Assembly (NCBI GenBank): GCA_038208905.1
Contig: JBBQYG010000025.1
Location: 1 to 34,333 of the forward strand
DNA: 34,333 bases
Reading direction: 5' to 3'
Source: Candidatus Sumerlaeia bacterium
GTDB taxonomy: Bacteria > Sumerlaeota > Sumerlaeia > SLMS01
Shown: positions 1-34,333 of the stretch, in pieces
Numbering within the stretch: position 1 is the first letter of the stretch
Layout of the letters: every line of letters starts with the position of its first letter
The notes under the pieces: generated by a model
What the model saw: only the letters and a program-made list of their open reading frames with translations
What the model was told of the DNA's origin: nothing
Databases searched by the model: none
Position numbers and translations under genes: made by a program

Positions 1-273
1 GGCAAGGACGCCGCCAACGCTCTGGAGTACGCCGGTATCACCGTGAACAAGAACGCCATCCCCAACGATCCTCAGAAGGAATGGGTGACCAGCGGCATCC
101 GCGTGGGCACGCCGGCCCTGACCAGCCGCGGCATGAAGGAAGCCGAGATGCGCACCATCGGCGCCTGGATCGCCCAGGTCGTCAAGGACCCGGCCGACAC
201 CGACCTCCAATCCCGCGTCCGCGCCCAGGTGGCTGAGATGACGGCGGGGTATCCGCTTCGCGCGGAGGAGTAG
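1..273 (+). CDS. glyA: Serine hydroxymethyltransferase, 3' part (truncated by window edge)
   Basis: Frame 1 reads GKDAANALEYAGITVNKNAIPNDP...TSGIRVGTPALTSRG, the conserved SHMT C-terminal motifs; TAG at 271-273. Confidence 0.95.
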   Translation, partial: GKDAANALEYAGITVNKNAIPNDPQKEWVTSGIRVGTPALTSRGMKEAEMRTIGAWIAQVVKDPADTDLQSRVRAQVAEMTAGYPLRAEE

Positions 274-275
274 GC

Positions 276-299
276 GTGGCGCGGGCGACCTCGCCCGCG
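276..299. repeat. REP-like palindrome just after the glyA stop
   Basis: GTGG-CGCGGGCGA-CC-TCGCCCGCG: perfect 9-bp inverted repeat behind a GTRG tetramer; resembles the arms at 21875-21966. Confidence 0.6.
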
Positions 300-331
300 A
301 GTTGCTGATATTCCCAAAATCAAGGCAACCC

Positions 332-399
332 GATGGACGAAACGGACTGCATGGACACGATGGATGTCCATCAGGCCCATTTCGTCCATCTTGTCCATC
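332..399. repeat. Hairpin built from inverted 9-bp tandem arrays (GATGGACNN / NNGTCCATC)
   Basis: GATGGACGA AACGGACTG CATGGACAC GATGGA then GTCCATC AGGCCCATT TCGTCCATC TTGTCCATC; 382-390 is the exact reverse complement of 332-340. Confidence 0.85.
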
Positions 400-435
400 A
401 GGGGGCGGCAAAGACCGGCTAGCCGAATCCCGCAT

Positions 436-451
436 TGGCGCCCCCGCTGCA
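436..451 (+). promoter_or_regulatory. Possible sigma-54 (-24/-12) promoter
   Basis: TGGCGCCCCCGCTGCA has GG-N10-GC spacing and partly matches TGGCACG-N4-TTGCW; about 215 bp upstream of an enhancer-binding-protein gene. Could be chance in GC-rich DNA. Confidence 0.25.
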
Positions 452-663
452 AGGTCGGTCATCCGCTCGCTCGACTGGGCAGTTTTCTACCCACTCCCCT
501 TGCCACAAACCTCTTCCGCGCCCTCCAATCGCTACCCGCCGCGTTGACGACCCCGGTTGCGCAAGCCATTCTCTCTGTTGGAAAGCGCAATCGGCGCGGA
601 GGATCACTTTGGAGGGAGGATTGGGCGCGCGGGGCCGTTGGCCGCGTGATCCTCCCGCAGGGG

Positions 664-2106
<1,443 letters not shown>

Positions 2107-2127
2107 GGGGCCATGCCCCTGCTACCA

Positions 2128-2190
2128 GTCAATCGGGTCCGCTGGGTCAGTTGTGTCAAATAGTTCATATCAGTCCCTTGGGTCCCATCA
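2128..2190. repeat. Seven degenerate 9-bp tandem units (GTC-N6) between convergent genes
   Basis: GTCAATCGG GTCCGCTGG GTCAGTTGT GTCAAATAG TTCATATCA GTCCCTTGG GTCCCATCA. Confidence 0.75.
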
Positions 2191-2508
2191 ACCCTGCACC
2201 TCATCCGCCTCCGCGCCCGTCGCCAATCGCCGAACCTCATAGCCGACATCGGCGGGCTTCCACGTGGCGCAGATCGCCGCGTGGGCGGCTTGCAGGCCGG
2301 CGAGGAGGCCGTCCTCCCACAGGAACTGGGGATTGGTGTTCACCTCCGGCCAGTCGAAGGCGTTCATCAGGTCGTCGGGTGTAAGGCGAGGGTTCAGGCG
2401 GCGTGCGATCTTGAGACACTTGGCGCGCTGCTGGACGATCATGTCGTCGAGGAGGCGGAGGATGTCCTCGGTCGAGGCGGGATTCGGCTGGGAAGGGTTT
2501 TCGCTCAT
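2188..2508 (-). CDS. Small helical hypothetical protein
   Basis: ATG 2508 preceded by AGAAGG; protein-like sequence LLDDMIVQQRAKCLKIARRLNPRLTPDD...FLWEDGLLAGL; follows prmC on the same strand. Confidence 0.7.
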   Translation of the reverse strand: MSENPSQPNPASTEDILRLLDDMIVQQRAKCLKIARRLNPRLTPDDLMNAFDWPEVNTNPQFLWEDGLLAGLQAAHAAICATWKPADVGYEVRRLATGAEADEVQG

Positions 2509-2615
2509 GCCTTGCCTTCTGTTGTCAGGGTATAAAGGAGACGATGAATCCCCGGCGGCCATCCGGGGCACGACAGCCTCGCCAGTGAGGCAAGAGGCCC
2601 TTGGCGAAATTCGCG

Positions 2616-3506
2616 CTAGCCGCGGCGCGCCAGCAAGTAGCGGTCAAACGCCGCCAGGTCTTTCTCCACGCGGATGTCGTCGTACTTTCCGGTATCGCGG
2701 AAGAGCTGTGCCGCGCGGTGGGGCTGGTCCTCGCCCAGCTCCAGCACCACCCAACCGCCGTGGGCCAGCAGGGGGGTACCCTGGTCGATGATGCCGCGGA
2801 CGGCGTCGAGTCCGTCGGCCCCGCCGTCCAGGGCGGGCATGGGATCGTGGCGGCTGACCTCCGGGGGAAGGCCCGCGATGGTGTCTGTATTTATATACGG
2901 CGGATTGCTGACGATGAGGGAGAGCGTTCCCTCGAACCCGGCGAAGTAGGCGCCGTCGCGGAACTCCACGCGGCCCTCCACGCCAAGCTTCGTCGCGTTG
3001 TACCGCGCGGCCTTGAGGGCGCCGGGGGAGATGTCGCTGGCGATATAGCGGTGGGCGTCGCTCTCTAGCGCCAGGCTCACGATGATGCAGCCGGTGCCGG
3101 TGCCGACCTCGAAGACATTGGCGCGCGTGTTCTTGAGGTCGGGCTCCTTCTCCATCAGCATCAGCGCGCGTTCCACCACGCCCTCGGTCTCGGGCCGGGG
3201 AACGAAGGAGTCGGGGGTCACCTCGAACTCGCGGCGATAGAAGGACTTGCGCCCGGTGATGCGCGCCACGGGCTCGCGGTCGCGCCCGCGCCGCTGGATG
3301 AAGTCGCGATACGCCGCGACCTCAAGCTCGCTCAGGGGCTTCTGCCAGTCCATGTAGAGGCGCAACCGGTCGCAGTTGAGAATGCGGCACAGCAACAGTT
3401 CCGCATCGAGGCGCGGCGAATCCACGCCCTTGCCGCCCAGCCACGCGGCGCTACGCGTGACGAGGTCGCCGACGGCGGGGGGGGGATTCTTCGCTGTCCG
3501 GTTCAC
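2616..3506 (-). CDS. prmC: Release factor N5-glutamine methyltransferase (HemK/PrmC)
   Basis: SPRLDAELLL, REPVARITG, VPRPETE, SAM motif EVGTGTGCI, SNPPYI, ALDGGADGL. Confidence 0.93.
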   Translation of the reverse strand: MNRTAKNPPPAVGDLVTRSAAWLGGKGVDSPRLDAELLLCRILNCDRLRLYMDWQKPLSELEVAAYRDFIQRRGRDREPVARITGRKSFYRREFEVTPDSFVPRPETEGVVERALMLMEKEPDLKNTRANVFEVGTGTGCIIVSLALESDAHRYIASDISPGALKAARYNATKLGVEGRVEFRDGAYFAGFEGTLSLIVSNPPYINTDTIAGLPPEVSRHDPMPALDGGADGLDAVRGIIDQGTPLLAHGGWVVLELGEDQPHRAAQLFRDTGKYDDIRVEKDLAAFDRYLLARRG

Positions 3507-3571
3507 CGCGCGGGTGCCGGGGCTTGTGGGATTCGATCGCGCTGACGCGCCGCGGGAGCGGTGCCAGAATC

Positions 3572-3595
3572 GTAGCCCCGGACTTCAGTCCGGGG
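3572..3595. repeat. GTAG-type REP-like palindrome
   Basis: GTAG-CCCCGGAC-TTCA-GTCCGGGG, perfect 8-bp stem, between the NUDIX gene and prmC. Confidence 0.7.
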
Positions 3596-3617
3596 TTCGC
3601 CTGTTAGGGGAATCTCG

Positions 3618-4166
3618 CTACGCAAGCCCCACCGCCTTCGCCCACGCGCGGATGCTCTCCAGCCCCGAACCGGTCAGGCGGCGCCCGGGGAGGTTGGGGT
3701 CGGAGTGGCCCTCGCTCAGGATCAGGTCGGCGGGAACCCAGCGGACCTCCTCGATCTCGGTGGCGTGCGGCTGGAAAGGGCCCTCGTGAATGCACTCGTA
3801 AACGTGGACGAATTCCCAGCCGCTTTCGGGCGCGGGGGGGCGGGTGGCCACATGGCGCAGGACGCCTTCCGTGCCCAGTTCCTCGCCGAGCTCGCGGTGC
3901 GCCGCCGCGTCGTATTCCTCGTCCACGTCCACGTGTCCGCCCACGCTTACGTCCCACCAGCCCGGGTGGCTGTCCTTGCTGCGGCTGCGCTTTTGCAGGA
4001 GGATCTCCGCCGCGCCGTTGACGACCACGATGTGGACGGCGCGGTGCTTGAGCTTGCGCATGTGGACTTCGCGGCGCTTGGCGGCGCCCACCACCACATC
4101 GTCGTCGTCCACGACGGGAAGCATGTCCTCGTCGGTTTCGCTGTTGAAGTAGTCGCTGTGGCTCAT
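3618..4166 (-). CDS. NUDIX hydrolase (IPP isomerase type 1 / YfcD-like)
   Basis: HRAVHIVV, ILLQKRSRSKDSHPGWWD, Nudix box GGHVDVDEEYDAAAHRELGEELG; start ATG 4166. The upstream part of the 603-aa ORF is antisense shadow. Confidence 0.88.
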   Translation of the reverse strand: MSHSDYFNSETDEDMLPVVDDDDVVVGAAKRREVHMRKLKHRAVHIVVVNGAAEILLQKRSRSKDSHPGWWDVSVGGHVDVDEEYDAAAHRELGEELGTEGVLRHVATRPPAPESGWEFVHVYECIHEGPFQPHATEIEEVRWVPADLILSEGHSDPNLPGRRLTGSGLESIRAWAKAVGLA

Positions 4167-4301
4167 GGGTTGCCGGGGCCTGTTGGCTGAGTTGACCTTG
4201 GGGAGTGATGGTGCGGGCGGGCGGCTCCGGGCAATGGAAACTCCGAAGTCCTTGCCAGAGTGGCCCCGCTGCCGGAACCTTCTCCCAATTCTGTACCGAG
4301 G

Positions 4302-5420
4302 ATGAGCCTCCGCATGACCGAAGCCCCCTTTGCGCCGTTCCTCCATCCCCGCCGCGATGGCTATTTGCGCCGGGCGCGGGTGCTGGCGGCGCTGTTCCTG
4401 TCGGTGGCCCAGGCGTGCTGGTTCATCGCCTATGCCGCCGCGATTCAGTCGGGCACGGTGCTGACGCCAGCGCTTTCGGTGTTGGGGCTGGCGGGGATTT
4501 TTCTGGTGGCGTCGCGGGCGTCCCATGCCAGCGACGTGGCGCTGGCGGTGGTTGACCGGGCCTCGGGCCTGGAGTCGGCGCCGTCGCTGCTGGAAATCCT
4601 GCGCCGTTTCGGCGGAGAGATCGCCGCGCCGATGCTGCTGCTGGCGCTCGGGTTTCTCGGGCGGGATAGCGACAACGCCATCGTCTTCGCGATCGTGGGC
4701 ATCATCGCCATCGAGGCCTGCTGGCGACTGGCGGGGCTTGGCGTTTGGCGCGATGCGCGCATCCACCAGCCGCTGCTGCACGCGCTCTTCACGCGGTCGG
4801 TGGAGTCGGGCATGGCGGAACTTTCCGTCGCGAGCGACCTGCAAGGCCGCGATCTGGAGGCCAGCGCCCTGGCCGTGGCCGGTGTCGCCCTCCGCGAGGA
4901 CAAGGACCGCGTTCTGGAGCAGCTGACACACTACCTCGACGCACAGGTGGATCGCACGCCCGTCGGTGGCGAGCAACATCGCATCGCCGAGCGCACCCGC
5001 GCCGTCGTCCGCGCGGACCTCGCCCGCCAGCGCGATGCCGCGACCGCGGGCCTGCCGGAGGCGGAGGCGCTGCGCCTGGTGCCCGTGGGGCATCCGCGGC
5101 GCCTGGCGCTGGGGCTCTTCGTGGCGACGGCGGCGCTGGACCAGGACGATCCCGCCAGCGCAATCAAGGCGCTGCGCCTGCTGCACAGCCGCGACGTGGT
5201 GATCACCACGGGGCGCGTGCTGGTGAACTGGCTGCTGATGACTGCGGCGGACCGCATGGAGGACGCGGACCTTTCCGTGGCGTGCCGGAAGGCGCTGGCG
5301 AGCTTCGATGCCCGCCGCATCGCCGAGAACATGACGGTGGACAGCCTGCGCGCGCAGAACGATCCGTATGCGCGCTGGATCATCAAGGCGCGCGAGGCGC
5401 TGGCGAAGGGGGCATCGTGA
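4302..5420 (+). CDS. Hypothetical membrane protein (N-terminal TM helices, Ala/Leu-rich helical C-terminus)
   Basis: About four hydrophobic segments in the first 150 aa; GAGG before ATG 4302/4314; stop overlaps next start (GTGA). Confidence 0.65.
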   Translation: MSLRMTEAPFAPFLHPRRDGYLRRARVLAALFLSVAQACWFIAYAAAIQSGTVLTPALSVLGLAGIFLVASRASHASDVALAVVDRASGLESAPSLLEILRRFGGEIAAPMLLLALGFLGRDSDNAIVFAIVGIIAIEACWRLAGLGVWRDARIHQPLLHALFTRSVESGMAELSVASDLQGRDLEASALAVAGVALREDKDRVLEQLTHYLDAQVDRTPVGGEQHRIAERTRAVVRADLARQRDAATAGLPEAEALRLVPVGHPRRLALGLFVATAALDQDDPASAIKALRLLHSRDVVITTGRVLVNWLLMTAADRMEDADLSVACRKALASFDARRIAENMTVDSLRAQNDPYARWIIKAREALAKGAS

Positions 5421-6409
5421 TTCGCACATTTGTCTATACAGGCGTGGCTATTCTCGCCGTCGGATGCGCCAAGGCTCCACCCATCGCGGAACCGCCTCCG
5501 CCGCCAACCTGGCGCATGGTGCCGCTGGAGGAGTCGCGCCATGTCGCGCAGGAGCCGCGTCCCGTCGCGGAGCTTGGCGATCTTGCGATGCGCACCGCCG
5601 GGGCGGAGGCCGCCGATGGCGCGCGCGTGTGGGTTGCCGTGATCGACGCGCGCGACGCGCGCGATCCGCGAATGGGATCATACCTCGGCGATCAGCAGGT
5701 TGCCGCCGGATCGCTCGCCAACCTCGCCCTCGCCCTCACGGCCATCGACCAGACACGGACGGGAGAACTCGCGCTCGACGGCGCGCTGCGAGCGCGTCTC
5801 CGCGCCGTTCTTGCCGACGCGGACGCCAACGCCGCCAATGCGTTGCTGGACCTAATTTGCAACACGGCGCCGGGACCGGAACTGGAGGGCGCCGACTTCA
5901 CGGCCTTCGACTACAAGCGTCGCACCGTTGTCCGCCACATGCGGCGGATCGGGCTCAATTATCTGTGGGTTGTGGGGAAGCAGTATGGCGACGGCAGGGC
6001 CCCCGAGGGCATCGAGGCACAGTTTCTCGGCCCCGCAACCGACGGTGCCCGGGAGCGCGATAATCGCGTCACCGCCGACGACACCGCGCGTCTGCTGTTC
6101 CTGCTCTGGCGCGCGGCGGCGGTGGACCGGGGCGCATGCGAGGACATGCTGGCCGCGATTCGCCGCGATGGCGCGTCGCAGACTCTCTTCTCCGCGGCGT
6201 TGCCGGCTGGCGTGGACCTCTACTCGCGCGACGCGGTTTCCGAATCCATCGCCCACGACGCGGGGATCTTTGTTGGCGAGGGCGATGGCGCGGTGATCAT
6301 CGTGGTGGCCTCGGCGGGCGGCGGCAAGAATCTGCCCGCCGCCGTGGCGAAGCAAATCCTCGCCGAACTGGAGTTCAAGGGTCGGGCGCCGGTGCTGCCG
6401 CTGCCTTAG
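5417..6409 (+). CDS. Lipoprotein with class A beta-lactamase-like fold, catalytic motifs degenerate
   Basis: GTG start; lipobox ILAVGC; Pro-rich linker; fold markers NRVTADDTARLL and HDAGI; SxxK position reads SLAN, KTG position reads RDA. Confidence 0.72.
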   Translation: MIRTFVYTGVAILAVGCAKAPPIAEPPPPPTWRMVPLEESRHVAQEPRPVAELGDLAMRTAGAEAADGARVWVAVIDARDARDPRMGSYLGDQQVAAGSLANLALALTAIDQTRTGELALDGALRARLRAVLADADANAANALLDLICNTAPGPELEGADFTAFDYKRRTVVRHMRRIGLNYLWVVGKQYGDGRAPEGIEAQFLGPATDGARERDNRVTADDTARLLFLLWRAAAVDRGACEDMLAAIRRDGASQTLFSAALPAGVDLYSRDAVSESIAHDAGIFVGEGDGAVIIVVASAGGGKNLPAAVAKQILAELEFKGRAPVLPLP

Positions 6410-8291
6410 GCTTTTCTCCCAGGATTTCCAGCAGCGTGAAGTACTCGCCCTGGGATATCACGCGGGTTTCCACCTCCGCGGGGATTCGCCCGCCCTCCAG
6501 GTCGAATCGTCCCAGCACGGCGATGTGGCGTGGCACCGTTGCCACTTCGTTTCGCGAGCCAAGCCGAGTCGTCTGGTTCCAGACATACACATGCGGCATC
6601 CGCGGCTTGGGGTCGCGGCGCATCGCCCACAGCGGGAATTCGAACTCGTTGCCGCCCACGATCAGGCCGATTTCCTCCACGCCCAGCTTGCGAATGTCGC
6701 GCGACAGTTTCAGGTGCTCGGCAAAGCGGTCGGGAACCTTGCGAAAGTATTCCTGTCGGCGGGGAACCTGCAGGATGCCCTCGCGCGCCACCAGCGGTCG
6801 GCTGAAGTTGGCGACGGCGACGGGGACCGCTCCGGCGAAGAGGATCAGCGCCGCCGCCGCGGCAACCGCGCGCAGGCGACCCGCCTCCATCGCGACTCCG
6901 ATCAGCGGCGCCGCCAACAATAGATAGTACACATGGAACCGCCCATGCCACGGTTGCCACCTCAGCAGCAGGCACAGCAGCAGGAACGACACGACCAGCG
7001 CCAGTGTATAGATTGACATCAATCTATTTCGCCGCGCGACGAGCAGGATCGGGATGGCGATGACGGCAAGGACGAAGTGCAGCGGATTCCCCGCGTAGTC
7101 CTCGTCGGCGCAGGCGGGGAGAAGCTCGAAACTGGTCCCCGGATACGTCGTGGCCGTGTCGTTGGGATCGAGGCCCGCGCCGGCGTGCCGATCCGTCACC
7201 CAACGGACGATGCCGCTGTTCCATTCCTCGATGGGCGTCACGAGCTGGATGGCCACGTTGCGCAGCACGCCGGAGTAGAGTGTGCCCGCGTCGCGGCGCT
7301 CTGTCTCCACGGCGAACTGCGCCGGCACCAGCGGCGTGCCAAAGATCGCCTGGTTTCGCAGCGCGTGGGGCACGTTGGGCGCCACGACCATCAGAGCCGC
7401 CACGGCCAGCGGCCCCAACGCGCGGGCGCGATTTCGGACGAGGTGGGCGATGCCCCACGCGAGCCCCGCGGGCGCGAGGTAGAAGTAGGCCGTCCCCTTT
7501 GCGTGGACGGCGAGGCCGATGCACAGCCCGCAGAGCGGCACCAGCCAGCGCGCGGATTCCTCCCTGCGCAGCGACGCGATTCCAAAGTGCAGGAATGCGA
7601 GACAGAAGAAGGAAACGAAGAGATCGTTCTGGGTACTGGTCGATTGCAGGATCGCCATCGGCAGCGTCGCGGCAAAGAGCGCGGCCATCCACTGGCCGAC
7701 GCGCCCCGCGCCGAAGTCCCTCGCCAGTAGCGACGCGACCACGATCGCGCCGAGGTACGCAAACCACTGCGGCATGTTGACGAGCCGGTCGTTCCCCGTC
7801 AGCGCCATCAGGTGCATGATGGCATACTCGGCGCCCGGAGTCAGCGCCACCAGTCGGACGTCGTGCGCGGGAAAGTGCGCGACGGAGCCGCGCTCCAGCC
7901 AGTGCATGATGCGCGGCAGGTGGTACGTCATCGAGTCCGACGTGTTGGGCGCGGCGCCGATGGCGACGCCAAGATTCACCGCGAGCAGGAGGCCGATGGC
8001 GGCGGGGAAGAAGGGGAGCGATTCAGACGCGGGCTTCGGCTGTGCCTGATCGGCGGACGGGCGCGGGCGGGATGCCCACGCAACCTTGCCGAGCGCGACC
8101 GCCGCGATCAGCCAGAAGCTTGCGATGCCCCAAAAGCCAACGGCGCCGAAGAGCGAAAGGCCCTCGGCGCCGATCCATACCAGTGCTTGAAATCCAACCA
8201 GAGCCCCCACCAGCGCGCGCCGCGCGTCGCCGAACCGGAACCAGATCGCCGCGAAGAGCAGCGCCAGCGTGGCGGCGGGAAGCAGGAACAT
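6375..8291 (-). CDS. Polytopic membrane GT-C fold glycosyltransferase (ArnT/PMT, GT39/83-like)
   Basis: Many TM helices; APNTSDSMTYHLPRIMHW loop, ILQSTSTQNDL, AKGT, RWQPWHGRF; 35-bp convergent overlap with the lipoprotein gene. Confidence 0.8.
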   Translation of the reverse strand: MFLLPAATLALLFAAIWFRFGDARRALVGALVGFQALVWIGAEGLSLFGAVGFWGIASFWLIAAVALGKVAWASRPRPSADQAQPKPASESLPFFPAAIGLLLAVNLGVAIGAAPNTSDSMTYHLPRIMHWLERGSVAHFPAHDVRLVALTPGAEYAIMHLMALTGNDRLVNMPQWFAYLGAIVVASLLARDFGAGRVGQWMAALFAATLPMAILQSTSTQNDLFVSFFCLAFLHFGIASLRREESARWLVPLCGLCIGLAVHAKGTAYFYLAPAGLAWGIAHLVRNRARALGPLAVAALMVVAPNVPHALRNQAIFGTPLVPAQFAVETERRDAGTLYSGVLRNVAIQLVTPIEEWNSGIVRWVTDRHAGAGLDPNDTATTYPGTSFELLPACADEDYAGNPLHFVLAVIAIPILLVARRNRLMSIYTLALVVSFLLLCLLLRWQPWHGRFHVYYLLLAAPLIGVAMEAGRLRAVAAAAALILFAGAVPVAVANFSRPLVAREGILQVPRRQEYFRKVPDRFAEHLKLSRDIRKLGVEEIGLIVGGNEFEFPLWAMRRDPKPRMPHVYVWNQTTRLGSRNEVATVPRHIAVLGRFDLEGGRIPAEVETRVISQGEYFTLLEILGEKPKAAAAPAPDP

Positions 8292-8300
8292 CCGCGCGTG

Positions 8301-9974
8301 CTAGACCAACCGCCGGAACTTGCCGCGGCGACCCTCGAAGAGCTTGGAGCCAAGCTCCTTCTCGCGCCACGCCTCGTACTCCTCGTAATTCCCCGGATAC
8401 CACCGCACCACGCCGTCGCCCTCGAAGGCGAGCGTGTGGGTGCAGACGCGGTTGAGGAAGAAGCGATCGTGGCTGATGACGAGCACGCAGCCGCTGAAGT
8501 TGAGGATCGCCTCCTCCAGCAGGCGGAGCGTGTTCACGTCCAGGTCGTTGGTCGGCTCGTCGAGGAGCAGCACGTTGCCGCCCTCGCGCATCAGCTTCGC
8601 CAGGTTGGCGCGGTTGCGCTCTCCGCCGGAAAAGCTCTTCACCGGCTTCTGCTGGTCGGCGCCCTTGAAGCCAAAGCGGCTAAGGTACTGGCGCACGGGG
8701 ATCGCGCGCTTGCCGACCATGATCTCCTCGTTGCCGCCGCCGATTTCCTCGACGAGCGTCTGGTCGCTTTGGAGCTGGGAGCGCTCCTGATCGACATAGC
8801 TCAGGCGGACGGTGTTGCCCTTCACCACGGTGCCGGAGTCGGGCTGCTCTTCGCCCACGATCATGCGGAACAGGGTGGTCTTGCCCGCGCCGTTGGGGCC
8901 GATCACGCCGACCACCGCGGCCTTGGGCAGATTGAAGGTCAGGTCCTTGATCAGGGCCGCGCCGCCGTATCCCTTGCTCACATTCTTGAACTCGATCACC
9001 TGATCGCCCAGGTGCTCCGCGGGCGCGATGGTAATCACGGCGCTGTCCTTCTCGCCGTCGGCTTTCTCGCGCGCGACAAGGCGCTCGTAGTCGGCTAGGC
9101 GCGCGCGCTGGGCCTCGTGCTTGGCGGCTCCGCTCATGCGGATCCAGGTCAGCTCGCGGTCAAACATGCGGCGGCGCGGGGAATCCTTCTTCTCGTCGCC
9201 GGCCATCTTGGCCAGCTTCTGCTCCAGCCAAGAGGAGTAGTTCCCCTCGAAGGGAACGCCGTGCCCCGCGTCCAGTTCCAGAATCCACTTCGTGATGTTG
9301 TCGAGGAAGTAGCGGTCGTGGGTTACCACGATCACCGTGCCGGGATAGTCGGAGAGCTGCTTCTCCAGCCAGTCCACCGTCACCGGGTCCAAATGGTTGG
9401 TGGGCTCGTCGAGGAGGAGGAGGTCGGGTTGCTCCAGGATCGCGCGAGAGAGCGCCACGCGGCGCTTCTCTCCGCCGGAGAGGGTCTTCACGATCCGGTC
9501 GTCGTCGGGCAGGACCATCGCTTCGCTGGCCTGATTGAGCTTCTGGTCCAGGTTCCACGCGTCGGAGGCGTCCAGCTTGTCCTGCAACTCCGCCATGCGA
9601 TCCATCAGCTTCTGCATCGCGTCGTCGCTCATCTCGTCGCCCATGCGCGCCGTGATGTCGTCGTACTCGGCTAGGTCCTTCATGATCTGGCTGAAGGCCA
9701 TTTCGAGGTTCTGGCGGACGGTTTTCTCCTCCTCCAGCCGGGGCTCCTGGGCCACATAGCCGCGCTTGAATCCGCGCGTCAGCTCCGCCTTGCCCTGGAA
9801 CTCGTCGTCGAGGCCCGCCATGATCTTGAGCACCGTGGACTTGCCGGAGCCGTTCTCTCCCACGATGCCGATCTTGGCGCCGGGATAGAAGCTCAGGTAG
9901 ATGTCCTTCAGAACCTGCTTCTGGCCAAAGTACTTGTTCAGGCCAAGCATCGTGAAGATGAACTGTTCAGCCAT
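8301..9974 (-). CDS. ettA: ABC-F ATPase, energy-dependent translational throttle protein
   Basis: MAEQFIFTM...LKDIYLSFYPGAKIGIVGENGSGKST; two ABC domains (LSGGEKRRVAL/LDEPTNHLD; FSGGERNR/LDEPTNDLD); no TM segments. Confidence 0.9.
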   Translation of the reverse strand: MAEQFIFTMLGLNKYFGQKQVLKDIYLSFYPGAKIGIVGENGSGKSTVLKIMAGLDDEFQGKAELTRGFKRGYVAQEPRLEEEKTVRQNLEMAFSQIMKDLAEYDDITARMGDEMSDDAMQKLMDRMAELQDKLDASDAWNLDQKLNQASEAMVLPDDDRIVKTLSGGEKRRVALSRAILEQPDLLLLDEPTNHLDPVTVDWLEKQLSDYPGTVIVVTHDRYFLDNITKWILELDAGHGVPFEGNYSSWLEQKLAKMAGDEKKDSPRRRMFDRELTWIRMSGAAKHEAQRARLADYERLVAREKADGEKDSAVITIAPAEHLGDQVIEFKNVSKGYGGAALIKDLTFNLPKAAVVGVIGPNGAGKTTLFRMIVGEEQPDSGTVVKGNTVRLSYVDQERSQLQSDQTLVEEIGGGNEEIMVGKRAIPVRQYLSRFGFKGADQQKPVKSFSGGERNRANLAKLMREGGNVLLLDEPTNDLDVNTLRLLEEAILNFSGCVLVISHDRFFLNRVCTHTLAFEGDGVVRWYPGNYEEYEAWREKELGSKLFEGRRGKFRRLV

Positions 9975-10046
9975 GGGGACGGGTTGAACTCCGAATCGGG
10001 GGGATCGCGGCGCGGGAAAGGCCCAAGCCGCCGAGAGCGTTGGCCC

Positions 10047-10180
10047 GGCGGAGACGGCGGGCAAGGCGGGAAAAACGGGAACCGCGGGAAAGGCGGAAAA
10101 AACAGGGAGAGGCAGGGGAAAACAGGGAACAGCAGGATGAATGTCCTGCCCTTCCCTGCTTCTCCCTGCCGTTCCCCGCC
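10047..10180. repeat. Composite 9-bp plus 10-bp tandem array ending in an inverted-array hairpin, directly after the carB stop
   Basis: Six 9-mers (GGCGGAGAC GGCGGGCAA GGCGGGAAA AACGGGAAC CGCGGGAAA GGCGGAAAA), then 10-mers AACAGGGAGA GGCAGGGGAA AACAGGGAAC AGCAGGA, short loop, then TCCTGCC CTTCCCTGCT TCTCCCTGCC GTTCCCCGCC. Confidence 0.85.
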
Positions 10181-13100
10181 TACTTGTACTCGTCCCAGCC
10201 CTTGATCAGCAGGTCCTCGACGTTGATGCGGGAGATGGCCTCGATGAAGCGCATGGCGATCTGGCGGTTGGTGATGAGGGGGACGTTGAAGTCCACCGAT
10301 GCGCGGCGGATCAGGTAGTCGTTGGTGAGCTCCTCCTCCTGGAAGTTCTTGGGGAGGTTGATCACCAGGTCCACCTTGCGCTCGCGGATCAGGTCCACCA
10401 CGTTGGGGGATGTTTTTTCCAGCGGCCAGTTGTGCTCGTCGCAGTGGATGCCGTGCTCGCGCAGGAAGGCGGCGGTGCCGTGGGTGGCGTGGATGGCAAT
10501 GCCCATGGCGTCGAGCAGGCGGGCGCTCTCCAGCAGTTCCAGCTTGGACTGTAGCACGCCGGAGGAGATCAGGATGCTCTTGATCGGCAGGCGATAGCCC
10601 ACGCAGATGAGCGCCTTCAGGAACGCCTCGTCGAAGTCCTCGCCCAGGCAGGCGACCTCGCCCGTGGAGGCCATCTCGACGCCGACCGTGGGGTCGGCGC
10701 CCTCGAGGCGGGTGAAGGAGAACTGCGGCGCCTTCACGCCGACATAGTCGATGTCATAGAAGTCGTTGTCGATCTTGGGAATCGCGCGCCCCACCACCAC
10801 GCGGGTGGCGATGTCGATGAAGTTCTGGCGCATGATCTTGGAGACGAAGGGGAAGCTGCGCGAGGCGCGCAGGTTGCATTCGATCACCTTGACCGAGTTG
10901 TTCTTGGCGATGAACTGGATGTTGAAGGGGCCGTGGATCTTGAGGCCGCGGGCGATCTTCTCGCTGATGCGGCGGATCTGGCGTATCGTCTCCAGATAGG
11001 TGCGCTGTGGCGGCAACACCAGCGTGGCGTCGCCAGAGTGAACGCCCGCGTTCTCCACGTGCTCGCTGATCGCGTGGATCACGATCTCGCCGTCGCGGGC
11101 GACGCCGTCGAACTCGATCTCCTTGGCGTTTTCCAGGAACTTGCTCATCACCACGGGGTGAACGGGGGAGACATCCGCCGCGCGCTGGAGGAAGCGGGTC
11201 AGCTCCTCCTCCGTGGTCGCAACGGCCATGGCGGCGCCGCTGAGGACGTAGGATGGCCGCACGAGGACGGGGAAGCCGACCTTGCGCGCAAAGACCAGGG
11301 CCTCCTCCACGGTGCTCAGAAGGCGCCACTCCGGCTGATCGATCTTCAACTCGTCCAACATGCTGCTGAACTTGCGGCGGTCCTCGGCCTTGTCGATATT
11401 GGCGGGCGCCGTGCCCAGGATCTTGAGCCCCGCTGCGGCCAGCTTCATCGCCAGGTTGTTGGGGACTTGACCGCCGACGGAGACGACAATGCCGAGGGGG
11501 TTGATCTTCTCGTAAACCTCGATGACCGTCTCCAGATTGATCTCGTCAAAGAACAGCTTGTCCGACTCGTCGTAGTCCGTGCTCACGGTCTCGGGATTGT
11601 AGTTGAGCATCACGGTGCTGAATCCGAGCTGACGCAGCGTCCGCGCGGTGTTGACACAGCACCAGTCGAACTCCACCGAGCTGCCGATGCGGTAGGTGCC
11701 CGAGCCGAGCACGAGGACGGAGTTGATCTCCGGGAACGCGATGTCGTCCTGCTGGGCGTGGTAGGAAAGATAGAGGTAGTTGGTCTGCGCCGGGTACTCG
11801 GCGCCGAGCGTGTCGATCTGGCGGACGTAGGGATGAACGCCCAGCGCGCGGCGATGGGCGCGGACCTCGTCCTGCGTTCCGTTGGTGAGGATGGCGATCT
11901 GCTCGTCGGAGAATCCCGCCCGCTTCGCGTCGAGCAGCAGCGGCTTTTGGATCTCGCCAATGCGGAGCTTGGTAATCGCCTGGCGTATCTCCACCACGGC
12001 GGCGATTTTGTGCAGGAACCACTCGTCGATGTGGGAGAGTTCGTGGATGCGATCCACGGTCATGCCCGCCTTCAGCGCCTCCACCACGGCGAAGATGCGC
12101 TCGTCGGTGGGCTGGCGGAGTTCCAGCTCCACATCCTCGAAGCTCCACGCCGTGTTGCCGACAAGGCCCTTGGCGCCGATCTCCAACATGCGGAGCGCCT
12201 TTTGCAGCGCCTCCTCGAAACTGCGCCCGATGGCCATGACCTCGCCGACGGACTTCATCGAGGAACCAATCTGGCGGCGGACCTTGTGGAATTTCTTCAG
12301 GTCCCAGCGCGGGATCTTCACCACGCAGTAGTCCAGCGACGGCTCATAGAAGGCCTTGGTCACGCCGGTCACGGCGTTGGCGAGCTCGTGGAGGCCGTAG
12401 CCCAGCGCCAGCTTCGTCGCGATGAAGGCGAGCGGATAGCCCGTGGCCTTGGACGCAAGCGCGGAACTGCGCGAGAGGCGCGCGTTCACCTCGATGATGC
12501 GGTATTGTTCCGAGACGGGATCAAGCGCGTACTGGATGTTGCACTCTCCGACGATGCCGAGGTGGCGGATCACGCGGATCGCGATCTCGCGCAGCATGTG
12601 GTATTCGCGGTTGCTCAGCGTCTGGCTCGGCGCGACCACGATGGACTCGCCGGTGTGGATGCCCAGCGGGTCGAAGTTCTCCATATTGCAGACGGTGATG
12701 CAGTTGTCGAAGCGGTCGCGGACGACCTCGTACTCGACTTCCTTCCAGCCGGTGAGGTACTCCTCGACGAGGACCTGCGTGGTGAAGGTGAGCGCCTTCT
12801 CTGCCCTGGCGCGAAGGGCCTCCTCGTCGGCGCATAGCCCCGACCCCAGCCCGCCGAGCGCATAGGCGATTCGCATCATCACCGGATAGCCGATTTCGCG
12901 CGCGATGCGCAGGGCGTCTTCCACCGTGCCGGCGGCCTGGCTGCGCGGGGCGAGGGCGTTGACCTCGTTGAGCCTCTTCACGAAAAGGTCGCGGTCCTCC
13001 GTCTCGCGAATCGCGCGGACGGGCGTGCCGAGCACGCGGACGTTGTACTTGGCGAGCACGCCGGTCTCGTCCAGCGCGAGGCCGCAGTTCAGGGCCGTCT

Positions 13101-13371
13101 GGCCCCCGAAGCTCAGCAGCAACCCATCGGGCCGCTCCTTCGCGATGATCTTCTCCACGAAGTACGGCGTCACCGGCAGGAAATAGATGCGGTCCGCCAG
13201 ATGCTCGCTCGTCTGGATGGTGGCGATGTTGGGATTGATGAGGACAACGTGGATGCCCTCCTCCTTGAGCGCCTTGATGGCCTGGCTGCCGGAGTAGTCG
13301 AACTCGCCGGCCTCGCCGATCTTGAGGGCGGAGCTGCCGAGGATGACGACTTTATTGATCGATTCGGTCAT
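10180..13371 (-). CDS. carB: Carbamoyl-phosphate synthase large subunit
   Basis: IGEAGEFDYSGSQA, two ATP-grasp halves (EVNARLSRSSALASKATGYPLA; ECNLRASRSFPF), C-terminal MGS domain; 1063 aa. Confidence 0.97.
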   Translation of the reverse strand: MTESINKVVILGSSALKIGEAGEFDYSGSQAIKALKEEGIHVVLINPNIATIQTSEHLADRIYFLPVTPYFVEKIIAKERPDGLLLSFGGQTALNCGLALDETGVLAKYNVRVLGTPVRAIRETEDRDLFVKRLNEVNALAPRSQAAGTVEDALRIAREIGYPVMMRIAYALGGLGSGLCADEEALRARAEKALTFTTQVLVEEYLTGWKEVEYEVVRDRFDNCITVCNMENFDPLGIHTGESIVVAPSQTLSNREYHMLREIAIRVIRHLGIVGECNIQYALDPVSEQYRIIEVNARLSRSSALASKATGYPLAFIATKLALGYGLHELANAVTGVTKAFYEPSLDYCVVKIPRWDLKKFHKVRRQIGSSMKSVGEVMAIGRSFEEALQKALRMLEIGAKGLVGNTAWSFEDVELELRQPTDERIFAVVEALKAGMTVDRIHELSHIDEWFLHKIAAVVEIRQAITKLRIGEIQKPLLLDAKRAGFSDEQIAILTNGTQDEVRAHRRALGVHPYVRQIDTLGAEYPAQTNYLYLSYHAQQDDIAFPEINSVLVLGSGTYRIGSSVEFDWCCVNTARTLRQLGFSTVMLNYNPETVSTDYDESDKLFFDEINLETVIEVYEKINPLGIVVSVGGQVPNNLAMKLAAAGLKILGTAPANIDKAEDRRKFSSMLDELKIDQPEWRLLSTVEEALVFARKVGFPVLVRPSYVLSGAAMAVATTEEELTRFLQRAADVSPVHPVVMSKFLENAKEIEFDGVARDGEIVIHAISEHVENAGVHSGDATLVLPPQRTYLETIRQIRRISEKIARGLKIHGPFNIQFIAKNNSVKVIECNLRASRSFPFVSKIMRQNFIDIATRVVVGRAIPKIDNDFYDIDYVGVKAPQFSFTRLEGADPTVGVEMASTGEVACLGEDFDEAFLKALICVGYRLPIKSILISSGVLQSKLELLESARLLDAMGIAIHATHGTAAFLREHGIHCDEHNWPLEKTSPNVVDLIRERKVDLVINLPKNFQEEELTNDYLIRRASVDFNVPLITNRQIAMRFIEAISRINVEDLLIKGWDEYK

Positions 13372-13387
13372 GGGTTGCCTCTAACGA

Positions 13388-13415
13388 GCCGCGGATTGCG
13401 CGGATATCGCGGATT
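13388..13415. repeat. 9-bp tandem array (NCGCGGATN x3), downstream arm of the GxxExxY gene
   Basis: G CCGCGGATT GCGCGGATA TCGCGGATT; inverted relative to 13822-13840 and 13898-13914. Confidence 0.85.
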
Positions 13416-13418
13416 TGG

Positions 13419-13811
13419 TCAGCGTGGGGGTAGTCGCTTGCGGGAATTCTCGAGGACTATTCTCTTTAACTCTGGCTTGGGCCCCAAATTTAGGATCAGC
13501 CCGACCTCGCAGTAAGTCGCCCTCAGATATCCCATCACTTGGGCCTCGTGATCCGGAATTATGGCACGGCAAGCCTTCAGTTCTAGGATTACAAGGTCCG
13601 CCGCGACGAGGTCGAGAAACTGCTCCCCGATGCAATGCCCCCGAAAGTAAACGGGCGCGGGCACCTCGCGGGCGGCCGCCAGTCCGGCGTCTTGAAGGGC
13701 GATCAGCATGGCTCGGTGATAGTGGATTTCCCGGAAACCATGTCCCAGCTCGTTGTAAGTCTCATAAAAGACCCCGATGATCTTCTCGGTAAGCTCTTCA
13801 TGCAGCAGCAT
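13419..13811 (-). CDS. GxxExxY protein (predicted PD-(D/E)xK nuclease fold)
   Basis: MLLHEELTEKIIG...ELGHGFREIHY (G-F-R-E-I-H-Y motif), DLVAADLVILELKA, HEAQVMGYL, GLILNLG; lies between carA and carB. Start ATG 13811 (alternative TTG 13823). Confidence 0.9.
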   Translation of the reverse strand: MLLHEELTEKIIGVFYETYNELGHGFREIHYHRAMLIALQDAGLAAAREVPAPVYFRGHCIGEQFLDLVAADLVILELKACRAIIPDHEAQVMGYLRATYCEVGLILNLGPKPELKRIVLENSRKRLPPR

Positions 13812-13821
13812 GGTCGTTTCC

Positions 13822-13914
13822 AATCCGCGTCATCCGCGGCCCCACTTTTTTTGTCGCCTGATCTGCGACCCAACCTTCCGTCAACACCCGCTTCCAGTCC
13901 GCGTCATCCGCGGC
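13822..13914. repeat. Two copies of the 9-bp array forming the upstream arm(s) of the GxxExxY gene
   Basis: TCCGCGTCATCCGCGGC is present exactly at 13824-13840 and 13898-13914; reverse complement GCCGCGGATGACGCGGA matches the downstream arm. Confidence 0.85.
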
Positions 13915-13934
13915 GCTGTGTGTTTCCCCGCGGC

Positions 13935-15059
13935 TCAGCCCTTCTTCACCATGTCCACAAACTCGTCAAACAGGTACTCCGTGTCCACCGGACCCGGGGC
14001 CGCCTCGGGGTGAAACTGGCAGCTGCGGATGGGGAGGCTGGTGTGGCGGATGCCCTCGTTGGTGCCGTCGTTGAGGTTGGTGAACCAGATTTTCCAGCCC
14101 TCGGGAAGGCTGTCGGGATTCACGGCGTAGCCGTGGTTCTGGGAGGTGATGTAGCAGCGGCGCGTGTCTTCCTCGATCACCGGCTGGTTCTGGCTGCGGT
14201 GGCCGTACTTGAGCTTGTAGGTGTCGGCGCCGATCGCCAGCGACAGGAGCTGGTGGCCGAGGCAGATTCCGAAGACGGGCACGTTGCGCGTCAGCAGGCG
14301 GCGGATTTGGTGCACGGTTGCCTTACACATCTTGGGATCGCCGGGGCCGTTGGTCAGCATCACGCCGTCGAATTTTTCGGCGGAGAGATCGTGATCCCAC
14401 GGCACGCGCAGCACCTCGACGCCGCGCGTTGTCAGGCTCTCGATGATGTTGTTCTTTCCGCCGCAATCCACCACGACGATGCGCTTGGCGCCGGTGCCGT
14501 ACTTGATCGGCGCGGCGACGCTGACGAGGGGCATCAGGTTGACGGAGTTCGGATCGTAGTCCTTGGCCGGCTGGCCCTCGAACTCGATGCGGCCCAGCAT
14601 CGTGCCGCTCTCGCGCAGGCGCATCGTCAGCGCGCGGGTGTCCACGCCGGTGATGGCGGGGATCTTCTGCTCCTTCAGCCAGTCGCCCAGCGATTTTGCC
14701 GCGTCCCAGTGGCTGTAGCGCGCGGAGTAGTCGCTCACCACCAGGCCCTGAATCTGGATCCTGCCCGACTCAAAGGGCAGGCCCAGCGGGCACCCCTCGC
14801 GGACGCGCGGCACACCGTAGTTCCCGACCATCGGGTAGGTGAGGACCAGGATCTGTCCCGCATAGGAGGGATCGGTCAGCGTCTCGGGATAGCCGACCAT
14901 GCCGGTGTTGAAGACGACCTCTCCGGCGATGGAGCCCTCGTGGCCAAAGCTGCGTCCCGTGACCGACGATCCATCGGCGAGCAGGAGTCGGGCCTCGCCT
15001 TGCAACGGCTTCCCCGGGTTCTGCTGTCCTACGGGGGCCGTGGCGGTGCCTGATGCCAT
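13935..15059 (-). CDS. carA: Carbamoyl-phosphate synthase small subunit
   Basis: GEVVFNTGMVGYPETLTDPSYAGQ, NGPGDP, GICLGHQ (catalytic Cys), QFHPE; AAGGAG before ATG 15059. Confidence 0.96.
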   Translation of the reverse strand: MASGTATAPVGQQNPGKPLQGEARLLLADGSSVTGRSFGHEGSIAGEVVFNTGMVGYPETLTDPSYAGQILVLTYPMVGNYGVPRVREGCPLGLPFESGRIQIQGLVVSDYSARYSHWDAAKSLGDWLKEQKIPAITGVDTRALTMRLRESGTMLGRIEFEGQPAKDYDPNSVNLMPLVSVAAPIKYGTGAKRIVVVDCGGKNNIIESLTTRGVEVLRVPWDHDLSAEKFDGVMLTNGPGDPKMCKATVHQIRRLLTRNVPVFGICLGHQLLSLAIGADTYKLKYGHRSQNQPVIEEDTRRCYITSQNHGYAVNPDSLPEGWKIWFTNLNDGTNEGIRHTSLPIRSCQFHPEAAPGPVDTEYLFDEFVDMVKKG

Positions 15060-15237
15060 GAGGGAAACTCCTTCTCGGGGGTGCCGGGTGCTTGTTTTGG
15101 GAAGAACCAAAAATTTCTCGGAACCTACCCAAAACTGCGGAGATAAGGGGCACGCGCCCCCCCGGGGTCAAGGTCGCAGGGGCCGCGCCACCGTCTTTTT
15201 TCGCCGGAATATGCCGCCAAGCAAGAACGAAGGTTGC

Positions 15238-15449
15238 CAGGGAGAACACCGAGCGCACGGAGATTCGGCTCAGCCGTTTGACCAGAACCCCACTATTGTG
15301 CCCACAAGCCAGCAACGAGAGCTTTGACCTTACTGACCGGAGGGACCGAATTGACTGCGTCTGCGGTCCCCATCGCCGGAATCTGGGTTGGGGGCACACT
15401 ATGCCATTCTCTCGTGTTGTTTTCCGCGCCCTCGGTGTCCTCCGTGGTT
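15238..15449. repeat. Inverted pair of 9-bp arrays enclosing about 160 bp
   Basis: Left CAGGGAGAA CACCGAGCG CACGGAGAT (15238-15264); right TCCGCGCCC TCGGTGTCC TCCGTGGTT (15423-15449), whose reverse complement reads CACGGAGGA CACCGAGGG CGCGGA. Confidence 0.65.
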
Positions 15450-15503
15450 CCCGCTTTTTTTCTACCGTTGCCCGTCAGCGCGCTGTCACGCTTGGCTCTC
15501 CGC

Positions 15504-16244
15504 ATGATCGCCTCCGCCTTGGAGAAACTTCTCTCCCACGACCTCCTCTTCGTCACCGGCACCGACACCGGCGTGGGCAAGACGGTGCTTACCACCGCGA
15601 TCGCGACCCACTGGAAACGCGGCGGTCACGAGGTCTGCGCCGTGAAGCCCGTCGCTGCCGGCGATGGAGCGATTCGCGGCGGCCATTGGGTGTGCGATGA
15701 CTCCCGGGCGAGCGGCGCGGCGTGTACCCCGGCGGGGGCCGCGTTGCTGGAGAGCATCCTGGGCGTCGCCCACGACTCACCCATGATCGGGCTCAGCCAG
15801 CCGATCGCGCCGTGGTCCGCCGCCGAGCTGGATCAGCGCGTCATCGATGTTGCCGGAATGAAGCGCGATCTGCGCCGCCTTGCGCGGGCCGCCCGACGCA
15901 GCAATATCAGGCTCATCATCGAGGGCGCTGGCGGCATCCTCGTCCCCCTCGGCCCCCGCCATACCATGGCCGACCTCGCCAGGTCGCTCCGCGCGCCCGT
16001 CGTCGTCATTGCGCGCAGCGCCCTCGGCACCATCAACCACACGCTGCTGACGCTGGAGGCGCTGGACCACCGGGGCATCCCGGTCGCCGGAGTGATCCTG
16101 AATCGCATGCGGGGCGGATGCCTCTCCGCCGCCGAGTCCGCCGGAGTGCGCGAGCTGTCGATCCTCGTGCCGCGCGCCACGCCGCTGCTGATCGCGGGAA
16201 GGGCGGGGCGGGGCGGGGTGGGGATGGTGGATGCGCGGGGGTAG
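15504..16244 (+). CDS. bioD: Dethiobiotin synthase
   Basis: LFVTGTDTGVGKT, KPVAAG, IAPWSAA, IIEGAGGILVP, LGTINHTLLT. Confidence 0.92.
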   Translation: MIASALEKLLSHDLLFVTGTDTGVGKTVLTTAIATHWKRGGHEVCAVKPVAAGDGAIRGGHWVCDDSRASGAACTPAGAALLESILGVAHDSPMIGLSQPIAPWSAAELDQRVIDVAGMKRDLRRLARAARRSNIRLIIEGAGGILVPLGPRHTMADLARSLRAPVVVIARSALGTINHTLLTLEALDHRGIPVAGVILNRMRGGCLSAAESAGVRELSILVPRATPLLIAGRAGRGGVGMVDARG

Positions 16245-16323
16245 GGGCCGCAGCGCGATTTTCGCTTTTCAGGAGCCCAAGGCTCTGCGCACCATGTTCT
16301 TAGGAATTGCCAAGGAGCACAGA

Positions 16324-16563
16324 ATGGACTGGCGCCCTCACATTTCGCAGGATCCAGCGGTTCTCAGGGGAAAGCCCTGTATCAAGGGGACCCGCATCTC
16401 CGTTGAGCTCATCGTTGAGGACATGGCCGATGGGGCCACCATCGATGTGATTCTTTCCTCGTATCCCTTCCTCGCGAGAGATCAAGTGCGGGCGGCATTG
16501 GCCTACGCGGCTGCCTCGCTTTCGAGCGAGCTGATGATCAACGCCGAAACAGCCAATTCTTGA
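16324..16563 (+). CDS. DUF433 protein (putative antitoxin)
   Basis: ISQDPAVLRGKPCIKGTRISVELI...YPFLARDQVRAALAYAA; AAGGAG upstream; overlaps the PIN gene (TTGA). Confidence 0.9.
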   Translation: MDWRPHISQDPAVLRGKPCIKGTRISVELIVEDMADGATIDVILSSYPFLARDQVRAALAYAAASLSSELMINAETANS

Positions 16564-16928
16564 AGTTCCTCATCGATGCAAATGTCGAGCAGGCAATGAT
16601 CGCGTGGCTCGAGGCTGAAGGTCACGACCTACTGATTGCCAACCGCATCGAGCTAGGCGCGCCGGACGATGCACTTCTGCGCCTCGCTATTGAACACGGG
16701 CGCATCATTGTGACGCGTGACAAGGACTTCGGCGATTTGGTCTTCCGAGACTTGCACGGCGCGTCTGGAATCGTGCTCATAAGAATCTCCACCGTGTCTG
16801 GCAACCCTTTGGAGCGCCTAGGCATCCTCAAGCAAAGCTGGCCAGTCATCGCCGAGCACGCCATGGGCAACCTCGTCTTGGTCACCCGCGACCGAATCAG
16901 GATCAGGCCACTCTCACGTCGAGCTTAA
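16560..16928 (+). CDS. DUF5615/VapC45-like PIN-domain protein (putative toxin)
   Basis: MKFLIDANV, GAPDDALL, RIIVTRDKDFGDLVF, GIVLIR, RIRIRPL. Confidence 0.88.
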   Translation: MKFLIDANVEQAMIAWLEAEGHDLLIANRIELGAPDDALLRLAIEHGRIIVTRDKDFGDLVFRDLHGASGIVLIRISTVSGNPLERLGILKQSWPVIAEHAMGNLVLVTRDRIRIRPLSRRA

Positions 16929-17110
16929 GAGCAACGGGATTAGGTGTTCAGTCCCGGAGTGGCATGGCGAGGTTATCCGCCAGTCTGCTATGGATACGCG
17001 CCCCCCCTCCGCCGGAAATTCCTTGCGGGCTTGCGGTCCGGGCAAAAGTCTTGGCCTTGTTGTGGCCCCGCGCCGCGCGACTCGCCCTGGAATAGGAGAA
17101 CCGCCGTTCG

Positions 17111-18166
17111 ATGACCGACAAGCCCGCTTCCGCCGACGGTACCGAGCCCCTTCTGGAGATCCGCGACCTGAGGACGTATTTCCACGGGGAGGATTCCATC
17201 GCCAAGGCGGTGGATGGCGTGAGCTATCGGGTGGGGAAGCGGCGGACGCTTGGCATTGTGGGGGAGTCGGGCTCGGGGAAGTCGGTGACGGCGCTGAGCG
17301 TGATGCGCCTGGTGCAGAAGCCGGCGGGGCGCATCGCGAGCGGGGAGATCCTGTTCAAGGGGCGTGATCTGCTGAAGCTCTCGGAGCGGGAGATACGCAA
17401 GATCCGCGGGAACCAGATCTCGATGATCTTTCAGGAGCCGATGACGTCGCTGAATCCGGTGTTCACCATCGGCGACCAGATCGGCGAGGTGTTTCGCATC
17501 CACCGCAAGATGAGCCGCAAGGAGTCGCTGAAGGAGGCCGTGCGGATGCTGGAACTCGTCCGCATTCCGGCCGCCGCGACGCGCGTGCACGATTATCCGC
17601 ATCAGATGTCGGGGGGCATGCGCCAGCGCGTGATGATTGCGATGGCGCTGGGCTGCAATCCCGACCTGCTGATCGCCGACGAGCCCACGACGGCGCTGGA
17701 CGTGACGGTGCAGGCCCAGATTCTGGACCTGATGGCGGGGCTGAAGGAGACCTATGGCTCTTCGATCCTGATGATCACGCACGACCTGGGCGTGATCGCA
17801 GAGATCAGCGACGAGGTGGCCGTGATGTACGCCGGCCAGATCGTGGAGTACGCCAAGACCGACGACCTTTTCGAAACGCCGATGCACCCCTACACGATGG
17901 GCCTGCTGGAGTCTCGTCCGCGCCTGAGCGATTCCATCGAACACACGCGCCTGACGCCGATCCTGGGCTCCGTGCCGAGCCCGACGAAGCATCCCACTGG
18001 GTGCCGGTTCCATCCGCGATGTCCGTTCTCCACGCAGGAATGCCACAACGAGGCGCCGGAGATGCGCGAGCTGATGCCTGGGCACACGGTGCGCTGCCAT
18101 TGGGCTGAAAAGATTCTGGAAGGGAAGGCGAACCGCCATACGGCGGAGATGCGGGTTCTGGGATGA
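17111..18166 (+). CDS. Oligopeptide/dipeptide ABC transporter ATP-binding subunit (OppD/DppD-like)
   Basis: [51 protein letters not shown] tail; AGGAG upstream. Confidence 0.93.
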
Positions 18167-19119
18167 GGCCGTGGCTGCCGGGTGTGGTCGCCGCGATGGT
18201 GCTGCTCTCCGGTGGCTCCTCCGCGGAACCTGTTTATGCGTACTACCTTTCCACAACGGAGCGCGCGGTCCTGCTCAATCCGCGGGGCGGTAACGGGAGC
18301 GGCTCGGGGACGGTGTTTGACCCGAGGACCGGCGTGGTCGAGCATACCTTTTCCCGCGTCGATGGGCGCGTAACGGCGGTGGCGGCGCACAACGATGGCG
18401 CTCTCGTCTTCTTTGGAACCGACGAGGGGATTGTGGAGTCCTGGGACACCGGCTCGATGGCGCGCCGCCGGCGCTTTCGCGGACTGAAGGCCTCCATCGC
18501 GTGTATAGACGTCCCCCAGCGCGGCAACGACATTGCGGCGGCGGATGCGATGGGTAATGTGATCGTCTGGCCCGGCGACCTCGCCAGCGCGCGGGTTCGC
18601 CTGGTGGGCGATGGAGTTCCCGCCACCGCCATCGCCATCGATTCCGACAACGGGATCCTCGCGGTCGCCGACGAAACGGGCGTGATCCGCGTCCACCGTT
18701 GGCGCGAGGATCGTGAGATGTATCGCCTGAGGCTGGATGGAACCCACGCGACGGCCATGGAGTTCAGTGGCGACGGGGAGAAGCTGCTGGTGGGAACCGA
18801 GGATGGAACGGTCGAGTTTCGCCAGTCGGAGGATGGCGCGCTCCTGCGCTCCCAGCTTGGACACCGGGGAGCCGTGCGGGCGATTGCGGTCGCGCCGATC
18901 GCTGGCAATGTGGCCTCGGTGTCGGCGGATGGCGATATCCTGCTTTGGTCGCTTTCGACCTATGCACAGTCGGGGGAAATGGGTGGCGGGCCTCCGCTTT
19001 GCGACATCCAGTATTCCCCGAACTCGGAAGAATTGATGGCCACCGGCGAGGACGGCACTGTGCGGACGTATTCCGTGGCGGGGCGTTTCGAGACGGGCGT
19101 CCTGACTGTAGGCGAGTAG
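18163..19119 (+). CDS. Secreted WD40-repeat beta-propeller protein
   Basis: Signal-peptide-like N-terminus; repeats such as GTDEGIVESWD, GHRGAVRAIA...SADGDILLWS, TGEDGTVRTY; ATGA overlap with the ABC gene. Confidence 0.8.
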   Translation: MRPWLPGVVAAMVLLSGGSSAEPVYAYYLSTTERAVLLNPRGGNGSGSGTVFDPRTGVVEHTFSRVDGRVTAVAAHNDGALVFFGTDEGIVESWDTGSMARRRRFRGLKASIACIDVPQRGNDIAAADAMGNVIVWPGDLASARVRLVGDGVPATAIAIDSDNGILAVADETGVIRVHRWREDREMYRLRLDGTHATAMEFSGDGEKLLVGTEDGTVEFRQSEDGALLRSQLGHRGAVRAIAVAPIAGNVASVSADGDILLWSLSTYAQSGEMGGGPPLCDIQYSPNSEELMATGEDGTVRTYSVAGRFETGVLTVGE

Positions 19120-19219
19120 GGGCCGCGCGTCTTTCCGCTCGCCACGCTGGCGTGAAGTCTCCATTGGTTTGCACCATCGCGGCGGCCTACTGCGCCACCG
19201 TGCCTCGAAAGGATTTCGG

Positions 19220-19543
19220 ATGATCTGGAAACTATTCCCCGTGGCCGCGCTGGCCGTGGCCGCGCTGATGGGATGCGGCGGAGCAAAGCCGATCGTCGCC
19301 ATCGTCGAAGAGCCGACGGCCCCCGCTCCCGCCCCCGATCCGGTCGCGACTCGCATTGCCTATCAGCCAACCGCTGGCGTCACGCGCGCAGAGGCCGAGG
19401 CCGTCATCGGCCCCGCGTCGTGGACTGGGTGGACGAAGGAGGGGAACCTGCTCTGCCGCTATCAAATCGAGGGCGCCCCAGAGGGCATCGTGAAGTCCAT
19501 CATTTATGACCGCGACGGCAAGGCCGTGGAGTGGTACCGATGA
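19220..19543 (+). CDS. Small lipoprotein (possibly SmpA/BamE-like fold)
   Basis: Lipobox ALMGC, Pro-rich linker, GVTRAEAEAVIGPA motif; AAAGGA upstream. Confidence 0.6.
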   Translation: MIWKLFPVAALAVAALMGCGGAKPIVAIVEEPTAPAPAPDPVATRIAYQPTAGVTRAEAEAVIGPASWTGWTKEGNLLCRYQIEGAPEGIVKSIIYDRDGKAVEWYR

Positions 19544-21870
19544 GCCATCTGATTCGCCTGATCCTGATGGGTGCGATGGCCGCGCTGCTTTCGACTGTTT
19601 CGACTGCCGCCGAAGTGCCGACGCCGGGCCGCGACACACCCGCGCTGCACCGGGCAAAGGGCGCCCTGAGCGGCGCCACCGTCTACCTGAGCCCCGGGCA
19701 CGGCTGGCTGTGGAACGGGACGAAGTGGACCACCCAGCGCGGCGTGACCCACGGCTTGATAGAGGATCACAGCAACGCCGAGGCGGCCCTCCAGTATCTT
19801 GTCCCCTATCTCCAGAACGCGGGCGCCCGCGTGGTGACAATGCGCGAGCGCGACATGAATACCAACATGGCGATTGTCGAGGCCGGCGGCCGGGGCTTCG
19901 AGAGCGATGGCCCGTGGGAATCGGAAATGATCGCGGGCGCGTGGCGGGGTCAGCAATGGAAGGTAAAGGCCAGCGAGCGCGGCACCCGCACGGCGCGCTT
20001 CACTCCCGATATTCCCGAGAGCGGATTCTACGCCGTCTATACATGGCACCGGACCTCCGCCGAGGATGCGACCACGACGGCGGCGCTGGTGACGGTCAGC
20101 CACGCGGGCGGTTCGGCGGAGTGGAAGCTCGACCAGAACCTCAACGGCCAGACGTGGAACTACGCGGGCACGCACTACTTCGAGAAGGGGAGTAACGCCG
20201 CCGCCGGATCGGTGACGTTCAGCAGCCGCGACACCACGACGGGAAGCTGGCTGACGGCGAGCGCCGTGCGCTTTGGCGGCGGCATGGGCGATGCCGTGCG
20301 TGGGGGCTCCACCAGCGGCAAGCCGCGGTGGGAGGAGTCGGGACTTTACCATGCGATCTTCAACGGCTACGCCGCCATCGGCGACACGCGCCGCTTCAAC
20401 AGCGTCAGCGCGATGCCGATGTGGGCGGAGTGGGAATCGGAGCCCGCGGAGAAGGGGAAGGCCATTTACTTCGCGTGGCACACCAACGCCCACAACGGCA
20501 CGGCGCGCGGGCTTTCCTCATTCTACTATGGGCCCAACGCATGGGGCCCAACGACGGAGTTCACCGGCTATCCCGGCGGGCTGGAACTAGGCACCGCAGC
20601 CCACAAGGAGGTGATGAAGGTCGTCCGCGCGCTCCATGCGCCGTCATGGCCGGACCTCGGCCAGATCTGCCGCTGGCTGGGCGAGACGAATCCCCGGAAC
20701 AACAACAAGATGCCGATGGCGCTGTTGGAGTATGGCTTTCACGACAACGCCGAGGACGCTGACCTGATCGTGTCGCCGGACTATCGCCAGGCATGCGCGA
20801 GGGCATCCTATCGGGGTATCGTGGAGTATTTCGCGAAGCACGTGGATGGTTTCGACAATGCGACGCTGCTGCCCGAGCCGCCGACGCATCTGGTGGCGGT
20901 CGGCAATGGCGCCTCCGCGGAGATCCGCTGGCAGGCGCCCGCCTCCACAGCGAGCGATCCGTTCCTTGGCGACGCGGCGACGTCCTATCGCGTCTATACG
21001 TCGCGGAATGGCTATGGCTTCGACGAAGGGCGCGACGCGGAGGGGACGGAGTTCACGCTTGCCGGCATTGCCGAGGACGGCCCGCTGTATATCCGCGTGA
21101 CGGCGCTCAACGCGGGCGGGGAGTCCTTTCCGACGGAGACACTCGCGATCCGCCCGGGAGCGAATGTGGATCTGCTGGTGGTCAACGGCTTCGACCGGCT
21201 CGACCGCGACATGAACGAGACCGAGGACGGCGGAGCGCGGCGCGGCATCCTGGCACGCATGAACACCCGCGACTACATTGTGCAGCACGCGGGCGCGCTG
21301 GGCGGGACGGCCTTCGACTCCGCCAGCGACGAGGCCGTGACGAGCGGCACCGTGGCGCTCTCCGACTATCGCGCGGTGGTGTGGATCCTTGGACAGGAAC
21401 GCGGCGCCACGGCCTTCGACGAGGCCCAGCAGTCGGCTATTCGAGGCTACCTGGCCGACGGCGGATCCTTGCTCGTTTCCGGCAGCGAGTACGCCACCGG
21501 CGCCGACGGCAAGTTCCTCTCGGAGGTGCTTGGCATCGCCAGCGCGACGAATGCCATCGGCAAGGATCGCGTGGCGGCGGTACCCGATACGCCGCTTTCC
21601 GCCGTTCCCGAAATCACGCTCGGCGGGGGGCAGAACATCTATCGCACCAATGCGCGCCAGTCGCTTGTTCCGTCCGATGGGGCGAGGGCTGTGCTTGTCT
21701 ATACAGGAGGAAGCGAGGTCGCCGCGGTGCTGCGACCGGGAAAAGGCCGAGTGATCGCGCTCGGGTTTCCCCTCGAACTCGTTGGAGACAATGCGGCGCG
21801 GCGCGAACTGGCGCGCCGGGCGATGGAGTTCCTTCTTCCCGCGACGGAGGCCGTGGCCGCGGCGCGGTAG
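19540..21870 (+). CDS. Secreted N-acetylmuramoyl-L-alanine amidase (Amidase_3-like) with inserted beta-sandwich, FN3 and C-terminal alpha/beta domain
   Basis: Signal peptide; zinc-amidase motifs LSPGHG, IED, WHTNA, LLEYGFHDN; golvesin-like insert (PDIPESGFYAVY...WNYAGTHYF...AVRFGGG); FN3 (IRW...YRVY...VTALNAGGES). Confidence 0.78.
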   Translation: MSHLIRLILMGAMAALLSTVSTAAEVPTPGRDTPALHRAKGALSGATVYLSPGHGWLWNGTKWTTQRGVTHGLIEDHSNAEAALQYLVPYLQNAGARVVTMRERDMNTNMAIVEAGGRGFESDGPWESEMIAGAWRGQQWKVKASERGTRTARFTPDIPESGFYAVYTWHRTSAEDATTTAALVTVSHAGGSAEWKLDQNLNGQTWNYAGTHYFEKGSNAAAGSVTFSSRDTTTGSWLTASAVRFGGGMGDAVRGGSTSGKPRWEESGLYHAIFNGYAAIGDTRRFNSVSAMPMWAEWESEPAEKGKAIYFAWHTNAHNGTARGLSSFYYGPNAWGPTTEFTGYPGGLELGTAAHKEVMKVVRALHAPSWPDLGQICRWLGETNPRNNNKMPMALLEYGFHDNAEDADLIVSPDYRQACARASYRGIVEYFAKHVDGFDNATLLPEPPTHLVAVGNGASAEIRWQAPASTASDPFLGDAATSYRVYTSRNGYGFDEGRDAEGTEFTLAGIAEDGPLYIRVTALNAGGESFPTETLAIRPGANVDLLVVNGFDRLDRDMNETEDGGARRGILARMNTRDYIVQHAGALGGTAFDSASDEAVTSGTVALSDYRAVVWILGQERGATAFDEAQQSAIRGYLADGGSLLVSGSEYATGADGKFLSEVLGIASATNAIGKDRVAAVPDTPLSAVPEITLGGGQNIYRTNARQSLVPSDGARAVLVYTGGSEVAAVLRPGKGRVIALGFPLELVGDNAARRELARRAMEFLLPATEAVAAAR

Positions 21871-21874
21871 GACA

Positions 21875-21966
21875 GTAGCATGGCGCGTCTCGCCCATGCG
21901 GGATCAGCCGAATGCAAGGCTGGCAACCGAGCGCTGGATGTGCATGGGCGAGACGCACCATGCTAC
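21875..21966. repeat. GTAG-type REP doublet (REPIN-like)
   Basis: GTAGCATGGCGCGTCTCGCCCATGC (21875-21899) and GCATGGGCGAGACGCACCATGCTAC (21942-21966): 25-bp inverted repeat with one mismatch, 42-bp spacer. Confidence 0.85.
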
Positions 21967-22150
21967 CGTGGACGTGCCCGCGGAAAACGGGACATCGCGG
22001 TAGGGCCCGCCTACTCGGCATAGTGGAGAAGGAGCGCGTTGCGGACGGCGCGCTGAACGTGTGGGGCGATGGCCGCGCCGGAGGCCTGATTCTTTTTGCC
22101 CACCGGCGCTCGCTGGCGCGCGATGGGGGTATCGTCCCAGGGAGTCAGCC

Positions 22151-22558
22151 ATGTCCCAGCATCCGACCGAAGAAGACGTACGCGAATTCCACGTTGCCTT
22201 CAACATTCCGATTCAGCGGCAGCGCCCCGCGCTCCCCATGGACGAGCGCCGCGCGATGCGACGCCGGATCTTGGGCGAAGAATTCGAGGAGTACCTGAAG
22301 GCGGAGCAGGAGGACGATCTGGTGGAGATCGCCGACGCGCTGGCGGATATCGTCTATGTGGCATTCGGCACCGCGCTGGAGTACGGCATTCCGCTGTCGC
22401 GCGTGCTGGAGGAAGTCCACCGCAGCAACATGTCCAAGCTCGGCCCCGACGGTCGCCCGATCCACCGCGCCGATGGCAAGGTGATCAAGGGGCCGAATTT
22501 CAGGGAGCCGGATGTTGCGGGGATACTGCGGCAGGGAAAGGCAGGGGACGGCAGCTAA
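22151..22558 (+). CDS. MazG-like nucleoside triphosphate pyrophosphohydrolase (DR2231/PRA-PH-like)
   Basis: VREFH, EEFEEY, EIADALADIVYV, EVHRSNMSKLG, DGKVIKGPNF; GGAG upstream. Confidence 0.88.
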   Translation: MSQHPTEEDVREFHVAFNIPIQRQRPALPMDERRAMRRRILGEEFEEYLKAEQEDDLVEIADALADIVYVAFGTALEYGIPLSRVLEEVHRSNMSKLGPDGRPIHRADGKVIKGPNFREPDVAGILRQGKAGDGS

Positions 22559-22649
22559 CGGCAGGGAGGAGCAGGGATAAAAAGGGAGAAGGCGGGGACG
22601 AAAAATTGTCGTTCCCGCCTTCCCCTCGTTTTTCCTGCCGTTCCCTGCC
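22531..22649. repeat. Inverted 10-bp tandem arrays (GCAGGGANNN) forming a hairpin between convergent genes
   Basis: GCAGGGAAAG GCAGGGGACG GCAGCTAACG GCAGGGAGGA GCAGGGATAA...GGCGGGGACGA loop TCGTTCCCGCC...TTTCCTGCCG TTCCCTGCC. Confidence 0.85.
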
Positions 22650-22654
22650 TCTAC

Positions 22655-23176
22655 CTACCAGCGGTAGTGGGCAAAGGCCTTGTTGGCTTCGGCCATGCGG
22701 TGGGTGTCTTCCTTCTTCTTCACCGCTCCGCCGGTGTTGTTGAAGGCGTCGAGCAACTCGTTGGCGAGGCGCTTGGCCTGGCCGCGCTCGTTGCGGTTGC
22801 GGGAGTTGAGGATCAGCCAGCGGATCGCGAGGGCCTGCTGGCGGACGGGCTTGACTTCGATGGGCACCTGGTAGTTGGCGCCACCGACGCGGCGGCTCTT
22901 GACCTCGAGGGCGGGCTTCACGTTCTCGACGGCCTGGAGGAAGACCTCAAGGGGGTCCTTGCCCTCGAGCTTCTCGGCGATCTGGTCCATGGCGGTGTAG
23001 AAGATCGTCTCGGCGACGGTCTTCTTGCCTTCCATCATCATGCAATTGACGAATTTCGACACGAGCGCGCTGTTGTAGCGCTGGTCGGGGAATACTCCGC
23101 GTCCCGGTGGGATACGGCGGCGGGACATTTTACGCTGGCTGCGCGTCCGTCCGTCCTTCTTCTTCCGCTTTGCCAT
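22655..23176 (-). CDS. rpsG: 30S ribosomal protein uS7, probably with a 16-aa basic N-terminal extension
   Basis: [54 protein letters not shown] before ATG 23176; the canonical MSRR start would be 23128. Confidence 0.97.
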
Positions 23177-23243
23177 TCTAATCGAAACCTTTCCTGTCTG
23201 AATGCTCCGCCGTCCGGGGTGGATGGCGGTGGGTGAAGTGGCC

Positions 23244-23621
23244 TTACTTGGGGCGCTTGGTGCCGTACTTGGAACGGCGCTGCTTGCGGTTGGCGACGCC
23301 CTGGGTGTCGCCCTTGCGGGCTCCGCGAACGATGTGGTAGCGGACGCCGGGGAGATCCTTCACACGGCCACCGCGGATGAGCACGATGGAGTGTTCCTGA
23401 AGATTGTGTCCCTCGCCGGGGATGTAGGCCGTGACCTCGAAGCCGTTGGAAAGGCGCACGCGGGCGATCTTTCGCAGGGCCGAGTTCGGCTTCTTGGGGG
23501 TCATCGTGGCCACGCGTGTGCAGACGCCGCGCTTTTGGGGGCAGCCCTGCAGTGCGGGGACCTTGTTCTTCTTGGCCGTCTTCTTACGGCCCTTGCGAAC
23601 CAACTGGTTAATCGTAGGCAT
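23244..23621 (-). CDS. rpsL: 30S ribosomal protein uS12
   Basis: [41 protein letters not shown] upstream. Confidence 0.98.
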
Positions 23622-24003
23622 TGAGCACTCCACCTGAATCTGGGAACGGGGGATACGTTGGCCGCGAAGCCAGTTCCCCCGCAAAGGCCCGAGACACCAC
23701 CCCATCGCCCGGGGACCGGTCAAGGAAAAAGACGGGAGTTAAAGCAGCGATGAGGTTTGGGGGACGAGGGGGTAAAGATTTGGCAGGCCCGGCATGGGCG
23801 ATCCGCAGTCGGCCAAGCGGCCAATCCGGGGCGCCCCCCCGCCGCTCCATCCCTCATTCCTGCCGTTCTGGGCCGTTCGCAAAAATCCGGTTGCGTTGCC
23901 CGGGGCCCCCGATCACTTTTCCCGCCCGTTGCGCGATGGGCAGGCTCGCCCGCCCAGCACGCGCCACGGTCAGCAACCCAACACAGGGATTCCGTCAGCA
24001 ATC

Positions 24004-24186
24004 ATGGCTAAGAAACAGAACCGCGTTCAGGTCATCCTCGAGTGCACCGAGCAGAAGGCATCGGGCGTCAAGGGCATGTCCCGCTATCATACGGTCAAGA
24101 ACAAGAAGAACACGACCGCCCGCATCGAGATCAAGAAGTACAACCCCTTCCTGAAGAAGCACACGGTCCACCGCGAGGTGAAGTAA
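24004..24186 (+). CDS. rpmG: 50S ribosomal protein bL33 (non-zinc-ribbon type)
   Basis: [16 protein letters not shown]...[35 protein letters not shown]; 60 aa, single Cys. Confidence 0.95.
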
Positions 24187-24230
24187 CCGCCGCGGGGCCC
24201 CCGGGTTCCCAGTCGGCAGCTCCCCCCTTT

Positions 24231-24273
24231 GCGAGACCCCGCGTCGGCACTCCGGCGCGGGGTCTCGCTTTTT
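24231..24273 (+). terminator. Intrinsic terminator of rpmG
   Basis: 17-bp stem GCGAGACCCCGCGTCGG / CCGGCGCGGGGTCTCGC (one G-U pair), 4-nt loop, then TTTTT. Confidence 0.85.
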
Positions 24274-24275
24274 AG

Positions 24276-24563
24276 TCTGATCGGCTGGTAAATCCGCTGC
24301 GATGGCCCGCGCCAACCCACCCGGGCCGGGATATGGGGAAGATTTTGCTTTTCTGGCGAGGGGACTTCCCACTGGCCGATGGGGTATTTCGCGGGGGGAT
24401 TGAACGCCGCAATCATCTGGTGGTCGATGGCACGCCGCCGAGCCTCGCCCCGCCTGATGTCATTATCGCATTGAAGAAGGGCGTATGTCGGAGAAGGATC
24501 GCTGGCGACATCGAAGGGCTTGAAAGGCTGCTCCGTGACCAAGCCGCTTCACTTGAGTCCTGA
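24276..24563 (+). pseudogene. Probable 5'-truncated nucleotidyltransferase-like remnant
   Basis: Open frame ends ERRNHLVVDGTPPSLAPPDVIIALKKGVCRRRIAGDIEGLERLL, resembling the LIxxKxxxGRxxDxxDIxxL C-terminus of AbiEii/DUF6036-like nucleotidyltransferases; no N-terminal catalytic region. Confidence 0.45.
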
Positions 24564-24738
24564 GGAGGTTCGCCGCCGCATCGGCAAGGTTTCGATGCTG
24601 ACGGAAACCACGCGGAAGCTGCGCCAGGCGGCCATCGAGTCCCACGCCAAGGGAACCTTTCCGTTCCGCCCGCGCCACGACATCCGCACGGACCGCGCGT
24701 GCTGGCTGCGCCTGCTGGCGGAGAAGAACAAGCCGTAG
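24535..24738 (+). CDS. Small hypothetical protein overlapping the nucleotidyltransferase-like remnant
   Basis: GTG 24535 after AAAGG; MTKPLHLSPEEVRRRIGKVSMLTE...; GC-rich third codon positions. Confidence 0.5.
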   Translation: MTKPLHLSPEEVRRRIGKVSMLTETTRKLRQAAIESHAKGTFPFRPRHDIRTDRACWLRLLAEKNKP

Positions 24739-24739
24739 C

Positions 24740-25825
24740 CTACCCTGCTGTTCCCTGCTGCTCGCTGCTTTTTCCTGTCTTTCCCTGCCGTTTCAGCTCT
24801 CCCAGCTTCCTCGCGTAATCCTGCATGTCCTCGTGGCGGTCGTGGTGGCCTACGATCTCGGTGCCGAGGAGTTCCTCCAGAACGTCCTCCAGCGTCACGA
24901 TTCCCTCCATGCCGCCGTGCTCGTTGGTGACGATGAAGAAGTGCTGTCGTCCGGCGAGGAAGCGCTCCAGCAGGACGTTGCCGGTGATCGTCTCGGGGAT
25001 GAAGTCCACGGGCTGCTTCAAGTCGCCGATCTTCATCGTGGCGAGTTCCTCGTCGCTGCGCGTCAGCAGCGCGTCGAACACGTCGCGTCTATACACGATG
25101 CCCACGATCTTGTCGGGGTTGTTGTTGGCGCAGAGGGGGAGGCGGCTGTGGATCCAGTGCTCGGAATGCGAGGTGACCATGGACATCGGGAGTTCCGCCG
25201 GGAGCAGGTAGACAACGGTGCGCGGCGTCATCAGCTCGTGGGCCGTGCGTTCCTTGAGGCGGAGCGCGTTGCGCACCAGGCGCGCCTCCTCCGGCAGGAG
25301 GGCTCCCTCCGCGGCGCTGATCGTCACCTGCGCGATCAGGTCGTCCTTGGAAACCGTGGCCTGCTCCGCGCCGGCCTCGCGGATGCGCGAGGTGACGTAC
25401 TGGCTCATGCGGACGAGCGGATAGAGGATCACGATCATGCCCTGGATCAGGAAGGCGCCCTTGGGCGCGACCACATCGGCATAGGTGACCCCCAGCGTCT
25501 TGGGCACGATTTCGGAGAAGACAAGGATGACCAGCGCGAATGCCGCGCCCATGGGAAGGATCCACGCATCTCCCAAATGGCTCCCCACCAAGCCACCCAG
25601 CACGGTTCCGCCGATGGTGTTGGCGATGGTGTTGAAGGTCAGAATTGCGGAAATCGGGATATCGATCTTATCCCGAAGGCGGCCAAGCAACTCCGCGCCC
25701 CTCACCTTCTGGGCGATCAGCGACTGCACCCGGCTGGGGGGCACGGAATAAAGCGCCGCCTCCATGAGGCTGCACAGGAAGCTGATCCCTGTGGAGAGTA
25801 GGATGACGGCGACGATGGCGATCAT
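24740..25825 (-). CDS. CNNM (DUF21)/CBS-domain membrane protein (hemolysin/CorB family)
   Basis: SFLCSLMEAALYS, ILTFNTIANT, FSEIVPKTLG, MTPRTVV, HSRLP, EHGGMEGIVTLEDVLEELLG. Confidence 0.9.
   Translation of the reverse strand: MIAIVAVILLSTGISFLCSLMEAALYSVPPSRVQSLIAQKVRGAELLGRLRDKIDIPISAILTFNTIANTIGGTVLGGLVGSHLGDAWILPMGAAFALVILVFSEIVPKTLGVTYADVVAPKGAFLIQGMIVILYPLVRMSQYVTSRIREAGAEQATVSKDDLIAQVTISAAEGALLPEEARLVRNALRLKERTAHELMTPRTVVYLLPAELPMSMVTSHSEHWIHSRLPLCANNNPDKIVGIVYRRDVFDALLTRSDEELATMKIGDLKQPVDFIPETITGNVLLERFLAGRQHFFIVTNEHGGMEGIVTLEDVLEELLGTEIVGHHDRHEDMQDYARKLGELKRQGKTGKSSEQQGTAG
24743..24792. repeat. Five 10-bp units (CCCTGCNNTT) forming the 3' end of the CNNM gene
   Basis: CCCTGCTGTT CCCTGCTGCT CGCTGCTTTT TCCTGTCTTT CCCTGCCGTT; same family as 10101-10180 and 22531-22649. 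Confidence 0.75.
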
Positions 25826-25830
25826 GTGCT

Positions 25831-25890
25831 GGGGAATGGGGAACGGGGAATCGGGAATCGAAGAGAAGGGATGAGGGATGAGGACGGAGG
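25831..25890. repeat. 7-bp tandem arrays just upstream of the CNNM start
   Basis: GGGGAAT GGGGAAC GGGGAAT CGGGAAT, then AAGGGAT GAGGGAT GAGGACG. Confidence 0.75.
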
Positions 25891-25976
25891 GGGGGGCGGG
25901 TTGCCATACGGGGCCGCGCGGGCGAGGACGCCGACGCTACCTTGCAATGCGTCATCGCCCTCGGGAATTGCGCTAC

Positions 25977-27524
25977 TCAAAAGAAGATCTTCCTGATGTC
26001 GTTGAACGTCACCAGTACGAAGAAGAAAAGGATGAAGACGACGGCGCCGTTGAGGAGCGGCACCAAGACGCGGGGTGGGACGGGGCGGCGGAAGATCGCC
26101 TCGTAGATCGCGAAGCAGATGTGCCCGCCGTCGAGCACCGGGAACGGCAGGATGTTCATCACGGCCAGCGCCACGTTGAGGACGATGACGAAATTCATCC
26201 AGTCGGTGAAGCCCATGTTGCTCATCTTGTAGGCAATCTGAGCGATGCCGGCGGGGCCGCTGAGTTCGCGGCTGACGACGGCGACGTTTCCGCGGACCGC
26301 GTGGCCGCCGAGCTGGGTGAGGCGCGAGACATAGTTGACCGTGTGATTGTAAACGCGCGCGGGCGCGGCCACCAGGGCGGTGAGGAATGGCTCCTGCTCA
26401 AGCTGCTTCTTGGGACTGCCGCGATGGATGCCCACTTGGCCGATGGAGGGGTCTTCCGCGTCGGCCCAGGGGGTGACGCCGAGCACCACGCGCTCCTCCT
26501 TGCGCAGCACGGCGAATTCCAGCTTCTTGTTGGGCGAGGCGCGGACGATGGTGGTGAACTCCGTCCAGTCCTCGATGGGCTCGCCGTCGATGGCCACGAT
26601 CGTGTCACCGCGCAGCAGGCCCCCCTTGGCGGCGGGGGAGTTGGGGATCACCATTTCGACGAAGGCGTGGCGGCGCGGAACCGCGGCGAAGAAATCGGAG
26701 GACTCCTTGTCGGGTTTTTCGTCACCGGAGCGCAGCGTCGCCGTCAGCGAATAGCGCTCGCCAGCGGGATCGCCGCCGCGCGCGAGCTCCAGATTAAGGG
26801 GCAACGGGCCGAATTCCTTCAACGGCTTGCCGCCCGTGGCCGCCTTCATCGCCTTGTAGATATCTTCCTCGGTCTGGACGGGAACGCCGTTCACCGAAAG
26901 CAGGCGGTCGCCGGTGGCCAGCTTCCCGGCGAAGACGCTATCGGGCGCGACCCACCCGACAATGGCCTCGTCGGGGGCGCTGGTCTTGAAGCCTATGGTG
27001 AACATCGCCGTCATGAACAGCGTGGCCAGCACCATGTTCATGAAGACACCGGCGCCATAGATGATCGTCTTCTGCCAGAAGGGCTTCCTATAGAGCGCCG
27101 CCATGTCCTGCATCGCGCCGGCCTTCAGGGACTTGTCCGCGGGCTGGGGGGCGCGCGGCGCGTCGTCGGGGACGACCTCGGGCTTGGAGTCGCCCTCCAG
27201 ATACCGTTCGATATCGGGATGAACCACGCCAGACATCTTGACGTATCCGCCCAAGGGTATAAGCGAGAGGCCGTAGGTGGTCTCTCCGATGCGGCGTTCC
27301 CAGATACAGCGGGGGAGGAAGCCCATCGCCTCCTTGTCCATGCCGATGACGAAGCGCTCCACGGGGACGCCAAACATTTTGGCGGCGAGGAAGTGGCCCA
27401 TTTCGTGGATGAACACGGCGAGGCCAAAAGCGGCCACGAACCCGATGGCGCCGATCAGGATCTCGAAGAGTTGGGCGCTGCCGATGGCGAGTATCGATAT
27501 GGAGGGAAGGGAAGCCGCGAGCAT
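25977..27524 (-). CDS. rseP: Intramembrane zinc metalloprotease RseP (site-2 protease, two PDZ domains)
   Basis: FIHEMGHF, LIPLGGYVKM, AGVFMN, two PDZ domains, LSGPAGIA, NILPFPVLDGGH; AAGGA before ATG 27524. Confidence 0.92.
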   Translation of the reverse strand: MLAASLPSISILAIGSAQLFEILIGAIGFVAAFGLAVFIHEMGHFLAAKMFGVPVERFVIGMDKEAMGFLPRCIWERRIGETTYGLSLIPLGGYVKMSGVVHPDIERYLEGDSKPEVVPDDAPRAPQPADKSLKAGAMQDMAALYRKPFWQKTIIYGAGVFMNMVLATLFMTAMFTIGFKTSAPDEAIVGWVAPDSVFAGKLATGDRLLSVNGVPVQTEEDIYKAMKAATGGKPLKEFGPLPLNLELARGGDPAGERYSLTATLRSGDEKPDKESSDFFAAVPRRHAFVEMVIPNSPAAKGGLLRGDTIVAIDGEPIEDWTEFTTIVRASPNKKLEFAVLRKEERVVLGVTPWADAEDPSIGQVGIHRGSPKKQLEQEPFLTALVAAPARVYNHTVNYVSRLTQLGGHAVRGNVAVVSRELSGPAGIAQIAYKMSNMGFTDWMNFVIVLNVALAVMNILPFPVLDGGHICFAIYEAIFRRPVPPRVLVPLLNGAVVFILFFFVLVTFNDIRKIFF

Positions 27525-27808
27525 GGAGTTCCTTGTGGGTGGGAGCCCGGGCGTAATTTCCACTGCCGGGGTCGAGACGCCATGTTGCCTGCCCCGCGCC
27601 CGGTCCGAGCAAGGCGAAAGTCCAAATCGCCAGCCCCGGTGGCTCCCGCAGGAAACACCTTTCCGTGTGACTTCCGGAAACCCCGGTTTTGGCCCGGCTA
27701 CCGGTTGGCGGCCAAGAATCGCCTTGGCGGGAGCGCCCGGACGCACCAGAATGAGCGTGTGTTAACGAAACCCGGCCCCCCCACGGTGCCCATCACGGGA
27801 AGATATCG

Positions 27809-28732
27809 ATGAATGCTATGCGCCTCGCCATGACGACGATCCTGCTGGGCTGTGGAGGGCTGGCAACCGCCGGTGCGCCCCCCGTGCTGACCTCCTTCGC
27901 GATGGTGGACCGCGATGGCGCGGGCGATCCAATCGCGGGGTTCACCAACGAGCAGACCGTCCGGGTGGAATTCGTCGGCGAAACAGGGTCCGACGTGGAG
28001 TTTCACATTTCCCAAACTGAGGACTTCGCGTCCTATGTGCCGCTCCCAAGCGTGACCACCCACGAGATTCCCCTCCCGGATACCGGGGCTCAGGTTTTCA
28101 CCTTCTATGCGCGACTTGCCACGGTGGCCGATGGCCCGGGTCCGGCGCTCTCCTTCGCGATCACGCTGGACACGACCCCGCCCACGGAAACGGACCTGGG
28201 CAAGTTGGCTTTCGCCGGGGGTGACACAATCGGTCCCGACATCAATTTCGAGGTCATCGCGGCTTTTAACGAGGCCGTCCGCACGGTGAGCTCGGTCGGC
28301 GCGGTGGAGGGCCTCAATGGCGCCAGCGTCGAGGCCGACCTGACCGGTGTCGGCGGCGGGTCGCTGTCGTTCCTTCCCGGCGCAAGCCCCGGCGATGGCC
28401 CGTTTCTTGGGCCCAACGCCTATCGCCTGCTGGGGGTGGGCAACGCCAACGGCGCGGGGAACATCGGCATCGCATTTCGCCCGAGCCGCGTGGCCGACCG
28501 CGCGGGTAACTTTCTGGTGCCGCGCGTCGATGGCGTGATCCTGGTCGCGATTCAGGCCGCGCCGACTCCCACTCCGACACCGGTCCCAACGCCGACCGTG
28601 GCGCTGCCGCTGACGACGGGGGAAGTCGTGCTGGTGCTCATCGGCCTGCGTCCGTCGTCGCCGCTGGGCGACCGCAACTTCGACACGCTGGTGGATTCGG
28701 CGGATGTGATCTTCGCGGCGTCGCCGGAGTAG
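27809..28732 (+). CDS. Secreted Ig-like protein with Pro/Thr linker and dockerin-like C-terminus
   Basis: Signal peptide; beta-rich domains (ITLDTTPP, FNEAV, VADRAGN); PTPTPTPVPTPT; DRNFDTLVDSADV calcium-loop-like tail. Confidence 0.7.
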   Translation: MNAMRLAMTTILLGCGGLATAGAPPVLTSFAMVDRDGAGDPIAGFTNEQTVRVEFVGETGSDVEFHISQTEDFASYVPLPSVTTHEIPLPDTGAQVFTFYARLATVADGPGPALSFAITLDTTPPTETDLGKLAFAGGDTIGPDINFEVIAAFNEAVRTVSSVGAVEGLNGASVEADLTGVGGGSLSFLPGASPGDGPFLGPNAYRLLGVGNANGAGNIGIAFRPSRVADRAGNFLVPRVDGVILVAIQAAPTPTPTPVPTPTVALPLTTGEVVLVLIGLRPSSPLGDRNFDTLVDSADVIFAASPE

Positions 28733-28737
28733 CCGCG

Positions 28738-29520
28738 CTACGCCCGGAGAACTTCCAGCAACTGCGGAAACGCCTCGGCCTCGATGGTTGGCGGGTCGTC
28801 GGTCAGGATCGACTCCACCTCGCGGAACCACGTCCTGGGGTGTGGTATATACACCGTGCGCAGGCCCGCGCGCTTGGCCATGTTGATGTCGCTGCGGGGC
28901 GAGTTCCCGACCATCACCGTGCTCGCCGGATTCAGGTCGTACTTCGCGATCACGCGGCGATAGCAGTCGGGATACTTGTGGGGGACGACCTCGGCGCCGT
29001 GGAACAGGTGCTTCAGGCCACAGCGGTCCACCTTGGCCATCTGGTCGCCTTGGTGCCCCTTGGTGACGATGATCACGCGAAAGCGGCGGGTAAGCTCCGG
29101 CAGTGTTTCCGCCACGCCCGCACGCCACTGGATTGGGTGGGACTTCAGGAATCGCGTCCAGCGGCGGACGCCCGCGTTGAACTCCGCGTGGAGGTGGCGG
29201 TAGCGCCCCCCATTGCGGGAGACGAGCGCCGCCACCGCCATCTCCATCGAGGCCGCATAGCTATCATAGCCGTAGCCCTTGGCCCCGATGTTGAAGTTCT
29301 CCCAGTGGTTCAGGATCGAAATCGTCGCGCGATCCGCGTGGCCGCAACGCCGCCCCGCGCGACAGAGCCACGCCAGCGACGCGAGGAAGAAGATGTTGTT
29401 CTCCCACAGCGTGTCGTCGATATCCATCAGCACGGTCTCGACGCCCGTGAAACGGCCGCCGGGCGCGATCCCCGCGAGGGCGACGGGTGGGTGCTCCAGT
29501 TGGTTCAGGTTTTCGATCAA
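28738..29520 (-). CDS. HAD-superfamily hydrolase
   Basis: Motif I MDIDDTLWEN, IVTKG, MVGNSPRSDI; likely TTG start at 29520 overlapping the upstream stop (TTGA). Confidence 0.87.
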   Translation of the reverse strand: MIENLNQLEHPPVALAGIAPGGRFTGVETVLMDIDDTLWENNIFFLASLAWLCRAGRRCGHADRATISILNHWENFNIGAKGYGYDSYAASMEMAVAALVSRNGGRYRHLHAEFNAGVRRWTRFLKSHPIQWRAGVAETLPELTRRFRVIIVTKGHQGDQMAKVDRCGLKHLFHGAEVVPHKYPDCYRRVIAKYDLNPASTVMVGNSPRSDINMAKRAGLRTVYIPHPRTWFREVESILTDDPPTIEAEAFPQLLEVLRA

Positions 29521-30365
29521 GGCGCTGTGCCGCGGAAGACGGAGAAGGCCTGGTCCTCGGGGAAGCGATCGTTCTCGCCGGCGCCGGCGGCGCTTTCGGT
29601 GGACGTCAGAAATGGTTCCTGGGCGATCCACTTATCGCCCTTCTTGCGGGCCGCGGCGGAGGCATAGGCGATGCCGCTGACCCCGCGCACGCGCAGATTG
29701 TAGAATCGCAGACCGGCGAATTCCTTCGCCATCTTCGTCCGCGCCTCCTCCACGGTGGGTGACTCGCCGAGGGGCTCGGTGACGACGTTGATTTCCAGCG
29801 CCTTCGCCGACGCCTTGTCCGACGACACCTTCTCGACTTCCGGCATTCCAAACCGCGGCTCGATGGCATCGATGGCGGTCACCGTGCCCACCTGCTTGAG
29901 GACTTCGGCGTTGCCGCGGATCGAGGTGGTGATCGACTGCATGATCGCGTCCTGCTCCGGGTGCGGCGGAAGCGCGATGCCGCGCAGGCGATAGGCGTCG
30001 CGCGTATAGACAGTGGCGTTGTCCACGCGCCACGGCCCGTGGTTCCGGCTCGACAAGTTGACCAGCACGAATGCCTCGCCCTTGGGGCCATAGACAGTGA
30101 AGTGGCGCATCTTGCTCTCGCGACTCCACAGGCCAAACGGCGAGCTACTCTGCATGTCGCCGCTCCCCGTCTCCGCCACCGATGTCACCGGCCCCACCAG
30201 GTCCACGACCTCCGGCTGGGTGAGGAGATACGTCTGCGCTAGATCGGTTGGAGCCATGCGCAGGTTGCTGGTGTCCAGTGTGCGGCTGCCCGAGGACGAG
30301 CATCCGGCCAACAGGATCAGCCCCAGTGATGTCGCTGCCGTGGTTGCGAATGTGTGTTTTTTCAT
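29517..30365 (-). CDS. Lipoprotein with two internally repeated domains (Coa1-like pattern)
   Basis: Lipobox LLAGC; repeat 1 PEVVDLVGPV...FTVYGPKGEAFV...GPWRV; repeat 2 AEVLKQVGTV...LRVRGVSGIAYA...DKWIA; GAAAGG upstream. Confidence 0.72.
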   Translation of the reverse strand: MKKHTFATTAATSLGLILLAGCSSSGSRTLDTSNLRMAPTDLAQTYLLTQPEVVDLVGPVTSVAETGSGDMQSSSPFGLWSRESKMRHFTVYGPKGEAFVLVNLSSRNHGPWRVDNATVYTRDAYRLRGIALPPHPEQDAIMQSITTSIRGNAEVLKQVGTVTAIDAIEPRFGMPEVEKVSSDKASAKALEINVVTEPLGESPTVEEARTKMAKEFAGLRFYNLRVRGVSGIAYASAAARKKGDKWIAQEPFLTSTESAAGAGENDRFPEDQAFSVFRGTAP

Positions 30366-30387
30366 TTAGTGCCTTTCGTGAATTAAA

Positions 30388-30423
30388 AATGGGAATGATG
30401 GGAGGTATGGGAATTATCGGACC
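30388..30423. repeat. Four 9-bp units (NATGGGANN)
   Basis: AATGGGAAT GATGGGAGG TATGGGAAT TATCGGACC, followed by TTCCCGATTCCCC just before the gmhB-fusion stop. Confidence 0.7.
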
Positions 30424-30453
30424 TGTGAAAAGTTTGCCGTTCCCGATTCCCCC

Positions 30454-31554
30454 CTACAAAATTCCCGCCCGTGCCCGTTCCATCACCACGTCGATGATGT
30501 CGCGGCTGCTGTTCTCCTTGGGGTTGCCGGCGATGCGCGTTTCGATGCCAAGGCGGCGGGACGTTTGCAGTTCCGGCACGTTGTCATCCCGATAGTCGGT
30601 GCCCTTGGCGTGGATGTCGGGCTTCAGCGTTTCCAGCACATAGTCGGCGGAGTCCTCGTGAAAGACCGTCAGGTAGTCCACATGGCGCAGGCTCGCGAGG
30701 AGGACCATGCGCTCGGCCTCCGGCAGCAGCGGGCGCCCGTTGCCCTTGAGCCGCGCGATGGAGGCGCTGGAGTTCACGGCCAGCACCAGCCGGTCGCCCA
30801 GCGCGCGGGCGTCCTCCAGATAGCTGACGTGTCCGCCGTGCAGCAGGTCGAAGCATCCGTTCACCAGCACCACGCGGTTGCCGCGCTCGCGCTCGGTGGC
30901 GACGTCGTTGGCGGTCTTCTGGAGATGGCCGAATTTCTTGCGCAGGTAGAAGTTCTCCGGCGCCGCGTCCAGGATCAGGTCCGCCAGCAGGCGATGCACC
31001 GCGTCGAAGATCGTCTCCTCAACAAACACGCGGTGGCGCTTGCGCTCCTCATAGAGGTGGGCCAGATCGAACTGGATGTCGGCCTTCACCTGGGTCCCCG
31101 TCAGCACGCGGATGCCCTTGCCGCCAAAGTTGAGGCCAAACTCCACATCGAGAGAGCGGTCGCCGATCGAGTAGGCGGGCAGACCCTGCAGCCCCAGGTC
31201 GCGCACGGCGTCATGATACATGCCCGGCATCGGCTTGCGCCGCGGGTCGCCGGCATCGGGGAGCGCGGGCGCGTGGTAGATACCGTCCAGATGCGCGCCC
31301 TCCGCCGCCAGCATCGCGTTCAGCTTCTCGTGAATCAGGGCCAGCGTCTCCTCCGTCAGCAACCCGCGGGGAATTCCCGACTGGTTGGTGGTCAGGACGG
31401 CGGCGACACCCTCCTGATTGAGCATCCGCACCGCCCGCGCCGCGTTGGGGAGCAGCACCAGGCGCTCGGGATCGGCGAGGTACTCCACGTCCTCGTTCAG
31501 GTTGCCGTCGCGGTCCAGCATCGCCGCCGCGCGGAATTTCTGTGGTGGTGTCAT
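30454..31554 (-). CDS. Fusion of GmhB-like heptose 1,7-bisphosphate phosphatase (HAD IIIA) and RfaE/HldE domain II-like adenylyltransferase
   Basis: N half LDRDGNLN, TNQSGIPRG, RKPMPGM, IGDRSLD; C half NGCFDLLHGGHVSYL, AVNSSAS, KGNGRP, PDIHAKGTDY; ATG 31554. Confidence 0.88.
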   Translation of the reverse strand: MTPPQKFRAAAMLDRDGNLNEDVEYLADPERLVLLPNAARAVRMLNQEGVAAVLTTNQSGIPRGLLTEETLALIHEKLNAMLAAEGAHLDGIYHAPALPDAGDPRRKPMPGMYHDAVRDLGLQGLPAYSIGDRSLDVEFGLNFGGKGIRVLTGTQVKADIQFDLAHLYEERKRHRVFVEETIFDAVHRLLADLILDAAPENFYLRKKFGHLQKTANDVATERERGNRVVLVNGCFDLLHGGHVSYLEDARALGDRLVLAVNSSASIARLKGNGRPLLPEAERMVLLASLRHVDYLTVFHEDSADYVLETLKPDIHAKGTDYRDDNVPELQTSRRLGIETRIAGNPKENSSRDIIDVVMERARAGIL

Positions 31555-31633
31555 CGGGGAGGTTCTCCGTCCTTTGGGGCCGAATAACAAGCAGGGGGTG
31601 TGGGGAGCCGCGGGGTCAAATCCTTCCGGGGCA

Positions 31634-31732
31634 CTGGGAACGCCGATCTCCCGATCGGCTGGGGGGGAGTAAGCTGCGGGGAACCACCGGGTCGTCGGGT
31701 GACGGCGCCAATCGGGAGATTGGCGTTCCCAG
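31634..31732. repeat. REP-like inverted doublet, second family
   Basis: CTGGGAACGCCGATCTCCCGATCGGC (31634-31659) and GCCAATCGGGAGATTGGCGTTCCCAG (31707-31732): 26-bp inverted repeat, two mismatches, each arm internally palindromic. Confidence 0.85.
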
Positions 31733-31735
31733 GAA

Positions 31736-31880
31736 CTACTCTTCGTCGGCGTGCTTGGACTCCATGAAGTTCCATGCCCCGTTGATGTCGCGGGCCCGGG
31801 CGCTGCGCTGCTGGACGGCACCGGCGATGATCGTCCATACGCCGTCGCGGTCCGCCCCCACGAAGCCGTGAAGGCCTTGG
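31736..31880 (-). pseudogene. Diverged, internally deleted copy of the 3' part of the J-domain gene
   Basis: 31736-31796 matches 33083-33143 (55/61 by hand) and 31789-31880 matches 33391-33482 (about 80/92); translation LHGFVGADRDGVWTIIAGAVQQR..ARDINGAWNFMESKHADEE*. Confidence 0.9.
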
Positions 31881-31949
31881 AGAAAATGAAAGCGCCGGGT
31901 GTGCGAGAGCACACCCGGCGCGGACCTTCGATGCGCTGCAGGCCTGGAT

Positions 31950-32828
31950 TCAGTAATACGACGTCCAGTTGGGTGCATCGCTGGCGACGATCGTTTCCAC
32001 GAGCAGGTTGTCGTAGATCACGCGGATATCGGCGTTGACGGAGGTGAAGGGATCGTCGCCGCCGAGGAGAACGCGACCGCTGGTCCACGTGTCGTCGGGG
32101 TCGTTGCGGGTAAACAGCGGCGCGCCGTCAATGGAGGCGGTGACGATGCCGGCCTCCTGCTTGATCTGAATCGTCTTCCACTGGTTCACAAACACACCGC
32201 CGGCGCCAAAGAAGCTCTGCGCGAAGGGGGTGGCGTTGCCCTTGCGGGCGCCACCGGCAACCGAGCCATCCGAGCTATCTGCCCAGACAAGGCCCGGGTA
32301 TTCGTTGTCGCTGAAGGCCGTGGTAAAACCTTCCTGGAAGATGATGCTGTCGTTGGCGCTGGCATCGGTGCGAAACGTGAGCCAGTAGCCGTCGGTGCTC
32401 GCGGAGACGGCCTGCTGGAAACTGATCTGGCGCGTGCCGGAGTGGTTGATACCGAAGTTGGCGTACTCGGACGTGCCGGTTGGTCCTGCCGGGTTCAGGT
32501 AGGGATACACATCCACCGTGACTTGGTAATCTCCGCTGTAGGAGGCGCTCGTGTACACCCCGACGGTGCTCTCAGCCGCGGCCGAGATGTTGGAACGGAG
32601 CGAAAGACCTGTGGTGGAGCCACCGGTCGAGCGAGGGGCCGACGGGATGGACAGGGTGGCGTAATCGAAGGCGTAGACGATCTCGGCATTGGCTGCCGAG
32701 CCTTCGATCAACTCGATAAATGTGCCCGGGGCGGGCGCGGCACTGAATGACTCGGTAAGGACGATGGCCGCGTTGGCGGATCCGGCCACTACCAGCGCGG
32801 CAACAGCGGTAAGAATTGCTTTCTTCAT
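31950..32828 (-). CDS. Secreted beta-sandwich (lectin/LamG-like) protein with a short W-x-x-Y tail
   Basis: Signal peptide MKKAILTAVAALVVAGSANA; GGAG upstream; Ser/Thr/Gly/aromatic-rich; ends YDNLLVETIVASDAPNWTSYY. Confidence 0.8.
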   Translation of the reverse strand: MKKAILTAVAALVVAGSANAAIVLTESFSAAPAPGTFIELIEGSAANAEIVYAFDYATLSIPSAPRSTGGSTTGLSLRSNISAAAESTVGVYTSASYSGDYQVTVDVYPYLNPAGPTGTSEYANFGINHSGTRQISFQQAVSASTDGYWLTFRTDASANDSIIFQEGFTTAFSDNEYPGLVWADSSDGSVAGGARKGNATPFAQSFFGAGGVFVNQWKTIQIKQEAGIVTASIDGAPLFTRNDPDDTWTSGRVLLGGDDPFTSVNADIRVIYDNLLVETIVASDAPNWTSYY

Positions 32829-33082
32829 CTGAAGTTCTCCATAGTGGGGTTTGACGAACGACATAGAAGAGGAGTTCTTACTGGACCCATCCCCTGCAAG
32901 AGAAAATTGCCGCCGGTATCGAATGCTCTGTCCAAAAGCGCTACTTTTCATTTCTGATACTTGACAATGGGCGGAGCCTTCACAACTCTAGCAGCCCCAA
33001 TGGTTTGACCGGCAAATCGCTCCATTTTGGCCGGCCGATTGCGCAACGCTACGCCGGTAACGATGGGGGCTACTGCAAGGGG

Positions 33083-34171
33083 CTACTCGGCGTCGGCGTG
33101 CTTGGACTCCATGAAGTTCCAAGCCTCGTTGATGCGGCGGGCCTTGGCCTCGGCCATGTCGCGGAAGTCGGCGTCGTCCTGAAAGCGGTCGGGGTGGTAG
33201 CGCTTGAGGAGCGAGCGATAGCGGGCGCGGATTTCCTCGAAGGGGGCGCCGGGCTTGAGGCCGAGGATGTCGAGGGCCAGCGGCTCGGTCATTTTCTCGG
33301 CCTTGCCGTTGGAGGGCGGGGGCGGGGGAGCGGAGCGCTTCTGCTCGCGCCCTTGGTCGGCGCCGGAGCGGGCGCGTGCCTGTGCCTCGGCGCGGGCTCG
33401 GTCGCGCCGCTGCTGGGCGGCACCGGCGATGATCGTCCAGGCGCCGTCGCGGTCCTGGCCCACGAAGCCGTGGAGGTCTTGGCGGAGGATTTCCTCCACC
33501 TCGCCGAGGGTCGCGCGCTGGCCGCTGGCGGCGAGGAGTTCGAGGAGGTGGGCCGACGTGGGCGTGTCGAATGCGCGCTCGAGAAGATCAAAGATGGTAT
33601 TGGCGAGGTAGAGGCGCTTCTCCGGGTCGAGCGTGGAGGCGCGCGGGCCGGCGGCGCTGGGGACGTGGCGGCGGGCGATGGTGAGCGCGCCGAAGAGCTC
33701 GGGGCGGACGTCGGACTCCTCGAGCATCCGGCACAGTCGCCCGATGGAGGCCCTGAGGGCGGCATATACCCGCCGATGGGCGGCGCCCGACTCGCCATCG
33801 GGCGGGGGCACGTCCATGCGGGAACTCACCATTTCCACCGCATCGTTGAGGAGAACGATCTTGGGGGCATAGTAGTCGCCGACGGCGGCGCGGCCGGCCT
33901 GGGCGATCTCGTTGGTCATGGCGAGGATCACATCGGCGGCGTCGGCGCTGGCCTCGGTCAGGGGCTTGCTCTGGTGTTTGACGAGGTGGATTTTCTCCTG
34001 CATCATGAAGGCGATGGTGGCGACCTCGGCCGATTCGCCTGCCATGGCGCGGACGCCCGCGGAGTCGAACGCCATGCCGTCGATTCCCGCCTCGCGCGCG
34101 AGCCGGTCCGCCACCGCCCGGGCCATGGGGCCCCGGCAACGGTCGTGCATGCTAAGAAAAACGAGTCGCAT
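33083..34171 (-). CDS. LMW phosphatase-like domain (catalytic residues lost) plus middle domain plus C-terminal DnaJ J-domain
   Basis: N-term MRLVFLSMHDRCRGPMA...FDSAGV...HQSKPL...ADVILAM matches the LMW-PTP/ArsC fold; C-term ALDILGL...EIRARYRSLLKRYHPD...RINEAW is a J-domain; ATG 34171 (alternative TTG 34216). Confidence 0.85.
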   Translation of the reverse strand: MRLVFLSMHDRCRGPMARAVADRLAREAGIDGMAFDSAGVRAMAGESAEVATIAFMMQEKIHLVKHQSKPLTEASADAADVILAMTNEIAQAGRAAVGDYYAPKIVLLNDAVEMVSSRMDVPPPDGESGAAHRRVYAALRASIGRLCRMLEESDVRPELFGALTIARRHVPSAAGPRASTLDPEKRLYLANTIFDLLERAFDTPTSAHLLELLAASGQRATLGEVEEILRQDLHGFVGQDRDGAWTIIAGAAQQRRDRARAEAQARARSGADQGREQKRSAPPPPPSNGKAEKMTEPLALDILGLKPGAPFEEIRARYRSLLKRYHPDRFQDDADFRDMAEAKARRINEAWNFMESKHADAE

Positions 34172-34333
34172 CCCTCCGTCCAGCCCCGCCTTTTCCGCGA
34201 TTCGCGCCGAAGGCAATGCGCCCCGGGACCCTTTAAGGGTGGGGCGCTTGCGGTTGGTCGGCTAGGATAATTGGGGGGGGGGGCGGCGCCGGGGGCCCCG
34301 GACATCGGGCCACCGGCGCGCGCGGAAAGGCGA

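Follow-up and report, generated by a model that had tools for sequence, protein, structure and literature searches.

The window analysed here is a 34,333-nt contig of a Candidatus Sumerlaeia bacterium, in which the minus strand codes alike for carA, carB and a small third gene that separates them. The upstream host gene, carA, occupies 13935..15110 (an open reading frame matching TIGR01368 at E 1.5e-135) and the downstream host gene, carB, occupies 10180..13371 (TIGR01369). Between them, as the first-pass annotation had proposed, lies a GxxExxY gene (13419..13811), which encodes 130 amino acids when read from an ATG (a TTG at 13823 is an alternative start) and belongs to the GxxExxY/PDDEXK_3 family, with matches to TIGR04256 (E 8.5e-31; 106.7 bits, cut-off 35) and PF13366 (E 2.6e-32; 112.1 bits, cut-off 22). 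Its codons are indeed less GC-biased than those of its neighbours, with a GC3 of 0.67 compared with 0.87 for carA and 0.92 for carB.

The gene is bounded by arrays of a short repeat, referred to here as arms, all annotated on the minus strand. The right arm (13386..13415) consists of three CGCGGAT units at 13390, 13399 and 13408, with a 9-bp period; the array begins 4 nt past the GxxExxY stop codon, and its last unit ends 18 nt ahead of the carB start. Inverted with respect to it are a proximal left arm of two CGCGGAT units (13822..13840) and a distal left arm of two heptamer units, the second degenerate (13896..13914). These contain two identical 17-bp blocks (13824-13840 and 13898-13914), spaced by 74 nt and forming part of a 26-nt repeat of 92% identity. 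The three units after the stop, the two opposed upstream blocks and a 16/19 match between the arms had all been reported in the first reading and were recovered at the same positions; the mismatches of that match fall in the 2-nt linker and at the final base. The 9-mer of the first reading did not hold up as the repeat word, as the conserved word is a 7-mer and the 2-nt linkers vary, and the list of arms given there, otherwise correct, missed a partial third copy over the carA stop codon. This outermost copy (13928..13936) forms a perfect 9-bp outer inverted pair with 13386-13394, which gives a cassette unit of about 550 bp, whose outer end overlaps the carA stop.

PF13366 is the only domain detected in the cassette by profile search, with no DDE, serine or tyrosine recombinase domain, and the locus contains no cas genes and no intron. 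No sigma-70-like promoter was found in 13300-15600, where terminators were not in excess either, and expression of the cassette would thus be borrowed from transcription of the host operon. Further upstream, between the carA upstream region and a bioD-like gene, a gene-less arm of G-ending heptamers followed by a T-tract (15417-15461) shares 82% identity with arms on contig C133, and a DUF433 and DUF5615/PIN-like gene pair at 16231-16928 is likely a toxin-antitoxin module.

The carA-carB junction in relatives and strains

Ten genomes of the same family were compared, and the carA orthologue locus was obtained from eight of them. In six, carA runs directly into carB (35-136 nt); in another (L007) the junction is filled by a nucleotidyltransferase and HepT-like gene pair, and in the last there is no carB within 1.5 kb, so that the GxxExxY gene is absent from all eight. 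These empty junctions support the suggestion, made in the first reading, that the arms mark the ends of a mobile element that lacks a transposase and lies between co-transcribed genes. Only one of 29 related carA loci (L032) carries a GxxExxY gene, which was missed by tblastn with the window protein and recovered by profile search; it belongs to a same-class genome, and its distant protein and CACGAAG arm mark it as an independent insertion between carA and carB. The carA-carB locus is one insertion, present here and absent from relatives. The empty junction of L009 (genome G001) opens with a single CGCGGAT directly after the carA stop, which may be an arm remnant or a chance occurrence.

This genome holds three GxxExxY loci, namely carA-carB, atpA-atpG (with CACGGAG arms) and a pseudogene (G000:C21:9760-10500; L003/L004), which is interrupted by an in-frame TAG and by about 150 nt of inserted sequence but retains its inverted arms. 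For atpA-atpG, 13 loci from 24 relatives were re-read in frame, eight from the same family and five from the same order. The junction is empty (-1 to 47 nt) in all eight same-family loci, and the five same-order loci comprise one PF05635 gene, one similar-looking ORF, one set of repeats without a gene (L216) and two empty junctions. The PF05635 (23S IVS/bAvd-like) gene has 7-bp-period inverted arms of its own (L215:2294-2659 and L208). PF05635 genes with arms at mRNA junctions may form a parallel cassette class that uses the same sites. The sole PF05635 gene of this genome (L218; G000:C172:1245-1532) has inverted purine/pyrimidine repeat tracts on both sides.

Strain variants were read from contigs of four DNA runs of other samples, at low depths of 3-8. 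In run X2, a third 9-bp unit is inserted behind 13905 in the distal left arm, which produces the three-unit form found at a gene-less arm pair elsewhere in the genome (C60:11039-11194) and a better match to the right arm; in runs X3 and X4, a third 9-bp unit is inserted behind 13822 in the proximal left arm. One X2 contig repeats back 74 nt (13818-13891), which could reflect a third copy of the upstream 74-nt block or an assembly artefact. None of the four runs contained a junction bridging the site without the cassette, and neither an empty nor a joined allele was found in them; their contigs show presence, not absence.

Five of the six coding SNPs in the GxxExxY gene change a residue (including L78P within E-L-K), compared with none of seven in carA and carB together (Fisher p 0.005; p 0.015 with one low-depth row dropped on each side), the count excluding non-coding rows and rows 12634-12710, which derive from high-depth foreign contigs. 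The protein also departs from near-invariant residues, for example with Leu 109 where 158 of 160 family rows have Phe, and its nearest non-self relatives share at most about 62% identity. The window copy is likely decaying or drifting under relaxed selection.

Inverted arms across the GxxExxY family

Taken by itself, the arm signal at carA-carB is modest, with an inverted score of 12 that is equalled or exceeded by 3 of 1000 dinucleotide shuffles. Of 41 related genomes, 36 contain PF13366, at one to eight matches each and with several copies carrying stops. About 90 of the 107 matches listed were retrieved, giving 99 profile hits, of which 87 had a near-full gene and 150-nt flanks and were kept (one locus is entered twice, as L032/L078). 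An inverted score of at least 14 was reached by 51 of these 87 loci compared with 22 in the direct orientation, and by 10 of 685 cross-paired controls, none of 435 shuffled controls and none of 500 long ORFs of this genome. Among the nearest GTDB relatives, 80 loci were collected and 73 kept, and 54 of the 73 reached the same score. Inverted periodic flanks are thus enriched at other GxxExxY loci, and neither of the two outcomes named in the first-pass annotation as fatal to its reading, conservation of the gene at this junction without arms or a lack of such enrichment, has occurred.

Across family loci the arms follow the word C-R-C-x-R-A-K at a period of 8-10 bp, usually in a layout of three units on each side (48 of 72 simple pairs), and different GxxExxY clades within one genome have different arms. 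Arms are not universal, since a score of 11 is reached by only 56 of the 87 loci and 34 lack a tandem arm under a strict pattern; some loci have instead a hairpin on each side, with the gene not enclosed. Where both neighbours could be called (49 of 71 loci, with crude ORF calling), the cassette has the orientation of both in 47 cases. The median distance from the preceding stop codon to its left end is about 6 nt, and its right end is most commonly 12 nt before a start, a closeness due in part to the shortness of operon spacers. Both the family-wide inverted arms and the co-oriented neighbours agree with the mobile-element reading of the termini.

The genome contains 42 arms of at least three units, mostly without a gene, compared with 0-1 in three block-shuffled genomes, and these form 20 inward pairings. 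The 15 gene-less pairs examined all lie outside crudely called genes; their spacers are unique rather than uniform MITE copies, and no GxxExxY remnant was detectable within them (best E about 4). A gene-less pair at C60:11039-11194 has the same CGCGGAT type as the carA-carB cassette. Gene-less pairs could be non-autonomous or decayed copies of the cassette. One gene-less spacer (G000:C208:1641-1942) holds a second, unrelated repeat that recurs on dozens of contigs and belongs to a REP-like family of this genome.

These counts bear on an alternative in which the gene is an ordinary one, acquired horizontally, and the repeats beside it are chance products of GC-rich sequence. The arms here are indeed short and GC-rich and score just 12 locally, but the rarity of that score in local shuffles, the empty control set of 500 ORFs, the same arm recurring without a gene on C60 and the unit-precise indels in three other samples all speak against chance, which the family-wide arm counts, the counts in GTDB relatives and the 42 arms of this genome refute; we regard it as scarcely credible.

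The encoded protein and its candidate sites

In the window protein, the signature motif corresponds to G25-x-x-E28-x-x-Y31. An AlphaFold model built from 47 sequences (pLDDT 90) has its best structural matches among restriction-endonuclease-like proteins, Cas4 and Hjc, all of which are PD-(D/E)xK proteins; the top VIA Z values are 8.2 (3ijm; BpuSI nuclease domain) and 8.0 (Cas4 SSO0001), with an rmsd of 3.4-3.7 over 96-100 aligned residues, which are middling values that indicate the fold only. Foldseek returned no match at E 0.001 or better, and no PDB entry matched by sequence. E28, D67, E77, K79, Q91 and Y95 are all present and are conserved in 153-160 of 160 rows (D67 in 160, E77 in 154 and K79 in 153), and the D-ExK and QxxxY residues among them are presumably catalytic, as in the rest of the superfamily. 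The window protein is thus a predicted PD-(D/E)xK nuclease, sharing fold and D-ExK and QxxxY residues with Cas4, Hjc and restriction-endonuclease-like nucleases and differing from them in its identity of at most 22% to any structure and in the lack of cas genes or an intron at its locus. Homing endonucleases of the PD-(D/E)xK type also exist as a comparison class. A search with PADLOC 2.0 assigned the window protein to no family at E 0.01 and to no defence model; weak Cas4 hits (E 0.004-0.008) were obtained in two relatives. PF13366 is described as a family of unknown function with multiple transfers in the available part of PMC3424549.

Evidence on what reads the arms comes from comparing them with the proteins that they flank. 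An arm consensus was derived for 112 of 160 loci (111 after removal of a duplicate), and the 111 proteins were placed on a FastTree tree with many unresolved forks. The arm word follows this tree across several phyla and does not follow the host; heptamer position 7 (T or G), for example, requires one change on the tree compared with at least 23 in shuffles, although the hosts span several phyla. Residue 8 covaries with base 5, in that all 78 proteins with Thr go with G and all 18 A-type arms go with a non-Thr residue; when 300 traits were simulated on the tree, a single one attained this maximum mutual information over all columns. For base 2 the covarying residue is 121 (0 of 300 simulated traits), with a weaker association at residue 119 (9 of 300). 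In independent-pair sign tests, the median p was 0.03-0.06 for residues 8 and 119 and a non-significant 0.5 for residue 121. The window protein has T8 and E121, in agreement with CGCGGAT. This covariation is suggestive, and the GxxExxY protein likely contacts the heptamers directly.

Whether such contact would be made with DNA or RNA bears on a further proposal of the first reading, that the arms pair in mRNA and loop the gene out in the manner of an intervening sequence (IVS). RNase III or the encoded protein would then cut the loop from the carAB transcript, rendering the insertion harmless. Thermodynamically this is possible, with a predicted duplex of about -33 kcal/mol at carA-carB, about 17 expected end-to-end pairs joining the 5' elements to the 3' arm, and 13928-13936 predicted to be paired with the 3' arm at 8.98 of 9 positions. 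The co-orientation in 47 of 49 loci, the positions of the ends, near a stop on one side and some 12 nt ahead of the following start on the other, the RNase III domain encoded in the genome and the armed gene for a PF05635 (23S IVS) protein at atpA-atpG in a same-order genome are all in keeping with it, and 23S IVSs are cut by RNase III according to the accessible text of PMC4990558.

The family as a whole provides no matching signature. In the coding strand, G·U mismatches between arms are no more frequent than A·C mismatches, at 17 against 19 in heptamers and 25 against 26 in linkers, and neither strand is favoured by duplex energy, the coding strand being better in 38 of 72 loci and the other in 34; this lack of strand bias favours symmetrical DNA sites over an RNA stem. 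Within a locus, the two arms are 97% identical in their heptamers (1321/1365 bases) and only 59% identical in their linkers (166/280), although in-register linker matches (39/123 vs a shuffle mean of 15.5) are also consistent with pairing. The whole-region fold at the carA-carB cassette has a z of -1.77, local hairpins formed by the arms singly do not outperform those of shuffles (z -0.45 to -0.74), and a comparison with Rfam up to E 1 gave no match to the cassette. Furthermore, cutting does not rejoin a cut mRNA, the gene is not enclosed at every locus, and the residue-base covariation points to sequence read-out. The arms fit better as candidate double-stranded DNA binding sites, and excision at the RNA level is, in our estimation, distinctly unlikely.

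As far as PMC4990558 could be consulted, ORF-bearing 23S rRNA IVSs (S23p/PF05635) resemble the cassette in their size of about 430-550 nt, single small ORF, complementary ends around that ORF and co-transcription with the host, and PF05635 cassettes also occur at atpA-atpG. They differ in that the cassette lies outside rRNA and its cargo has a nuclease fold in place of a four-helix bundle, with periodic ends and mismatched linkers in place of a near-perfect 28-bp stem. With its location at carA-carB, a PF13366 cargo and no Rfam match, the cassette is not a 23S rRNA IVS; of the traits of an IVS stem, predicted pairing and an RNase III domain in the genome were found and an RNA-strand signature was not.

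The arms could instead be a REP- or MITE-type repeat moved in trans by another enzyme, such as a Y1/RAYT protein, with the GxxExxY gene as cargo. Two Y1_Tnp matches are present in the genome, and its gene-less inverted pairs with unique spacers are REPIN-like. Against this stand the dependence of the arm word on the GxxExxY tree rather than on the host, the distinct arms of distinct clades within one genome, the different repeat that flanks the Y1 gene on contig C12 and, again, the residue-base covariation, which together leave trans mobilisation very unlikely. REPtrons, TIRtrons and REPINs remain instructive, since in the portions seen of PMC3733652, PMC6006769 and PMC5581495 they likewise consist of an enzyme gene inside its own inverted repeats, with gene-less repeat pairs scattered in intergenic DNA, mostly vertical inheritance and rarity on plasmids; dispersal of the flanking repeat between genes is seen here in the 42 three-unit arms. 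From those same portions, the enzyme of REPtrons is HUH-Y1 (RAYT/TIRYT) rather than PD-(D/E)xK and their repeats are GTAG/CGTC-tagged palindromes rather than tandem heptamer arrays, and the cassettes further differ in having several clades per genome and a strong preference for intra-operon junctions. G·T pairing is reported for REP stems in the part of PMC3733652 consulted, whereas the cassette arms have no such stem bias. There is no HUH-Y1 gene between the arms, and the Y1_Tnp matches of this genome lie on other contigs, so that the cassette is not a REPtron or TIRtron.

Movement, residence and comparison with mobile elements

Two loci of a single genome, L075 and L081, are 95.7% identical over 468 nt in unrelated flanks, and their homology breaks off where the right arm ends and, on the other side, about 17 nt beyond the left arm, which lends further support to the arms as element termini. 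A second close pair at different sites is L144/L160, and 153 GxxExxY loci occupy 100 upstream contexts. That the cassette exists as a unit and moves as a whole, occasionally, is well supported.

Most of its history is nevertheless residence, which the first reading had not foreseen. Of 42 close pairs (at least 80% protein identity), 40 share both neighbours, with dN/dS of about 0.01-0.14, a sign of purifying selection in the family, and two lie elsewhere; mobility is low, and the pattern is nearer that of a resident gene than of an insertion sequence (IS). The ispD-ispF junction is common to 29 loci, nearly all from Acidobacteriota, which have about three units per arm and in which both arms switch word together (CACGGAT, CGCGGAT, CACTGAT and CGCTGAT), indicating that the arms are kept long after insertion or that the site is re-invaded. 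The pyrB-pyrC junction is occupied by two distant GxxExxY clades. Target-site duplications were not in excess at 72 loci, those of 4, 5, 6 and 8 nt being present in 6, 3, 0 and 0 loci compared with shuffled means of 15.6, 5.3, 1.4 and 0.1, and may have been eroded in old insertions.

Insertion sequences and MITEs, and Tn7- or Mu-type ends, where tandem sites are bound by the transposase, resemble the cassette in their terminal inverted arrays of binding-site-like words and in copies with sharp ends at unrelated sites. The cassette differs in its very low mobility and lack of DDE, Ser or Tyr recombinase domains and target-site duplications; with no transposase domain in cis, no target-site duplication and gene-less spacers that are unique, it is not a classical IS or MITE.

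Long residence is also what would be expected of a domesticated nuclease that is useful to the host in defence, repair or as a toxin, with arms acting as operator or neutralising sites and relocation being incidental. In addition to the syntenic, constrained pairs and the ispD-ispF loci with both arms, this reading draws on the presence of the family in most related genomes, on the NTase-HepT pair at carA-carB in one relative and on a RAYT-like distribution (as far as PMC5581495 describes it): plasmids rarely carry the gene, with 6 matches in 72,556 records, and no relative was matched in a phage collection or in viral contigs with these queries. The latter result is not proof of absence, since a GxxExxY gene is listed for an algal virus in the available part of PMC12085832. 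A domesticated nuclease does not readily explain the roughly 100 different sites with patchy presence at each, the one to eight copies per genome (several with stops), the dozens of gene-less arms, an inverted array after the stop that is superfluous for an operator, the lack of a PADLOC match for the window protein beyond weak Cas4 hits in two relatives, or the drift of the window copy, and we consider it unlikely.

The reading that we favour, with a probability of roughly 0.55, is that of a slow mobile cassette whose predicted PD-(D/E)xK nuclease reads its own ends. The cassette of about 550 bp would have inserted once between carA and carB; acting on double-stranded DNA, the GxxExxY nuclease would bind the tandem heptamers of the two arms and cut at the cassette ends, and host repair would complete a rare copy into another stop-to-RBS operon junction. 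Movement would be slow and most copies would be long-term residents, as with RAYTs. Several results weigh against this slow, self-reading cassette: no cleavage, excision or insertion was observed, nor an empty or joined allele in the four DNA runs; only two of the 42 close pairs lie at different sites, and the syntenic 40 behave as a resident gene would rather than as an IS; about a third of family loci fall short of a score of 11 and 34 of 87 lack a strict tandem arm; the independent-pair tests are marginal and the FastTree forks open; gene-less spacers are unique; and the in-register linker excess also fits pairing. We also know of no strand-transfer chemistry for a lone 130-aa nuclease.

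A broader claim, to which we give somewhat less than even odds, is that GxxExxY cassettes constitute a distinct class of prokaryotic mobile element, in which one 130-aa PD-(D/E)xK nuclease would drive mobilisation and recognise the terminal heptamers by a simple code that matches residue 8 to base 5 and residues 119/121 to base 2. The elements would insert, with no target duplication, at stop-to-RBS sites in housekeeping operons and seed gene-less pairs. If the nuclease alone drives movement, it would add an enzyme class to those known among mobile elements (DDE, HUH, Ser/Tyr and Cas1), account for an abundant family of intergenic repeats and provide a DNA binder or nuclease that is both sequence-specific and very small. 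For PF13366, which is very common and of unknown function, the arms supply a specific candidate substrate, together with a recognition code that can be tested. The literature found, in which subscription journals are largely uncovered, contains no description of a gene-plus-arms cassette class, and mentions of 'GxxExxY' are passing only in the parts seen, so that GxxExxY cassettes are a widespread and apparently undescribed class. The window copy is one further, probably decaying member, and intact members are found, for example, at ispD-ispF. Among database homologues (P0002-P0120), many annotated N- or C-terminal extensions look like translated arms, and database start sites for the family may often be misplaced.
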